This document shows, piece after piece, positions 1-64,000 of a DNA stretch of 64,000 bases (position 1 is its first letter; each line of letters opens with the position of its first letter). The notes below the pieces were generated by a model. That model searched no databases, was not told the origin of the DNA, and saw only the letters and a list, made by a program, of their open reading frames with translations. The stretch spans positions 1 to 64,000 of IMG/VR virus record IMGVR_UViG_3300002026_000045; one strand, written 5' to 3'. The translations under genes and the position numbers were made by a program. Origin of the DNA: a virus.

Positions 1-838
1 TAAACACGTAGGTTTTTTCTTCTTCAATTTGCGGGCCAATATGGCCAGTGAGCCAACCTGTCACTGGATCTAAATATAATCCTGGCGGTAATGCTTGCTT
101 TGTTTGATCGAAACCAGATAAGTCAAACCCTGTTCCTGGTCTAAATTCACCAGGAACATATGGCAATTCATCCCAGTCCCATGGACCTTGAGAAAATGTT
201 AGCTCGTCAAAATAATCTACACCAAATCTTAGTTCCTCTCCATCAAAATCTCGCCCTTCAAATTTAAATGCAAAATTGCTTCTTTGCCGTTGTGCGCCAA
301 GATCGTCTGGCTTAGTAGTTATGAATGGTGAATGTTTGTCATCTAAGTCAGCAGTTAGAATAGTTGAGCCAATTGATATCAATGTACTGTCAACAGTAAA
401 CAAGCTCTTGGCTTGAACATTTATTGTGTAAGTAGAACTGTCATATCTTGACCCGTCAAATACCCTAACTGTAAAACGATAAGTTTTGGATTTTGCAGCC
501 GCAACAGGTGCATCCCATGGTATGTAATCCCAACCGGGTACGCTCCATCCTAATATTAGTTCATCTTCTTTGTTATAAAATGGCTCTATGTAGCCAGACA
601 AAACTCCAGTGTTTGCATCTAACTCAACACCTTTTGGCAGTTGACCACTTATAACTTCCCATGTTATTGGTGCTGTTGGATTTGGGTCAATAACTACCAA
701 TGGTAAATCTAAATAGTATCCGTCGTAAAACGTACCAAGTGATGTATTTTTTGGTATTATTTCAGGATTTGCTATCGATACTATGCTTAAATTAACGTCT
801 GTGAAAATTTTGACAAAGTTGTGGCTGTCGGAAATCCT
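1..838 (-). CDS. Continuation (-1 frame) of a large Ig-like-repeat virion/baseplate protein; runs off the window edge
   Basis: Hand translation: frame open from ~838 to position 1 with no stop and no ATG (NLSIVSIANPEIIP...WEVISGQLPKGVELDANTGVLSGYI...LPPGLYLDPVTGWLTG); LPxGLxLDxxTG motifs are typical of putative-Ig repeats. Confidence 0.75.
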
Positions 839-1245
839 TCAATTACAGGGACTCCTTGAATTTTCCCGTTAGGATACATCTGCAACCCGTCGCCTAACTT
901 ACCTGAGATTATTTTGTACTTTAAGCTGGTAGTAGAAATGTTGCCTGCTTCTGACAATATGTAACCGTCACCGATTTGATTACCTACTGTAGGCAGCAAT
1001 TGCTCACTGTCTACTGTTCCTTTGAGATTAAGCTTTCTTGGACCCAATGCAGTAATAAGAGTAGTGTATTCCCATTCAGGACCAACTTTCATCATTCTCC
1101 ATTTGTCAGCGCCGTCATAATGATCCCAAAAGAAAACAGTTTCATCTCTTGCGTACTTTGCTTTCAGCTCATACTCAAAGTACCCTTCTTCTGAGTATGT
1201 TGCAATAACACCAATTGGTGTGATCCATTGTAATTTTTTAGACAT
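787..1245 (-). CDS. N-terminal part of the Ig-repeat virion/baseplate protein (apparently frameshifted)
   Basis: YKIISGKLGDGLQMYPNGKIQGVP is the same repeat type as in the downstream frame; stop at 787 lies within an overlap with the open -1 frame. Confidence 0.65.
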   Translation of the reverse strand: MSKKLQWITPIGVIATYSEEGYFEYELKAKYARDETVFFWDHYDGADKWRMMKVGPEWEYTTLITALGPRKLNLKGTVDSEQLLPTVGNQIGDGYILSEAGNISTTSLKYKIISGKLGDGLQMYPNGKIQGVPVIEGFPTATTLSKFSQTLI

Positions 1246-4200
1246 TATAGTATAACAGCATTGATAATTTTAGTTTCAGTGCCTACGTTGTCTTCTAGTG
1301 ATTTAGCAAATACTGCTGGACCGTATGATCCTTCTTTTCCAACACTTTCTGCGTATCCTTTTGTGTGACTAGTTACTAGCAAGTCACCTTTTCGTACAGG
1401 ACCTATTACTTTTACTGGCACTTTACCACGTAATGCCAATGGAACTGCGTTTTCTGCGTCCTTGTTCATTAAGTAAGCTGGGTTTGTTGAAACTACCCCA
1501 GCCACTGACACATTAGCAAACCCGTCCATAGCAGTTACTTCACGCTCGCCACCAAAAACCAGCACTGTCCCTGGTTCATATTGTTCATCAGATTCATACA
1601 TTTCTGCTAAGTCTGCATATCTTGCCTGTGTAGAAACCCCAACAAATGTGTTTGCAGTAAGTACACCAGCACTAGTCACTGAAAATCTGTAAACTGATGC
1701 TCCGTCTGACCAACCACCAAGTCTAAAAACATTATCTGTGTCTAACCCCATGTTAACCGCATACGCACCTGCTCTATGGAATGATACCGTCGCAGCAGTA
1801 GTTGTGCTTCCCATAAATTGTACATTGGCCGCGCCTACTGTGCCAACAGCAGTAGTATTATTGCCTGTTGTTATATATCCACCAGACAGGTTAGTTGCAG
1901 TAGTAGCAGTAGCAGAATTTCCTGTGCACGACCCAGCTGACCCAGTTACACTTCCTGTTACATTACCAGTTACACTTCCAGTCAATGGTCCAGTGAATGC
2001 AGTTGCAGTTAATGGTCCAGTTAATGTACCACCAGTCAATGGTAAATCCAATGACGCATGGCCAGTTACACTTCCAGTTAATGGACCAGTGAATGCGGTT
2101 GCAGTCAATGGGCCAGTTAATGTTCCGCCAGTCAATGGTAAGTCTAATGATGCATGGCCAGTTACACTGCCAGTTAATGGTCCGTTAAACGAGACCGCAG
2201 TCAACGCACCAGTCAACGATCCACCAGTTAATGGTAAATCCAATGACGCATGGCCGTTTAGCGCACCATTAAATGTAGTAGCTGTAACCGCACCAACAAC
2301 ATTCAACGATGTAAGAGAACCAACAGATGTAATAAGAGGTTGAGCAGGGGCAGTAACACTAGTTGCAGTCCCAACTAAATTAGCAGTTATAATTCCCGCA
2401 CTAAAATTACCAGACCCATCTCGCAATGCAATAGTATTGGCAGTGTTAAGTGAAGTTGCTACAATAGTCGCAGAATTAGTTTGATTGGTTACACTGCCAG
2501 CAGTAGTAGCGTAGTTAATTGATCCTGTTCCGGCAACGCCAGCTGTTGTTTGCACTGTTCCATCTGGAAATTTAATACCACCAGATGTATTCCATATTTG
2601 TCCTGACGAGTTTATTGTAGTAAATGTGCCAGCTGCTGGATTTATTGCGCCAATAATTCCGTCTAAGTTAGACCCAATTATGCTTCCTGAGCTATTAACA
2701 GATGTTGAGTAAATAGTACCAAATCTGTTAACTCCCGTCCCAATGTCTTGTGTTCCAGCGCCAGTGGTTAACAATTGTGACCCTATCGTTACTGCGCCAA
2801 TTAATGTTGATGTTCCTGAAACTGACAACGAGCTTAATGTTCCTACGCTAGTAACAAATGGCTGGTTTGGAGTTTTTAACTGCCCGTACAAATATGCGCC
2901 TGATATGTTTCCAGTGGTCGTTATGTTTCCGGTTGTTTCTATTCCACCTACACCAACAGTTAACGATCCAGTGGTTGTGCTTCCTGTCACCACTAAATTT
3001 GATAAATTACCAACACTAGTTATTGCAGTTTGCGCTGGATAAGTTACAGTGTTTGCTGATCCAGTTATATTTCCAGACAGGCTACCAGTTACTACACCAT
3101 TGAAAATTCCATTGAATGTATGAGCAGTTACGTCGCCAATAACAGTTAAATCAGTCAACGACCCAACGGACGTTATGTTTGGTTGAGCTGCGGTAGTTAG
3201 TTCTCCCCCTAGTGTAAATGCGTTTACGCTAGTGGCTGAGGTTAAATGATGAACGCTTGCACTATATGATGATATGCTGTTTGCTACTTCAAGATTTCCT
3301 AGAATGCCAACTGACGTAATGTTAGTTTGCTCAGTGGTAGTTAATGTGCCTGATACTGTATTAGCAAGAATTGTTGGGGAAGTTACAGAACCCCCTACAT
3401 TTAAATTGCCGGTTACTCCCGCGCCACCCACTACACGCAATGTCCCGGTGTTTGTAGTTTCGCTTGCAGTGTTACTAATAAAAATAGTGTCAAGTGACAC
3501 AGTTCCGCCATGAAATGCCTCAGCACTAGTTGCAACTGATATTCCGTTTACATACAACGTGCCGCCAGTGATTCGTATGTCGTGATTATCAACAGCTACA
3601 TTGCCATTGACATTTAGCTCTGACAATGTTCCCACTGACGTTACGTTTGGTTGTACCGCAGTAATTAACTCTCCAGTAAACCCATTTGTTGAGATTACTG
3701 AATTTGCTTGTATAATGTTAAATATGCTCGTACCATTGGACAAAACATTTGCCTCAACTACGTCAAATCTTGCAGTGCCTAATGTTCCTAATGAATCAGT
3801 TTTGAAAACAAATTTACCTGTTTGCGAATCTAACCCAAGAAACCCATCTTGCTGTTCAGATAGTGTATCGTTGAAATAGTAGAATTTAATTCCTCGATCA
3901 TACCCGTCATTATAAGATAATGTTGCCCCGTCAACTCCACCAATTTCAATTATTGGGTCAGACACTTTAAATTCTGACGTTGATACTGTTACTACATTGC
4001 CCAAGACCGTTAACGTGCCGTCTATTTGTAAATTTTTAGTTACATATAAATCTTTTGGATCTAATGTTGTGCCCACTGTCAACGATCCAGTGTTAACACT
4101 ACCAGCCAACACTGAGTCCCCTACTACTCCAAGTGTACTTGCAGTAACAGTGTCGCCCTGAATATCACCGTAAACAGTCCCGCCTACATGTAAATCGCCG

Positions 4201-4490
4201 CCAATTCCTGTTCCACCAACTACTACTAATGCGCCAGTTGATGTAGACGTGCTAACTGTATTTGACAATATAGTTAAATTTGAATTAATGACCCCAACGT
4301 TTGCAATAAACGAGTTTGTAGTTGTGGTTTCCCTAACAGTTAAATTTGCTAACTTTGGACCAAGCAATAAAAATTCTGTAATTGCTGTAATATTCTGATT
4401 TGTTAGAATAAAGGCGTCACGAATATTGTTCCCAGTGCCATCGTTGGGACTAAGACCTATGTTAACTAGTTGTGTATCTATTTCAGCCAT
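1245..4490 (-). CDS. Long tail fibre/spike protein with C-terminal intramolecular-chaperone-like domain
   Basis: N-terminal IGxxPNDGTGxxIRxAF baseplate-attachment motif; Gly/Thr/Ser-rich; repeated QPNITSVGxL units; C-terminal ARYADLAEMY...GDLLVTS domain. Confidence 0.85.
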   Translation of the reverse strand: MAEIDTQLVNIGLSPNDGTGNNIRDAFILTNQNITAITEFLLLGPKLANLTVRETTTTNSFIANVGVINSNLTILSNTVSTSTSTGALVVVGGTGIGGDLHVGGTVYGDIQGDTVTASTLGVVGDSVLAGSVNTGSLTVGTTLDPKDLYVTKNLQIDGTLTVLGNVVTVSTSEFKVSDPIIEIGGVDGATLSYNDGYDRGIKFYYFNDTLSEQQDGFLGLDSQTGKFVFKTDSLGTLGTARFDVVEANVLSNGTSIFNIIQANSVISTNGFTGELITAVQPNVTSVGTLSELNVNGNVAVDNHDIRITGGTLYVNGISVATSAEAFHGGTVSLDTIFISNTASETTNTGTLRVVGGAGVTGNLNVGGSVTSPTILANTVSGTLTTTEQTNITSVGILGNLEVANSISSYSASVHHLTSATSVNAFTLGGELTTAAQPNITSVGSLTDLTVIGDVTAHTFNGIFNGVVTGSLSGNITGSANTVTYPAQTAITSVGNLSNLVVTGSTTTGSLTVGVGGIETTGNITTTGNISGAYLYGQLKTPNQPFVTSVGTLSSLSVSGTSTLIGAVTIGSQLLTTGAGTQDIGTGVNRFGTIYSTSVNSSGSIIGSNLDGIIGAINPAAGTFTTINSSGQIWNTSGGIKFPDGTVQTTAGVAGTGSINYATTAGSVTNQTNSATIVATSLNTANTIALRDGSGNFSAGIITANLVGTATSVTAPAQPLITSVGSLTSLNVVGAVTATTFNGALNGHASLDLPLTGGSLTGALTAVSFNGPLTGSVTGHASLDLPLTGGTLTGPLTATAFTGPLTGSVTGHASLDLPLTGGTLTGPLTATAFTGPLTGSVTGNVTGSVTGSAGSCTGNSATATTATNLSGGYITTGNNTTAVGTVGAANVQFMGSTTTAATVSFHRAGAYAVNMGLDTDNVFRLGGWSDGASVYRFSVTSAGVLTANTFVGVSTQARYADLAEMYESDEQYEPGTVLVFGGEREVTAMDGFANVSVAGVVSTNPAYLMNKDAENAVPLALRGKVPVKVIGPVRKGDLLVTSHTKGYAESVGKEGSYGPAVFAKSLEDNVGTETKIINAVIL
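1965..2254 (-). repeat. Three tandem ~96 bp (32 aa) repeats in the tail fibre
   Basis: GHASLDLPLTGG(S/T)LTGxLTAxxFxGPLTGSVT x3; gcatggcc recurs at ~2056, ~2152 and ~2248. Confidence 0.9.
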
Positions 4491-4496
4491 GTTTTA

Positions 4497-5087
4497 TTAC
4501 CAAGTAGGGCTCATTTGTGTGCGAGTCCAAATTGCTCGAGTTCCGTCATTATAATCTTCAATGCAAAAATATAAAAAGTTTGCATTTACTACTACATCAC
4601 CAACTACATCGCCGGGTTTTCCATATTGTGAGTCAGGTATGTAATCACCAAACCCTTTGCCAGGTAGGCCGTTTTGTCCAGCGTCACCTTTAAAAGACGC
4701 ATGCCAATCATAAATCGTGCCAACAAACCCTAACCGTAATGCTTCTTGATAAGCATCTAGTCCTGCTGGGCCCATTGCACCAGGTGTTCCGTTTACACCG
4801 TTATCACCAGCCGGCCCTTGAAATCCTTGAATGCCCTGTGGACCAGTCGGGCCCATTGGACCTTGTGGACCAGTCGGGCCCATTGGACCAACTGGTCCAG
4901 GTATTCCACCTCCACCGCCGTTTGCCAGTGCAAATGCCTCGGTGGCCATTGCATGCCCGCCTACTGTTGTCCCATCGTGTAAAATTAATTTAGCTAACTC
5001 TGTATCAGCTGTTAATTCGCCCATTGCTCCAGTGAATGCAGCGTTTTCTGCAGTTGTTCCTCTGCGTATTTGTACTCGTCGACTCAT
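4497..5087 (-). CDS. Collagen-like fibre protein with Mtd/hyaluronidase-type N-terminal domain
   Basis: QIRRGTTAENAAFTGAMGELTADT...HDGTTVGG N-terminus followed by Gly-X-Y repeats. Confidence 0.8.
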   Translation of the reverse strand: MSRRVQIRRGTTAENAAFTGAMGELTADTELAKLILHDGTTVGGHAMATEAFALANGGGGGIPGPVGPMGPTGPQGPMGPTGPQGIQGFQGPAGDNGVNGTPGAMGPAGLDAYQEALRLGFVGTIYDWHASFKGDAGQNGLPGKGFGDYIPDSQYGKPGDVVGDVVVNANFLYFCIEDYNDGTRAIWTRTQMSPTW

Positions 5088-5548
5088 ATTATGCTCCCGA
5101 AATCGTCTGTGACAGTCGCAGTATCAACAATAAACCCATAATCTAGATTCAAACCACTGCCACCAATGCTAATATTTAGTAGCAATTGATCTACTTCAGA
5201 TTTAGTATAAACATCACCACGTAAATTTAATATTAATTGATTTATTTGGGAATTGGTGTACGGTGCGCCGCCTTCTGGTGGAGGTGGAGGTGGAAGACCT
5301 AAAAGTTCGTTAATTCGAGCATCAACGTAATATTTTGATGTACCGCCAATGATGTCAGTTGCGTTAAGCAATACATTGCCAGTTCTGCCAGAAACAGAAA
5401 GAACGCCAAGTGGTGGCGGTGGCAATCCATTGTTTACAATGGAATATAATTCATCAAAGTTTTTGTTTACTTTGTCAAAACTTGTTCGTATTGGGTCACC
5501 AGAACCGTCCGCTGGTGCATCGCCTATATCAACAATTAGTTGTGTCAT
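5084..5548 (-). CDS. Baseplate/fibre-associated protein (T4 gp9/gp10-like N-terminal motif)
   Basis: IGDAPADGSGDPIRTSFDKVNKNFDELY; SVSGRTGNV; late promoter TAAATA upstream at 5570-5575. Confidence 0.7.
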   Translation of the reverse strand: MTQLIVDIGDAPADGSGDPIRTSFDKVNKNFDELYSIVNNGLPPPPLGVLSVSGRTGNVLLNATDIIGGTSKYYVDARINELLGLPPPPPPEGGAPYTNSQINQLILNLRGDVYTKSEVDQLLLNISIGGSGLNLDYGFIVDTATVTDDFGSII

Positions 5549-5609
5549 ACATTCTGTCCTTATTCAATATATTTATCAAATAAAAACAGAATGTCACGTG
5601 CTTTGAATA

Positions 5610-5831
5610 TTATTGGTTTCTGTAGATAATTCTACCTTTAGAATTATCATAAACTGACATTTCTACTGTGACTCGATCGCCAAGTAAAACATTAATTGTA
5701 TGTTGACGGAGTTTGCCTCCGAGATATGCAATGATTTTGTGCTGATTATCGGTTAGCACTACGCGGAACGTGGCATTTGGTAATACCTCTACAACTTTGC
5801 CTTCATATTGAAGACTTTCTTCTTTAGCCAA
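5610..5831 (-). CDS. infA: Translation initiation factor IF-1
   Basis: MAKEESLQYEGKVVEVLPNATFRV...GK.R...I.VLLGDRVTVEMSVYD.SKGRIIYR; TTG start with GGAG RBS. Confidence 0.95.
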   Translation of the reverse strand: MAKEESLQYEGKVVEVLPNATFRVVLTDNQHKIIAYLGGKLRQHTINVLLGDRVTVEMSVYDNSKGRIIYRNQ

Positions 5832-5857
5832 TTTAATTAAAACTCCTGTTAAACGAA

Positions 5858-5865
5858 TATTTATA
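5858..5865 (-). promoter_or_regulatory. T4-type late promoter TATAAATA upstream of IF1
   Basis: Exact T4 late consensus on the minus strand. The core TAAATA also precedes genes at 5570(-), 20108(-), 21771(+), 26410(+), 32269(-), 38931(-), 41582(-), 53305(+), 56468(-), 56548(+), 58675(-), 60689(-), 63293(-), 63542(-). Confidence 0.7.
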
Positions 5866-5872
5866 CATAAGG

Positions 5873-6292
5873 TTAATTTTTACTTGATCTAAAGTTTTTT
5901 GCCGCAGTTACGCTTTTTGCAAGCGTAGCAGAATAGTTCAATGCTTGTTGCTCAGTCATCATTATTGCAGCGGTGTATGTGATTCTGCCAGTGAACCAAA
6001 TATCCTTGGTGAGTTTTAACTTACGGATTAAACCGTTAACCAGTCTTTTAACAAACCAGTCTGTATGTTGCAAAAACTCATTATCTATATCATAACGAGG
6101 TTTAAAGGTTTCACCCCAGCAGTCTGTTGATTGCGTAGTTGCTATTTCCACGGTAATTGACCCTGCCTCTGCCTCAACCCACACGTCGTGATCACTATCG
6201 CCACAGCCACACTCGCATGCAACATTAAATCTCATCGCATCGCCGTATGATCTGTGTATTAACACACCTTCAGCTGGAGTTTGATCTTTCAT
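5873..6292 (-). CDS. Hypothetical phage protein (CxC motif)
   Basis: ORF coupled to neighbours on the coding strand. Confidence 0.6.
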   Translation of the reverse strand: MKDQTPAEGVLIHRSYGDAMRFNVACECGCGDSDHDVWVEAEAGSITVEIATTQSTDCWGETFKPRYDIDNEFLQHTDWFVKRLVNGLIRKLKLTKDIWFTGRITYTAAIMMTEQQALNYSATLAKSVTAAKNFRSSKN

Positions 6293-6615
6293 TTCTTTGC
6301 TTCCTCGGTTATGAATAACGCCATCAGTGACAAATCCTCTGTGGCAACAAATATTGAAAAATCGTTAAATTTCTTTCGTAAGGCTGGCAAAATGTCTTCC
6401 ATTGAGTTGCATTGCATAACAAACTCATTGCTGTCAACTTTATGCACCAAGTACATATCTTTGCCAAGTTGGTCTACGATTCTATCTACTTTAACCATTA
6501 TTGTGTTTTTTAATTTAGCTTCAACTTGCGCATCATAGACACTGCGAGTAAAAGTAACCGCCCGCATAATTAAATATGCGGCGACTGCAATCACAAAAAT
6601 ATCAATTAAGTCCAT
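6289..6615 (-). CDS. Hypothetical membrane-anchored protein
   Basis: N-terminal hydrophobic helix; overlaps both neighbours. Confidence 0.6.
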   Translation of the reverse strand: MDLIDIFVIAVAAYLIMRAVTFTRSVYDAQVEAKLKNTIMVKVDRIVDQLGKDMYLVHKVDSNEFVMQCNSMEDILPALRKKFNDFSIFVATEDLSLMALFITEEAKK

Positions 6616-7484
6616 AGTGTCCTCCTCAATTTAATTAGTCTAATCATCATTTGCTCGTCTTCAATGTCCCATTGCTTTTCTAACTCATCTTTTGCAGTTG
6701 ACAGCGCATCGTATTTCTTTCTTTCAGATGCAGTTAATGTACCATTAAGAAGCCAGCCTCTCCTGCCTCTCCCACGCTTTCTTTTTTTACTAGGATTATC
6801 AAATTCACTGCCATATTTTTCATCCATCGTGTTCCAAAACGCTCTAAACCCAGATGCATCCCATGAATCACCTCGCGCTGGCCGAATAGTTTTCCACCAT
6901 GTATACAGTGTCATTTTTTCAATGGCTGATTGCGATTGCATATTCCCAAACTTACCATTCTCTTTTTCCTCGCCAAGACTCATTTCCCATTTTAAATGAT
7001 CAATCCCGGCTTCTGGGCATGGCCATGCTTTGCCCCAATTCAATGAATGCTTGGTAAAAAATGGAACTTTATATTTTGCTAAAATAGTGGCGTCTGACCA
7101 TTGGATATGTCTATACGCTTCATCTATCTCAATGTAATCCACAAATGAGTCAAATAAGCTATGCAAAATTCTAGTATCAAATTCATGATACCTTCCTTTT
7201 TCTAATTTTGAGCTTAAACAATGACTGTTGTTATTTACATTTGATGCATAAATTCGAAGATCATACAGATATTTTATAGTGTAATTTGGTATAGATTCAA
7301 GCCACACTGGAAATACTTCGGTTAAGAAATATGCAATTGGCCGAGATGATTTAAGCTTATCGTCCCACTCTTCCCACCCGCCCCACGGCAATGCGGTTGG
7401 TTTTTCAATTTTAAACACGTTAACCCTAAGCCATTCAACTGGCCTAGAGCTAGCATAGTGCCTACTTGGATTAAATCTTGCCAT
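6606..7484 (-). CDS. Hypothetical phage protein
   Basis: 292 aa ORF within the operon. Confidence 0.7.
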   Translation of the reverse strand: MARFNPSRHYASSRPVEWLRVNVFKIEKPTALPWGGWEEWDDKLKSSRPIAYFLTEVFPVWLESIPNYTIKYLYDLRIYASNVNNNSHCLSSKLEKGRYHEFDTRILHSLFDSFVDYIEIDEAYRHIQWSDATILAKYKVPFFTKHSLNWGKAWPCPEAGIDHLKWEMSLGEEKENGKFGNMQSQSAIEKMTLYTWWKTIRPARGDSWDASGFRAFWNTMDEKYGSEFDNPSKKRKRGRGRRGWLLNGTLTASERKKYDALSTAKDELEKQWDIEDEQMMIRLIKLRRTLWT

Positions 7485-7812
7485 GTTGATCTTCTATGCG
7501 AGCACACACATCAACAAAACTTTCGTGCGGATTAACGTCAACACCGTAAATATCCTTAAACTTAGATTTCATTTCATTGTCACAAATTTTGTTAATTTCC
7601 ATTGGAGACAAAGTTTTATCAAATTCTTCATCAGGCATGCAACATGCAGAAAAATCACTTAGCCACGATTCATCTGTAATGCAAACATCATATGGTTGCA
7701 TGTGAAATATGTTACGCACAATATCTTGGATTAAGCCTTCATATTGGCTTACCGCCTCATTAGAGGCAATATGCACGTTGGCATGGGTAAGTGCTCTGTC
7801 TAGTCTTATCAT
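7471..7812 (-). CDS. Hypothetical protein
   Basis: ORF within the operon. Confidence 0.6.
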   Translation of the reverse strand: MIRLDRALTHANVHIASNEAVSQYEGLIQDIVRNIFHMQPYDVCITDESWLSDFSACCMPDEEFDKTLSPMEINKICDNEMKSKFKDIYGVDVNPHESFVDVCARIEDQHGKI

Positions 7813-7813
7813 A

Positions 7814-8989
7814 TTATTCCTCTAAAATTTGGTCATTCCAGTGACAGTTAAACATCCATCGCACATCATCAACTTTAGCTTGTGTTGAACAAGACTTAGA
7901 AATAGCATCTTTTACTAACGCAACTGTATTGTCTCCAGGCTGCAAATTGTGCATAGCGTATAAAAATCGTGCATAGTGAGGATCTTGTTTTTGCACAAAA
8001 TCCACAGCGTATGACTTGCGATCTATATCCATTGGCACACTGCACCGCAACTCTACTAATTTGTGCGATGTTTTATTTACCCCACCCCAAAATTTCTGTT
8101 CAAATTCTTCAACTCGAGCTAAATCCGTTGGGTCAAGAAATGCTTTTACGTCATCCATTTTTTCAGTGACTAACAACTCAACGATATTCTTTTCACGGCC
8201 AATCATATCCTTTGCTTTATGCTTACGGACATAATCCTCGGCTTTGATTTTGATCATGTGACCAGAATCAAATCGTACTACAAACCCTTCGCATCCTACC
8301 ATTGGCCCAGTTTGGTCAATCAGCTCTTGCATGTTAGCCGCAGTACCAGCATAGGCATTAACCACTGGTATACCAAATAACTTTCCATGCATTTTTAAAT
8401 ATTCATGGCTAGCGTAGAGCCCAGCTTCATTTGCGCGGACTGCAATAAGCACTAACGCATCAACTGGATAGTCGATCACGATAGTTTGCTTACGAGAGCA
8501 CCATTCGAAAATAGGAGTTACACCTATTGAATTGCAGTGCTTTGCAAATCGCACGTATTCAGAATGAGCGGCAATAAATTCCTCAACTGGCAATGCTACT
8601 TGGGTTACTCCCATTTTGGTCCCCCAACGCAACCCATCTTCAGTCCACACTGGAGTGATCATTGAACCATCTAATTTTTCTAATATAACATGTGGTTCAG
8701 TAAAATCAATCTTCCCAACTTGAGTCTCGTCCTTTTCGTTGACGTTAAAAAACTTGTGCAACCGACGTGCAATTACTTTCCCAGTTGCAGAGTTGAAAAT
8801 TATCCCGCGTAGTTCTCGCAGAATTGCATCTTCCTCAGTTACTACTGGAGGAAAAGTGTTTGCCATTTGAACGACATAGTTAATAACAGTATATCCGCCG
8901 TCCTTTTCTGCTACAATAAATTCAGGCTTGTCCTTTATTAACGGTAATACTTGTGATATGTTGCGTATTGTTGGAAATTCGTAGTTCAT
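7814..8989 (-). CDS. rnl1: RNA ligase 1 (T4 Rnl1 family)
   Basis: ELRGIIF...HKFFNVNE, motif I EKLDGS, TPIFEWCS, EGFVV, KIKAEDY; likely start MNYEFP at 8989. Confidence 0.92.
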   Translation of the reverse strand: MNYEFPTIRNISQVLPLIKDKPEFIVAEKDGGYTVINYVVQMANTFPPVVTEEDAILRELRGIIFNSATGKVIARRLHKFFNVNEKDETQVGKIDFTEPHVILEKLDGSMITPVWTEDGLRWGTKMGVTQVALPVEEFIAAHSEYVRFAKHCNSIGVTPIFEWCSRKQTIVIDYPVDALVLIAVRANEAGLYASHEYLKMHGKLFGIPVVNAYAGTAANMQELIDQTGPMVGCEGFVVRFDSGHMIKIKAEDYVRKHKAKDMIGREKNIVELLVTEKMDDVKAFLDPTDLARVEEFEQKFWGGVNKTSHKLVELRCSVPMDIDRKSYAVDFVQKQDPHYARFLYAMHNLQPGDNTVALVKDAISKSCSTQAKVDDVRWMFNCHWNDQILEE

Positions 8990-8990
8990 T

Positions 8991-9233
8991 TTATAACCAT
9001 CTAAGTTTAAATAGCATTGCATCTTTTTCGTTTGTAAAAAATACAATGTCTTCGTATATATCAGTTATGCCGTCAGATATGTCATTATAGTCACAGTCAA
9101 ATTCTGACTCAATTTGCCATTTAAGTCTTTCAGGACCAATAACTTCACTAAGCCAGCAAATCATATCATTAGTTACTGGAGTTTGCAATGCAACTTTAGT
9201 TACCATTGTACAGTTAGTTTGTTTCTTGGTCAA
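8991..9233 (-). CDS. Small protein of the FxxExDAxxFxLxW paralogue family
   Basis: C-terminus FTNEKDAMLFKLRWL. Confidence 0.6.
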   Translation of the reverse strand: MTKKQTNCTMVTKVALQTPVTNDMICWLSEVIGPERLKWQIESEFDCDYNDISDGITDIYEDIVFFTNEKDAMLFKLRWL

Positions 9234-9532
9234 CTAATTTTAAAAAATCAAATAGCGTACCAATGAATACTGTGCACTTTAATGGTACTGTTACTTTAAT
9301 TTGCTTGCACTCAAAGTTGTTTGATATTACCAAATGTTTCACGTAATTTTCAAAACTGATCCAAAACTTATCCCAATCAGTTAAATTGTTGTAAGTTTTG
9401 GATCCGTCAAATACAATGTAATATTTTTCTCGTACTGTTTTAAGCGACACTAAAACATTCAATGGAGCGCATGCTTCAATTATTGGCAACAGCCGCTCCC
9501 CTACAACTGATTTTAAATCAATTATAGACATC

Positions 9533-9982
9533 CTAAAAATCCCCAGGGGCACATTGCAGGCAACGCACACCATTGGTTCTCCACATATCCACAACTTGAT
9601 TTCTATCGTCCACAACCATAAATGGCTCGCCGTACTCAACGCGAATTTGCTCAAGAATTTCTTCTTTGATGATGTTGTCTTGCCGCGAGTCGTTTGCTGG
9701 CCGCATGTACAGTTGTTTGAACACAATGCCGTATGCACTAAGCCAAGTAGTAGTCACGTGTCTTTCTTCCTCACCACGCCCAGACGCAATCAGCATAACT
9801 GTATCTTCTTGCTTTTGCAGTGTTTTGTACAGCCAAACAATATCTTGATACGGAGTATCATTTACCATCGCTCTGTTAAATGCTGGCCAGTTCTTTGGCT
9901 TAGTTCGCACGTAGGCTCGCCGATGCTCAATGTTAGCCAGTGTACCGTCGATGTCAAAGATAATAATTTTTTTAGACGACAT
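9533..9982 (-). CDS. Polynucleotide 3'-phosphatase (HAD; PseT C-terminal-like)
   Basis: FDIDGTLA, SGR, LYMRPANDSRQD, VDDRNQVVDMWR. Confidence 0.9.
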   Translation of the reverse strand: MSSKKIIIFDIDGTLANIEHRRAYVRTKPKNWPAFNRAMVNDTPYQDIVWLYKTLQKQEDTVMLIASGRGEEERHVTTTWLSAYGIVFKQLYMRPANDSRQDNIIKEEILEQIRVEYGEPFMVVDDRNQVVDMWRTNGVRCLQCAPGDF

Positions 9983-10239
9983 TATTTTCCTTCAATAATA
10001 AACGATCCGGAAATTCTTACGTTAACACCATTGTTATCAACAAATCCTGCTACTGGACCAAGGTACTCAATAGTGTTTGATGTTTGCCAAGTTTTAATTA
10101 CTTTACCATTGGCATCATACATCGTAACAGTTCTATCTAGAAATCCAGTTGCTGATTTGACATTATTCACTACTGAGTCAACACGACCACACCCAGCAAT
10201 CAAGGATACTAATGCAGCAATAACAAAAACTTTTTTCAT
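9982..10239 (-). CDS. Putative lipoprotein
   Basis: MKK + hydrophobic stretch + LIAGC lipobox. Confidence 0.7.
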   Translation of the reverse strand: MKKVFVIAALVSLIAGCGRVDSVVNNVKSATGFLDRTVTMYDANGKVIKTWQTSNTIEYLGPVAGFVDNNGVNVRISGSFIIEGK

Positions 10240-10598
10240 TTTTTAAATTCCTTAAACATAACACACCCAAAATTGTAGCGTGTCATAATGTTGTGCTCAG
10301 TATCTGAGCCATCAACGATTACCTTTGAAATGTATTCGTCATTATAAGACGCTGACGACGGATGTTGACGTCCAGATATCAATGTATGCTTGCAATAGTT
10401 TACATTTCCTGCATCATAGTGATAGCCTGTGCCATCTCCGTCGCCCCAAAATTTGCATTTGTCACAGTGCATAATAATTACCAGATAATGAATACAATAT
10501 ATAAAGAAGCCCAAAAAATTATACTAAGTGCAACGCCGCACACTGTACCTCGAGCAGTTGATAATCCGTCGTCATCTTCATCATGGGCGTTAATAATG

Positions 10599-11111
10599 TT
10601 ATCCACCTTCAATCTCACCTTCTGGAGTTACGATAATTACGCGAGCAAATCCCTCTAGACGTGTAGGGCGTTGGTAGGTATTGCCCATTGTTTCACAAAT
10701 GTTAGCAGGGATTGACTTACCAGTTTCAAGTTCACGAATTTTACGCCGTGCTTCAAGTTCAGCAGTTGGGATTTCAAACGCAACCGCAGTGACCGCATAC
10801 CCAGCGTTAAGAAGTTTGTTTAGTTTATCTCGTCGCGACTTCATTGACAAGTTAGTTTGATCCCAAATCAAATTTTGCGATGCTGCCATCACTTTATTGA
10901 TTTGTGTCTCCATAAATTTAGTTGCTTCACCAATGGTAGCCTTAAAGACATCACCGTAGGTTTTGCCCATCATTTTAGCAGTTGACTCAATGTACGAGTC
11001 AGTAGAAACAAGCTGGAACCCATCCTTTGTGAGGTATGGGTCAGCCCAGGTCGATTTGCCAGAGCCAGGGACTCCGACAAGCATATATGCAATAGGTTTA
11101 ATTTTAATCAT
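10599..11111 (-). CDS. Polynucleotide kinase-like P-loop kinase (AAA_33; PseT N-terminal-like)
   Basis: LVGVPGSGKSTW, STD, WDQTNL..KSR, P...EGF. Confidence 0.85.
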   Translation of the reverse strand: MIKIKPIAYMLVGVPGSGKSTWADPYLTKDGFQLVSTDSYIESTAKMMGKTYGDVFKATIGEATKFMETQINKVMAASQNLIWDQTNLSMKSRRDKLNKLLNAGYAVTAVAFEIPTAELEARRKIRELETGKSIPANICETMGNTYQRPTRLEGFARVIIVTPEGEIEGG

Positions 11112-11150
11112 TCTGTATTATACACTTTCTTTTCTGTTAACGCAAGCGAT

Positions 11151-11408
11151 TTAAGAAAAATAACTTGAGTACCAAATTTTGCCAACTGGGCCACTGTGGT
11201 TAGTTGCCTTTTTGTTTAGCCGTTCACGCGAGTGATGTGCAACAATACCACAACCACCGCACTTATCATGCCAGCGCATAAGTTGGCGACAAATGTAGCC
11301 AATGTCAATGCGATTTGCACACGCCATTTCACTATACACCACCCCGTTTACGGACAACCGAGCATGCCAGCGATTCTTAATTTTTGTAACTTTAATTTCG
11401 GGTTCCAT
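11151..11408 (-). CDS. Hypothetical early protein
   Basis: First gene behind the sigma70 promoter at 11437-11465; GGAG RBS. Confidence 0.6.
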   Translation of the reverse strand: MEPEIKVTKIKNRWHARLSVNGVVYSEMACANRIDIGYICRQLMRWHDKCGGCGIVAHHSRERLNKKATNHSGPVGKIWYSSYFS

Positions 11409-11436
11409 AATAACTCCATTTTCTGCTTATCTGAGT

Positions 11437-11465
11437 ATTATAACACCAAAATGCTTGACTGTCAA
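11437..11465 (-). promoter_or_regulatory. Repeated early sigma70 promoter, copy 1
   Basis: TTGACA-gtcaagcattttggtgt(17)-TATAAT. Confidence 0.9.
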
Positions 11466-11902
11466 CTCAAATCTTTAATAGTCACTGGCCTTTCTCTGCA
11501 TAAATGTAACATTGTGCTATATTGCTCATACGCTTGCTTGACAGCAGGGTATTTGTTGCGCAGGTAAGTCTCTTCTTCACGCAAATCCATTATTGCTTCA
11601 AATAGGCGGCGTGACGAGTCGTTGTACTCGTTATTAAAAAATATTGCTTCAACATCAGCAAGAGCATTTAACTTACTTAGTGGAATATCTAATGTAATCA
11701 TTGGCTCAGTGTGAGTAACTGGCTCAACGTTTATCAAGCTCATGTCGTTATCAACTTCAAAGAATTTGTTTACCTTAAAGATTGGATGCCGACGATCGCT
11801 GCTTAAAACTTTTATGTAGTATTTGGCGAAGAAACTTTTTAATCGCTCTTTAAATTGTAGATGCATACGTGCAATGATAGCATCAACAACCTCAACTATC
11901 AA
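11462..11902 (-). CDS. Hypothetical phage protein
   Basis: C-terminal YPAVKQAYEQY motif shared with 45507 and 46203. Confidence 0.6.
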   Translation of the reverse strand: MIVEVVDAIIARMHLQFKERLKSFFAKYYIKVLSSDRRHPIFKVNKFFEVDNDMSLINVEPVTHTEPMITLDIPLSKLNALADVEAIFFNNEYNDSSRRLFEAIMDLREEETYLRNKYPAVKQAYEQYSTMLHLCRERPVTIKDLS

Positions 11903-11911
11903 TCTAATTGA

Positions 11912-12610
11912 TTAATGTCTAATTTCCCACACGATTTCAAAGTCTGGGCAATCTAAAAACATCTGTGGCGCTAAATTTTTACTGCCTGCAATCATTGCTT
12001 CAAAGTTTTTAAAATCTTCAGTATAATTTGGTTCGCCTTGTAATGCGCACCTTACTAACTCAACGCAACTTAGTGATTGATCATTTGATAGATCAAACAG
12101 TGTATCGTATGGCTTGCCCAAATATGTTTTGGATCTATCTAATGCAGCCGTCCATTTTTCAATTGTCATAGACTTTGGTTTAAGCAAGGCAACTGCACTA
12201 GTTTGCGCATCAAATGCTTCTGGAAATGTTGAATAATGAACACCTTTGCCAGTGGCTTCAATAAATCGGTAATCGTCGTCTGAGGTTACTTCATCTTCTA
12301 CATTCATAAGAGCATGTGCATAATATCCAAATTTTCCAGTTAAGAAAAAATTAGTAATAGCAATTGCGTAAGATGTCATGTGCCCCCTGTGCATAGTTAA
12401 AATGATGTAGTAATTGTCTTTAAGTTTTTGCTTTAATACATCAAAATCTTCTTCATGCATCACACGCTTAGATGTCCAATTTATTTTACCAATAGTTATT
12501 GCTCCCCAATTTACGAATGCGTTGGTGGCTCTTTTGATTATAGAGTTTTTGCCATTAGGGCTAATTTTACTCCACAGCCATAGCAATACAACTTTAGTGA
12601 CAGTGAACAT
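11912..12610 (-). CDS. Permuted papain-like amidase (YaeF/YiiX, NlpC/P60 family)
   Basis: His-before-Cys order: YYAHAL...IEA...GV...LGKPYDTLFD...LSCVELV. Confidence 0.8.
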   Translation of the reverse strand: MFTVTKVVLLWLWSKISPNGKNSIIKRATNAFVNWGAITIGKINWTSKRVMHEEDFDVLKQKLKDNYYIILTMHRGHMTSYAIAITNFFLTGKFGYYAHALMNVEDEVTSDDDYRFIEATGKGVHYSTFPEAFDAQTSAVALLKPKSMTIEKWTAALDRSKTYLGKPYDTLFDLSNDQSLSCVELVRCALQGEPNYTEDFKNFEAMIAGSKNLAPQMFLDCPDFEIVWEIRH

Positions 12611-12639
12611 TTTATATCCCTTTGATGCTAGTAATCAGT

Positions 12640-13062
12640 TTAAACAGGTGGCGTGTTTGCTAAAATTTGCGCGCCACGACCAGCACCAAGTAGGCCAAGT
12701 TGTTCTAGCAAATTTACACCTTGCGCTACTTGCGGATTATCTAAAAACACTGTTTCTGATAATTCTAAATCTTTAAGCAATGTAACTAAAATTGCTTTGT
12801 AATTTGCTGGTATACCTGGATTGTCTCTGAAATTGTCAACAGCCACTTTTTCATCCAACGTAAACAATTGTCTAAATTGGTACTTAGTGAGTCCAGTTGC
12901 AAATCCTGCGTTTTCACTTATCCATGTATCTAAATCGTCTTGCGACGGTAATGCATCACCGCCAGTCCAATCTAAATTGTCGTAAATGAACGGGTCGCCA
13001 TTGGCAACTGCCATAACTGTTGGAAAACCGTCTCGAATCGCGTCTAAATATGATGTTGCCAT
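12640..13062 (-). CDS. Tail-fibre-associated/assembly-type protein (paralogue of 13321 and 21797)
   Basis: LTKYQFRQLFTLDEK...GLLGAGRGAQILAN. Confidence 0.65.
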   Translation of the reverse strand: MATSYLDAIRDGFPTVMAVANGDPFIYDNLDWTGGDALPSQDDLDTWISENAGFATGLTKYQFRQLFTLDEKVAVDNFRDNPGIPANYKAILVTLLKDLELSETVFLDNPQVAQGVNLLEQLGLLGAGRGAQILANTPPV

Positions 13063-13080
13063 TTTGTTGTTCCTTAAAAT

Positions 13081-13308
13081 TTATTTCCAAATTGCATTTA
13101 TTTCTGCTGGTGAATAATCACCTTTAGTGCCGTTTGGCAGTTGTAACCTAACTCTTCCTTGTCCTGATTTTTTCCTTGATGCTAAAATATCTAACACTAT
13201 TACTTCACCAAGAGTTGGTGAAGTAAATTTGTCATTTTGTTTAACTGAAAGTAGGGTTGATTCATAAACTAACTTCTTAGTTTTTATGACTGTTTTTTTC
13301 GTTGCCAT
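13081..13308 (-). CDS. Small basic hypothetical protein
   Basis: ORF with AAGGA RBS. Confidence 0.55.
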   Translation of the reverse strand: MATKKTVIKTKKLVYESTLLSVKQNDKFTSPTLGEVIVLDILASRKKSGQGRVRLQLPNGTKGDYSPAEINAIWK

Positions 13309-13320
13309 ATTATTTCCTTT

Positions 13321-13782
13321 TTAGTATCCTATTGCAATTTCAATAGATTGAACTGGCGCATTTAGAATCTCATCGGCACGGCCTGCCCCAATGATGCCAT
13401 ATGTTTCAAGAGATTGGATACCAGCAACAGTGTCAGGTCTTGTAGTGTCAACAAACGTAGCTACATTTAAATCAGCCTGCGCCACACGCAATGACGCAGC
13501 TAATGCTCGTTGCTGCATGGTTGCATTGGGATTGTCAATTGACGCCATTTCCATTGCAATTTTTTCAGCCTGTGTAAATCTATTTCTAAACGCTAATACT
13601 GTAATCTTTGGGTGTTCTGTAATCGGGTTTGCTGAAATCCAAGTGTCCAATGTGGCTTGAGATGGAATTGGGTCACCTGCATCCCAAACTAAATCTGAGT
13701 AAACTGAACCGTCGCCAAAAGCGTGGCATTGCACTGTAGGAAATCCTACGCCAATTGCCTGAATATATGTATGAAATGCCAT
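13321..13782 (-). CDS. Tail-fibre-associated/assembly-type protein
   Basis: ITVLAFRNRFTQAEKIA...GIIGAGRADEILN; N-terminus similar to 12640. Confidence 0.65.
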   Translation of the reverse strand: MAFHTYIQAIGVGFPTVQCHAFGDGSVYSDLVWDAGDPIPSQATLDTWISANPITEHPKITVLAFRNRFTQAEKIAMEMASIDNPNATMQQRALAASLRVAQADLNVATFVDTTRPDTVAGIQSLETYGIIGAGRADEILNAPVQSIEIAIGY

Positions 13783-13783
13783 T

Positions 13784-14326
13784 TTATGCTAACTCCGTTA
13801 TTGTATATGTTGATCTATTAGCTGTTCCGCCAAATGTGATTGCTGATCCATTATTCTGATTTACAAACCAAGTTGCTGACCTACTTACCCCGACGCGCAA
13901 TGAGTATGTTACTGCGGTGGCAGATGCTGGGGCATCGTATACTGAAATTGATGCGGTTAATGGTCTACCTGCAGTTATTAAATTACCACAGACTGCGTAA
14001 ATGCAAGTAGTTCCCCTGAACACAGCAAAAGTTATATTTCTATTAGCTGTACCGCAATCATACATAAATGATTGACGGATAATAAATTTTGACGCAGTTG
14101 ATGCTGGAGTTACTCCAAGTAACCATAATTGTGTCCCTTCTGTTGACAGTGGGATCGTAGTGTCAGAAGGTATTAATGTTGTACCGCTAACTGCCGCAGT
14201 GGTTCCACTGTAAACCGCTAACACTACGCTGGGTGACGCTGAAATATCAGTCATCAACGCAACATCCACACCGCCAACGGTTGGCTTGTCAGTGAAACTA
14301 AAAGATCCTAGTATTGGTGTTGACAT
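13784..14326 (-). CDS. Virion fibre-tip-like protein (paralogue of 19445)
   Basis: Shared SGTT...GxQ(L/I)W...TP...SK...SFMY...AVFRGxTCI...TYSxRVG...W(F/Y)xN domain. Confidence 0.65.
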   Translation of the reverse strand: MSTPILGSFSFTDKPTVGGVDVALMTDISASPSVVLAVYSGTTAAVSGTTLIPSDTTIPLSTEGTQLWLLGVTPASTASKFIIRQSFMYDCGTANRNITFAVFRGTTCIYAVCGNLITAGRPLTASISVYDAPASATAVTYSLRVGVSRSATWFVNQNNGSAITFGGTANRSTYTITELA

Positions 14327-14349
14327 TTGTTATGTACTTAAAGTAATAT

Positions 14350-15072
14350 TTATACCGGAGGACGAAGGTTGTGTGACACAAACGCTGGAATGAAGGTTAC
14401 AGTTGGGGTTCTTGCTGAATTTGAAACCAAATTATTGCTTGCTGTCCCAACTTGACCACTCTGATTATAAATTGCAGCAACGTTTGACCCAACTGCGCCC
14501 TCATCAAACTCGTATCTTAAAAGTTCTTGATACACAATTCCATGCCTATTGCCTTGGGTTCCGTAGATAGTTTGCACTTCAGACGCGGATAATGCTCTTG
14601 CAAAGTATTCGTAAGTATCAACTTGGAAAGTGGCAGTTTCACTGGTTGCACCACCAGTGAACCCATTAATATACACTTGATTAAAATTTATTGCCAAAGG
14701 TGCGTAAGCAACAGAATTATTTAATGTGCCATTGATATACAGTCTAGCAGTTGACCCGTCAAATGTGTATGTAATATTTGCCCAAGCACTGCTTGGAATT
14801 GTAATTCCTGTGCTGCTTACAATTATTGTGCCTCCCCACGACCAAATATCGCATTGCCCCTGCGCAACTCTTGAACCAATTTGAATAGCCGCAGTTGCTC
14901 CAGCACCATTGTACATTCCAACATAACTACTTGTTTTGGTAAGTCCATCCCATAATGCATTAATCCATACACTAATTGTCTGTGGTGCAGTTGAGGGCAA
15001 GAAAAAACTTGTGTCAGTGACATTCGACAATGCGTCACCATTGGTTGTAAGTTGAACTGCCATATTAGTCAA
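14350..15072 (-). CDS. LamG/concanavalin-A-like lectin domain virion protein
   Basis: TISVWI...WANITYTFDGSTARLYINGTL...RALSASEV. Confidence 0.85.
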   Translation of the reverse strand: MTNMAVQLTTNGDALSNVTDTSFFLPSTAPQTISVWINALWDGLTKTSSYVGMYNGAGATAAIQIGSRVAQGQCDIWSWGGTIIVSSTGITIPSSAWANITYTFDGSTARLYINGTLNNSVAYAPLAINFNQVYINGFTGGATSETATFQVDTYEYFARALSASEVQTIYGTQGNRHGIVYQELLRYEFDEGAVGSNVAAIYNQSGQVGTASNNLVSNSARTPTVTFIPAFVSHNLRPPV

Positions 15073-16276
15073 ACACTATAGAAAGTTCAGCCAGTAACCA
15101 AGCTGACGTCAAGTTGTTTGCGACTCCAGCTATTACTCTAGTAATCTCAATTTGATAGCTTTCCCCAACTACCATGCCAAGTGATGACAAGGTAAATGTT
15201 TGATCTATGTTTTGATAATAATTGTTTAACGGTACGGTAAAACCAGCAAATGTTGACCCAGCTGACCAACTACCCATTGGTGCATTGTTTGGCAATTTTC
15301 TAACATACACTTTATGTTGAACTACTGCTGTACCTGTTGGGGCGGTGGTAGCGCGACCGTGTATGTTAAAAGTAACATTCACTGCACCCACTGGTACAGG
15401 CAAAGTTACTGCTATGCCTTGCTCAATTGTATTACTAAACGAGCGTACATTTAACGCAGTGTTGATTGGGTCAGAAATAACTGGTGCTAACGCATTAATT
15501 GCAAAGTCAGCAGTATTTGGTGAGTCAACGCTAGTTGCAAAGTACGACATTGTTTTAACTGCACCAGAAGATGCTGTCATAATATCCCAACTTGTGCCAT
15601 TGTCACGGTACAAAACTTTTGAATCATACGCAAGAAACAATCTATCTACTGTACCAGCAGTTGGTCGGTTAGCAAGCAAATCTACTAGAATCCCAGTACC
15701 TGCAATTGCCCCGCCAACATACATACCATTGGCTATTACTACAATCCGTAATACGTGTGTATTCCCAGAAACAATAACTTGAACTGTGTTGGTATCGATT
15801 AGTTGTACACTGTCAGCATGTACTAACTCATTTGTAAGGTCATTATACAATGTGATGACAACATTGTTTGTGCCTAAATTGTGTGCAAAATCAGCGTAAT
15901 ACTTTGCTCCAGACACTGATGCCCACGTACTCAATATACCAGTTGCCGATGATGGAGTTGACGTTCCTGAGTTAGACCATACTGATCCGTTGTATTGAAG
16001 AACGTTGCCATTTACTGGGGATGATAAGGAAACATCGCCCAACCCAGACAGATTAGTTACACCAGATCCAGATTGCCAAACTGTGCCATCCCAATACTCT
16101 GTCTTATTAAGAGTAGTATTATAACGCCACGTTCCGGCAGTTGGCGTTAAAGGGCGTTCAGCAGTAGTACCGCTAAACGGCACTAAGCCGCCAGTGCCAG
16201 AAAATGTAACAGTTGTTCCTGATGGAGAAATAACTGCTACATTCGACAATGTCCCTAAATCATTGTTAAAATCCAT
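15065..16276 (-). CDS. Virion fibre/adhesin protein
   Basis: GTTAERP...RYNTTLNKTEYWDG; LSGLGDV...GNVLQYNGSVW; N-terminus paralogous to 16287. Confidence 0.75.
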   Translation of the reverse strand: MDFNNDLGTLSNVAVISPSGTTVTFSGTGGLVPFSGTTAERPLTPTAGTWRYNTTLNKTEYWDGTVWQSGSGVTNLSGLGDVSLSSPVNGNVLQYNGSVWSNSGTSTPSSATGILSTWASVSGAKYYADFAHNLGTNNVVITLYNDLTNELVHADSVQLIDTNTVQVIVSGNTHVLRIVVIANGMYVGGAIAGTGILVDLLANRPTAGTVDRLFLAYDSKVLYRDNGTSWDIMTASSGAVKTMSYFATSVDSPNTADFAINALAPVISDPINTALNVRSFSNTIEQGIAVTLPVPVGAVNVTFNIHGRATTAPTGTAVVQHKVYVRKLPNNAPMGSWSAGSTFAGFTVPLNNYYQNIDQTFTLSSLGMVVGESYQIEITRVIAGVANNLTSAWLLAELSIVFD

Positions 16277-16286
16277 TTTCTACCTA

Positions 16287-19200
16287 TTAGTTAGTAACTT
16301 CCGAAGTAATTACAGTAACTACCCAACGAACTGTGGTTGCACTAGCACCAGTGACCTTAAATGTCAATGCACCGTTTGTTACATCAGCAAAAACTTCAGC
16401 ATCCCAACCTGTTGGGCGAGTCAATACAGTTTTGCTACGAGATCCAACCAATGCTGTGGTGGAAGCATTTGCATCACGTTTGATTAAGCCTTCAATTTTC
16501 CATGCACCATTATTGCCAGTTGACGTAGTACTACGAGCAACTACATACGCAGAGTAAGTTACTGCACTGTTATTTGGCAATACTACACGAGCTGAAGATC
16601 CGTCTAAGTAAACTTCAGTTTGGGTTGCATTGCTTGTAACATTGCGTAATACATACTTACCTGTTTGCGCATCACCAGCGGCAGTAAACGAACCATTTGC
16701 GTGAACTTCAGCACCATAATTTGCTGCAACTGCGCCAGAACCTTTAGCCAATGCGTAGGTTGCGCTTGCAGTATTACCAGAACCTAAGGAAACGGCATTT
16801 GCACCAGTCACTGTGCTTGCTGCTGGAGCAGAAGCATTTTCTGTGTACAATAATGTAGACTCACCAACTTCCACCCAAGCCGTTCCGTTGTCACGGAAGA
16901 TCATGTTTGTGTCTGAAGTTACATATAACGCGCCTGTTGTTCCGGCTGCTGGACGACCAGCAAGAGTACCAGTTTGCAAGCTCGGAGCATTGCCTAAGTT
17001 AGCAACGCTGCCGGTGGATGCTGCGGTAATTGCTACATTGCCTGCTGCTGTAATTAAACCTTTTCCGTTAACTACAAACGTTGGGATTTGAGTTGCTGAA
17101 CCAAAAGAGCCAACATTGCTATTTACCGTTGCTAATGTAGCATTTGTAATTGCAGTGCCAGTGCTGCCTGACAATGTTAAGTCGCCACCAGTGACTGTAA
17201 TTGCACCAGAAATTGCAACTGTCGAAACCGCGGTTACTAAACCTTTTGCATTTACAGTAACAACTGGAATTGCAGTTGTTGTACCAAATGTTCCAACGTT
17301 GCTGTTTACTGTAGCCAAAGTCAATGCACCAGAACCACCAGTTGTTACAGACGCAGTACCGTCACCAGTCAATGCAACTGTATTTGGAATAACTACGTTT
17401 GCAACTGAAGTAACTAAGCCTTTTCCATTTACTGTAACTTGGGCAACGTGGGTTGCATCACCATAAACACCAGTTGTAGCATTTACAGTAGCCAAAGTCA
17501 ATGCACCAGAACCACCAGTTGTTACAGACGCAGTACCGTCACCAGTCAATGCAACTGTATTTGGAATTGTTGCTGTAGAAACCGCAGTAACTAATCCTTT
17601 TGCGTTTACCGTAACAACTGGCACTAACAATGTTGAACCATAAGTTCCTACGTTAGTGTTTACTGTCGCTAATGTAGTAGACGATGAGCCAGCAACCGTA
17701 GTGACATCACCCGTTAATGCTGGAATAGATGTTGTTGGCAATGTACCAGTAACGTCTGACGATAAATTTATTGCTCCCCAGCTTGGAGCACCGTTTGCAT
17801 TTCCGTGTAATACAGTTGATGTAGTACCTTGGTTAGCAAAATCTGTGCTTGCCAACGTCGCTGTAACTGCACCAACACGGCCAAATACGGAAGTAACTTC
17901 GGTTGTCAAACCATCAATTGCGTCCCATGTTGTTCCGTTGAATACGATCAAATCGCCAACTGTCCAATTGTTGTTACCATCAATTGTGGTTGTACCAGCA
18001 ACATTAACCTTGTAATAGTGACCTTTAGTGCCTGTACCAGCAACTAATGGTGGGGTGTTTGTTGCAGCGTTCCATACGCCTTGGTAATTCATTGCGCCGA
18101 TTAACGCTGCCGGGATCTGAGTGTCAGTTAATTTGCCAGCTGCATCTAATGTTGCTACACCACTTGGAACTCCAAGTTGGTCAACATTGATTGCGCCAAT
18201 TGCTGCTGGGGTAACGGTAACATTAGATACTGAAGTTACTAATCCTTTTGCGTTAACTGTTACTTGAGCTACTTCGCTAGAAGAACCAAATGTGCCTACG
18301 GTTCCATTTACTGTTGCTAATGTAATAGCAGTATTCGTTGCAGTTGTGCCAGTACCAGTTGCATCACCAGTAATAGTTACTGCGTTAGGGATAGTTACAT
18401 TGCCAGCTGCTGTTACTAAGCCTTTGCCGTTTACAGTAAATGTAGCAACTTGAGTTGCAGAACCAAAAGAACCAACATTGCTGTTAACTGTTGCTAACGT
18501 AGTGGTGGTTGTGCCGCCAGTTGAGCCAGTGCCAGTTACATCACCAGATAAAGAAATTGCACCAGAAATTGAAGCAGTAGTTACCGCAGTAATACGACCT
18601 TTTTCATCTACAGTTAATACTGGGATTTGAGTTGCAGAACCAAAAGAACCAACATTGCTGTTTACTGTCGCTAATGTAGTTGCTGTTGAGCCAGCAACAG
18701 AAGTAACGTCACCAGTCATTGCTGGCTCAACTAATGTCCATGCAGATCCGGTGTCATAATAAGTTGCGCCAGTATCCGTAGCAATGTATAATCTGCCAAC
18801 AGTCCCTGAAGTAGGAATGGAAGCAGCGGTGCCGGCAGTAATGCTAACTACGCCAGATCCAGCAGCAACCGCGTCAGTGATTGCGTATCCAGCTAACGTA
18901 GTTGGTGTTCCAGTTAGTGTTGACCAAGCTTGGGTAGTTGTACCAGACGTAACACGGCCAAAAGCGTCAGTGGTAGTAGTTACATAGGTGCCTGCTGTGC
19001 CAGCAGTTGCCAAGTTAATAGTAGGATTGCCAGAAACACCGTCTCCATTTGTAACAACAATGTTACTTGCAGTGCCAGTAACTGAACGAGCAACAAATAC
19101 ACCAGCACTTGTCTGCACTACCATTCCAGTTCCACTTAAAGAGGATAAGTTTGATAATGCACTTGAGTTGTTGGTTACTGTTTGAACTTGAGTCCATTCA

Positions 19201-19388
19201 ATGCCATCAAAACCTTCAAATCTGTTTAAGGTTGTATTGTAGCGCAATACGCCCTGCTGTGGTGCGCGGCTTAGTGTTGGGCCACTTGGAACTACTAAAC
19301 CAGCAGTCCCTAAAACTGTTAAATTACTTGATCCTGAGTCAAGTTCTAGTACATTCGAAATCGTACCTGTGTCAAAATTAAAATCCAT
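16287..19388 (-). CDS. Long repetitive tail fibre protein
   Basis: About 7 repeats of TLATVNSNVGSFGSATQ...TVNxKGLVT; GVATLDAAGK; YQGVWNAATNTP. Confidence 0.85.
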   Translation of the reverse strand: MDFNFDTGTISNVLELDSGSSNLTVLGTAGLVVPSGPTLSRAPQQGVLRYNTTLNRFEGFDGIEWTQVQTVTNNSSALSNLSSLSGTGMVVQTSAGVFVARSVTGTASNIVVTNGDGVSGNPTINLATAGTAGTYVTTTTDAFGRVTSGTTTQAWSTLTGTPTTLAGYAITDAVAAGSGVVSITAGTAASIPTSGTVGRLYIATDTGATYYDTGSAWTLVEPAMTGDVTSVAGSTATTLATVNSNVGSFGSATQIPVLTVDEKGRITAVTTASISGAISLSGDVTGTGSTGGTTTTTLATVNSNVGSFGSATQVATFTVNGKGLVTAAGNVTIPNAVTITGDATGTGTTATNTAITLATVNGTVGTFGSSSEVAQVTVNAKGLVTSVSNVTVTPAAIGAINVDQLGVPSGVATLDAAGKLTDTQIPAALIGAMNYQGVWNAATNTPPLVAGTGTKGHYYKVNVAGTTTIDGNNNWTVGDLIVFNGTTWDAIDGLTTEVTSVFGRVGAVTATLASTDFANQGTTSTVLHGNANGAPSWGAINLSSDVTGTLPTTSIPALTGDVTTVAGSSSTTLATVNTNVGTYGSTLLVPVVTVNAKGLVTAVSTATIPNTVALTGDGTASVTTGGSGALTLATVNATTGVYGDATHVAQVTVNGKGLVTSVANVVIPNTVALTGDGTASVTTGGSGALTLATVNSNVGTFGTTTAIPVVTVNAKGLVTAVSTVAISGAITVTGGDLTLSGSTGTAITNATLATVNSNVGSFGSATQIPTFVVNGKGLITAAGNVAITAASTGSVANLGNAPSLQTGTLAGRPAAGTTGALYVTSDTNMIFRDNGTAWVEVGESTLLYTENASAPAASTVTGANAVSLGSGNTASATYALAKGSGAVAANYGAEVHANGSFTAAGDAQTGKYVLRNVTSNATQTEVYLDGSSARVVLPNNSAVTYSAYVVARSTTSTGNNGAWKIEGLIKRDANASTTALVGSRSKTVLTRPTGWDAEVFADVTNGALTFKVTGASATTVRWVVTVITSEVTN

Positions 19389-19444
19389 ATTATGCTCCGT
19401 TATTAAAAATGTTGTTACCTAAAACTTATAAGGTATGTTATTAC

Positions 19445-20086
19445 TTATGCTAACTCTTGAAGATCAATAGTTGACGTTGCGATTGATCCACCAAAATACG
19501 ATCCAGTAAATTTGTTTATATACCATGTTGTTGATGCAGTAGTACCAACTCTGACTGAGTATGTAGTACTTGACGTTGTGTGAGGGTCATCTACCAAGTT
19601 AATAACAATTGGTACTATTGCAGTGTTTGCAGTTGGTGTGATATTACCAACTACACCAATACAAGTAGATCCTCTAAACACTGCGGCTACTAATTGCCTT
19701 GCTGATGTGCTTGCGCAATACATAAAACTACCTGTAATTTTTATTTTACTTGATGAAGACCCTGGTGTAATAGTGTCAGTCCAAATTTGGACACCATGCG
19801 AAGTAGTTGGTACGTTGTTTGCAATGCTTGCCAATGTTATAGTAGTAGTTCCAGATGAGGCCGGCACAACAGTACTAACTGTTTGCAACACTTGACCAGA
19901 TCCTGGTGTCACCGTTAGCAAAGATGCACTGTCTATTGCCCATTCATTTTTTCCGATTTTTTTTAAATAACCTCTTGCTGAGTCGGTTATATCTGCAATA
20001 GCAGTTAAGTCAGCATCGGCTGCCTTTTCAATCTTTGTATCAATAGTAGATTTTAATTGATTTGTATTTATTCGAGTTAGTCCCAC
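19445..20086 (-). CDS. Virion fibre-tip-like protein
   Basis: GTG start, late promoter at 20108-20113; DADLTAIA motif; C-domain paralogous to 13784. Confidence 0.65.
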   Translation of the reverse strand: MGLTRINTNQLKSTIDTKIEKAADADLTAIADITDSARGYLKKIGKNEWAIDSASLLTVTPGSGQVLQTVSTVVPASSGTTTITLASIANNVPTTSHGVQIWTDTITPGSSSSKIKITGSFMYCASTSARQLVAAVFRGSTCIGVVGNITPTANTAIVPIVINLVDDPHTTSSTTYSVRVGTTASTTWYINKFTGSYFGGSIATSTIDLQELA

Positions 20087-20134
20087 AGGCTTGCTCCATT
20101 CTTCTTTTATTTATCGTAAACTCAAGTCAAAAGA

Positions 20135-20158
20135 AAAGGGCTGTATATACAGCCCTTT
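20135..20158 (-). terminator. Intrinsic terminator
   Basis: aaagggctgtatatacagcccttt hairpin followed by a U-rich tract on the minus strand. Confidence 0.75.
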
Positions 20159-20171
20159 CATAAAACGTGTA

Positions 20172-21020
20172 TTAAATTTCTATACACGCATTTTGATCCC
20201 ACCCAGTTTCTTCACAAAATCTACTTGTTTGATACCCAAATGGATTACACACAACACGGGTGTAATCCCCAACCTCATAATCAAATTTTGTATGTGTATG
20301 CCCATGTATCCAAAATTTAATCCTTGGGTTATCTAAAATAAAATCATCAAGCCTACTGCAATATCCGCCATTCATGTAGTAATCATAGCGGTACTCTGGC
20401 GATATACTTTGCCCAGTTGGTGCGTGATGAGTTACGACGACAATTTGTTTGCTGATTGACGCAGGGTCATCCAACATTGTTTTAATGTATCGTATTGTTT
20501 TGTGATGTTCTGCTTCAGAATCTGCTGGAGAAAATTTAATGTAATTACCGTGAACTTCTCTACGAATACGTGTGTAATCATTCATTCCATATTTTACTGC
20601 TTGACGTGTCATTGGACAGCCGCGGTTCATGTCAGTCCACATTGTGCCGCCAATAAACAGCACATTGTCAATTGTGACTGATTCTTTGTCCAACACGTGA
20701 AAATTATCTGGAACATTGCTTTTAATGTGCGCAATCGTCTTGTTAAATGTACCGTTGTAATGTTCGTGATTACCAGCAATCAGTATTACGTGTTCATACT
20801 TGCGAGCACACTCGCCAATAAAAAACCTGTTTATGCGTTCTTTGTTAGTGAGCTTGGTAGCAGGGAGATGCTCAATCTCATAAAAACGCTCCAACGTCAA
20901 CAATTTAAATTCTTTAGCTTCAGCAATATCACCAGCCAAAACTAGCACATCACCGCCAGGCAGCGTAGGAATTTTAAAACCAACATCTAAATGCAAGTCT
21001 GAATGATAGTGAATTTTCAT
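20172..21020 (-). CDS. Calcineurin-like metallophosphoesterase
   Basis: SDLH, AGD, GNHE, THH, HGHTH; likely start MKIHYHSD. Confidence 0.92.
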   Translation of the reverse strand: MKIHYHSDLHLDVGFKIPTLPGGDVLVLAGDIAEAKEFKLLTLERFYEIEHLPATKLTNKERINRFFIGECARKYEHVILIAGNHEHYNGTFNKTIAHIKSNVPDNFHVLDKESVTIDNVLFIGGTMWTDMNRGCPMTRQAVKYGMNDYTRIRREVHGNYIKFSPADSEAEHHKTIRYIKTMLDDPASISKQIVVVTHHAPTGQSISPEYRYDYYMNGGYCSRLDDFILDNPRIKFWIHGHTHTKFDYEVGDYTRVVCNPFGYQTSRFCEETGWDQNACIEI

Positions 21021-21103
21021 AATAAGTAGTTTAACACAATACTTATCAAAAGTCAATCAAAACGAAAGGGGCGCAATGCCCCTAACATGTTACGGTAAGT
21101 TAA

Positions 21104-21337
21104 TTACATCGTAACGGCTGCGCGGCTACCATTTACATCACGGGCAGAAATGCTGTAGGCAGTTCGGCCAGCGTAATTTACGCGAGTGCGGACTTTCAAT
21201 CCAGACTGACGCAATTCAGTCATTCGCGCACGAAGATTTTTAATCCCATGATGAGCTGATGCTTGGGCAGAGGTAATCTCAACTCCAGTGCCACGCAAGC
21301 GAGACTCGAGCATTTGATTTTGTGTAAGTTTAGCCAT
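21104..21337 (-). CDS. Small winged-HTH DNA-binding protein
   Basis: ITSAQA...GIKNLRARMTELRQSG..V.T. Confidence 0.65.
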   Translation of the reverse strand: MAKLTQNQMLESRLRGTGVEITSAQASAHHGIKNLRARMTELRQSGLKVRTRVNYAGRTAYSISARDVNGSRAAVTM

Positions 21338-21505
21338 TTTAATTTCCTTATAGTTAGTAGTTACGATTTCACGCAACATAGATCAATGATAACAAAGGCG
21401 TAGGTAAAATACAACTATTATTTTGAGCAATCATATCAAAATTCCTGTAAACTAAAAGCATACCTGCCGCGTTATATATGTATGTTAACATATAAAGGAC
21501 ATAAC

Positions 21506-21688
21506 ATGAACAAACTTTTGATCGCTTTAGTTTCTGCTTTTTCTATCACTGCTTTTGCGGCAGCATCAGCACCAGTTGCTGCTACTTCAGCAGCATCAGC
21601 ACCAGCTAAGAAAGTGGTTGTAGAGAAGAAAGTTGCTGCATCTAAGCCAGCTTCTTCAGCAGTTGCGCCAGCATCAGCAGCCAAATAA
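21506..21688 (+). CDS. Small secreted Ala/Lys/Pro-rich periplasmic peptide
   Basis: Signal peptide MNKLLIALVSAFSITAFA then AASAP...KK...ASAAK; AAGGA RBS; terminator follows. Confidence 0.75.
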   Translation: MNKLLIALVSAFSITAFAAASAPVAATSAASAPAKKVVVEKKVAASKPASSAVAPASAAK

Positions 21689-21702
21689 TTTAGGCAGCTT
21701 AA

Positions 21703-21726
21703 GAAAAGGCCCAGTTGGGCCTTTTC
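21703..21726 (+). terminator. Intrinsic terminator
   Basis: gaaaaggccc-agtt-gggccttttc. Confidence 0.75.
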
Positions 21727-21796
21727 CTTTGAAGTAAAACAAATAAGATAATAAAGAAAGTTCATAATGATAAATATCTAATATCGGAGATCTATT

Positions 21797-22210
21797 ATGG
21801 CTATCAAACCAACCCCACCATCGTCAATTAAACAAAAAGCACCTACTAATTTGGGTGGCACTGTTCCAGTTGCTGAGCAAGTTCCAGTTACGTCAGCAGG
21901 TCAAACTTGGGCAAACGGCCCAACTGCCCCAACTGCAACTAATACAAATTCATATGAAATTACAAGATTTCAATTTAGAAAATTGTTTACTCAAACTGAA
22001 AGAATTACTATTGATAATGCGCAGTACAATGCAAACTTTTCTGGCTCTGTTAAGGCAGCAATTTACACAATGCAAAAAGATATGGAAGTTTCTGCTGTTG
22101 TAAATTTGAAATTGTCTGACACAATTGCTGGGATTAATTTCTTAGTAAAGGTTGGAATTTTGACATCAGACCGTGCATTACGCATTTTGGCTAACTTGCC
22201 TCCACTCTAA
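21797..22210 (+). CDS. Tail-fibre-associated protein paralogue (inverted orientation)
   Basis: ITRFQFRKLFTQTERI...GILTSDRALRILAN; late promoter at 21771. Confidence 0.65.
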   Translation: MAIKPTPPSSIKQKAPTNLGGTVPVAEQVPVTSAGQTWANGPTAPTATNTNSYEITRFQFRKLFTQTERITIDNAQYNANFSGSVKAAIYTMQKDMEVSAVVNLKLSDTIAGINFLVKVGILTSDRALRILANLPPL

Positions 22211-22225
22211 TAGAGTACCACTCAG

Positions 22226-22254
22226 AAAAATAGGGCATTAAATGCCCTATTTTT
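22226..22254. terminator. Bidirectional terminator between convergent genes
   Basis: aaaaatagggcatt-a-aatgccctattttt. Confidence 0.8.
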
Positions 22255-22435
22255 ATTCAGTTTCTGTTTTTGACAGTAATACAGATCCGTCTGGTTGCAA
22301 CGACCAACTAAGCATATCACCTTCTTTCCATCCTGTTGATTCAATCACCTCGTCTGGAAATTGTAATATAGCACCCTCAGGATCATTTGGATCTTCTTGT
22401 AACGTAACTTCATACGTTTTCTTACTCATTTGCAT
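22253..22435 (-). CDS. AbrB/MazE-like DNA-binding domain protein
   Basis: ILQFPDEVIESTGWKEGDML.W...DGSVLL. Confidence 0.7.
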   Translation of the reverse strand: MQMSKKTYEVTLQEDPNDPEGAILQFPDEVIESTGWKEGDMLSWSLQPDGSVLLSKTETE

Positions 22436-22703
22436 ACTCCTTAGTTAATGCCGCCAATGTTCTTCTTTGCCCAAGCAAATCAATGCCACATTTCTGTTCG
22501 ATGATTTTTTCTAGCTGGTTATAATCATCACCAAACGAAAACCATTTATGTGTAAATTCCTTTGATACTATGCTGTCAGTACTTGTTGGGCCGTGCAAGT
22601 CAATGTACCCGCTTACTTCCCACATATCAGCAGTAAAGTCAAACACTGCCTTAGTGATGCGTACCGTAGCTTTAGCCTCGTACCAATCTCTGCACCTGCT
22701 CAT
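22422..22703 (-). CDS. Hypothetical protein
   Basis: Coupled ORF. Confidence 0.55.
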   Translation of the reverse strand: MSRCRDWYEAKATVRITKAVFDFTADMWEVSGYIDLHGPTSTDSIVSKEFTHKWFSFGDDYNQLEKIIEQKCGIDLLGQRRTLAALTKEYANE

Positions 22704-22939
22704 CGTGTCATCTCTCTTTCTTCTTCATAAGATTCACTCAGTTCTTCCCAACTGTCTCTACCATCGCGGTAATTTCGTTTAAGATAATCTTTGCCACCGT
22801 CTACGCTTAGGTTACCACATGAGCATGTAACATAGTCATGCCTATGTGTCGAACGAATAACATCGTTGCATTTTAAACATCGTGCTTCGTTAGTAACGAC
22901 AATGGTTGCCGTGTATTTAAAAACTTTTGGCTCGTCCAT
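22700..22939 (-). CDS. Small Zn-binding phage protein
   Basis: CLKC..VIRSTHRHDYVTCSCG...VDGG. Confidence 0.7.
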   Translation of the reverse strand: MDEPKVFKYTATIVVTNEARCLKCNDVIRSTHRHDYVTCSCGNLSVDGGKDYLKRNYRDGRDSWEELSESYEEEREMTR

Positions 22940-24261
22940 TAATAGTATCCTATTCTATAAATTTTACTAGTTACGCCATTTGCGGATATTACTATTCTAA
23001 ACTTAGTTAATGCATTGAAATCATCAACTGGTTGTGTAACATTGGCGTAATCGTCACGAGCCCAATAACCAATGCCAGTCCTAGATATTACTTTTACAAT
23101 TTGCAATTTGCATTCTGCTAAAAATAATGATATCTTAGTTAATTGAGGCTCTGGTTTCCTAGTTTCGCCACCTGTAGTTGCAAGCCAAAACGTTTGATCT
23201 TTTGTTTGCGCAATAATTGCGTCAGTTCGAGACCAATAATTCCCGCCAGTTGGCCATTGGTCAGTGATCACATCAGTTATTGGCTCAAGCGCCATAGTAA
23301 CAGTAGACAAGTTAATTTTGCTAGGTGAGATTAAAAATATTGTTGGATCTTCGCCAATACGATTACTTACTGACAACCAGTTTGTTGCTTCCTGTGCTAC
23401 TTCTAATTTAACTAGTGGCGCAGAAAGTTTGTTTACAATTGATACTATTTTAACAGTGGACAAGACAAAATAATTACCTGTTTTTAAACTTTTAAACAAG
23501 TAGCGTTCTGTTTGGTCTGTGTTAAATGTAACTTCACCAGTTGTATTATACCCACGGGAGTTTGCATACGAGCTTGTAGACAAAAAGTAATATTTACCAA
23601 AGTATTGGCATACTAAATCGTCAGATTCCACTTTAGTAGATAGCAATTCTACTGTATCACCTACCTGCACATCTTTAAGTGGAATTTTTGTGTTTGATTT
23701 TGCAGTTAACGAAACTGCTTCTTGGTATGGCTCAGATAGTTCAGGCAGCAAGATGTTTTTGCCGCTATCCCGCCCCCAAGCACACTTGCCCTGAATAACA
23801 CCATTTACGATAGTTGAACAATCAACAATTCTCGCAAAGTTTTCTGATCCAATTTCAAGTTCAAACCCACGCGGATCTGCCAAGCGCCAAACTACATTGC
23901 CACTTCCTCCCCACCCGCCATACCGACGAACTGACTTAGCAATTTGAAATCCTTCGACGGGATCGTTAGGAATAATCTTTGGGTAGCAGTTAGCCATGAA
24001 CAACATAGTAGCATCCCACTTAGTTGCGCTAGCCCCATATCCGCCACGATGGCCCTCACCAGATACAGTGATGTCGTCGTTTTCGTCAATTGTTACAGTT
24101 GCACCGTGACCATACGCCCAAGAATCTTGAGTTGCCTTGCGTTTTTCAAATGCAGCGTCTTTAGTGTAAGGAGATGCGAATCCAAGTAATCCAGATTCTG
24201 TACTTGCATCATCACGATATTGAATCGTTACATATAGTTTGTTAGGTATTGTCGTTGCCAT
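22939..24261 (-). CDS. Hypothetical phage protein
   Basis: Long ORF; likely start MATTIPNK; DPRGFELEI motif. Confidence 0.7.
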   Translation of the reverse strand: MATTIPNKLYVTIQYRDDASTESGLLGFASPYTKDAAFEKRKATQDSWAYGHGATVTIDENDDITVSGEGHRGGYGASATKWDATMLFMANCYPKIIPNDPVEGFQIAKSVRRYGGWGGSGNVVWRLADPRGFELEIGSENFARIVDCSTIVNGVIQGKCAWGRDSGKNILLPELSEPYQEAVSLTAKSNTKIPLKDVQVGDTVELLSTKVESDDLVCQYFGKYYFLSTSSYANSRGYNTTGEVTFNTDQTERYLFKSLKTGNYFVLSTVKIVSIVNKLSAPLVKLEVAQEATNWLSVSNRIGEDPTIFLISPSKINLSTVTMALEPITDVITDQWPTGGNYWSRTDAIIAQTKDQTFWLATTGGETRKPEPQLTKISLFLAECKLQIVKVISRTGIGYWARDDYANVTQPVDDFNALTKFRIVISANGVTSKIYRIGYY

Positions 24262-24437
24262 TATAATCTTGTTTGTTAGGTATCGGACCACCCTCAAGTT
24301 GCCCGCCACCGTTAAAGAAGTCGTCTACATCTGAATAGTCAATGGGATCGCCAGGCTTACCATAGAAATATTCCATATCAGCATCATTGAACCCAAAATC
24401 CTTTTGCCATCTTAGCCAAGTTTCTTTGTCCATTTCA

Positions 24438-24920
24438 TTAACCCAAAATGCAATAAGTGTTATTAAACAATTTGCGTTGAACAACCCACATGTCTGTCAC
24501 GTCATCTGGATTACGAAGGACAAAGTCACCAACTTTGCACCACTGCTGGTTTAGCAATCCATCCACAGTCTCTCCCCAATGCCCAGTTACATATTGATCG
24601 TTACTACTTTCAAAAAACTGGACTTCATTGTCAGGTTTGGGCTGGCATACCATCCATCCGTCATCGTCAATGTCTAAGACGTCGTACTTTTTGAGCAATG
24701 CTTTTGGCGATTGCTGCCAAGCATCACCAGCTTCACCAATGCAAAACATAGAGCTTGGGCCAATGGGTTCTCTTCCCTCTAACGTGTCAAGCAAAAACTT
24801 ATTTACAATAGTGCGATCAACCATAAGGTTGATCATTGCTTTGGCACGAAGTCCTTTTGTTTTCTTTGCCCTGAGCCAGGTTGTCATTAAATTTTCTCCC
24901 CTTTGACAAACCCACGCCAA
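24438..24920 (-). CDS. Hypothetical protein (PGDYG-like)
   Basis: GDFVLR...D.WVV..KLF..TY. Confidence 0.5.
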   Translation of the reverse strand: MAWVCQRGENLMTTWLRAKKTKGLRAKAMINLMVDRTIVNKFLLDTLEGREPIGPSSMFCIGEAGDAWQQSPKALLKKYDVLDIDDDGWMVCQPKPDNEVQFFESSNDQYVTGHWGETVDGLLNQQWCKVGDFVLRNPDDVTDMWVVQRKLFNNTYCILG

Positions 24921-26311
24921 ATTTTGAACCGTGGAAAACGCATGCTGTAATACTCTTTGTCCTCACTCTTAGTGATTGCATCAGCACGGACTTCACCAAT
25001 ACGGCCAACAATGTCCTCGCCCTCAGGCTGCTCAGTAAATGTAACCCATTTCTTGTCAACCTTCTTTTGCCACGTTACTGGCTTACCGGTATGAGTTGCC
25101 CAAATTTGGGCACGTTGTTGGATACTAAAACCACCACCACAGTGTACTCGCACAAACTTGTCACCAACTGTTCCCTCAAACACTACAGCGCCCATTGTGC
25201 CTTCAAACTTGCTACCAACCTTGCCTTCTTCAACATCCACCGCAGTAAGCGATTCTTCAATGAACGGTTTCATTTTTAGCCAGTTCTTAGAACGCTTGCA
25301 CTCGTAGACAGCATCTGGATCTTTAAGCATAATACCTTCGTATTTGCCATTCAGTGCTTTTTCGTTAATTTCAAGCAAACGCTTTTTGCCAGCGTCCGTA
25401 TCCAAATCAACCATTTCGCAGCCAACAACTGTTACGTTGGGCATAGATGCAGAGATTTTCTCATACCAAGTTTGCAAAGAAAAAGTACGATCTTTTTGCT
25501 TGTGTGTACCAGCACCAGTTTGAAATTCACGCAATGTAATAATATCAAACAAGTTCAAAACTGCGTCATCTGTTTGCACATCAGTTTTACGACGAGCTTG
25601 CTTCATCAAATCTTGAAACGATGCGGACATAACTTCGCCGTCTAGTACCACAGGCTCAGCAAAGAACACAGAATTGCGTGAAATTTGCTCTTTAATTTTA
25701 CCAAAGTTGAGCATTTCCTTGCCGTTACGTGAATATTGATCCACTTTACCATTTGGGTAAACAATAGTCAACACACGTTGGCCGTCTAACTTGCAATCAA
25801 TGAGTTTTTTACCGTTAAGTAGTGACTCATCTACGTTGCCGTCATCATCAACGCAGTCTTTGGCCAATTGGCATTCAAAAACTGGGATAGCATACTGCGG
25901 GAATTTCTTTTCGCATGCTTTGTTAACTGTGCTTTCGCTAAAGCCAGCCTTCAAATCCTTAATAAGGACAAGGCGGTACCAGTTGTTCCATTCTTCCTCA
26001 GTTGCCTGATTGCGAATGTAACCAATTGCGACTTGCGCTGCATCGCCTGTCAGCTCGCGCATTGACAGCTTTTGGCACAGTTCAAAAAACTTTACTGGGT
26101 CAACACCACGTGGCTCAGGTTCGCTAGCACGTTTAACTGGTTTGGTCTCAACTGCTTTGACGCCAAAAGTGATCATTGGGTCATATGCGCAACGTACACC
26201 TTTGAAAAAGTTGTCGTTAGTTGCTTTCGCTTCGCGCTCAATTATTGCTTGTTTTTCGTTCTTGCTGTCAGTTGCAGTAATTTCTGCAAGGATAGTCCAG
26301 GGTTTATTCAT
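24887..26311 (-). CDS. lig: ATP-dependent DNA ligase
   Basis: KLDGQR, SRNGK, LDGEV, EGIMLK, KRSKNWLKMKP, SMRFPRF. Confidence 0.95.
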   Translation of the reverse strand: MNKPWTILAEITATDSKNEKQAIIEREAKATNDNFFKGVRCAYDPMITFGVKAVETKPVKRASEPEPRGVDPVKFFELCQKLSMRELTGDAAQVAIGYIRNQATEEEWNNWYRLVLIKDLKAGFSESTVNKACEKKFPQYAIPVFECQLAKDCVDDDGNVDESLLNGKKLIDCKLDGQRVLTIVYPNGKVDQYSRNGKEMLNFGKIKEQISRNSVFFAEPVVLDGEVMSASFQDLMKQARRKTDVQTDDAVLNLFDIITLREFQTGAGTHKQKDRTFSLQTWYEKISASMPNVTVVGCEMVDLDTDAGKKRLLEINEKALNGKYEGIMLKDPDAVYECKRSKNWLKMKPFIEESLTAVDVEEGKVGSKFEGTMGAVVFEGTVGDKFVRVHCGGGFSIQQRAQIWATHTGKPVTWQKKVDKKWVTFTEQPEGEDIVGRIGEVRADAITKSEDKEYYSMRFPRFKIWRGFVKGEKI

Positions 26312-26340
26312 TTATTCAGTATCCTTTAAGGTATGAGTAT

Positions 26341-26369
26341 ATTATAACGTGCGGTGGCGTCAATGTCAA
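26341..26369 (-). promoter_or_regulatory. sigma70 promoter for DNA ligase
   Basis: TTGACA-N17-TATAAT. Confidence 0.8.
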
Positions 26370-26420
26370 GTGCTTTTTGATTATTTTGCTGCGGAATGTA
26401 AAACCAGGCTAAATATTATT

Positions 26421-27020
26421 ATGATATACTTATACGTTAAAACACACAATCAAACTGGGTTGCAATATTTAGGCAAAACCACAGCGAAAGATCCTCACAA
26501 ATATCCCGGTTCTGGAAAATACTGGAAATTGCATTTAGCCAAACATGGCGTTGATTACACGACACAGATACTATTTGAGTCAAATGATTTGTCAGAAATA
26601 AAAGAAAAAGGAATTTACTATAGCCAATTGTGGGACATAGTCAAAAGCGACAACTGGGCGAATCTTAAAGAAGAGCAAGGTGATGGTGGTGCCAATGCTC
26701 ATTCCTTGGAATCTAATAAAAAACGATCAGACACATTAAAAGGTAGAACTATTACTGCTGACCACCGTCGTAAATTGTCAGAGGCAAACAAAGGCAGATA
26801 TTTTCATAGCGAAGAAACAAAGAAGTTAGCATCACAAAAAGCATCAATTAAACTCAAGGGGAAAAAGAAACCGCCAGGGTTTGCAGAGGCAGTTGGTGAT
26901 CGGTTGCGTGGCACAACCCTGTCAGACAGCACAAAGGAAAAGATGAGAGCAGCATGGACGCCAGAACGCCGTGCCGCCCAAGCAGAACGTAGGCGATTGC
27001 AGAACTTAGCTCGAAAGTAA
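26421..27020 (+). mobile_element. Free-standing GIY-YIG-like homing endonuclease with NUMOD3-like repeats
   Basis: IYLYVKTH..TGLQYLGKT...YPGSG.YW...WANL..E.GDGG; HRRKLSEA; opposite strand to neighbours. Confidence 0.85.
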
Positions 27021-27341
27021 GTGTTTGCAAGTCCCCCTCCATTTAAATCCAGCACAAGTGCAGGTTTTTGCTTCTGGGTCAACGTAATACGTTTCGCCCT
27101 TACTGCCTTTGACCTCAACTAGTGTAGGGTCGCTTGCCTCTTCTTTTGCAATTTTGAACGGGCTTTTGCTAAGTTTTTCAAATACGCGGCCACGCTTGTC
27201 AATTGTCATTGGCTTTGTGAAGTAGGTAGTCTCAGCTCTGAAATTGCGGAACGCCAAACACTTATTACCTTCAAGCAAATACACGCCATTTTTGGCAGCA
27301 GCGCCCTTCCAAACAGTAGTCTCAAGAAATGCTTCAGCCAT
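27006..27341 (-). CDS. SWIM zinc-finger protein
   Basis: GSKGETYYV...CTCAGFKWRGTCKH. Confidence 0.8.
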   Translation of the reverse strand: MAEAFLETTVWKGAAAKNGVYLLEGNKCLAFRNFRAETTYFTKPMTIDKRGRVFEKLSKSPFKIAKEEASDPTLVEVKGSKGETYYVDPEAKTCTCAGFKWRGTCKHLLSS

Positions 27342-27342
27342 A

Positions 27343-27597
27343 TCATGCCGCCTTTGCTGTTAATTCAAATGCAATAACGTTACCACTTTGTTTGTAACCA
27401 CGGTTGTATTCTTCCCATGGCTGACGGCTAGTAATAGTAACTAGCCCTTGCTCTTCCAACGCAAACAATGCGTCACGGGCACGAGCGCCGTGCGTGACAC
27501 GCCCACCGTGTGAACCGCGGCCGTGGCAAGTTGCGATACTGTAACGGCCATTGCGAGCACGGGCAAATTCAAGCAGTTGGGTTTGTGTCTTTGTCAT
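27343..27597 (-). CDS. Hypothetical early protein (probably leaderless)
   Basis: MTKTQ start 6 nt downstream of the -10 of promoter TTGACT-N17-TATAAT (27604-27632). Confidence 0.6.
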   Translation of the reverse strand: MTKTQTQLLEFARARNGRYSIATCHGRGSHGGRVTHGARARDALFALEEQGLVTITSRQPWEEYNRGYKQSGNVIAFELTAKAA

Positions 27598-27628
27598 GTA
27601 TGTATTATACAGCCAAAAGAGCCGAAAG

Positions 27629-27883
27629 TCAAGCCGTGATTTCGTAATACTCACCCGCGTACCCGTTTGCAGCGGCGTTATTCACAGCCTTATTGAGATT
27701 AGACACCAAACTTACAGCAGACTTGGGCTTACGGTTAATCTTTTTGTTGCCCTTTTCATGTTGCCAGGACTCACCTTTTTCTAAGGTATATGAGAACATT
27801 TGTACAAGTTCCTCAACGGTACCTGTGAAAGTAAGTGCAGTGCCACGATCGCGAGTTTTGGTGATAGTGTATGTTTTGTTCAT
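27629..27883 (-). CDS. Hypothetical early protein
   Basis: ORF with RBS. Confidence 0.6.
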   Translation of the reverse strand: MNKTYTITKTRDRGTALTFTGTVEELVQMFSYTLEKGESWQHEKGNKKINRKPKSAVSLVSNLNKAVNNAAANGYAGEYYEITA

Positions 27884-28125
27884 TTAAAATCCTGCGTAGT
27901 CGCCTAATTTCAGTTAAAAATCAAGCAATATCACTGACTAAAAAGAAAGGGATGGCAGTGTCTTGCTCTGACGAGTTAATAACATTGGCAATTGCTTCGC
28001 TCAAGCACAGAGCTTGATTTCCAAGCGTCGTTTCGCCCATGTCAAACAATTTGTCGTACATGTCATCAAGTTGTACCAACATCTCTGTGAGCATTGTTTG
28101 GTTATCCATAATCTACTCCAATTAA

Positions 28126-28545
28126 TTATGCTGTTTCATTTGCTGTTTTAAGTGCTGACTCTAGTGTCATCCAGCCATGGAACCCGTTGCTAAAATACCA
28201 CACTCCATCTTTCATAACATAGTAAAAATTTTCTTCATAGTAATCAAACATCTCTTGATCGCTGTCGAAAACTTGGTATTCCTGATCTGTGTCCCCACGA
28301 TCACGCCCGAAGAACACTGTGACGCCGCGCTCTGGGGTATCAATGCAGTGGTAGTCGCAGTTGGCAACGACAGAGTGTCCCAGGCTGCTAATTGAGCCAA
28401 GTGACACTAGGTGATTTGCTTTAGCAGAATCGTAGTGTTTAAGCAACAGATCTCCATTATGCTCAAGATATCCATCCCAGTGGCAATAAACTGCTTTGCA
28501 CTTGTCGCCATGCATAACGCCAATAACTGAATGTGTACTCATCAT
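28126..28545 (-). CDS. Conserved hypothetical phage protein
   Basis: YCHWDGY...G..L..HY motif. Confidence 0.65.
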   Translation of the reverse strand: MMSTHSVIGVMHGDKCKAVYCHWDGYLEHNGDLLLKHYDSAKANHLVSLGSISSLGHSVVANCDYHCIDTPERGVTVFFGRDRGDTDQEYQVFDSDQEMFDYYEENFYYVMKDGVWYFSNGFHGWMTLESALKTANETA

Positions 28546-28815
28546 ACTTCCTTTGTTGCTATGTCGCGAAATACTTGACTGTCAATTGCCGTAACGCAAC
28601 ATGTCAACTGGCATAAGCAAATTTTCAATGTCGTTGCACACTTCAGCGTAAGGTTTTGCAATCTCCCATCCGCCGTTATTATGCATTCCGTCGATTAAAT
28701 TGCAAAATTTAGGGTTTGAACTTTCACAAACTGCAACTTGAGACGCTGAATGCAAGAACAATGTTACTTTGCGCCCTGACGACAACAGAAAAGTGATGTT
28801 TTTCATTTGTTTTCC

Positions 28816-29229
28816 TTACACTGTACCAGCAGCTACTAACTTTTGGGCTGCGGTAGTAGAGAGTTTGTACCTCTTGCCACCAGTTGTTTGCACAATAAAC
28901 GGGTAAGCATGAGCACGGCTATTGTAACCAACAAACTTCACAGTGCCAAGTGTCAGTGAATGAAACTTGTCAGTGTCGTTGATGCTTGGGTGGCCCAGCA
29001 GACGGGCACCTTTAGTAAAGAATGCAACCAATTTGGGGTCAGTGGGAGTAGCGGTAGACGTGCCACCAGCACCGCGCACAGTGCCAGACAGCTTGCCACT
29101 CATTGTATCGTTGCCAAAACGGATAGTACCCAAGTTAAAATCCACACCATGTTTTGCTGCAACGGCAGCCATAGCGGTAGCAAGATCAGCACGAATCTGT
29201 GCAACCATGGATTTTGTAAGTGTAGCCAT
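28816..29229 (-). CDS. Hypothetical early protein
   Basis: Directly behind promoter copy 2; AGGAG RBS. Confidence 0.65.
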   Translation of the reverse strand: MATLTKSMVAQIRADLATAMAAVAAKHGVDFNLGTIRFGNDTMSGKLSGTVRGAGGTSTATPTDPKLVAFFTKGARLLGHPSINDTDKFHSLTLGTVKFVGYNSRAHAYPFIVQTTGGKRYKLSTTAAQKLVAAGTV

Positions 29230-29263
29230 TTAAAACTCCTTTATTGTTTGCTGCTAAGTCGTT

Positions 29264-29292
29264 ATTATAACACCGAAATGCTTGACCGTCAA
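29264..29292 (-). promoter_or_regulatory. Repeated early promoter, copy 2
   Basis: TTGACG-gtcaagcatttcggtgt-TATAAT. Confidence 0.88.
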
Positions 29293-29717
29293 CTACTAAT
29301 TAACCAAGAACGCAACGAACAGTAACCGCTGGGTGACCAAAACTACGGGGGCTGTTGCTGCCCTTAGTAAGGTTAACATTTTCCTTACCGCATGCTTCTT
29401 GCAAAGCAGTTAACATAGCCAAATTGCCGTGATAGTATGCTTTTACGCGCCGGATATTACCAGGATTCCCTGCAGATTTGTTGGTGTACATTAGCTTTAC
29501 ACCGTTTGCTTGCATGATGTTGCGGACTTGGGTAGTAGTAAGTAAGTTCATTTTATTTCTTCCAAGAGTCAATAAGGTTAACACATTCTTCTAGAGTGCT
29601 AAGACGCGTCACCAACAGCATCGTGTCAGTGAAAATAGTGAAACCACGAGCACTAATATCAATTACATAACCTTTGTACATATAATCCTTTGTGTGTTTC
29701 TTTGCTGCTATGTCGTT

Positions 29718-29746
29718 ATTATAACACCGAAATACTTGACTGTCAA
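29718..29746 (-). promoter_or_regulatory. Repeated early promoter, copy 3
   Basis: TTGACA-gtcaagtatttcggtgt-TATAAT. Confidence 0.9.
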
Positions 29747-30002
29747 CTGTTTTTACCGTGACCTGCCCATGTAGTTAACTTGCATGTACCAGTCTGGTGC
29801 AGGGCCATCTGGATTCTGGGCGTTATATTGCTTGCAAAAAGCAATTGCTTCGGGCTCGTTGTCAAAATACTTTGTTTCGTCAATTTTTTGCCCCCAACCG
29901 CGTTCACTTTCAATAATGTCTACGCGAAACAAAACTTGTGGTGTAACTTGTGCCATTTTGAACTCCTTTTGTTAACTTTCCCTTCAGTTTCATTATAACA
30001 GA

Positions 30003-30025
30003 AAAGCCCCACTTAGTGGGGCTTT
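30003..30025 (-). terminator. Intrinsic terminator
   Basis: aaagccccac-tta-gtggggcttt. Confidence 0.75.
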
Positions 30026-30041
30026 ATTGCAGTAAGTGTTG

Positions 30042-30410
30042 TTATTCTGCCACAGGCTCTGCTTCAGCAGCACGAGCAACAAGCTCAGCCAATTTAGCTG
30101 CTTTGTCAACTGCTTTCACAGGTTTTTCCTTCTTGGGTGCCTTTGCTTTGACAACCGCGGGCTTGCTCAACTTAGCATACATTGCTGCACGTTCGTCAAT
30201 CGCTTCCTTAAATTCCTGGTTTTGATACAACGGTGTAGTTTTCAGAAACTCCACCAATGCGGGCTTTTCCATCGCAGATGGCGCCTCAATCAACTCAATA
30301 TCAGTATTGCCTGCCTTAGACAAGCCCTTGACATACATAAGGTCATGTGCGAAACGGACCTTAACTTCACCACCAAGACGAGAAACACCTGCAACTGTAT
30401 ATGTACTCAT
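30042..30410 (-). CDS. Hypothetical phage protein with Lys/Ala-rich tail
   Basis: VAGVS...KVRFA; own RBS and terminator. Confidence 0.7.
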   Translation of the reverse strand: MSTYTVAGVSRLGGEVKVRFAHDLMYVKGLSKAGNTDIELIEAPSAMEKPALVEFLKTTPLYQNQEFKEAIDERAAMYAKLSKPAVVKAKAPKKEKPVKAVDKAAKLAELVARAAEAEPVAE

Positions 30411-30834
30411 AACTAACTCCTATTTAGATTAAAAACACATGAAGCACTATTGCGTCATGCTTTAGTGTAAATGATTTTGAACGTTAAGTCAACTGTATCT
30501 TGTGACATTTTAACCAAAACCATGTTACTCTGTTGTCCCTACGCAACACTTAGCGCGGGGGTTGAGTGGCAGCATCCTTAACGGGCTCAACCACTGTGCA
30601 TTTGATGTAGACATTACCAACTTTGGCAAGATTTACTTGCTGACAGTCAGAAACTACTGTTTTATTAGTGTAATACGCCCCAACCATTGATCCAATTACT
30701 GCAATTACTGCAATCTCTGAGATCAACGTTACTGCCGCAGTCACTGATTTGCCAAGCATAGTTGCCATAGATCGCAACGGGCTCTCGTTTTTATCTTTAA
30801 TTTCAAGTTCTGGGATTTCAGTCATAGTTTCTCC

Positions 30835-31185
30835 TTAGTGAACAGTTTCAAACAACTTTTCCTCGGCTGCCCATTGGGCTTGCCGCGCAGCAACCATATC
30901 TGGTGCAGATTCCTTGACGATCCATGCTTGGACGTCAGCGCGAGTTACGTGAAATTTGGGACGGAACCCGTTGACGTCTTTATACCAGTCGCTAAACAAA
31001 TTAGCTAGGTCTGGGTCAACATCTACGCAATGAGCATCAGCACCAGCGGCGTGTTCAAGCATTTTAACTAATGTTTCATACATTGTGAGCACTTTGGCGC
31101 GGCGTGCGCTATCTGGCTTGCAGCGATAAAAAACGTCCAAAATGCGACGTTGGCGGGCTTGTAGAGTGTTAATTGTTTCGTCCAT
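30835..31185 (-). CDS. Hypothetical early protein (probably leaderless)
   Basis: SDWYKDVNGFRP motif; ATG 5 nt after the -10 of promoter 31191-31219. Confidence 0.65.
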   Translation of the reverse strand: MDETINTLQARQRRILDVFYRCKPDSARRAKVLTMYETLVKMLEHAAGADAHCVDVDPDLANLFSDWYKDVNGFRPKFHVTRADVQAWIVKESAPDMVAARQAQWAAEEKLFETVH

Positions 31186-31374
31186 GTGGTATTATAGCGT
31201 ATTTTGAGTTGATAGTCAACCAGATTTTACTTAAATTCCCAAAAAAGTTTTGAATTTGTTTGCTTGCGCTTATTCCAGTATGGGATAGCATACTCAAGGT
31301 TTGATTCGACCACAATTGCAGTCAATCTGCCACTGCAATCACGAGCTTTTGAAGCGTACACGTACATTTTCATG

Positions 31375-31554
31375 TTACATCCTTTGCAGTTTAAGGCGCC
31401 AAAATGTGCGCCATTGGCGTGAAATTTTTGTACGGTGCAAACTTGCTGTACCTATGCGCAGTTTTTTGTCGATAAACCGTGCAATTTTGGCTGGGCGTTG
31501 TTTTTGCCCAGCCAGCATTTGAATTGCTATTCGTTCATAAGTGCGTGTCATCAT
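31375..31554 (-). CDS. Small basic protein (59 aa, not in the ORF track)
   Basis: MMTRTYERIAIQMLAGQKQRPAK...; promoter TTGACT-N17-TATAAT at 31562-31590. Confidence 0.5.
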   Translation of the reverse strand: MMTRTYERIAIQMLAGQKQRPAKIARFIDKKLRIGTASLHRTKISRQWRTFWRLKLQRM

Positions 31555-31594
31555 AAGTGCAATTATACTGCACTTTGATTATGAAGTCAACCTA

Positions 31595-32263
31595 TTATCT
31601 GCCGCTACCAAGAAAATAAGGGTCAAGAATAACTGGAGTCCCGTCGTTACGAATCATGAAATTACTTGAATGTAAATCCCAATGCCAATTTTTAGTTCCA
31701 CAAATTTCATATAGTGTTTCCATCGTAACCCATAATTTTTTTATGTTGTCAATGCCAAGATGAATCATCATAGTAGCCGCGTTGTCGTCAATAGTTGGTT
31801 GGTCCCAATCATCATCTTCATCGCCTTCTTCTTCTGGCAATTGCTCATCCAAATAATCTTCAAAATAAGTGTCATTTTCTATAGCTGTAGCCATGTTGGC
31901 CAATTCAATATGCCATTTCATGGGTAATTTTCCTAAACGTTCCATACGAATTTGAAGATACATTTCGCCAGAATTTGGCGGGTATTCAAAACTCTCAAAC
32001 CCAGAGTATTTAGGGAGGAACGGATTTGCTTCATTTGCTATGCAATATTTAATCCACTCAACACCCATTCGTTGACCATCCGAAAGCTGGCCAGATGTTG
32101 TCCCGCGGGTAGTTTTAAATATTTTTAGTATTTCGCCATTGGGTGCGAGGAAAGCAACTTGGTCCATTCCCTCACCTTTCATTTTATATCCTTGGCTGAC
32201 CATATGACGTATTATACCTGGATATAAATCTTGTGCTTCAGTAATAAATTCTTTAGACTTCAT
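31595..32263 (-). CDS. Protein-kinase-like enzyme with capsid-targeting-like leader
   Basis: MKSKEFITE leader; GEGMDQVAF, ILKIF, IRMERL, DLHSSNFM, VILDP. Confidence 0.8.
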   Translation of the reverse strand: MKSKEFITEAQDLYPGIIRHMVSQGYKMKGEGMDQVAFLAPNGEILKIFKTTRGTTSGQLSDGQRMGVEWIKYCIANEANPFLPKYSGFESFEYPPNSGEMYLQIRMERLGKLPMKWHIELANMATAIENDTYFEDYLDEQLPEEEGDEDDDWDQPTIDDNAATMMIHLGIDNIKKLWVTMETLYEICGTKNWHWDLHSSNFMIRNDGTPVILDPYFLGSGR

Positions 32264-32271
32264 GATGGTAT

Positions 32272-33582
32272 TTATTTGTCAAGCATTGCTGCAATTTCTG
32301 CAGATTTTGATGCAAGCATTTCCTTAGTGTGATTTGCTTTGTCAATTGCCTCGGGCGATGCTGCTTTATCAAATTTTGATGACGATGCAGATTTTGTTAT
32401 TTTTGCTAAGTAAATGCTTTTAACTTGTTGCAGCAAATCAGTAGCAGATTGCTTTCCTGCCATCTCTAACGTTTGAGCAATGCCTTTAAATGAGTTAATA
32501 ATATCTGATATCCGTGGTTCGTCTAATGTACCAGGATACTGTTTGAGCAACGGGCTAATTTTTGCACAGCCAAAATACTTTACGATATCAATACCCCAGG
32601 TGTCTGGATTATTTGTAATAGTCTGCAAAGTTGTATTTTTAACAGTTCTAAATGGAACTAATTCACCATTGACAGTTTTTGCTTGAATGCCATGACCGCC
32701 GCCAAAACTTAAACTAAGAGCTTCGCCTAATGATGAATACAACGAATTGCATAGAACCCCTTTAACCTGGTAGGCTGGCCTTAGCGCACGGGTCCAATTT
32801 TTGTTTTCATAGTAGCTTGCAACTAAATCTACTTGCACATACTCTTTGCCAACTTTAAGAATAATATTAGTGCCGTTGTTTGTTGAATAGTTTTGTGTAG
32901 AGTCACAAAATTCCTTAATAGCAGTGCTATAGATATTGCTATTCTCGTTGTTTGTCGTGCCCTCGATGCGCGGAATGTGGAATTGCACATCAACATCGCC
33001 ATACTCGCGAGTTGGGTCTTGAGCTAAGTCTCGCTCGTAGTAAGTGGCACTGCCGCCAGGTGCTGAAATTTCAGTTGGTGCTAGACTTTTTGATGCTAAA
33101 AATTTGTTTAGCTGTGGTATGAATTGGTTAGAGAGCAGTTTCATTACATGCTGCACTAACTGCGGCGTTATCTTTGTTCCTTGTGTTTGCGTAGACGCCC
33201 ACCCACCTTCTTCTAATTTATTGCCAGTTACTTCTTGATACAATGCCCAGGCTTCTTTGTCACGGTGCAGCCCAGCTAATTTTTTAAATGTAGCTTTCTG
33301 AGCAGGCGTTGCAATTTTAAAAAACTTTGCCAAATCTATTATTCCTACATTTTTTGGGTAAGCAAGTTCTTCTAAGTCATCTTCATGCAACTTAACACCC
33401 ACAACAGATTGCATAAAGTGCCACGCTTCTTCCATCTTGCCTTCTGCTTTCAATTTCTTAAAATGTTTTTTCTGATCGTCAGTTGCAGTTTGGAAAAACT
33501 TAGTCAATTCCATGATCCCAATGTTACCTGGGTAAGCTAATTCTTTAACTACGCTTTCGCTAATGATTTCGTTTATTTTCAT
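32272..33582 (-). CDS. Polyprotein-like: two tandem ~55 aa repeats plus a Pol-beta-type nucleotidyltransferase domain
   Basis: MKINEIISE leader; ELAYPxNxGI...KLxE x2; GGS...YGDVDV...VQVDL. Confidence 0.7.
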   Translation of the reverse strand: MKINEIISESVVKELAYPGNIGIMELTKFFQTATDDQKKHFKKLKAEGKMEEAWHFMQSVVGVKLHEDDLEELAYPKNVGIIDLAKFFKIATPAQKATFKKLAGLHRDKEAWALYQEVTGNKLEEGGWASTQTQGTKITPQLVQHVMKLLSNQFIPQLNKFLASKSLAPTEISAPGGSATYYERDLAQDPTREYGDVDVQFHIPRIEGTTNNENSNIYSTAIKEFCDSTQNYSTNNGTNIILKVGKEYVQVDLVASYYENKNWTRALRPAYQVKGVLCNSLYSSLGEALSLSFGGGHGIQAKTVNGELVPFRTVKNTTLQTITNNPDTWGIDIVKYFGCAKISPLLKQYPGTLDEPRISDIINSFKGIAQTLEMAGKQSATDLLQQVKSIYLAKITKSASSSKFDKAASPEAIDKANHTKEMLASKSAEIAAMLDK

Positions 33583-33727
33583 AATCTTTAATATTTGCTA
33601 ATGATTTCTTTTTATGCTCAATGCCTGCTTTTGCAATTTCGTCAATATGTCGTTTGCACCCAATGCAAACATTATTCTTATCTAATTTGCATATCTTAAT
33701 GCAAGGCGATGGAGCGGAACTGCTCAT
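33560..33727 (-). CDS. DUF1289/YdhL-like small Cys-rich protein (55 aa, not in the ORF track)
   Basis: SPCIKICKLD..NVCIGCKRHIDEI. Confidence 0.75.
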   Translation of the reverse strand: MSSSAPSPCIKICKLDKNNVCIGCKRHIDEIAKAGIEHKKKSLANIKDYENKRNH

Positions 33728-33732
33728 AATTA

Positions 33733-34338
33733 TTATATATTTAACTCATAATAAAGTGCAGGTGGCAGCAAATAATATTTTTCGCAATTGAATAATACTT
33801 CATGCATTGATGCCCTTGCTGCTTGCAATGACCCATTCACGCCATATGTTTGCAACATTTCAATCAACTGAGGAGACATTTTCTTAATGTCTTCCTCATC
33901 ATAATGAAATGTACTGCCAAAACCAGTGTCAGTGAGCATTATGTCAACCGCAGAAAATAAGTCATCAATTGTGTCTGACCAGCAAAAATCAAAATCCCCA
34001 ATGGGAATAAACACATACGGAAACCCGTATTGTTTGCTTTCTGTTTCACTGCCAGTGGCAAATGTTGCTGCACTTCTCCATCTGTGACCAAGTTTAGCTG
34101 CAAACCAGTTATCTAAAAACTGATGTATCTCCAATGGCATATCCTTGGGAGAACGATTTTTTATTGTCGTGCACTCTGTAATTTCTGTGTATCGTGTATG
34201 CGTTCCCCTGAAAAATGGAATTGACAACCCGTATCTTAGATAACTTGCACAATTTGCCTGGATTAATTTAGTCGCGTGGGCAAGTTCTGACTCAGAGTGC
34301 AACGTCCCGTATTCTAAAATTATTTCGTGTGCTCGCAT
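33733..34338 (-). CDS. Putative ADP-ribosyltransferase-fold protein with capsid-targeting-like leader
   Basis: MRAHEIILE; FFRG...TFAT...YG..Y...HEVL (R-S/T-E order). Confidence 0.5.
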   Translation of the reverse strand: MRAHEIILEYGTLHSESELAHATKLIQANCASYLRYGLSIPFFRGTHTRYTEITECTTIKNRSPKDMPLEIHQFLDNWFAAKLGHRWRSAATFATGSETESKQYGFPYVFIPIGDFDFCWSDTIDDLFSAVDIMLTDTGFGSTFHYDEEDIKKMSPQLIEMLQTYGVNGSLQAARASMHEVLFNCEKYYLLPPALYYELNI

Positions 34339-34342
34339 TTGA

Positions 34343-34999
34343 TTATCCGTAAACTAAAGAATCTATTCGTTTATATTTGATGTTGAAGGCTGACATTAGC
34401 AATTCAACCTCACGTAAACATTCCCCGCGGCCGCCGCCTACAATGTAAGCACCACTAAATTTTTTAAGCAACGCAACATCTGCCCATCCAACTGAAATGG
34501 GATCACCCATCCCAATTAAATAATCGTGTCCAAGCAATTGCTTCATACCTTCTTCGTATGTATCAGAATCCGCACCACCAAATAACTGTCTACTGTCTGT
34601 TATTTTATTTTGGTACATCATCCTAACTGCCTTGATAATAGCAGCATCAGCTACGCCTTGGTCCATCCAGCTTCTCAGGTATCCATATCCCTTGTCATAC
34701 ACTTGAAATCTTGACCAGTTAATTTGTGACGGTTGCTCAATGTATTCATCATACTCTGCTTCGCCATTTACAGTGTCTTCCCAATATTGTTTAACGTCCT
34801 GAACCGTGTCACCAGATAACCCATCACGCTCTGCGTTAACCATCAGTAATACTGGCCCAGTGGATTTAACTACAAAATTAATAATCTCTGGGAATAATGC
34901 ACTTTCCTCTCCGTCGTTCATACCAGAATACTCTGGTTGAACATCAATGCAAATAATTGGGTGTGACAACCCTTCTGTGATAAATTCGGTTGATCTCAT
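34343..34999 (-). CDS. Isochorismatase/cysteine-hydrolase-like protein with capsid-targeting-like leader
   Basis: MRSTEFITE; IICIDVQPEY...DKGYG...IVGGGRGECL (D-K-C triad). Confidence 0.65.
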   Translation of the reverse strand: MRSTEFITEGLSHPIICIDVQPEYSGMNDGEESALFPEIINFVVKSTGPVLLMVNAERDGLSGDTVQDVKQYWEDTVNGEAEYDEYIEQPSQINWSRFQVYDKGYGYLRSWMDQGVADAAIIKAVRMMYQNKITDSRQLFGGADSDTYEEGMKQLLGHDYLIGMGDPISVGWADVALLKKFSGAYIVGGGRGECLREVELLMSAFNIKYKRIDSLVYG

Positions 35000-35403
35000 A
35001 TTCTAATTACCTGCCCCTCGCCAGTCCATTTTGTATCTCGCACAGTAGTGGTTGCAACATAATTGTCTACATCACTCCTTACAACTGCAATGAATATATA
35101 TGTGTGCGGATCGTAAAACACAAAACTTGTCCCTGGCACTTTCCCTTTGAAAAACTGCATCCCACGTTTTAAAATTTTAACAATAGTTTCCATTAACTCT
35201 TTGACAGTATACAGACCAACTTTCCCGCGCTTTAGTTTTATTTGATCAAAAAAATGATTTGAAAATCTCATTTTATAACCGTGTTTGTCAAAGTAACCTT
35301 CAGCAACGTTAACTACCTGCCTAAACTCGGCCATTAACTCAGGCGTATAAAGAATATTTACATTCCAATCACTATGTTCAACCATAAACTCAGTTGAGAT
35401 CAT
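34996..35403 (-). CDS. Hypothetical protein, possibly RNase-toxin-like fold, with leader
   Basis: MISTEFMVE; FSNHFFDQ..KR...VATTTVR. Confidence 0.45.
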   Translation of the reverse strand: MISTEFMVEHSDWNVNILYTPELMAEFRQVVNVAEGYFDKHGYKMRFSNHFFDQIKLKRGKVGLYTVKELMETIVKILKRGMQFFKGKVPGTSFVFYDPHTYIFIAVVRSDVDNYVATTTVRDTKWTGEGQVIRI

Positions 35404-35882
35404 CGCATGCATTCCTTCTTGATTATTTGCATTGACCTGTTATCATTGATTAAACTAACTAGTCCAGGATGTAGTGGAGACGGCCATTGGCCAAACTCAA
35501 ACCAATCTGACCCTTGAGTTTCCCAATCTGTAATTGGTGTAAATTCAGATGGAACTAATGCTAAGAAGTTGTAGTAAGTAAATCCAGACGGATGGTTAAA
35601 TGTAAACAACGGAAGCAATTTAATTGGGCCAGTATATGATGCTTCCTCACTGACCTCACGCTTAACTGCGGTTGCAGGGTCTTCACCATCATCAATTGCG
35701 CCGCCCCAAGTGCCCCAAGTATTTGGTTGCTCAACGTTATTAGACCTATGCGCAATGCAAATACGTTTTGTGTCTGCTGCAAGAAACAAACACCCAGCAC
35801 CTTGCCTACCCCAAAACCCAGTTTTCTCTAATGCAGCTTTGTGCTCTTCATCTGACTCAAATATAAATTCTGCTGCTTTCAT
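35400..35882 (-). CDS. Nudix hydrolase with capsid-targeting-like leader
   Basis: MKAAEFIFE; GGAIDDGEDPATAVKREVSEE Nudix box; PLHPG. Confidence 0.9.
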   Translation of the reverse strand: MKAAEFIFESDEEHKAALEKTGFWGRQGAGCLFLAADTKRICIAHRSNNVEQPNTWGTWGGAIDDGEDPATAVKREVSEEASYTGPIKLLPLFTFNHPSGFTYYNFLALVPSEFTPITDWETQGSDWFEFGQWPSPLHPGLVSLINDNRSMQIIKKECMR

Positions 35883-36751
35883 TTAATTGCCTCCCATTTT
35901 TTGCACAATGCATTTTTAAGGGCTAGCAATGTTGGAATCTTATTTTGCCGCATATACTTAATAATAGCAGTTGCTGAATCAAATCCAGTGTTTCCTGGCT
36001 TCCTTTCACTAGCAAATGAATTGCCTAACCCTGAGTCTTCATTTTCATATCTTGACCCATAGTAAACTAAATTGTATCTTAACTTATCTGCGTCTGGAGT
36101 TAATTCTGCTTTACTTTTCTTGTGTATTAACTCTATCCAAGGCTCTAGGTAATCAGTTGGTGGCCGATATTGTTTTTGTGTTGGAGTAACACCAGCCAAT
36201 AAATCACCTGCGTTCTTTACACTAATTGCTTTATTTGTATTTTGCAATCTCCATGCTTGCTCGTCGTTGTACAAGTATGTAGGAATCCTGCGCTTTTTGC
36301 CTGCTAACAAAATCCCACGTGTCAATGGGCTACGCCATTCGTCTTGCTCTTTAATGTATGCGTGAATGCCAATAACGCCGCCAAGAGGAATCTCAGGCGT
36401 TTTGCTGAATACTCTATCTTCTGCTTCACGAGTTCTGTCACCGACATTAAGCCAACTACGATCCCAGTAGTCAATTGGTTGAGTTTTATAATTATGATTT
36501 AGCCAATTACCGTCAATGACGAACATTACTGCGGCACTTCCCGTATAGCGATGATAATCACCTACTTTAGTTCGTGTAGTAGAAAAGAAATAATCATATC
36601 CTGCTGGGGCATATCGCTCTTCAGAAGGATTGCCAGTTGAGCGTGATAATTGGAAGAAACCGTCTTGCAAAATGCTAGCAGCATTACGTGTACTTGTGTA
36701 ATGATACACAATGCTTGACGCCATTTCTGTTAAGAATTCATCAGAGATCAT
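35879..36751 (-). CDS. Putative ADP-ribosyltransferase-fold protein (His-type) with leader
   Basis: MISDEFLTE; VYHYT...SILQDG.F.L...FFSTTR...EAEDRV. Confidence 0.55.
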   Translation of the reverse strand: MISDEFLTEMASSIVYHYTSTRNAASILQDGFFQLSRSTGNPSEERYAPAGYDYFFSTTRTKVGDYHRYTGSAAVMFVIDGNWLNHNYKTQPIDYWDRSWLNVGDRTREAEDRVFSKTPEIPLGGVIGIHAYIKEQDEWRSPLTRGILLAGKKRRIPTYLYNDEQAWRLQNTNKAISVKNAGDLLAGVTPTQKQYRPPTDYLEPWIELIHKKSKAELTPDADKLRYNLVYYGSRYENEDSGLGNSFASERKPGNTGFDSATAIIKYMRQNKIPTLLALKNALCKKWEAIK

Positions 36752-36752
36752 A

Positions 36753-38909
36753 TTATGACTCTTTTACTATACTAATAATCTCGCCACGATTGAGATTCTC
36801 TCCTGCCATTTTTGCTTCTGCATAGTCCCTTGCAGATACTGCTGCCTGCGTGTGATCAGCAAAATCTATAAACCATCTGCCCCATGGTCTCTGAGGTGGC
36901 TGTGCTGTTTGCTGCGGTGGTGCCGCTGGTTGTGGTTCATTTATACGATGTGGCACAACCTCAAATTCTTGTTGCACTACATTATGCCCATTGCTAGTCA
37001 ACCATCCAGCAGCCATGCGGTTTGCATCACGTTGGGTAGTTGGACCATTTAAAATATGTACTAAATTTCCTTGCTCGTCCATAATATCCCACGCATGCTC
37101 CCCTACATTTGTCAAATTAGGGGCTGTTGGTTCAATATATTTTTTTATTGCAATTGCCTTCATTGCATTGTCTGGGGCGTCAATGTCGCGTATCCCCCAT
37201 TCTTTACGGGCTACTATTTTCGCTTCATCAGCAGACGTTGCAACTACTTCAATGGAAGAAGCATGGCCAGCAATTGAAACTTTATACCAATATTTTTCAC
37301 CAGCCTCTGGGTTTCTTTCTGTTTTGCGCTGAAGTTGAACTTGTTTGACAAAACTGCGCAAAGCCGCAGCTGGCAATTCTCCAGCTGCATATTGAGCAAA
37401 ATATTTTATTGTGTCATCACCGCTGCTAGATGGCGCAAGCATTAAATATAATTTTTTTAAATATTCATTCCTTGATTTTTGTGGATCACATGCTGCATCT
37501 AACGCAACTACCATTCGAAGTAAGGTAGGCTCAATTTTATCATAAAACTTGCCAAGCCAATCATCCCCAGGGCTACGAAATTCAACATACCCTTCTTTAT
37601 TGTTAATACTGGTATATTTGTCAGTGCTGCCACTGTGAATTGCCCTACTAGCAAGTTTGTTTAGACCAGCCCGCATCTTGTCCATCATTGGCTGGGCCAA
37701 TTCAGGTCTCATTCTTGCATACCGTTTAACTTGATCCAACCCAGACTTGCAATATGTATTTGCTTCTCTCTCAAATTGTTCTAAAACGTATTGGTCCCCA
37801 AGCAAGATGGCAAGTTTAACATAATCTAAATTACTCTCGCTCATACCAGGTACACTTACATTTATGTGTAACCCAGTTGACGAGTTAGTGTAACAGCCCT
37901 GGCTATCTGCCCATGCTTTGACTTTCTTTAAGTCCGACAACATCTCTGGCAATGGAAGTGGAGGGCTAACAAATTCAACCCCACCATCACTTGAATCCTC
38001 AGGCTCATCTAAACTCGAGTCTGGCTCAACCACATACGAAACATCGTTACGTTTAGCGCCATGATATCTGTCACTTGACGCAACTGGACGCCCAATCATA
38101 CTCTCAAACTCTTTTGCAATGTCGTCAAATGACCTACTGCCGCCCCCACCACCTGAACTGTAGTGTGGCCAATCTATAGCAATCCAATCAGCGTCACACA
38201 CGTCAGTCATATTAACTAGTCCAACGTCTCTGAGCCAGTCTCGTTCTTCAGGATATGACCAATCTTCGCGGTAATCTTCTAACGCATAATCGTAAGTTCG
38301 ACCTTCAAGTTCCCATTCTTCCTCAACCATTTCTTCTAACTTAGCGTCGGCCGCGGAACACGCGGCTCTCCAATGTTTTTCATCGTCACTGTTGTAAGTT
38401 ACCTCTCCCGCGACGCGATTGTATTTTCTAGCATTGATTTGAATCCCTACTTTTTCAGCACGATTCTTCTCGTCATCACTTAGGCCCAAATCCTCTAATG
38501 CAATAGTTATTGCTTCATTTTCATCCCACAGCGAATTGTTTACTATATAGTCTCTGAGCGCGTCTTTCCCTTCATTTCTCCATTCTCTGTGAAATTCTTC
38601 GTCTGCCCATTCATAGTATCGCTCCTCTAACTTTTCTCTCATTCGTTGAATAGCATTTCCACTGTTCATACTTGTTTCGTCATTTGAGAAAAATTCAACT
38701 ATGTCGTCTATGCTGTTGGCACGTTCATCCATGTCATAATTTGGCTCGTACTCATCACCACCGTCATTGTCTGACTCAGTGTCTGGGACATACATCTCAA
38801 ATTCCATCCCAACATAGGCATCAATTGATGCAGCCATGCGTCGCAATGAGGCAGGCCCCATTGCGAGTTCGCTTAAAAGTTGTGGTTCTACAAATTGTTC
38901 TGCTCGCAT
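36753..38909 (-). CDS. Putative amidoligase (amidoligase-2 / COOH-NH2 ligase-like) with leader
   Basis: MRAEQFVE...LLSE; VGMEFE, EPDSSL, GVEFVSPP, STGLHINV, KYTSIN, VEFRSPG; acidic insertion. Confidence 0.8.
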   Translation of the reverse strand: MRAEQFVEPQLLSELAMGPASLRRMAASIDAYVGMEFEMYVPDTESDNDGGDEYEPNYDMDERANSIDDIVEFFSNDETSMNSGNAIQRMREKLEERYYEWADEEFHREWRNEGKDALRDYIVNNSLWDENEAITIALEDLGLSDDEKNRAEKVGIQINARKYNRVAGEVTYNSDDEKHWRAACSAADAKLEEMVEEEWELEGRTYDYALEDYREDWSYPEERDWLRDVGLVNMTDVCDADWIAIDWPHYSSGGGGGSRSFDDIAKEFESMIGRPVASSDRYHGAKRNDVSYVVEPDSSLDEPEDSSDGGVEFVSPPLPLPEMLSDLKKVKAWADSQGCYTNSSTGLHINVSVPGMSESNLDYVKLAILLGDQYVLEQFEREANTYCKSGLDQVKRYARMRPELAQPMMDKMRAGLNKLASRAIHSGSTDKYTSINNKEGYVEFRSPGDDWLGKFYDKIEPTLLRMVVALDAACDPQKSRNEYLKKLYLMLAPSSSGDDTIKYFAQYAAGELPAAALRSFVKQVQLQRKTERNPEAGEKYWYKVSIAGHASSIEVVATSADEAKIVARKEWGIRDIDAPDNAMKAIAIKKYIEPTAPNLTNVGEHAWDIMDEQGNLVHILNGPTTQRDANRMAAGWLTSNGHNVVQQEFEVVPHRINEPQPAAPPQQTAQPPQRPWGRWFIDFADHTQAAVSARDYAEAKMAGENLNRGEIISIVKES

Positions 38910-38946
38910 AAGTTATTTTGTTTAATAACTTATTTATCTAAGCAAT

Positions 38947-39531
38947 TTACAACCTGTTAGTTACAATCTCATCTGCAAGCCCATACTCAAGGGCCACCTT
39001 AGCAGACATGAAGTTGTCACGTTCCATATCAGCAGCAAGTTGATCGAATGTTTTGCCTTTGCTGTTATGATCAACGTAGATTTGTGTTAGATTGCGTTTC
39101 ATTTCTAAAATCTCGTTGACTTGGATCAACATGTCAGTTGCTTGACCTCTAGCTCCACCTGACGGCTGGTGAATCATATGCCTTGCGTTAGGCAGCATCA
39201 TGCGCCTGCCTGGTGCGCCTGCTTGTGCAAGCAATGAGCCCATGCTACACGCTTGGCCCATAACTACTGTACGAATATCACATTTAACGAAATTCATGCA
39301 ATCATAAATCGCCATGCCAGCAGTAACTTCACCGCCTGGAGAATTCACATACATGAAAATCTCCTTGCCGGCGTCTTCTGATTCAAGAAATAGCATTTGC
39401 GCTACTACAACATGCGACATTTCAGTTGCGATGGGGCCATTTAGGAAAATAATACGGTCGCGAAGGAGCCTAGAAAATAGGTCATACGATCGCTCGCCTT
39501 TAGATGTCGTTTCAATCACAAATGGTATCAT
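38947..39531 (-). CDS. clpP: ATP-dependent Clp protease proteolytic subunit
   Basis: ERSYDLFSRLLRDRIIFL, YVNSPGG, QACSMGS, MIHQPSGG, ERDNFMSA. Confidence 0.97.
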   Translation of the reverse strand: MIPFVIETTSKGERSYDLFSRLLRDRIIFLNGPIATEMSHVVVAQMLFLESEDAGKEIFMYVNSPGGEVTAGMAIYDCMNFVKCDIRTVVMGQACSMGSLLAQAGAPGRRMMLPNARHMIHQPSGGARGQATDMLIQVNEILEMKRNLTQIYVDHNSKGKTFDQLAADMERDNFMSAKVALEYGLADEIVTNRL

Positions 39532-39585
39532 ATTCTTCTCTTTTAACTAAATAAATTGTATGCTATATTAAAGGCCCACACCATT

Positions 39586-40506
39586 ATGAAACTTTTATCA
39601 CACACTGAGTTTATTTTACACGCAACCACTATTCATTGCAAGTTATATGATTATTCATTGATCCAATTTCCAGTAACGAGATCACAACGAATTTCAGTCA
39701 TTGATCCAGAATTTGGGGTGTTTGAAACTAATGTAAATCGACATCTTGCCGGGGCTGGCCATAAAAAACGTGGGGCAATAAAATCAGCCGATACTCGCAG
39801 AATGTCAACTGCAGATTTTATTTATCGGGCAAACAAGATACATAAAAACTTTTATGACTATTCAAAAGTTGTTTATAAAAGTATGACTATAAAAATCTGC
39901 ATCGTTGATCCAGAATACGGTGAATTTTTTCAATCCCCAGCTGGGCACTTGGATGGTCAAGGCCATCCTCAGCGAGGGAACAAAAAAGCAGCAGATAAAC
40001 GAAAAATGGGGTTAAGTAAATTTATAACACAATCTCGCAGTAAACACGGTGATCTATATGATTACACCAAAGTTAATTATGTCAATTGTGACACAAAAGT
40101 ATGTATAGTTGACCCTGAATATGGAGAGTTTTGGCAAAGTCCTTGGCAACATTTAAAATCTCATGGTTGCCCAGCACGAACAAAAAATAAAAAATGGGCC
40201 ATTCATCAAGACCATATTATTCCACTGTCAATATTGCGGCAAGGAAAAGTCGTAAATAAATGGTATGAAAATCGTCCACTATTTAAATTTTTAAATAGTG
40301 GCATAAATTTAGTTAGTGTGACAGCAAAATTTAATATTGATAAAAGTGATTTTATAACAGTAAACGGCAAAAAAATTGCCGCAAGCACAATAAGAAATAA
40401 TTATGACATTATTGCTCATCTTATTAAGACATTACTTAACATTGACCCAACTTTAATTATTCAAGAAGATCAAAGTTATATAAAAGAATATTTTAATTTA
40501 ACTTAG
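39586..40506 (+). mobile_element. Putative homing endonuclease (DUF723-like repeats plus HNH-like C-terminus)
   Basis: Three repeats FI..A..IH...YDYS.V.Y.....I.IVDPEYGEF.Q....HL.G.GH; DHIIP...N...N..KSD. Confidence 0.7.
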
Positions 40507-41222
40507 TTTTTTACTTCAACTGTCTGTATATGAGCGACCCACCGGATTGTTTTCCCAGTTTCGCCTTTAACCCAAATGCGTAATGCACCAGTTGAAACGT
40601 CAACATCAGCAGTAACGTCCCATAGAGGTGTATCTTCAGTAACTATTGTTTTGTTAAGCTTGCCTATTAGTGCTACACTAGAGACAAATGGTCCACGGTC
40701 AACACCGCCACGCAAATCATACACTGCACCCTCTGATCCTGAGTCTGTGCGTCGTCCAATAATTGATATAGAAAATGAAGTAGTTGAATTGGCTGGTATT
40801 AAAAGCCTAGCCATGCTGCTGTTAAGAAATAATTCAGTAAATGATTGGGTTGTAGTTATATTACGAGCCACATAGCTACCAATTTGCGCATCACCAGAGG
40901 CCGTAAACACTCCAGCACTTTGAACAACTGAGCCTGGCGCATGAGCATACGCTCCGTTTCCTAATGCTATTGCATCTTGTGCCCCAGATACAGGAAGCAC
41001 AGTTGGGTTCCCATTTTCTGCATATAACTTGAGTGCTACCGAACCGCCGCCACTTGTGGGAATAAAAATTGGACGGCCGTGAGGTGTAACACCGTCGCTA
41101 ATTCTTAATTCACCTGTATCTTCGTGATAAAACAATCTCCCCTGGTCACCAACATATTCAGTCGCTGGTTTTTTAACACGGCTACTGAATATTTGATGAG
41201 TTATGTTTGGATCGTTAAACAT
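40503..41222 (-). CDS. Virion protein sharing its C-terminal domain with tail fibre 16287-19388
   Basis: LYAEN...GDAQIGSYVARN.T...ELFL...WDVTADVD..TGAL...VKG....TIRWV. Confidence 0.7.
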   Translation of the reverse strand: MFNDPNITHQIFSSRVKKPATEYVGDQGRLFYHEDTGELRISDGVTPHGRPIFIPTSGGGSVALKLYAENGNPTVLPVSGAQDAIALGNGAYAHAPGSVVQSAGVFTASGDAQIGSYVARNITTTQSFTELFLNSSMARLLIPANSTTSFSISIIGRRTDSGSEGAVYDLRGGVDRGPFVSSVALIGKLNKTIVTEDTPLWDVTADVDVSTGALRIWVKGETGKTIRWVAHIQTVEVKN

Positions 41223-41225
41223 AAA

Positions 41226-41558
41226 TTACTCATCCATCGGACCATCATCAAACATCTCTGACATTGTTAATTGTTTCTTTAACTCGTCTGCTTGTGATGG
41301 ATCAGTGCGTTGAGCTGGGCCACCTTGTTCTTGAGATTGTGACAACGTCTCATCTTTAAGTGGCACCCCAGATAATTTCTTCATCATTTCAATTTTTGCT
41401 TGCAATGGTGGGACAAATACATCATCGCGATCCATCGGATTTTCGTCGTCAGTAGTATTAATTTGCTCAGATTCTGAATTATTTTGAAGTTTAGCGTCAA
41501 TTTTCTGATCAATGAAATCAGACAGGTAACGCAAAAATTCTACTTCCATTAATGCCAT
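41226..41558 (-). CDS. Acidic late hypothetical protein
   Basis: FVPPLQAKIE; late promoter at 41582-41587; AGGAG RBS. Confidence 0.65.
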   Translation of the reverse strand: MALMEVEFLRYLSDFIDQKIDAKLQNNSESEQINTTDDENPMDRDDVFVPPLQAKIEMMKKLSGVPLKDETLSQSQEQGGPAQRTDPSQADELKKQLTMSEMFDDGPMDE

Positions 41559-41602
41559 TTAAATCTCCTAATGCTTTTGTATATTTAGCGCAAATGAAAA
41601 AA

Positions 41603-42070
41603 CTAAACTTTAAACAGATCTTGAGTTTTAAACCAAATAGACTGACTGTACATTTCACCAAGTGGTATTCCAAATTCAGCTAGACGATCTTTGAATTTGT
41701 AAAAATCCCCAGTATGCAACAAAATATTGTCAAGCGGAGCCTCTTGCTGCTCCTTGGTACACGAAATCCATTGGTGCTGATGCGACATTTCGTGTGCCAA
41801 TATAAGTATAAACCATTGTATACAGTATAGAGTGTTAGAGATTTTTATCTTACCAGCCCCGTCATCCAACGCATGAAACCATCCCCATTCATTCATTGTT
41901 CGTAGATTTATTGGTAATGAGGGCAAAGTATTGTCAAATACTGCCTCGTTAAGTAACTGAAAAATTTCAGTTATTTGGTTACGGGTTGGACGGTAATTAC
42001 CTCTCCGTTGCACAGTTTTGCTTGGCAACGGAGTTTGCATTAAGGAGAGTAGGGTAAGTGCTGGCGTCAC
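41603..42070 (-). CDS. SprT-like zinc metalloprotease
   Basis: LNEAVFDNTLP...LAHEMSHQHQW...H...F. Confidence 0.8.
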   Translation of the reverse strand: MTPALTLLSLMQTPLPSKTVQRRGNYRPTRNQITEIFQLLNEAVFDNTLPSLPINLRTMNEWGWFHALDDGAGKIKISNTLYCIQWFILILAHEMSHQHQWISCTKEQQEAPLDNILLHTGDFYKFKDRLAEFGIPLGEMYSQSIWFKTQDLFKV

Positions 42071-42310
42071 TCATTATTTATAGATTCTACGGCCCAATCA
42101 TGTTCCTCGCACATGCCATGTTTCTTTTCAAAAAATACAATAGTGCCCGGTTGAGCAGCACACCCCCAACCTATAGTGTCACAAATTCGACTTTTATAAG
42201 CTGAATTTTTATTCCAAGGATGCCCAACTATTTTAACTTGGTTTTTGCAGTTACAGCAGCAACGCCCTTCACTGTTGCCGTCGCCACTTGCCCAGCCATC
42301 AAAACATTTG

Positions 42311-43087
42311 TCAGAATTTACCACAATCAACCTCGACCAATTCAGCAGTGCCAGCATCAAGGTCAGCCTTTACTCCCATAACATAATCTTTTACTGCCAT
42401 ACGTTCTTCGTCAGTGCCGTAGAACGACAATTCCCACATGATGCCTTCAATTGCTTCTTGAAAAGAATATTCTCTGTCGCAGCTAACAAGCATTTTCAAT
42501 TCGGATATCTCTTTACCTTTGTTCCATTCTTCTTGTATTTCAAACTGTTGGTTAAGTTTAATTGGCAATCCAAGCAAAGACACCAAATCGCTAAAATCAA
42601 GTCCCCATTGAATACGGGTTCCTTTTTTATACATTACCCAGTCGCTGCCGTCTTCTGTTTTATCTTCCTTAAGAATAAACCCTTTTCCATGGAAATCAGG
42701 GCGTCCAAGACCACTAATTGTAGTAACCCCTTCATAAGTGAACAAGTCAGCACCCCAATACAATTCCAAAAATTCAATACCATCAGGATCGTATTCTTGT
42801 GTGAGCTTAATTTCGGTTTGATCAATTTTAGCCCAGCTTTTCAACAGTTGACTCACAAAGCAATTAGTAAATATGATGTCACTTACTTCTTTAGTTTTGT
42901 TCAAAAACAAAAACACGTCATTGAGAGTTACATCGTCATCAAACGAAACTGTTTGATCACGTTTGTGTATCCATTGATAATCAGTGATGTCATGCTGCAC
43001 GTACTGCCCAACACCTGCTTCCTCATCATACACCCAGTCATTGTAAATTACAATGCCACCTTTTTTAAATTCTAACGATGTGCTCAT
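42311..43087 (-). CDS. Hypothetical protein
   Basis: 258 aa ORF within the operon. Confidence 0.65.
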   Translation of the reverse strand: MSTSLEFKKGGIVIYNDWVYDEEAGVGQYVQHDITDYQWIHKRDQTVSFDDDVTLNDVFLFLNKTKEVSDIIFTNCFVSQLLKSWAKIDQTEIKLTQEYDPDGIEFLELYWGADLFTYEGVTTISGLGRPDFHGKGFILKEDKTEDGSDWVMYKKGTRIQWGLDFSDLVSLLGLPIKLNQQFEIQEEWNKGKEISELKMLVSCDREYSFQEAIEGIMWELSFYGTDEERMAVKDYVMGVKADLDAGTAELVEVDCGKF

Positions 43088-43096
43088 TTTGTTCCT

Positions 43097-43645
43097 TTAT
43101 TTTTCTGGAAATTTAACTTGATTATTGATTACTGGGAGACCATAATTGTTCAATGGTACATGCATACCATAATAAGATCCATAGATGCTTGACCGCATTT
43201 CGCCGTTTGTAATTGCTTCTTTAGCACAGTGTATGCATACATAATGCCCATTCCAAGAACCGTGCGTACAAAATCTCATTTGGTCAATTACACCTTCTGA
43301 CATTCTAATACTTTTAAACGAAACTACTTTTTCCTTACATATATCACATGTATTTTTGATGTTATAATTATCTTTGCGCTGAAACCCAATGAAGTCTTTC
43401 TTCTCTTGAATTTTATCAAGACGTTTTACTAAACACGATGGGCATACACATTTGCCATACCCAACTCCAACAGATGGCTTGTTTGTTGTTTTGTCATTCC
43501 AAATATCAAAATATGAAAACGGTAATTTAACACCGCAGTCAATACAACGTGGGGGCGTAATATGATATTTGAAATAATTTGATACGTTATGCCACCTATA
43601 CCTGTACAACCAATTTGGTATGTCAATTGTAAAATTTACTTTCAT
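43097..43645 (-). CDS. Cys-rich putative Zn-binding protein
   Basis: Four CxxC motifs. Confidence 0.6.
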   Translation of the reverse strand: MKVNFTIDIPNWLYRYRWHNVSNYFKYHITPPRCIDCGVKLPFSYFDIWNDKTTNKPSVGVGYGKCVCPSCLVKRLDKIQEKKDFIGFQRKDNYNIKNTCDICKEKVVSFKSIRMSEGVIDQMRFCTHGSWNGHYVCIHCAKEAITNGEMRSSIYGSYYGMHVPLNNYGLPVINNQVKFPEK

Positions 43646-44224
43646 TTATTTCAACCATTTTTGTGTGATGCGCAATGCTCTTAACATTTCTATGCTTCCA
43701 AAGCCAGTGTCTGGATCAACTAACACAATGTTGTCTTCCATGTACCCATGATCTTGATTCCAAAATTTGCTTGTATGGTCCAAACTAATCCCAGAATCTG
43801 GGTCATCTAAAATCATAAATCGTTTGATTTCAGGATGCCTCATAATCCATTCGTGAATTTCTGATGCTCTTGCACAAAATGGTGTATACCCTGAGCTATA
43901 ACAACCGTAAGTATTCCCTGACATAACAATTGTCTTCCAATCCTTATGTAAGGTAAGTGGTAGTCCGTTTTGCTCAAACAAATCGTAAAAACACGATTCT
44001 TTAGAGTAGTATTTTCTCCAAGATGAACTAATTACTACTTCAAAATCTCGTGTCTCGTGCAGCAAAATCCACAAGTGCTTAAACCGCTCACACATGTGCC
44101 AGTACGATAATGATTCACCCATTTCAAAGTCACCAGGGTATGGTTTACGCTGACTTGGATGATATTGAATAACTGCGTCAGGGAAAGCAGGGCCGTCTAA
44201 ATCTAAAAAAATAATGTTTGTCAT
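43646..44224 (-). CDS. HAD-domain protein (Swiss-Army-knife RNA-repair-like)
   Basis: FLDLDG, VVISSSWR, RASEIHEW, ILDD. Confidence 0.8.
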   Translation of the reverse strand: MTNIIFLDLDGPAFPDAVIQYHPSQRKPYPGDFEMGESLSYWHMCERFKHLWILLHETRDFEVVISSSWRKYYSKESCFYDLFEQNGLPLTLHKDWKTIVMSGNTYGCYSSGYTPFCARASEIHEWIMRHPEIKRFMILDDPDSGISLDHTSKFWNQDHGYMEDNIVLVDPDTGFGSIEMLRALRITQKWLK

Positions 44225-44643
44225 ACGTCAAGTATAGCATAAAATTTTGTAAATTCAAAGCCAATTGAGTGAAAACCATGCAGCATCTTTCTCATTTGTA
44301 AATGCTGCATACATTTGGTCTGTCCCGCCTATTTCGTTAAATTCGTCGTTACCGTTATTGTTCCATGTTCGATGAATGTCAGTTCTGTAATGCCTAATAT
44401 CATTATCTTTCATCCATTCGTCTAACGTCGAGTGAAATTTCCGGTAATTTTCATTGAACAATGTTCCGATCTTGCTATCATACGGGCATTTAACAATAAC
44501 AGCATATCCAACATAAAAGTGTTTGATATCATTTGCCCTACGATGTACTCTAGTGTCATACGCCCAATTATACTCTTGCTCAGTCTTGAATCCGCGAATT
44601 TGCCATTCCTTTTTACCTAACAAGCGAAGTATAATTGACAGCA

Positions 44644-45063
44644 TTATGTAGCCAATGCTCCCCACATATCCAATTTTTCTTTTGCTGCTTCAGCGCGAGC
44701 AAACGCTCTGTTTTTCTCTGCACGGGCAGAATCTAAATCACGATTTAAATGCCTTACTTGCGAGTCTAATTTCTCAATATGAGATTGTGTGTCAGCCAAC
44801 AATTGAATTACTGTTCTATTTTCAAGACGTGTAATTTCTTTTTGCATTTCGTCCATTGTTGCTTCATTTTCAGAAAGTTGCATTTCATTAGCGTCTAATC
44901 TTTCTTTAGCAACATCTAAATCGTCACCGAACACTAATCTATATGCCGCAGCATCCGCGGCCATATCTATTAGCCTTGCCACAATGGGATTAGAGTGTAA
45001 GTTGTTTATCCACAAATATTGTATAAATTCAGAATCTGACAATTTGCATTGACTCATTGACAT
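44644..45063 (-). CDS. Coiled-coil hypothetical protein
   Basis: Heptad-rich sequence. Confidence 0.55.
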   Translation of the reverse strand: MSMSQCKLSDSEFIQYLWINNLHSNPIVARLIDMAADAAAYRLVFGDDLDVAKERLDANEMQLSENEATMDEMQKEITRLENRTVIQLLADTQSHIEKLDSQVRHLNRDLDSARAEKNRAFARAEAAKEKLDMWGALAT

Positions 45064-47270
45064 GTTAGCTTCTCCATCGCAAGGTAGCTAGCGTTGCATC
45101 TGCTGGTGATCTAACAAACAAATTAACGTACCTGTGGCTAGTTACTAAGAAAGGAGTTTTGACTGCCCATTTCTTTTTACGCTTTTGGTTGTGCAGACCT
45201 TTTGGAATTGCTGGTCCGATATTGTCAACACACCAAGTGATTACGCGATCACGGCACTGATTGATAGACTCATCGTTCACTCTTACTTCTATTTTAATCA
45301 TTAGTTGCAATCATTTTCTGTTAAAATCTAATTCCGTTGGTTCGCATTGCAGCAAATGTGAGTCAATTGGTGTAGGGTAATCCACTAAGTACACTCTAAG
45401 TCTATACCCAGACAACCCAACATGATCAACTGTATAGATATTTCCGTTGTATTGAACTTGCGTTCCAGGGCGAAATATTTGCATATACATTAGCGGGATC
45501 TTTCTGTCAGTGTTCATCTTTTGCGTACAAATAAAATACAGTTAAGTATTTATTGTATGCTTCTGCAACAGCAGTGCTGATTTCACGAGCCTTAACATGT
45601 TTGTCGTGTTCTTCAACAATGGCTGACAATTGTTGAAGATTTGCGAGCGGCAACTCTGCTGACACAGTTGACGGCTCAGTTACAACGGCATGGTAAGAGC
45701 TCCCATACCCAGTTAAAACAGGCGTTGACTTAGGGTAAGATATATTTACGGAAATAAAGTATTTCCTGCAAAACTTGTCCACTGGTGGTTCAACGAGATG
45801 ACTCATTTAATAATCCTGAAACTCTATTTGCAAAATCAATAACGCCATCCATGTTTTCAGCAATTGCATCATACCCATGCATGTATGCATTATTGTATGC
45901 TTGTTCATAGCAAAGCTTAAACAGATCAGGGCGCAACTCATTATACTCTAACAGCATAGAGTCAAACCATATAGTTGCGGCTGCCATCGCCAAAGATTCT
46001 TGCTCTTGCTTAAATTTTTCTGCTGCTTCTTCTGTAATAGGATCAGCAACTTTTTCAAACATTTTAGAATGAAGTATTGCTTCTTCCTCAGACTCAAATC
46101 TAGTTGCTTGCCCATCTCTGTAAGCATACCATGAATATGATACAGGTGGGGGCTCAGCACACTCGACATAGTTTGCTTTATTGCAAGCTTCTTCCCACGT
46201 AATCATTGACCTGCCCTAACTAACGCAAGTAGAATATCAAACTTCTCTTTTGCATCCTTTAACCCAGGATGATTATTGCAAAGTTCTGTCAGTTTAGCTT
46301 CTTCAACCATTTTTTCTTTAACCCACGCAATAGCAGCACGAGTATCAGCATCAAGTTGAACCATTTGTGATGTGGTGTAATTAGTTGATACCACACCAGT
46401 GTGATCAACTATTTTAACTGCGTTAATACTGCCATCCCACACCATTGTTCCAGACAATGCCGGCAAGGTTGTATAAGTCGCATGCTCCATTCCTGCCCCA
46501 GTGATAATAGTGTTAATCATAGTTTGTTTGATCAATACGAGATGGAGAGAATTCCTGTTTGTAAAAATCTACAAACTCTTGCATTTCTTTAATAATAGTA
46601 ACTACATCATTTTTTGTCAAAAATATTCGATTGCTAATCTTATCATCACCATCTACATTAGCAAAATCAATATATGGCATATTTGTGCATGCCCATTTGA
46701 TTCTAAACTCTCTGTCTTTACTTAGCTTAGTCATCATTATGTTCACACACTACTTCAACTGTGCCGTCAAAAATGTAACCAACTCCGCGCAGCCATTCTT
46801 CAAATCGTGGCAGCAATTCATCCCATGTTTGCTCACCAACAATTGTGTGTTTAATTTCACGACCTGGCCCAAAGTTATCTGTTTCGGTGTCAGTCATAAT
46901 AAATTCGTATTTAATTGTCATTTGTGATCTCCGGTGTATTGCGCAATGCTTCCATAATTCTAACTTCTTCCTCGTATTTTTCTTTGAGTGTTCGAACTAC
47001 AATAAGCGCGTCCCTGGCTACGGTAGCACAAGAATCAGCACGACCATATTCTCCATAAAGCACAATGTCACCCAACGCATTGATTGCGTGGGCGACAGCT
47101 TCTTCAAGTGGGGGGCCTGTATTTTGCTCAGCTTCTTCTTCTGGAGTTTCTTGGTTCATTTTCTCCAAGATATCCTTCATTTTATCTAGCATGTCACTCA
47201 TTTTTTACCTTCCAGTGTAATAAACAATACACAGTATACGTTATATCTAAAGTAACTGCAACTTATTTGA

Positions 47271-47582
47271 TTAAACTTGGATGTTTACTATTGCACTTTG
47301 TTCTTGCTGTTGTTTAATAAAACGCTGCACATCTTTATATATTTGCAAGGATGCTTCAGATGGAATTTGAAGTTCAACTTCATGAGTTACCGAATTTGTG
47401 TACTTCATTACAGTAACCGGAGGGTCTTTACTCATTTCATAAGTTCTATTAATTTGAGCAGGCGACCGATTTATGTCAGGCGACACTTTTTCAACTGCCA
47501 ACGTTGCTGGTGACAGTTTATTGATTATGTGATTAACTAATGTTGCTGCATTTGGTGCAGTAGGTATTTGGTTTAATTGCAT
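47271..47582 (-). CDS. flaG: FlaG-like protein
   Basis: C-terminal VTVMKYTNSVTHEVELQIPSEASLQI...AIVNIQV resembles the FlaG pattern VVKVxDxxTGEVIRQIPxEExL...GLLVDxxV; lies immediately downstream of flagellin. Confidence 0.65.
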   Translation of the reverse strand: MQLNQIPTAPNAATLVNHIINKLSPATLAVEKVSPDINRSPAQINRTYEMSKDPPVTVMKYTNSVTHEVELQIPSEASLQIYKDVQRFIKQQQEQSAIVNIQV

Positions 47583-47601
47583 GTTGCACCTCCATTAAAT
47601 T

Positions 47602-47624
47602 AGTGGCCAGTAATACTGGCCACT
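47602..47624. terminator. Perfect 10 bp hairpin between flagellin and the flaG-like gene
   Basis: agtggccagt-aat-actggccact. Confidence 0.65.
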
Positions 47625-47629
47625 TTTAC

Positions 47630-48451
47630 TTATCTAATTAAACTAAGCAAATATTGTGGGAATTGATTGACAATTCCTAACGTAGACGACATGAGTTGTT
47701 GCCTGCTTTGTAGCAATGACAATTGATTTGACAATTCTGCAACATCAGCGTCCTCAATTGAAGAAATTGAACTCTTTAGTGAGAGCTGAGTTGTAGCAAC
47801 ATTTTCAGCAGTCTTTTTCAATCCTGAAATCTGAGAGCCAATAATTGCCTGGTTTGTTCCAACAGTAGCAGAGGCAGTGTCAAGAGCAGTCATTGCGGCA
47901 GCCGCTTTTGTCGCGTCAGTAAGATCGATTGTGGCAGCATCAATATTCAAAGTAGCGCCGTCTGATTTTGCAGTAGCAATTGTTCTTGTATCACCAGAGT
48001 TGATGCCAGTTTGAATGTCTACGGATGCAGCCGCAGCACCAATTAAATTTTGACCAAACAATTTTGCACTGTTAGCAGTATTGTCTAATTGTTTTTGCAG
48101 TTCAGCAAAAGAACTTTGCAGTGCTGTGCGTTGATCTGCAGATAACAACGATGATGATGCTTGCGTAGCCAAATCCTTCATCTGTGTAATGATAGACTGC
48201 TGGGAGTCTAATGCGCCGTCAGCAACAGACAATAACGATTGTCCTGCACTAATATTCTTAGTTACAGCATTGTAACTTGATTGCTGCATTTTAAGAGATG
48301 ACAAGATAGCCATACCTGCAGGGTCGTCAGATGCAGACAAAATACGCTTGCCAGAACTAATCTGTGCAGATACTTTTTGTAATTGAGTAGCGTTGTCGTT
48401 TAAATTGCGAGCAATAGACGAAGCTAATGTGTTGGAGTTTAGTGATAACAT
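47630..48451 (-). CDS. fliC: Flagellin (short, D0/D1 only)
   Basis: N-term LNSN...RNL...ISSGKRILSASDDPAGMAI; MKDLATQAS; FGQNL; IQTGINSG; C-term SSIEDADVA...NQFPQYLLSLIR. Confidence 0.9.
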   Translation of the reverse strand: MLSLNSNTLASSIARNLNDNATQLQKVSAQISSGKRILSASDDPAGMAILSSLKMQQSSYNAVTKNISAGQSLLSVADGALDSQQSIITQMKDLATQASSSLLSADQRTALQSSFAELQKQLDNTANSAKLFGQNLIGAAAASVDIQTGINSGDTRTIATAKSDGATLNIDAATIDLTDATKAAAAMTALDTASATVGTNQAIIGSQISGLKKTAENVATTQLSLKSSISSIEDADVAELSNQLSLLQSRQQLMSSTLGIVNQFPQYLLSLIR

Positions 48452-48541
48452 GATGGTTCCTTTAATATAAGAAACCGCATAGTTAAATGTGGCGGATTAT
48501 TACATCCTAATTGATAACAGAAGTTACTCTGTTAAAAATAT

Positions 48542-48868
48542 TTATCCTTCTAATGACAATACTGTAGAAATAAAACCAATTTCGTCATTAAAAGTTATTG
48601 GTGACTGATGAATTAACACTTTGGCAGTCGCTACCTTAACGAGCAACTTTGTAAAAAATTTGCTGAATATTGCAAATTCATCTGGTGGCAATGATTCGTT
48701 TAAATTGTCGCATACATACTCTAATACCTCAGCAATGTTGGCTAATGACGACAATCTAACTGCTTTGGAATTGGATGTAGTCTGAGCAATAAGCAAATGC
48801 TTTTTAATTCCAACAAACAATTGATTAGACAATTGTTGTTTGGACATTTGTTCTTGGTACGCAATCAT
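48542..48868 (-). CDS. fliS: FliS-like flagellin export chaperone
   Basis: AYQ..Q...QL...LF.GI...L..A; helical NIAEVLEYVCDNLN, FSKFFTKLLVKVATA, DEIGFISTVL match the FliS helix pattern; adjacent to flagellin. Confidence 0.55.
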   Translation of the reverse strand: MIAYQEQMSKQQLSNQLFVGIKKHLLIAQTTSNSKAVRLSSLANIAEVLEYVCDNLNESLPPDEFAIFSKFFTKLLVKVATAKVLIHQSPITFNDEIGFISTVLSLEG

Positions 48869-49452
48869 AAATTTGCTTCTTCTTCTTGTGTTAAGTAATA
48901 CCCTTTTTCTTCAGCATGGGTATCGCACAACGTTCGTATCCAGCCGCCGCCTCTACTACGACCTACTGCGCCACAAATTTCGCAAGTCACAGATGACATT
49001 GATTCAGCCATTGAGATTAGCCCGTCAGTGAACTCGTTGCCACCGCTAACATAAAACCGCAATGCACCAAATTTCTCTTTGACTTGTGACACTACTACCT
49101 GCTCAACAACTGGTCTAATTTGTGTATCTGGCGCACGTAATAGTAGCTCTTTTTTATATTTCTCTAACGTAGACGGAGGTAATGATAGGTCAGCATAATA
49201 CTCATTAAATGGCCCCCAATCACCTGCTACCGCTGATGCTCTGCGATGCTCTGTTGCAAGATCATATGCGTTAGATTTTACACTTGAGTCAATGTGCCAT
49301 TGAATATTGCTGCATAGCTTGTCAATGATATGATACCAACCATCTTCACAATCAAACCCCCAGCACATACACGTTTCTGTCATGTCTGCATGGCGATTTT
49401 TAAAAAGCAATGGATATTTTGTGCAAAGTTTATTATCTAATTCTGGGCTCAT
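48865..49452 (-). CDS. Conserved hypothetical phage protein
   Basis: CEDGWY.II...QVKEKFGALRFY...CEICG...GWIRTLC. Confidence 0.7.
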   Translation of the reverse strand: MSPELDNKLCTKYPLLFKNRHADMTETCMCWGFDCEDGWYHIIDKLCSNIQWHIDSSVKSNAYDLATEHRRASAVAGDWGPFNEYYADLSLPPSTLEKYKKELLLRAPDTQIRPVVEQVVVSQVKEKFGALRFYVSGGNEFTDGLISMAESMSSVTCEICGAVGRSRGGGWIRTLCDTHAEEKGYYLTQEEEANL

Positions 49453-49756
49453 ATTGTTTACCTGTTATTTACAGTTTAACTAATTGTGCAATAATTTGCA
49501 ACTTATTCGAACTCATCTGGATACACAATAGCAGAGGGTAAGGCAAGTCTGAATAAAATTGCAACATCTGGGTCTTTAATCCAAAACATATACATGTTAC
49601 CGTATGCTTTTGCCCACCATTTCATAGAGGACTTATATGGCCAGGCTGGCGGCGATGACCACAATTTCCCTTTGCCAATATTTTCACGCAACCATCTAGC
49701 GCCTTCCATGTACTGAATTAAACTATGCAGTATAATAGGCGGAATCTTTTTGGTAC

Positions 49757-49996
49757 TCATAAAAATTTCTCATCTGGATCAGCGAACGGGCACTCAAACA
49801 TAAACCCTTGGAACTTATCTCCCCAGCCAGCAGCCGTATGCTTTAAATCTGATTTAGTAGGATAGTGGCGCAAAAGTGACGCGGCACGATGCCTAATATG
49901 TTTAGGCAGTCCAGGCGTCACTTTAGAGTCTGCTAAGTTCTTTAAGAAAATTTCAGTCTCTATAACTGCATTTGATCGTTCAAACGGTAGAGTCAT
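49757..49996 (-). CDS. BPSL0761-like small protein
   Basis: MTLPFERSNAV...FL..L...P..IR..A..LLRHYP. Confidence 0.6.
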   Translation of the reverse strand: MTLPFERSNAVIETEIFLKNLADSKVTPGLPKHIRHRAASLLRHYPTKSDLKHTAAGWGDKFQGFMFECPFADPDEKFL

Positions 49997-50402
49997 ATCC
50001 CCACCCGTTGGCTTTTATTAGCTTAGACTTAACTCTGACATTAGGCTGCCTATGCTTTTTAGTGTCAGTAAATCCCATCATAACGCCAACCTCTGCGACT
50101 GCGCCGCTGCGGCACAACCCTGCGTGACAGTGCACGACGACATTCATGTCTTTTTCTAGTGCATGCTTCAGCAATCTCACAATCTCAACTGCTTGTGCAT
50201 CTTGAATCTTTGTTTCGTCTGGAAATTCACACTCGTTTTCCGCGTCAAGAAATTCAAAGTGATGGACTTCCCTAAACTGGTTGTATGGATTAATTACCCA
50301 CCCTGCTGGGTCGGTAATTTGAATAAGCATGCTATTATCACCAGCGTCTTTGTGACAACCATTGGCAACATCTGCTGCCGCAACATTTTGTATCCAGGCC
50401 AT
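49980..50402 (-). CDS. Protein-tyrosine/dual-specificity phosphatase-like protein
   Basis: VVHCHAGLCRS (CX5R); FLD loop; PN motif. Confidence 0.85.
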   Translation of the reverse strand: MAWIQNVAAADVANGCHKDAGDNSMLIQITDPAGWVINPYNQFREVHHFEFLDAENECEFPDETKIQDAQAVEIVRLLKHALEKDMNVVVHCHAGLCRSGAVAEVGVMMGFTDTKKHRQPNVRVKSKLIKANGWGYDSTV

Positions 50403-51061
50403 TATGCAAACTCCACTTGTTGATCTGAGATAAGATTCCAAACTTCTAATTTATAATGCTCATCTGCCATTGCTGGAAAATCTGCTGCAAATAACTCGAT
50501 ACTGTAGTTATAGTTTCTCCCGTTACCGCTACCGCCACTACCAGTTTGTACAATTGTGCTGTCAAAGTAGTCAGAGCCACTACCATCGTATGGTCGAGGA
50601 ACTTTGTGATCGCTATACCCTGCATCAATTTGAAACTTAATTTGCCCTCTCCAACCTGGGTAACCAGTTGGTGTACCAGGTGGTGAACGGCGAGGGTCCC
50701 AATTAGTTACCCCGTTTCGGGGGCATCTATGACTGTTGCTTACGCTGTCACTCCAATGCGCAGTTATAGCAATTGCTACTAATTTGTGGGCCGTGTCCCT
50801 TGCTTTACGCCATGTGTTATGCGCAGCACCATTTGCCGCAAACCATTTCCAGTTGTCTTTAATAAACTGCTCTAAGTTGGCAATACTTGTCACAGTGTTG
50901 CCCATATCAATCATAAACTGATTTCGTTCTGCGTTAACTTTTGCGATTTTTCGATCGTCAGAACGGAATTCAGCAAGTTTACGCAAGTGTTTTAGGTACT
51001 TGCTTTTATCTTCAAACAGTTTACCGTCTGTATCACTTTTCCAAACTAATACTTGGCTCAT
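50402..51061 (-). CDS. Hypothetical phage protein
   Basis: VSNSHRCP.NGVTNW...YPGWRG motif. Confidence 0.65.
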   Translation of the reverse strand: MSQVLVWKSDTDGKLFEDKSKYLKHLRKLAEFRSDDRKIAKVNAERNQFMIDMGNTVTSIANLEQFIKDNWKWFAANGAAHNTWRKARDTAHKLVAIAITAHWSDSVSNSHRCPRNGVTNWDPRRSPPGTPTGYPGWRGQIKFQIDAGYSDHKVPRPYDGSGSDYFDSTIVQTGSGGSGNGRNYNYSIELFAADFPAMADEHYKLEVWNLISDQQVEFA

Positions 51062-51274
51062 AAACTTCCCACCTGTTATTTGTATAATCCCAATGCCTAG
51101 TATCGTACAGCTTTATTGATAGTTCGATTCCCAATGCACCCAATTGTAACTCTGCCCCTGCATGATCTCGTTTAAATGTCCACTCAAACGACAATTTAAA
51201 AACGGTCCCGCTAAATTTAATTGCCTCTACTTCAATTGCTTTAAACGAAGTAAGAATTATAAAATTAGCATTAA

Positions 51275-51697
51275 TCATGATGCTGACACTCCCAACTTTC
51301 CTAGCTCAGTTAGGAAATTACTTTTGCGATTAAACGGAATAGTCACATGCACTGACTTACCAAGTTCAGTTTCATCACACAAATCTTTTGCTTCTTTAAG
51401 CCCAAACCCAGTGTACTCACGCACTAACTTAATATATGGAATAAAATTGCCACTGTTACCAGCATTACGAGTTGCAGATTTGTAAATTACTACATTACAG
51501 TCGCCATCACCAGTCATTAGGCGAAAAAATATTGCACCCTTCAGGTCATTGCCTAATGTGTCTGCAATCGTATCCCACAGTTCCAAACCAGTGGTCGCGC
51601 CGTAGGCTTCCGTGATAGACCGCATGAACTGCAACCCAGATAATACTACTGTATCCCGGGCTGCGTCTGACAACGATTCTAAATCTAGCGGTTTCAT
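51275..51697 (-). CDS. Protein with ribosomal bL12 (L7/L12) C-terminal-like domain
   Basis: IKLVREYTGFGLKEAKDLCD matches the bL12 signature IKxVRxxTGLGLKEAKxLV. Confidence 0.75.
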   Translation of the reverse strand: MKPLDLESLSDAARDTVVLSGLQFMRSITEAYGATTGLELWDTIADTLGNDLKGAIFFRLMTGDGDCNVVIYKSATRNAGNSGNFIPYIKLVREYTGFGLKEAKDLCDETELGKSVHVTIPFNRKSNFLTELGKLGVSAS

Positions 51698-51868
51698 TTA
51701 ATCTGCGTATTCAGTGTCAACAACATCATCAGTATCTTCTTGTTCAACAATACGCACCTTGTGACCAGCGTCTTGCTGATCAGAAGCATAGTCAACAGCT
51801 TGTTGTTCAGTTTTAAAAACTTCGGAATCCAAAACTGCACCAGCGCACATTACCAAAACTTTAAACAT
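51698..51868 (-). CDS. Small acidic early protein (56 aa, not in the ORF track)
   Basis: MFKVLVMCAG...; promoter TTGACA-N17-TATAAT at 51900-51928. Confidence 0.55.
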   Translation of the reverse strand: MFKVLVMCAGAVLDSEVFKTEQQAVDYASDQQDAGHKVRIVEQEDTDDVVDTEYAD

Positions 51869-52492
51869 ATTAAACTTCTTTCTTTGTTGCTAAGTGTATA
51901 TTATACTGCTATCTTACCGAAATGTCAACTGCTGTTTACATGCAGTGATAACGCTCAGTTCCGGGGTCACAGCATCCACCCAGCTCTGACTTGCGGATCA
52001 TGCACTTTTTGCCAGTCAAGATGTTAACTGTTTCAACCATTGGGTTGTAGTAGAAATTGTATTGTTCGTGGGTCATAACCAAATAGCGCCCCACTGACTC
52101 TTTCAAGCCAAACATTGCGTCGACTACCCGTGAATTCAGCCGTGTGGCAGCAATCTTCGCGCCACGCTCAGTTGGGTAAGTCATGTCACGGCATTGTTTG
52201 CGGGCAATGTATCCAGTTAAGGTGTCATAAATTACAAACATGATATTTCCTTATTCAGTGATGCTAAGAACAGTTACTTCGTTTTCATCAAGCAGCAACG
52301 TGGTGCGTTCTGAACCGTAAATAATGATTGGGACGTCAAGTTTAACAGTGTGCTGAACTTTGCCACCGTATTTGACACGGCTAGACTGTACCATCCCAGT
52401 AACTTGGAACAATCCCAAGTAATTGGACGTAACTGCTTGACCTTCTTTGTTCCAGCTCATTCAATGCTCCGGTTGTTTTCTGCTATGTCACT

Positions 52493-52521
52493 ATTATAGC
52501 ACCAAAATACTTGACTGTCAA
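52493..52521 (-). promoter_or_regulatory. Repeated early promoter, copy 4
   Basis: TTGACA-gtcaagtattttggtgc-TATAAT. Confidence 0.9.
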
Positions 52522-52914
52522 TCAAATATACATGCTAGTTTCAGCATTTTGCCTAGCAGTTTCAGCTGCATCAAAATTATGATTGCGCCAGCAAAACGTA
52601 TCCAGGTCCAACCGATGTGCCTTTTCCATACCGCGGTGACCCTTGTATGCCACGATAGTTACGCACTTGTCAGTGATCTTTGTGATTTCGCCGGTGTAGG
52701 ACAGGTTATAACTGTCGTATTCAGCAACGTCGCCAACTACAAACGAAGCACCACGCTGAGTAGAACCATCACGTTCGTCAACATAAACAGTGATACTATT
52801 GTAACCAGACTTGGAAACGCCAGTGCATTCAACTTGATACTTTGTTTCAGACGCTGGGATAGCACGGCCGTGGTATTTACGGGCTTTGGACATAACGCGG
52901 ATTAAGTTGGCCAT
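52522..52914 (-). CDS. Hypothetical early protein
   Basis: Single-gene cassette between two promoter copies. Confidence 0.65.
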   Translation of the reverse strand: MANLIRVMSKARKYHGRAIPASETKYQVECTGVSKSGYNSITVYVDERDGSTQRGASFVVGDVAEYDSYNLSYTGEITKITDKCVTIVAYKGHRGMEKAHRLDLDTFCWRNHNFDAAETARQNAETSMYI

Positions 52915-52945
52915 TTTAAGTTCCTTTGTTTCTTGCTATGTGTAT

Positions 52946-52974
52946 ATTATAACACCGAAATACTTGACTGTCAA
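52946..52974 (-). promoter_or_regulatory. Repeated early promoter, copy 5
   Basis: TTGACA-gtcaagtatttcggtgt-TATAAT. Confidence 0.9.
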
Positions 52975-53246
52975 CAACTATTTCTGGCTAAGAAACATTG
53001 CATATGAAGTGTTGCACACACGGCGACAGTCAGCCAACGTACGAATAAGCATACCGCCCTTGCCGCAAACACGAAAGAACACTACATTGCCAAGTTCGTC
53101 AGTGACAGTAAGTTGAACTGCATTGATTGGTTTTTTAATTTGACCCCAACGAGCATAATAATCACCAGACGCTTCAATTGCGTTAACTGACTTATATTCT
53201 TTAGTGTATTTCATTTTGTGTTCCGGTCGTTTTCTGCTATGTCGTT

Positions 53247-53275
53247 ATTATAACGCCGAAAGGCTTGACTGTCAA
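53247..53275 (-). promoter_or_regulatory. Repeated early promoter, copy 6
   Basis: TTGACA-gtcaagcctttcggcgt-TATAAT. Confidence 0.88.
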
Positions 53276-53314
53276 CCATTAAAATATAAAAGTCGATGCT
53301 CGGATAAATAAAGT

Positions 53315-53890
53315 ATGAACAATTATTATACCTACGCTTATTTACGTGAAGATGGCACTCCGTATTACATTGGGAAAGGCAAAGGACGTCGAGCCTGGTC
53401 TGGAAGACATCGCGTACATTTACCAGTGGACAGTTCCAGAATTGTGATCTTATCTGAAGGGTTAAGTGACGACGCTGCTAAGTTAATGGAGAAAGAACTT
53501 ATCACAAAATATGGCAGAAAAGATTTAGGTACTGGTATTTTACAAAACCAAACTGACGGAGGTGATGGTGCCTGCCTCAAAGGGTCAAAAAATGGTATGC
53601 ATGGGCGTACCCATACTCCGGAGGCAAGGGCAAAAATTAAAGCAGCAAGAGCCACTCAAATTATGAAACCATGCTCTGCTGAACAGAAGCAATTCCTTAG
53701 CGATAAATTTAAAGGCAGAAAGAAACCCGACGGATGCCCAGAATTCCACTCAGATGAAACGAAAGCTAAGATTGCCGCCGCACATTTAGGCAAGCCGAAA
53801 AAGAAAGGTTATAAACAGTCCGATGAGCAAAAACAGAAAAAGTTAGAATCGTTTCGAGCCACAATGGCCGCTAAGAAGCAATCAAATTAA
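53315..53890 (+). mobile_element. GIY-YIG homing endonuclease with NUMOD3 motifs
   Basis: YYTYAYLREDGTPYYIGKGKGRR...E..LI..YGRKD...L.NQTDGGDG; HTPEARAKI; HSDETKAKI. Confidence 0.88.
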
Positions 53891-54106
53891 TCAACTGCTG
53901 GTTAATAGCATTCATCTCATCCTGCTCTATATACCAATCTGTCCGAGGGTCATAATATTGTCCTTCAATTGGATCGTAATACAAGACTCGACCAGAGAAC
54001 GAAAACGGACCTTCTAATCCTTTACGTGGTCCATAATTGTCACGCATGTTATCCATAACGCTTAACACCTTGTACCCCATTTGACGCTCCTTGCTGGTAA
54101 GCTGGT

Positions 54107-54135
54107 ATTATAACACCAAAATGCTTGACCGTCAA
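54107..54135 (-). promoter_or_regulatory. Repeated early promoter, copy 7
   Basis: TTGACG-gtcaagcattttggtgt-TATAAT. Confidence 0.88.
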
Positions 54136-54553
54136 TCAGACTTATACGCTTCTCGGTTAAGTAATTTTGCGATTTCACTCGCTATATACTCGCTCTCACA
54201 TGTGCATATAACCGTTCCATGTTTGTCAGTGACTACGTTGTCTCTAACACAAAACGGAATAAGATAACTAATATACGCTAGCTTATATATTATTTTTTTC
54301 TTACTGTCCATTTTGAGGGTTCCATTTAAGTGTAAACATCGTTAGCTCAGCGTCTGTTTTGAACGCAAACGAGGTAGTGTTTACTCGTTTGCCGCACCCA
54401 GTGGCGCAACACCATTTATCAACATCATCGATAAAACTAAATTTTTTTGTGTTTAGCTTAATTTTAATATAATTTGGCGTTACTATTTTCTCTACTATCT
54501 CAATGTCGTTTGTCATTTTTGGGTCTTTTGCAAACTCGTATGCTGGCGCGAAC

Positions 54554-55108
54554 CTACTTTGTTTCATGATTGCCACGTAAATATTCCTTAAATAACTGTT
54601 GGAAATCGCTTTCCGTTAAATCGCCCACATCATGCCCCTCGGGCAGTAATACACGCTTATCCCCGTATCTCGCAAGTTTCAGCCCTGCTTTATCGCCTTG
54701 AACACACGCAACTTTAGTTGATGGCAACGCCTTTAACCAACTAACCAGGTGGACTGGGTTATTAGACAAGACTGCTACTGCAGGTAAGCCATACAAGTGA
54801 AGCCGGCATGCGTCAAAAACTCCTTCAGTAAGGAAAAGAACTGGATCAGCCCAATGCACTGATTCGAGCCCCCATACAGCAAGCTCGCCTGTCTTGCTTG
54901 CACAAGGCTTCGTAACCCATGTGTAATAACGGGCAAGACGCGGGTCGTCAACATGAAGCTTAGGCAAACTTGGATTATACGATTGAAATCCAACATATTG
55001 CCCTGACATGTTCCATAGTGGAAAAGTTACATAATCATCTGCGACGACGACGTTTGGATACAGTGTTGTATCAAACCAACGGCCACGGAGATGTTCTTGC
55101 ATGTTCAT
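54554..55108 (-). CDS. Small TOPRIM/primase-like protein
   Basis: FPLWN.SG...G.Q.Y.P; LTEGVFDA; GDKAG; DVGD. Confidence 0.75.
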   Translation of the reverse strand: MNMQEHLRGRWFDTTLYPNVVVADDYVTFPLWNMSGQYVGFQSYNPSLPKLHVDDPRLARYYTWVTKPCASKTGELAVWGLESVHWADPVLFLTEGVFDACRLHLYGLPAVAVLSNNPVHLVSWLKALPSTKVACVQGDKAGLKLARYGDKRVLLPEGHDVGDLTESDFQQLFKEYLRGNHETK

Positions 55109-55138
55109 AATGCATTATAACACCAGCAGCATCGTAAG

Positions 55139-55825
55139 TCAATAGGTAGCAATTCTTCGATCAACAGACTTTAGCATACGTGCCTCCCAGTTGTCATAGC
55201 CTTCGACTGGCCATTGGCATCCAAATTGGTTCCCGTTGTGTTGAAATGAACTCAATTTTAAAGTTATTGTTTTGTTATTTTTTCTATCTTCAAGTAATGA
55301 CTCTACAACCTCACCATCAATTTGAAAAATATCTATCACTTTGTTTTCTGTTTTGTCGAAAGGAAGGATATATGTATCTATACCTTTCGACAATCTAGTT
55401 TCCAATGTCATGTTACTGTGGAAACTCCCCTCAAAATGGCTAGTAATTGCCGATTTACTTTTTTTATTTTCTAGATTCGTCGAATAATACAAGCCGCCAC
55501 GTTGCCCGATTGCTAATTCGTCCTGGAATATCCCACTAATCTTACTTTCAATCGGGCGTGGATATACAAGATCTCTGCCATTTTTATAATAGTAAATATA
55601 TCCGTCGGGCCCATTGGGTTCTATTGATGGCACTGCGCCAATTGCTGCGCATCCAATGATATCTGCCCATTTTGAATATAACTCGGGCATTGACACATCG
55701 CGCCCAGTAAGGTTATCTTCCCAAAATCGAATATTGGTTAAATCTGTCGGCTGGCGTTTGAGCAGCTGGCTAACGATTCTTGCATTGTTATTTTTAGCAG
55801 ACATCCACTGAGCGCGAGTCATCAT
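55139..55825 (-). CDS. Putative PD-(D/E)xK nuclease
   Basis: GPDG...IESK; own sigma70 promoter at 55851-55879. Confidence 0.4.
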   Translation of the reverse strand: MMTRAQWMSAKNNNARIVSQLLKRQPTDLTNIRFWEDNLTGRDVSMPELYSKWADIIGCAAIGAVPSIEPNGPDGYIYYYKNGRDLVYPRPIESKISGIFQDELAIGQRGGLYYSTNLENKKSKSAITSHFEGSFHSNMTLETRLSKGIDTYILPFDKTENKVIDIFQIDGEVVESLLEDRKNNKTITLKLSSFQHNGNQFGCQWPVEGYDNWEARMLKSVDRRIATY

Positions 55826-55881
55826 AATGCATACCTTAAATGAAAATTGTATTGTAACAACGTTTATCTAAACTGTCAATC

Positions 55882-55910
55882 AAAAGGAGAGGGCCGAAGC
55901 CCTTCTTTTT
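55882..55910 (-). terminator. Intrinsic terminator with UUCG loop
   Basis: Minus strand reads aagggc-ttcg-gccctctcctttt. Confidence 0.7.
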
Positions 55911-56003
55911 AGTACCTGTATGCGCCAGGATTACGCTTGTATCGCTCGTATCTTGCTTGTCCACATGCAGTAGCGAATGCCCAGTATGTGCTAAATATTC
56001 GCT

Positions 56004-56171
56004 TTAACATAGCGCCTTCCCTCTGCTAATAGTGTCAAATTTACGAGTGTAATATTCAACATCATCCACAGTGTGTATATCTTGATTTTCAAGATATTGT
56101 TCAAGTTCAGATTTTTGTGGTTGCGACTTAAATAAGTTAGACAGCAACTCTATGGGATTCCATAGCAACAC
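56004..56171 (-). CDS. Small protein, DUF3563-like (55 aa, GTG start; not in the ORF track)
   Basis: ELEQYLENQD...DDVEYYTRKFD. Confidence 0.4.
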   Translation of the reverse strand: MLLWNPIELLSNLFKSQPQKSELEQYLENQDIHTVDDVEYYTRKFDTISRGKALC

Positions 56172-56173
56172 AA

Positions 56174-56407
56174 TTAAGCCTTAGCAGTCTGTTTGCACAT
56201 TGCAGTAAATGAGCTAACAGCATTGTCAAATTGATCAGTGAAAAGTTCAACTGACGAAAAGTATGCACTAACTACTTTTTTAGTAGCATCTTTTGTTTCT
56301 TTGTGCGGAATAACTGCAATCATCGAGTCAGCAAATTGGCGATTCAATTCCAATACACGAGTAGCAGTTGGGACTTCAAATTTTGGCAAGTTAGTAAAAT
56401 TAAACAT
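56174..56407 (-). CDS. Phasin-like amphipathic helical protein
   Basis: 77 aa helical, Ala/Thr/Phe-rich; AGGAG RBS; TGC-rich palindrome upstream. Confidence 0.4.
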   Translation of the reverse strand: MFNFTNLPKFEVPTATRVLELNRQFADSMIAVIPHKETKDATKKVVSAYFSSVELFTDQFDNAVSSFTAMCKQTAKA

Positions 56408-56471
56408 TGTAAATCTCCTTATATAGCAAGTTTTAATTATGTAGGCCCTTATCAGCACCTACACAATTATT

Positions 56472-56490
56472 TATGCTGCACTGCAACATA
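56472..56490. promoter_or_regulatory. TGCA-rich palindrome (PhaR-box-like) overlapping a late promoter
   Basis: tatgctgca-c-tgcaacata, one mismatch from a perfect inverted repeat. Confidence 0.5.
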
Positions 56491-56557
56491 GGAAATATTT
56501 ATTGTTAATTAACTACGCCAAAATCCGCCCAATTTGCTCCGCCGATATAAATATAGT

Positions 56558-57292
56558 ATGAAACCTACATATCTATATATAAAACAACATAATAAAACAG
56601 GGCTTAAATATTTTGGTAAAACAACTCAAGATCCTGAAAAATATCTTGGGTCTGGAATTAGATGGAGGAACCATCTTCGTGTGCATGGAAATGATATAAC
56701 TACTACATGGACATTATATACAAACAAAGAAGAACTAATGGCAGCAGCACTACTTTTTTCGGAAACTAACAAAATTTCTGAATCTTCTGAGTGGGCAAAT
56801 TTAAAACCAGAAAATGGGTTAGACGGCGGAGACCATGGAAAACTCACTGACGACGGTAGGAGACGCAAGTCCGAAGCAATGAAGAATAGAAAATTATCTG
56901 ACGAAACTCGGAAAAAAATTTCTGAATCTAATAAAGGAAAAACACGAACACTTGAACAAAATGCGGCAAATTCAGAACGGCAAAAAGGAAAGCCTGGCTT
57001 ACTTGGTCCTCAAAACGGGCAATACGGCAAAACACCTTGGAACAAAGGGTTATCTATACCTAGTCCAAATAAAGGCAAAAAGTACAAATCGTCAGGGCCT
57101 AATCCAAACAAAAGTCATCCAGCTTGGAATAAAGGAATGACTATGCCAAATCCAAATAAAGGTAAAAAGTATGGCCCGTCTGGTCCAAGTGGCCCAATGA
57201 CCAAATTAACTTGTCCGCACTGCAACAAAGAAGGCGGTGCGTCAATGATGAAGCGATATCATTTTGATTTGTGCAAACTTATTCAACAATAG
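56558..57292 (+). mobile_element. GIY-YIG-like homing endonuclease with NUMOD3/PWNKG repeats and a terminal Zn ribbon
   Basis: TYLYIKQH..TGLKYFGKT...YLGSG..W..HL..HG; WANLKPENGLDGG; LSDETRKKIS; CPHC. Confidence 0.85.
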
Positions 57293-58361
57293 GACCGTTG
57301 GCCCAATTTGCACCGCCTATTGACATCCAAAACATTGGCTTTCCATGATCTGGTCTTTCATTGAGAACAATAGTACCCTGTTTTGCTTCGTGACGTGGAC
57401 GCTCATCTGAGCTTGTAATCTGTACTCCGCCAATCGTCAATTGTTCAATGCCCACTGAGCCATCTGGCTCCACAACAATGTTGTTTCTGCCATTGCTACT
57501 TACTACTAGACGTTGCGGGCGCATTGTACCAAAGATAGCAACATCTTTCCTCAATTTACGTGTAACAACTTCACATTCTTCATCCCATACTGCTAGCGCG
57601 CCAGCTGGTGTTTCTGTGTTAACACCAACACGTTTGTTTACTACAGTAAGAGACCCTTTATTTAAAATAGCATCGCCATTGACAGTCAGTGAACGCAATT
57701 CACCTAGTTCTTGAATATTTGTTTCTGTTACAAACGAGCCAAGCTTGTTACCAGATAAAACAGTAGTTCCATTTATGGTAAGTTTAGTTAAGTCTAAACC
57801 ATCTGCTTTAATTTTCTCAAAAACTTTATCAGCATACGCTAAGAAAAATTCTCCATCCATGGACAATTTTAACAAGCCAGCACTGTGCTCAACTAAGTCT
57901 TTGTAAAACGGCGAGTCAGTTGGGATTTCTCCAAGTAACTTCAAATCACCCTCAACTGTTAAATTCCCTTTAATAGTAGCAGCAGATGTAACAAGTTGAT
58001 TCTCAACTACTGTTGCCTGATCCATAATTGTGACTTGACATGTCGATGCATTATCTTGTATGCCTGTACTTCCAAAACTTTTTATTATCCCACTGATGAC
58101 ATTGTCACCAGACATTTTAAAATTTTGAAAGTTTATTGCTTCAGCAGGGATACTGCCTGCTGGGAAAGTAAGTTTTTTAACAAAGTCAGTGAGCTTTCTG
58201 TCAATGTAAAATTGAACTGTCTTGTTTATATCAATTTGCGCTAACTTTTGTGCTACATCAGCTGCAACTTGTTTTGCAATTTGTTCATGTAATTGTTTAA
58301 CAAATGCCTCGGTGATTTCTGACGCAATAGAGTCAATTTTATCTTTAGACATTAGTTTCAC
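57279..58361 (-). CDS. Probable virion structural protein
   Basis: Coiled N-terminus and beta-repeat/fibre-like C-terminus (RVGVNTETP). Confidence 0.6.
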   Translation of the reverse strand: MKLMSKDKIDSIASEITEAFVKQLHEQIAKQVAADVAQKLAQIDINKTVQFYIDRKLTDFVKKLTFPAGSIPAEAINFQNFKMSGDNVISGIIKSFGSTGIQDNASTCQVTIMDQATVVENQLVTSAATIKGNLTVEGDLKLLGEIPTDSPFYKDLVEHSAGLLKLSMDGEFFLAYADKVFEKIKADGLDLTKLTINGTTVLSGNKLGSFVTETNIQELGELRSLTVNGDAILNKGSLTVVNKRVGVNTETPAGALAVWDEECEVVTRKLRKDVAIFGTMRPQRLVVSSNGRNNIVVEPDGSVGIEQLTIGGVQITSSDERPRHEAKQGTIVLNERPDHGKPMFWMSIGGANWANGPIVE

Positions 58362-58668
58362 CCTCAGTTAACCGAGCTAATAGAACATCGTAAAACGAAT
58401 CTACCTCACCGTTAAACACTCCACGCAAGTGACTTATCCCCTCTACCACAGTCAAAAAATCGCCTCGTTGCAACGCGTCAATTGTCGCTTTATGTAACCC
58501 AACTAGCCTAGATAAATCTTTAAGTTCATCAATTGAGATAGATTCTGGCGGCACAAGGCAGTAAGCAGTTACTGGACCGCGAATAGGTGCGTCAAAAGTT
58601 TCAAGCTCTAACAGCACGTGACGATTGCTCATTTCTTGAGCTACTTCTTTTCCAAAAATAATTTGCAT
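58345..58668 (-). CDS. Hypothetical late protein
   Basis: Late promoter at 58675-58680. Confidence 0.6.
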   Translation of the reverse strand: MQIIFGKEVAQEMSNRHVLLELETFDAPIRGPVTAYCLVPPESISIDELKDLSRLVGLHKATIDALQRGDFLTVVEGISHLRGVFNGEVDSFYDVLLARLTEGETNV

Positions 58669-58677
58669 AGTAAATAT

Positions 58678-59265
58678 TTATAGTTGACCAGTCTGAGATT
58701 TAAATTTCTGCATAAACAATTTATACGAAGTAATTGAATCTTTTGGTTGCTCAAATTGTTGTAATCGTTCCAATGAGACGTCTGGCATGTCGGGCCAATC
58801 TCTTCCACGAGACGGCATAAATGCGTGTGCTTCAATTTTCTGAGCAATTCTATCAGCCCGCTTAATAAGCTCTTCTTCTTCCTTACTTGGTGGTTCAATG
58901 TCAAAAGATGAATAGATTGCAGCCATTAATTTTGCTTCTAGTGCTTTAATGTGCGGGCGCAATTCTGGTATTCGCTTAATTGGACTAGGCAAATCTCCAG
59001 TATACACTTCAGCAGCATCATGCAATAATCCAAGCAATACAAGTCTGCATCTGTCTATACTTTGATCTTCAATCTCGGTGTTTAGTAACAACTCATCTGC
59101 AACGAAAATTGAGTGCTGTGCTACATTGTATGGTACTGCGGTAATAGTGTGACCACAAAAACGTGCCATTCTTGATAACCCCCACGCAATGTCTTCAATG
59201 AAGATTGAGTCTGGGTCAGGGTCAGACACGTCAACTAATCTGCCAGTAACAGTTTCTAAGAACAT
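58678..59265 (-). CDS. HD-domain phosphohydrolase (YfbR/5'-deoxynucleotidase-like)
   Basis: RFCGH...VAQHS...LLHDAAEVYTGDLPSP.K...AD. Confidence 0.88.
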   Translation of the reverse strand: MFLETVTGRLVDVSDPDPDSIFIEDIAWGLSRMARFCGHTITAVPYNVAQHSIFVADELLLNTEIEDQSIDRCRLVLLGLLHDAAEVYTGDLPSPIKRIPELRPHIKALEAKLMAAIYSSFDIEPPSKEEEELIKRADRIAQKIEAHAFMPSRGRDWPDMPDVSLERLQQFEQPKDSITSYKLFMQKFKSQTGQL

Positions 59266-59810
59266 TTTCGTACACCAAGTTGATGGAAAATATGTTGGAC
59301 ACCTACTGCTTGGGAATATGCATCAGCTAACGCATTATGCGCGTCTTTGTTGCCAGTTTTAGCTGAGTAGTCACCCATGTCGCCAATGGTACGGGAATCT
59401 CGTATTTGCCAATATTGCCAAGGTACGGGTTTACCCAACGTCTTATAAAAGTTTTCCAGTATGCAAATGTCAAACAACGGACCTTGAGCCCATATTTTGT
59501 CAACTCCCACCAAGTAGCGGCTAAGTTGGTTAGTAGCTTCGTCCATACTAACACGGTCGCCGTCGTCACCCATTGCTTCATCTTGTGACTCTTGGCTTTG
59601 TTTGCCCCACCATTCTACTGTTGAATCATCAACTGTGCGGCCACGCTCAGTTTGTTCGTCTACGTTTATTCTAAAGTAAAGTGGCGATGTAGGATCTTGC
59701 CTATCATACGGATTAAACTTTACTGCACCCAGCGTCAATACAACGCACCCATGAGTAAACCCAAGGGTTTCAATATCAATCATGCAATGCATGTTAAACC
59801 ACTGGCTCAA
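59256..59810 (-). CDS. DEDDh 3'-5' exonuclease
   Basis: MIDIETLG, FD..IL, RDSRT, HNALADA. Confidence 0.88.
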   Translation of the reverse strand: MSQWFNMHCMIDIETLGFTHGCVVLTLGAVKFNPYDRQDPTSPLYFRINVDEQTERGRTVDDSTVEWWGKQSQESQDEAMGDDGDRVSMDEATNQLSRYLVGVDKIWAQGPLFDICILENFYKTLGKPVPWQYWQIRDSRTIGDMGDYSAKTGNKDAHNALADAYSQAVGVQHIFHQLGVRKCS

Positions 59811-60105
59811 GTCTGATTAATAGAGGAAATCCATTATTTCGAGCAAGGACTGTTGCCTCAACTCCTTTTTGCTCCGCCAATTCATATGGCAGCACTGCTA
59901 CCACTGCCGATCCAAATTCGTGAACAGCAGTACACAATTTCATCGCGTCTTCTTCTGAGTGATTAAACACTTCAGTCAAACTTGCAATTACGAACTCCAT
60001 TGTAGTCACGTCATCGTTCATGTAGATAACATTAAACATGCTTGGAGGCATAAGCCCTGTTTTAGGGACAATTTTTTCTTTTACAACTGGTTCTGCTGAC
60101 GACAT
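59794..60105 (-). CDS. clpS: ClpS N-degron adaptor
   Basis: PPSMFNVIYMNDDVTTMEFV...VH..GSAVV....E.AEQK...FPL. Confidence 0.93.
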   Translation of the reverse strand: MSSAEPVVKEKIVPKTGLMPPSMFNVIYMNDDVTTMEFVIASLTEVFNHSEEDAMKLCTAVHEFGSAVVAVLPYELAEQKGVEATVLARNNGFPLLIRLEPVV

Positions 60106-60154
60106 TTTATTTCCTATTTAATAGGGCAGAGAAGATCCCTGCCCTTACCCTACA

Positions 60155-60628
60155 TTATACTGTTATTTGCTTTGTAGTGCTACTCTGAATGGCAATCTTG
60201 CGGGGTTTTAATTCCTCAGGTACCACAATTTCGACACCAATAATTAGCAACCCGTTTTCAAACTTTGCATCTCGAACAACTACATGTTCCGCAAGACTTA
60301 AAGTTTTCGTAAACGATTTTGAGCTAATGCCGTGGTATAGATAATCACGCTCTGGCCTTGCCTTTTGCTCACCAGTAATCGTTAGCACATTGCTATCGAG
60401 CGAAATGGTTAACTCGTCCTCACTAAATCCAGCCGCAGCAAGCTCAATTGTATATTGCGTGTCACTGTGACGGACAATGTCGTGTGGTGGATAGTTAGTT
60501 GCGTTTGGTAAAACCGATGCAGTTCTATTTAATGTGTCAAACATTCTGTCGAACCCAATGGTCGCGCGGTTTAAATGTGCCAGCAAAGATGGGAAATCTG
60601 TGGCGGTCGTAAGATAACGTTGATTCAT
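60155..60628 (-). CDS. Small heat-shock protein (Hsp20/IbpA-like)
   Basis: IGFDRMF, NYPPHDI, IELAAAGF, YLYHGIS, NGLL, PEELKPRKI; likely start MNQRYL. Confidence 0.93.
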   Translation of the reverse strand: MNQRYLTTATDFPSLLAHLNRATIGFDRMFDTLNRTASVLPNATNYPPHDIVRHSDTQYTIELAAAGFSEDELTISLDSNVLTITGEQKARPERDYLYHGISSKSFTKTLSLAEHVVVRDAKFENGLLIIGVEIVVPEELKPRKIAIQSSTTKQITV

Positions 60629-60686
60629 AATTTTCTCCTTTAATAAGCAAGAATCATTGCAAAGCCCGATTATCGGCACCTTGCAT
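60629..60686 (-). promoter_or_regulatory. ROSE-like RNA thermometer in the hsp20 5' UTR
   Basis: 5' hairpin tgcaaggtgccgat-a-atcgggctttgca, then TCTTGCT positioned to pair with SD AGGAGA. Confidence 0.65.
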
Positions 60687-60721
60687 AGTATTTATTATAC
60701 AGAAAGGAGAATTAAAATAAA

Positions 60722-61102
60722 TTATTTTGGCTGATCTTGTTGAACAAAATAGTCAATTGGTTTTTCTAATCGTTGGTTGTTCATAAGAAAATTCTTCGGA
60801 CCGTAGTACCATGATTTTTTATGCACAGCCAATTTATCCTTAAACCCGCTTTGACCGTTTTGCACTGTATTAACAATAATCGATGTAGATATATTTGAAA
60901 CTTCTGACAACCATTCATTGTTGCCCATATCACTACGGTACAAATATACAGTGTAGATGTTTGGCGACGTCTTTAAGTAAAACGCCAAATCTTCTATTTC
61001 TGACACTTCTGGGTCAATGATTACCACAGTGTGCGCAACAGTGTTGACTAAATCTGGTGGCGTGACTATATTACTAAACTGTTCTTTAGTGTCGATATCC
61101 AT
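60722..61102 (-). CDS. Hypothetical protein
   Basis: IVTPPD motif; RBS. Confidence 0.6.
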   Translation of the reverse strand: MDIDTKEQFSNIVTPPDLVNTVAHTVVIIDPEVSEIEDLAFYLKTSPNIYTVYLYRSDMGNNEWLSEVSNISTSIIVNTVQNGQSGFKDKLAVHKKSWYYGPKNFLMNNQRLEKPIDYFVQQDQPK

Positions 61103-61116
61103 GTAAATTCCTTTAA

Positions 61117-63288
61117 TTAAGTTGATGTTTTGCGAAGATATTCAGCAATTTGCTCTTGCTCAGTAGGGTTAAGATCATCTATGTCATATTCCCCATTGCC
61201 TACTTTTTCTACTAACAACTTTATATATTCTTCGTCATACGCAAATGCGTCAGTATTGGTTTTATCAATTTCAATCCAACGTGTGCCTACCCACTTAAAC
61301 AACTTGCTTGGCAAAAAGTCTACTCGTAAAAACAAATCTCCACGAATTGGGTTAGATGGAAATTGAGTCCCAAAACTTGCATTGCCACCCATTGGGAATG
61401 TGTCTACTTTTGCAGTAAAATCTGGTAAACTTACTGTTTTTTTGCTTGGTAGTAACGGACCTGACGCAAGAACGTGTGGTGGCTGTACATGTGCAATAAC
61501 CTTTTCTTCCATTGGTTCAACTGGCTGTTCTACCACTGGCGGTGCAATTTCTACCTCATCAAATTGAGCAATAATTTCAGGTGGGGTAACTTCAACTGGT
61601 GGAAGTTCTACAACTTCTTCAATTACTTCTTCAATTATTGGCTCAACTACTGGCAAAATTTCTTCTATTTCTGCTACAGCTTGTGCTTCTTGTTTAATGA
61701 AGTATTTTGGCTTATCGTAAAAATAAACTGCCTCGAACGCTTTTTTTGCCACTTCAGGATTAGTTAATGTTCCACTCAGTGGCTGTTCTTCAATTATCAG
61801 CTCTACTACAGGTTCTACTACAGGAGCAACTTCTTCATTAACTTCAACTGGCGGGGCAATTTCGGTAATAAAATCTGAATAATCAATGTCATCGCTACTT
61901 GCTGCGAATGCTGTATCTGCTATAGTAACAGTCACAGGCATAGCATCAAGTTTAGTTTTTTCTACCGTATTTGTTAATTCTGCAATGAGAGAGGTAAGTT
62001 GTGAAATAGTATTTGACGATGTTGCTAATTTACTATCAAGTTTTGCTATCGCAGCAGACAACCCTTGCCGCTCCATTGTCGCAGTCTCTTTTGCTGACGC
62101 TAATTCTTGCTCAACTGTTGCCTTTAACGCTACTAACTCATCATACTCAGAAATAAGAACTGCCAATTCTTTAGTTAGTGTTTCATTTTCAGATAAGTGC
62201 GCGGAGCATTCTTCTTCTATTGCTGATTTTTCTTTTGACAAATCGTCAGACAATTTTAATATATCTGCAAGCACTAAATTAGCTGCCAATAACTCTTGTG
62301 TGGCTTTTTCTTTGGCAATAATTTGCTCTTGGATAATGGCGTCACGAAGTTTTTGCTCTGCCTCATTAGATTCAGCTGCAATAGCAGAGAACCTATTCCA
62401 TTCATCTAGTTTAACTTTTTCGTACTCAGCAGCACATTCTGCTTTGGTTACTTCAATAGCATTGTGCACTTTTTGTTGAATATTTATTTCAAGCTCTGCT
62501 ATATCTTCTTCTTCATCTATTCGTTTTCTATCAATTTTAGACCAGTCGATAGACGTAGTTGCAGCTAGGATAAGGACAATAGCAAGCGGGTCAAACACAA
62601 ACACAATAATAATAATGACCCATCTTACTGCGTCTTCTAACATATTTTGATCGGCGTTGTTTCCATAAATTAACGCTGCTATGTATTTTATAGGTCCAAC
62701 CTCTGCTTCAACTTTGCGATACTGACTAGCAATAGGTGCCCGTTTCTCTTGAAGGACTGCAATTTCTTTTTGTGCTAAATCTATGTCACCCTGTAACTTA
62801 GCTCGTTCCTTTTGCTGTGATCTACGAAGATTTGCTGCCTTAGTAGCTCCTGTTTCATCAGTAGTACGCGCAAGTAATTGATCCACTGCGCCATCCATCT
62901 GCACTAATGCCTTGCGGGATGCATCAATATTATCTCGTTGCGTTTTTATTTTCTCATCAAACAATGATACTTGTGCTTGAATATCACCAGTTGGGGTTGC
63001 TTGATCTAAGTGAGCTTTACTTAGGTAACCAAAAATGCCCATGCTTGTAATTAGCATTAGCACACCAACCGCAGTAACAAGGTACGCTTTTATCTTATAC
63101 GAAGCCCGATCCCAGTTATAGTGTAGCCACAATGTTGTCACTACTTTGCCTGCTTCCAATACTGCACCCATGGTGACGATTGGCCAGAAGGCACCTGCGA
63201 AAATTGCAGTTAAACCTACTATGCTGTAATACGCTGCGATGCCAGATATGCAAAGAGCAGTGAGAAGAGTTGTAAAACCTAGAAACAT
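61117..63288 (-). CDS. Membrane-anchored long coiled-coil protein
   Basis: N-terminal TM helices, coiled coil, further TM (VIIIIVFVFDPLAIVLI), Glu/Pro-rich linker, FG..FP..P..GD.FLRVD.LP tail. Confidence 0.75.
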   Translation of the reverse strand: MFLGFTTLLTALCISGIAAYYSIVGLTAIFAGAFWPIVTMGAVLEAGKVVTTLWLHYNWDRASYKIKAYLVTAVGVLMLITSMGIFGYLSKAHLDQATPTGDIQAQVSLFDEKIKTQRDNIDASRKALVQMDGAVDQLLARTTDETGATKAANLRRSQQKERAKLQGDIDLAQKEIAVLQEKRAPIASQYRKVEAEVGPIKYIAALIYGNNADQNMLEDAVRWVIIIIVFVFDPLAIVLILAATTSIDWSKIDRKRIDEEEDIAELEINIQQKVHNAIEVTKAECAAEYEKVKLDEWNRFSAIAAESNEAEQKLRDAIIQEQIIAKEKATQELLAANLVLADILKLSDDLSKEKSAIEEECSAHLSENETLTKELAVLISEYDELVALKATVEQELASAKETATMERQGLSAAIAKLDSKLATSSNTISQLTSLIAELTNTVEKTKLDAMPVTVTIADTAFAASSDDIDYSDFITEIAPPVEVNEEVAPVVEPVVELIIEEQPLSGTLTNPEVAKKAFEAVYFYDKPKYFIKQEAQAVAEIEEILPVVEPIIEEVIEEVVELPPVEVTPPEIIAQFDEVEIAPPVVEQPVEPMEEKVIAHVQPPHVLASGPLLPSKKTVSLPDFTAKVDTFPMGGNASFGTQFPSNPIRGDLFLRVDFLPSKLFKWVGTRWIEIDKTNTDAFAYDEEYIKLLVEKVGNGEYDIDDLNPTEQEQIAEYLRKTST

Positions 63289-63354
63289 TGAATATTTATC
63301 CTTGCTAACTTAACATTTTAGCAAGAGATAACTTATAAATCAAATGCAATGAGT

Positions 63355-63522
63355 TTATTTCCAAGGTCGACCTTGGATTGGTGACTTGAGCGAAGTGTCA
63401 AGAGTATGTAGTGGGCGGTAACCTGGTGTTCCTACTGCGCTTCGTTTTGTTTTAGCCAGCGCGAGTTTGGCTGCTTTACGAGCAGCCTTTGATGGTAATG
63501 TTGATATTCCGTTTTGCGACAT
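63355..63522 (-). CDS. Small basic late protein (55 aa, not in the ORF track)
   Basis: MSQNGISTLPSKAARKAAKLALA...GRPWK; GGAG RBS; late promoter at 63542-63547. Confidence 0.65.
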   Translation of the reverse strand: MSQNGISTLPSKAARKAAKLALAKTKRSAVGTPGYRPLHTLDTSLKSPIQGRPWK

Positions 63523-63584
63523 GTAGGTAATCTCCTACATGTATTTATTACTTTTTAAGTAACCACAACATTACTACAACCACG

Positions 63585-63884
63585 TTATCTTACCTTGTTA
63601 GCAAGAGTGGCATACATTAGACGCTTATCAACCTCATCAGCAAAATCTGGAAATATAGCAAACAGTTGAAATGCATCAACCTCTTTATACTTTGATTCTT
63701 TTGTGCGCTTTACCTTCATCAGTGAAAACTGGGAATCGTGCTTTTTAAAACTAATTGCTTTGCCACGTGCTCCCCAGCCAGCGTACCACGATCCGCCAGC
63801 TTTAAATGCGGCCCATACCTTATCGTGTTTGTGGCCAGCAACTTCTTCGTTGCACCACCCAATATAATCAAAATCAATGCTCAC
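63585..63884 (-). CDS. WGR-like small protein
   Basis: DKVW...WGARG...K..K..Y. Confidence 0.5.
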   Translation of the reverse strand: MSIDFDYIGWCNEEVAGHKHDKVWAAFKAGGSWYAGWGARGKAISFKKHDSQFSLMKVKRTKESKYKEVDAFQLFAIFPDFADEVDKRLMYATLANKVR

Positions 63885-64000
63885 TCTATCACCCCAATGT
63901 AAATTTCCGTAAGTATTCGCTGGCGTCTGACACGTCTAAGTCCGCATCCCAAATCTCGTTGTCTTGCGCATCCTGGATTAAAAAATCAGTGCCTGGATGC

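Follow-up and report, generated by a model that had tools for sequence, protein, structure and literature searches.

The window analysed here is the 64,000-nt stretch at positions 1 to 64,000 of the IMG/VR virus record IMGVR_UViG_3300002026_000045, an incomplete metagenomic contig of 104 kb (about 55% complete) that came from a microbial mat. An ORF check recovered three intact genes on the minus strand, exactly where the earlier note had placed them, in the order FliS-like gene, flagellin gene and FlaG-like gene (Table 1). The FliS-like start codon shares the 4-nt sequence ATGA with the end of a Cys-rich ORF, which bears out the coupling overlap with a phage gene that had been described. This ORF gave zero matches in Pfam, PHROG and NCBIfam; in L098/L005, the closest relative bearing all three genes, a 190-aa homologue (E = 1e-34) precedes the FliS-like gene by about 430 nt. 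The surroundings had been called ordinary phage hypotheticals, and the neighbours are indeed phage genes or unknowns within a virus record; the window also contains T4-type RNA ligase, DNA ligase and tail-fibre genes. The 47-nt spacer between flagellin and flaG holds a hairpin that scored as terminator-like on the opposite strand only. Because its T-tail on the coding strand is weak, this hairpin may serve as a partial terminator or as a 3' stabiliser of the mRNA. A stand-alone CheY-like receiver, encoded both by this genome and by the closest relative, fits a motility programme.

Table 1. Genes and predicted elements of the flagellin locus (coordinates of the window).
Feature	Position	Strand	Description
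FlaG-like gene	47271-47582	-	103 aa, divergent FlaG-type
GC-rich hairpin	47602-47624	.	10 bp; followed by GGAGG ribosome-binding site for flaG
Minimal flagellin gene	47630-48451	-	273 aa; D0/D1 only, linker of ~50 aa, no D2/D3
Structured flagellin leader	48452-48538	-	87 nt, three predicted hairpins
Leader hairpin sequestering Shine-Dalgarno	48476-48455	-	last hairpin; covers flagellin Shine-Dalgarno
Leader GTAAYA-loop hairpin	48507-48494	-	stems compensate across loci
Leader 5' hairpin	48534-48515	-	per-sequence fold
T4-type late-promoter-like box	48539-48546	-	GATAAATA; overlaps FliS-like stop codon
FliS-like gene	48542-48868	-	108 aa, four-helix bundle (model); candidate flagellin chaperone
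Cys-rich phage ORF, function unassigned	48865-49452	-	195 aa; stop overlaps FliS-like start (ATGA, 48865-48868)

The sequence of the central gene leaves no doubt that it encodes a flagellin of the polymerisation type with complete D0/D1 ends. Its product exceeds the gathering cut-offs of Pfam Flagellin_N (PF00669; 94.5 bits against 26.6, E = 7.7e-27, residues 5-137 aligned to positions 2-134 of the 139-position profile) and of Flagellin_C (PF00700; 45.7 bits against 23), the latter profile being matched over its full length (residues 187-272, positions 1-86 of 86). The 273-aa flagellin with both conserved termini that the earlier note had recognised is therefore established by both Pfam thresholds. 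No named NCBIfam flagellin subfamily or equivalog was reached (at best 116.5 bits, where 347 are required), and the phage protein falls outside all of these subfamilies. It belongs to a family of more than 115 clusters at 90% identity, nearly all 271-275 aa long and at 45-86% identity, whose members reside on phage contigs of up to 328 kb that carry T4-type capsids and no integrase. PHROGs contains a flagellin-like phage family of unassigned function (phrog_16088, E = 1.4e-12), BFVD offered one homologue alone, an uncharacterised protein of an uncultured Caudovirales phage (49% identity, TM 0.91), and GenBank phages yielded flagellin matches of 31-37% only, all in small unannotated fragments. 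GenBank phages gave no DNA match to positions 46000-50500, and tblastn against them with the FliS-like or the FlaG-like protein gave no match. The flagellin family is widespread, unpublished and without annotation as a phage family.

The gene upstream of flagellin had been credited with a FliS helix pattern. Such an assignment stands at the level of fold, but the 108-aa protein has no FliS match in Pfam or NCBIfam and failed every curated FliS threshold. Its AlphaFold (AF2) model is an antiparallel four-helix bundle (pLDDT 83.9), for which the top Foldseek matches in the PDB are FliS chains (TM 0.76 for 6gow_E/5maw_E, against about 0.52 for generic bundles); the agreement with Bacillus subtilis FliS is TM 0.76 and rmsd 2.7-2.8. 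In the VIA structure ranking, FliS chains fill the first eight places (Z 11.2-14.7, rmsd 2.0-4.2 over 93-106 residues), followed by an unrelated bundle as the first non-FliS chain at Z 10.8, helical bundles readily yielding middling or high Z. Sequence profiles of the wider family give fainter signals in the same direction. One of the 28 family members matched Pfam FliS PF02561 (E = 0.038), and the distant member P0155 matched TIGR00208 fliS at E = 0.0043 (17.2 bits, cut-off 53.75). Profile-profile comparison by hhalign against 64 bacterial FliS sequences gave P = 7.8e-4 over 105 columns for the family, at a probability of 25%, and P = 6.1e-4 for its distant subgroup, with alignments spanning 92-105 columns; the observed score of 26.9 compares with a maximum of 15.9 in the column-shuffled null, and between the two subgroups the match reaches 99.7%. 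A Tyr occurs within the first 20 residues in 27 of the 28 members, and the distant members show Y-x-Q...TDTPxQL, resembling bacterial FliS, whose Y7, Y10 and N13 are FlhA-docking residues (PMC11536152). An Atlas feature search placed three FliS clusters at the top (0.78-0.82), which we regard as a lead only. PDB sequence searches with the 6- or 28-member profile returned no FliS, and a viral scan with the 6-member alignment recovered already-known loci only. Fold and genomic context support a FliS-type assignment of the modelled protein.

We also predicted the complex of the FliS-like protein with flagellin residues 185-273. It reached an ipSAE of 0.43 against 0.01 for the best control, a value in the range (0.60 or less) in which just 7 of the 80 solved complexes passed, together with both passing mismatches. 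Contact agreement between runs was at least 75% and partner pLDDT at least 78. On calibration, 58 of 80 solved complexes passed the ipSAE mark, as did 2 of 110 mismatched pairs. Because FliS-flagellin complexes are already among solved structures, the pass may reflect likeness to them, and the prediction weakly suggests binding of the FliS-like protein to the C-terminal region of flagellin.

The 103-aa product of the downstream gene had been noted for a FlaG motif, and the motif HEVELQIPSE indeed aligns with the same motif of canonical FlaG. Against Pfam FlaG (PF03646) the protein scored 16.6 bits (E = 0.009), below the gathering cut-off of 23.8; FlaG is nevertheless the top match in 11 of 13 members of its family (best E = 3.5e-4). 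A seed HMM made from two bacterial FlaG sequences found it at E = 6.7e-6, and hhalign aligned it to canonical FlaG over 45 columns at 29% identity (P = 6.6e-5). The alignable part is a conserved C-terminal core of strands and a helix with the pattern T-x-EV-x-x-IPSE. In the Atlas, 24 of 30 matches fall in FlaG clusters (score 0.92, 190 shared features), and JGI names one relative as a member of the FlaG/YvyC family. The AlphaFold model is poor (pLDDT 57.8), and a PDB sequence search gave no FlaG match. Identification of the protein as a divergent FlaG is well supported by its sequence. In Campylobacter jejuni, FlaG is a secreted protein that binds the FlhA torus at a neighbouring site and antagonises the docking of FliS-flagellin (PMC11536152).

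Comparison across related loci refines the earlier view of the cassette as a three-gene module. The trio is present and recurrent, but only the FliS-like/flagellin pair forms a fixed unit. The FliS-like gene lies upstream of flagellin in 15 of 16 loci of the phage clade, while the third position is occupied by FlaG or by a compact FlgK, or left empty; many relatives have no FlaG, and a FlgK-like adaptor adjoins flagellin in seven loci. The conserved core is the pair, and the third gene is variable. Rod and hook genes are absent from a complete relative of 328 kb with terminal repeats; a 318-kb relative (91% complete) has a single FlgK-like gene and is otherwise without them. Many large T4-like phages keep the FliS-like/flagellin pair without genes for the basal body, rod or hook.

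Late transcription of phage T4 uses TATAAATA promoters read by gp55. A similar box overlaps the end of the FliS-like gene, immediately before the flagellin leader. The total number of late boxes in the window is not above chance (14 observed, 12.6 expected); those on the coding strand are tightly placed as in T4, 10 of 11 lying at most 100 nt ahead of a gene start and all of them outside coding sequence (P = 2.5e-7). Among the flagellin leaders of 14 related loci, seven have a similar box. At 87 nt, the flagellin leader is far longer than the 4-26 nt of the other nine genes with a late box within 100 nt of their start. It folds with a predicted minimum free energy of -19.7 kcal/mol (z = -3.5), and none of 200 shuffled sequences was equally stable. 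We compared the leader helices by per-sequence folds; a MAFFT alignment put them out of register. The GTAAYA hairpin recurs in 8 of 14 loci on six different compensating stems, and the helix that covers the Shine-Dalgarno sequence is found again, with compensatory base changes, in L098, L094 and L096. A sigma-28 element (TAAA-N13-17-CGATA type) was absent from the 160 nt upstream of flagellin in 14 loci, scans for sigma-70 promoters and terminators around the module were not above chance, and Rfam returned no family for positions 47100-49100, with a single chance miRNA row. These features support expression of flagellin from a predicted phage late-type promoter and a structured leader rather than from the host flagellar regulon.

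Control of flagellin translation through the 5' leader is exerted by FlaF and FlbT in Alphaproteobacteria. In Bacillus and Campylobacter, CsrA and FliW act on the flagellin leader (PMC6070490, PMC5466977). The phage arrangement resembles both in its long leader, in its last hairpin over the Shine-Dalgarno sequence and in the adjacent candidate flagellin-binding helper, some relatives of which weakly match FlaF. It differs in that csrA, fliW and flbT were not seen in the cassette. A CsrA site in the leader is not supported as a general feature, because the GGA is not conserved and lies in a stem rather than in a loop.

The reading that we favour, and hold to be probable if only just, is that the phage-owned cassette acts at the filament stage through the flagellar type III export gate of a presumed flagellated host. 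The phage would produce its own flagellin late in infection, once the sigma-28-dependent supply of the host has ceased to be in command. The FliS-like protein would grip the flagellin C-terminus and dock the complex on host FlhA through its conserved N-terminal Tyr segment; the exported phage flagellin would then polymerise on hooks or filaments already in place, so that the host filament is replaced or extended. FlaG would adjust the amount exported and hence filament length, and may throttle host complexes preferentially. In relatives with a compact FlgK in place of FlaG, this protein would provide the junction between hook and filament, an argument for a cassette that builds filaments and does not poison them. 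Among the hypothetical functions offered in the earlier note (remodelling, capping or poisoning of filaments, exclusion of competitor phages, regulation), the evidence favours such a constructive role over poisoning, although the co-expression of flagellin with FlaG is not obviously constructive because canonical FlaG lowers flagellin export. Candidate pay-offs are that the infected cell stays motile, or that an altered filament surface stops the adsorption of flagellum-binding phages, whether competitors or the phage's own progeny.

An intracellular shut-off of, or regulatory interference with, host flagellar assembly would require no filament building, and we consider it unlikely. FlaG would block FlhA, and surplus flagellin with its chaperone-like partner would titrate FliS, FliW/CsrA or regulators of the FlaF/FlbT type, so as to save energy or immobilise the infected cell. 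The known role of FlaG as an antagonist at FlhA agrees with this scheme, as do the predicted translational gating of the flagellin leader and the weak matches of three FliS-like family members to FlaF, a regulator of flagellin synthesis (best E = 0.0038; FlaF TM 0.71 in an Atlas structural row). A decoy, however, has no need of complete D0/D1 ends maintained at near-constant length across nearly all clusters of the family; a FlgK-type junction protein, as found in relatives, is useful solely for starting a filament, and FlaG is missing altogether from many relatives. Use of flagellin in the virion is less probable still, and in our view distinctly so: flagellin, with FlgK-like adaptors in relatives, would form or decorate a phage fibre, and the chaperone would hold it monomeric until assembly. 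Late timing would fit a virion component equally well, the late-type promoter being like those of structural genes, and both the FlgK-like adaptor beside flagellin in seven loci and the flagellin-like family in PHROGs agree with such a use. The cassette, however, is set amid small non-structural ORFs and far from the tail-fibre genes, FlaG has no known role beyond the export gate, and flagellin normally polymerises only after export and under a cap, whereas no cap or other axial gene was found in a search that left out FliD.

Two further explanations concern the identity and the ownership of the genes. That the protein is the hook-associated FlgL (HAP3) with a FlgN-type chaperone, making this a junction rather than a filament module, is very improbable. 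TIGR02550 FlgL gives 104 bits on the N-terminal half of the phage protein, and relatives have a FlgK-like neighbour; but in a comparison of HMMs built from 71 flagellin and 5 FlgL sequences, the flagellin model scored 155.7 bits end to end against 72.3 bits for FlgL, whose match stops short of the C-terminus. The FlgL/FlgN identity is disfavoured by these scores and by the absence of any FlgL sequence from the phage flagellin clade; the fold of the partner protein matches FliS, and a FlaG partner also suits a filament module. Recently captured host DNA, bin contamination or chimeric assembly is barely conceivable and was rejected, given that the GC content of the cassette matches that of its flanks, contigs from four samples of one study bridge both junctions at 100% identity and even depth, the cassette recurs on other viral contigs including the complete 328-kb genome, and cellular flagellins reach at most about 34% identity over full length, with no close copy in cellular reference genomes. 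The proposal that the phage has domesticated the system, and did not simply pick up host DNA by transduction, is upheld by this recurrence and by the phylogeny, in which the phage flagellins form their own clade apart from the cellular ones.

For a filament module acting through the host export gate, as we prefer, bacterial filament-stage loci (flagellin, flaG, fliD, fliS) and the FliS/FlaG/FlhA system of C. jejuni (PMC11536152) offer the same three protein types, and the FlaG core motif and the FliS fold are shared with them, an N-terminal Tyr segment being present as well. The phage cassette departs from these loci in gene order, FliS lying downstream of flagellin in the bacterial loci compared, in having no fliD visible within it and no sigma-28 promoter, in its separate flagellin clade and in two accessory proteins that score far under family thresholds.

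The only published precedent that we found for a phage flagellin swap is FRphi, the Flagellin Remodelling prophage of Enterobacter, with TldR and FliC_P (Walker et al., Nat Microbiol 2026, PMC13418256; Wiegand et al., preprint 10.1101/2023.11.30.569447). A temperate siphovirus, FRphi acts in lysogens, where an RNA-guided repressor silences host fliC; the phage flagellin passes through the export machinery of the host and takes the place of the host filament (PMC13418256). Replacement of the host filament by a phage flagellin is thus a real principle. The mat phage shares with FRphi a phage-encoded flagellin; export by the host is a feature of FRphi that we propose here. In contrast to FRphi, a search for integrase of the PF00589 type gave no match in the present record and none in four relatives, of which three are at least 90% complete; T4-type capsids are found in relatives, and the cassette comes with a chaperone-like gene of its own, with FlaG or FlgK, and with a late-type promoter and a predicted gated leader. 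The FRphi paper makes no mention of FliS, and no FlaG protein, jumbo phage or metagenomic family turned up in it (PMC13418256). For TldR itself we found no candidate: between 43.1 and 50.4 kb there is no ORF of at least 200 aa besides flagellin, and the neighbours have no TldR (nuclease-dead TnpB) domains.

A more ambitious extension of the export reading, which we put forward tentatively and think somewhat improbable, is that a self-contained, riboregulated kit for swapping filaments is present in virulent T4-like jumbo phages and, late in infection, turns host flagella into filaments specified by the phage. The kit would consist of a flagellin and a chaperone encoded by the phage itself, together with either a regulator of length or a junction protein. 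It could serve to hide the flagellar receptor, which would keep competing flagellotropic phages, or the phage's own progeny, from being wasted on doomed cells; alternatively, it could let the infected cell swim on after the collapse of host gene expression.

To date, experimental knowledge of phage-encoded flagellins is confined to temperate gut prophages, where silencing of the host gene swaps the filament of the lysogen. The cassette extends the idea of phage flagellins to large, apparently virulent T4-like environmental phages, and its logic is a different one, built on a chaperone-shaped partner, FlaG or compact FlgK as the third gene, phage late transcription and a gated mRNA leader, as predicted here. 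The family also offers a compact set of natural minimal flagellins with a matched candidate chaperone. If the export model is true, the system would be a tractable example of how a bacterial organelle is reprogrammed by a lytic virus, with a bearing on motility, flagellotropic-phage adsorption and virus-host dynamics in microbial mats. Should flagella indeed be converted late in infection, this would be the first organelle remodelling programme to be described in lytic phages, and one widespread in mats and other metagenomes.

The 273-aa protein exceeded the threshold for both Pfam flagellin domains (Flagellin_N, 94.5 bits; Flagellin_C, 45.7 bits, covering positions 1-86 of 86), bearing out an earlier note that had described a flagellin with both conserved termini. 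These full domain matches indicate complete D0/D1 ends, which are linked by ~50 residues without D2/D3. In NCBIfam, short flagellin subfamilies scored 116 bits over the full length versus 104 bits for FlgL over the N-terminal half, and neither a flagellin subfamily nor FlgL matched above the curated cut-off. Given this near tie, the paralogue question was tested directly with profiles built from 71 bacterial flagellins and from five bona fide FlgL proteins. The flagellin profile gave 155.7 bits end-to-end, whereas the FlgL profile gave only 72.3 bits and stopped short of the C-terminus; no FlgL was found inside the phage clade. By sequence, the protein is a flagellin.

The GC content of the cassette (0.387-0.393) agrees with that of the remaining window sequence. 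More than 115 relatives of the flagellin (90%-identity clusters) were found, in metagenomes only, at 45-86% identity and nearly all 271-275 aa long, on contigs reaching 318 kb; identity then falls abruptly to at most 40%. In IMG/VR, 18 such loci lie on viral contigs; one of these is a 328-kb genome that has terminal repeats and is 100% complete, another a 318-kb genome that is 91% complete. Among ~185,000 prokaryote species, each represented by one genome, no cellular flagellin exceeded ~34% identity over the full length, far from the near-identical chromosomal gene that would have pointed to host DNA. When the phage proteins and the 71 bacterial flagellins nearest to them were placed in one midpoint-rooted tree, the former made up a 48-tip clade without a bacterial member (split support 0.997), and the root falls on that split. 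As to a chimeric insert, contigs assembled per run, from four samples within a single microbial-mat study, bridge both junctions, one running from the phage ORFs through FlaG into flagellin and the other from flagellin through the FliS-like gene into the 195-aa ORF, at 100% identity and even depth. On these data, the cassette is neither host DNA nor an artefact; matching GC, a separate phage clade and recurrence on viral contigs agree with its earlier description as phage-embedded rather than transduced.

All three cassette genes are intact, and the start/stop overlap that had suggested translational coupling of the FliS-like gene to a phage gene is present. That upstream neighbor, a 195-aa Cys-rich ORF, belongs to no Pfam, PHROGs or NCBIfam family and is conserved in the closest trio-bearing relative (L098/L005, a 76-kb contig). 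The window makes up the leading 64 kb of a 104-kb IMG/VR virus record (completeness estimate ~55%); among the window's gene products are a T4-type RNA ligase, an ATP-dependent DNA ligase and tail-fibre-like proteins. A gp23 capsid protein of the T4 type is present in three relatives, and a search of five records for tyrosine integrase gave no match.

Coordinates of the cassette and associated features
Feature	Position	Strand	Remark
FlaG-like ORF, 103 aa	47271-47582	-	intact
Hairpin, 10 bp, GC-rich, with GGAGG site			between flagellin and flaG
Flagellin ORF, 273 aa	47630-48451	-	intact
Flagellin leader, 87 nt	48452-48538	-	three hairpins
GATAAATA box	48546-48539	-	overlaps FliS-like stop codon
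FliS-like ORF, 108 aa	48542-48868	-	intact
Cys-rich ORF, 195 aa	48865-49452	-	CxC...CxxC pattern; stop overlaps FliS-like start (ATGA)
Phosphatase-like ORF, 153 aa	49980-50441	-	two genes upstream of 195-aa ORF
BATAAATA boxes	63293-63300, 58675-58682, 56468-56475, 42075-42082	-	end 4-9 nt before next start codon
CheY-like receiver	L111:1501-1836 (genome 76107-76442)	+	same phage genome, outside window
594-aa protein	L003:3129-4913	+	FlgK-type relative; just upstream of FliS-like gene
DUF6552 membrane protein, 80 aa	L003:4965-5207	+	FlgK-type relative; just upstream of FliS-like gene
Compact FlgK-like, 340 aa	L003:6864-7886	+	directly downstream of flagellin
HNH-type endonuclease-like ORFs	L005:8392-8847, 10532-10921	+	flank region just downstream of closest relative's cassette

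The FliS-like protein of the window matched no family in Pfam, PHROG or NCBIfam, and PDB sequence searches with profiles of its family found no FliS. AlphaFold, run with six relatives, confidently modelled the protein as a four-helix bundle (pLDDT 83.9), for which FliS chains ranked first in a Foldseek search of the PDB with weak E-values (~0.04). FliS of B. subtilis, as solved in complex with flagellin, superimposed with TM 0.76 and rmsd 2.7-2.8 Å, versus TM ~0.52 for cytochrome b562-type bundles; upon re-alignment the eight best chains were all FliS (Z 11.2-14.7) and unrelated bundles reached at most 10.8, a modest margin for helical bundles. An exhaustive profile search collected 29 representative relatives, the distant ones starting with Y-x-Q...T-D-T-P-x-Q-L, as in the N-terminal signature of bacterial FliS (e.g. 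AYAQ...TSSPAEL). A tyrosine lies within the first 20 residues in 27 of 28 members; FliS of C. jejuni and Salmonella docks onto FlhA via Y7, Y10 and N13/V13 (PMC11536152). Profile-profile comparison with 64 bacterial FliS gave P 7.8e-4 for the family in its entirety (105 columns) and P 6.1e-4 for the distant subgroup, whose score of 26.9 compares with a top score of 15.9 among 30 column-shuffled nulls; the two subgroups match one another at 99.7%. Single members gave weak matches to TIGR00208 fliS (one, E 0.0043), Pfam FliS (one, E 0.038) and FlaF (three), and the three nearest feature clusters in the protein atlas all carry FliS (scores 0.78-0.82, a lead only).

Complex prediction of the FliS-like protein with flagellin residues 185-273 gave ipSAE 0.43 against 0.01 for the best control, with at least 75% of contacts agreeing between runs and partner pLDDT of at least 78. 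Of 80 solved complexes, 58 attain the mark, as do 2 of 110 mismatches, and passes at 0.60 or under comprise 7 of the 80 together with both mismatches. The prediction lends weak support to binding, and the pass may be mere likeness because FliS-flagellin complexes are already solved. The FliS comparisons and the gene context, taken together, make a FliS-type flagellin chaperone a very probable identity for the 108-aa protein, which is kept outside the curated FliS family. The helix pattern reported earlier stands in the fold, with FliS as its best match, and finds no FliS profile match for the window protein.

For the 103-aa protein, FlaG was the sole Pfam match, below threshold (16.6 versus 23.8 bits). 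Twelve relatives share 47-85% identity with it, and FlaG is the top Pfam match in 11 of the 13 family members (best E 3.5e-4). Profile-profile alignment with six canonical FlaG from bacterial loci gave P 6.6e-5 (cross-control against FliS, P 0.029) and 29% identity over a 45-column core containing the T-x-EV-x-x-IPSE motif, in accord with the flaG-like gene and motif noted before. A seed HMM from two bacterial FlaG matched the window protein at E 6.7e-6, and FlaG clusters made up 24 of 30 atlas matches (0.92, 190 shared features). The AlphaFold model (pLDDT 57.8) was too poor for fold comparison. We accept the protein, on these sequence comparisons, as a divergent FlaG.

Of the 16 loci whose flagellin belongs to the phage clade, 15 have the FliS-like gene immediately upstream of it, and the third gene varies. 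It is a FlaG of the window's type in the window and L098/L005, a FlaG closer to the canonical type in L102 and L107, and none was detected in the remaining loci apart from seven, L003 among them, in which a compact FlgK-like hook-associated protein takes the place of FlaG. Encoded directly downstream of the flagellin in these seven loci, this protein combines rod-type N- and C-termini with a D1 helical domain of FlgK (Flg_bb_rod, Flg_bbr_C, FlgK_D1; TIGR02492, E 3e-29). FlgK-type relatives also carry a DUF6552 protein and a conserved 594-aa protein without family match, the latter recurring weakly in L103/L104; both are possible further cassette members. No FlgK-like gene was found in the 104 kb available of the window's genome and no rod- or hook-type gene in the complete 328-kb relative, and the 318-kb relative has a single FlgK-like gene as its only one. 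Since only filament-distal parts occur, these phages must depend on a basal body and export gate provided by the host.

No sigma-28-type element was found within 160 nt upstream of flagellin in 14 loci; boxes like GATAAATA occur in 7 of the 14 leaders. Window-wide, such boxes are not over-represented (14 versus 12.6 expected). Eleven are on the coding strand; of these, 10 precede a gene start by at most 100 nt and none is inside a gene (random expectation 17.5%; P 2.5e-7). In its placement, the box resembles a T4 late promoter. The flagellin leader is by far the longest among box-preceded genes (87 nt versus 4-26 nt). Five further late-type boxes lie 20-26 nt upstream of starts, and the four ending 4-9 nt from a start codon suggest leaderless or near-leaderless late mRNAs. 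The leader is far more stably folded than shuffles (z -3.5). The loop of its second hairpin reads GTAAYA, and this hairpin is found in 8 of 14 loci on six different compensating stems; in the third, GGUUUCUU pairs with the AAGGAACC Shine-Dalgarno and so sequesters it, recurring with compensatory changes in L094 (GGUUUUCC:GGAGAACC), L096 (GGUUCUC:GAGAACC) and L098. The window shares this conserved leader RNA with the sequences preceding flagellin in L094-L099 and L101; the RNA matches no Rfam family. A CsrA site was not supported in general, GGA not being conserved in the hairpins.

Several other genes were recorded. The phosphatase-like protein (dual-specificity/tyrosine type) is barely over the cut-off for Pfam Tc-R-P (28.3 bits) and matches phrog_5614 (E 1.4e-9). 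The stand-alone CheY-like receiver (Response_reg, 88.7 bits), with CheY and DivK types among its nearest NCBIfam matches, may be part of one motility programme with the cassette; the closest trio-bearing relative has one such receiver, and the complete 328-kb relative has two matches, one stand-alone. In the former, the Cys-rich HNH-type ORFs with DHINGN motifs hint at homing-endonuclease-driven mobility of that region.

Our search for phage-encoded flagellin in the literature found only the TldR/FRphi papers. FRphi is a temperate Enterobacter siphovirus whose RNA-guided factor represses host fliC while FliC_P is expressed in lysogens; the paper does not speak of FliS, nor was any FlaG protein, jumbo phage or metagenomic family found in it (PMC13418256). 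Both systems provide a phage flagellin, in the present cassette one putatively meant for the host machine; they differ in gene set, regulation and carrier, here apparently virulent and T4-like. FlaG, itself secreted, has only one known activity, which it exerts at FlhA by counteracting the docking of FliS-flagellin (PMC11536152). This activity, the Tyr segment of the FliS-like protein, the intact flagellin ends and the junction protein of relatives favor, by a slight margin of belief, constructive (re)building of the filament with phage flagellin. Intracellular shut-off or regulatory titration is an unlikely account of the cassette, and a virion-associated role is quite improbable. A junction (FlgL) module has a very slim chance given the flagellin profile's lead over FlgL, and an artefact is scarcely credible; the rest of the probability goes to none of these readings. 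In filament (re)building, the products would act at the host export gate, with the FliS-like protein keeping an N-terminal Tyr segment like that used for FlhA docking, the flagellin retaining both polymerisation ends in full and its length being strongly constrained, and related phages supplying the hook-filament junction protein. The phage late programme would set the timing, with gating at translation, and the phage flagellin would be exported and incorporated into the filament to the benefit of the phage.
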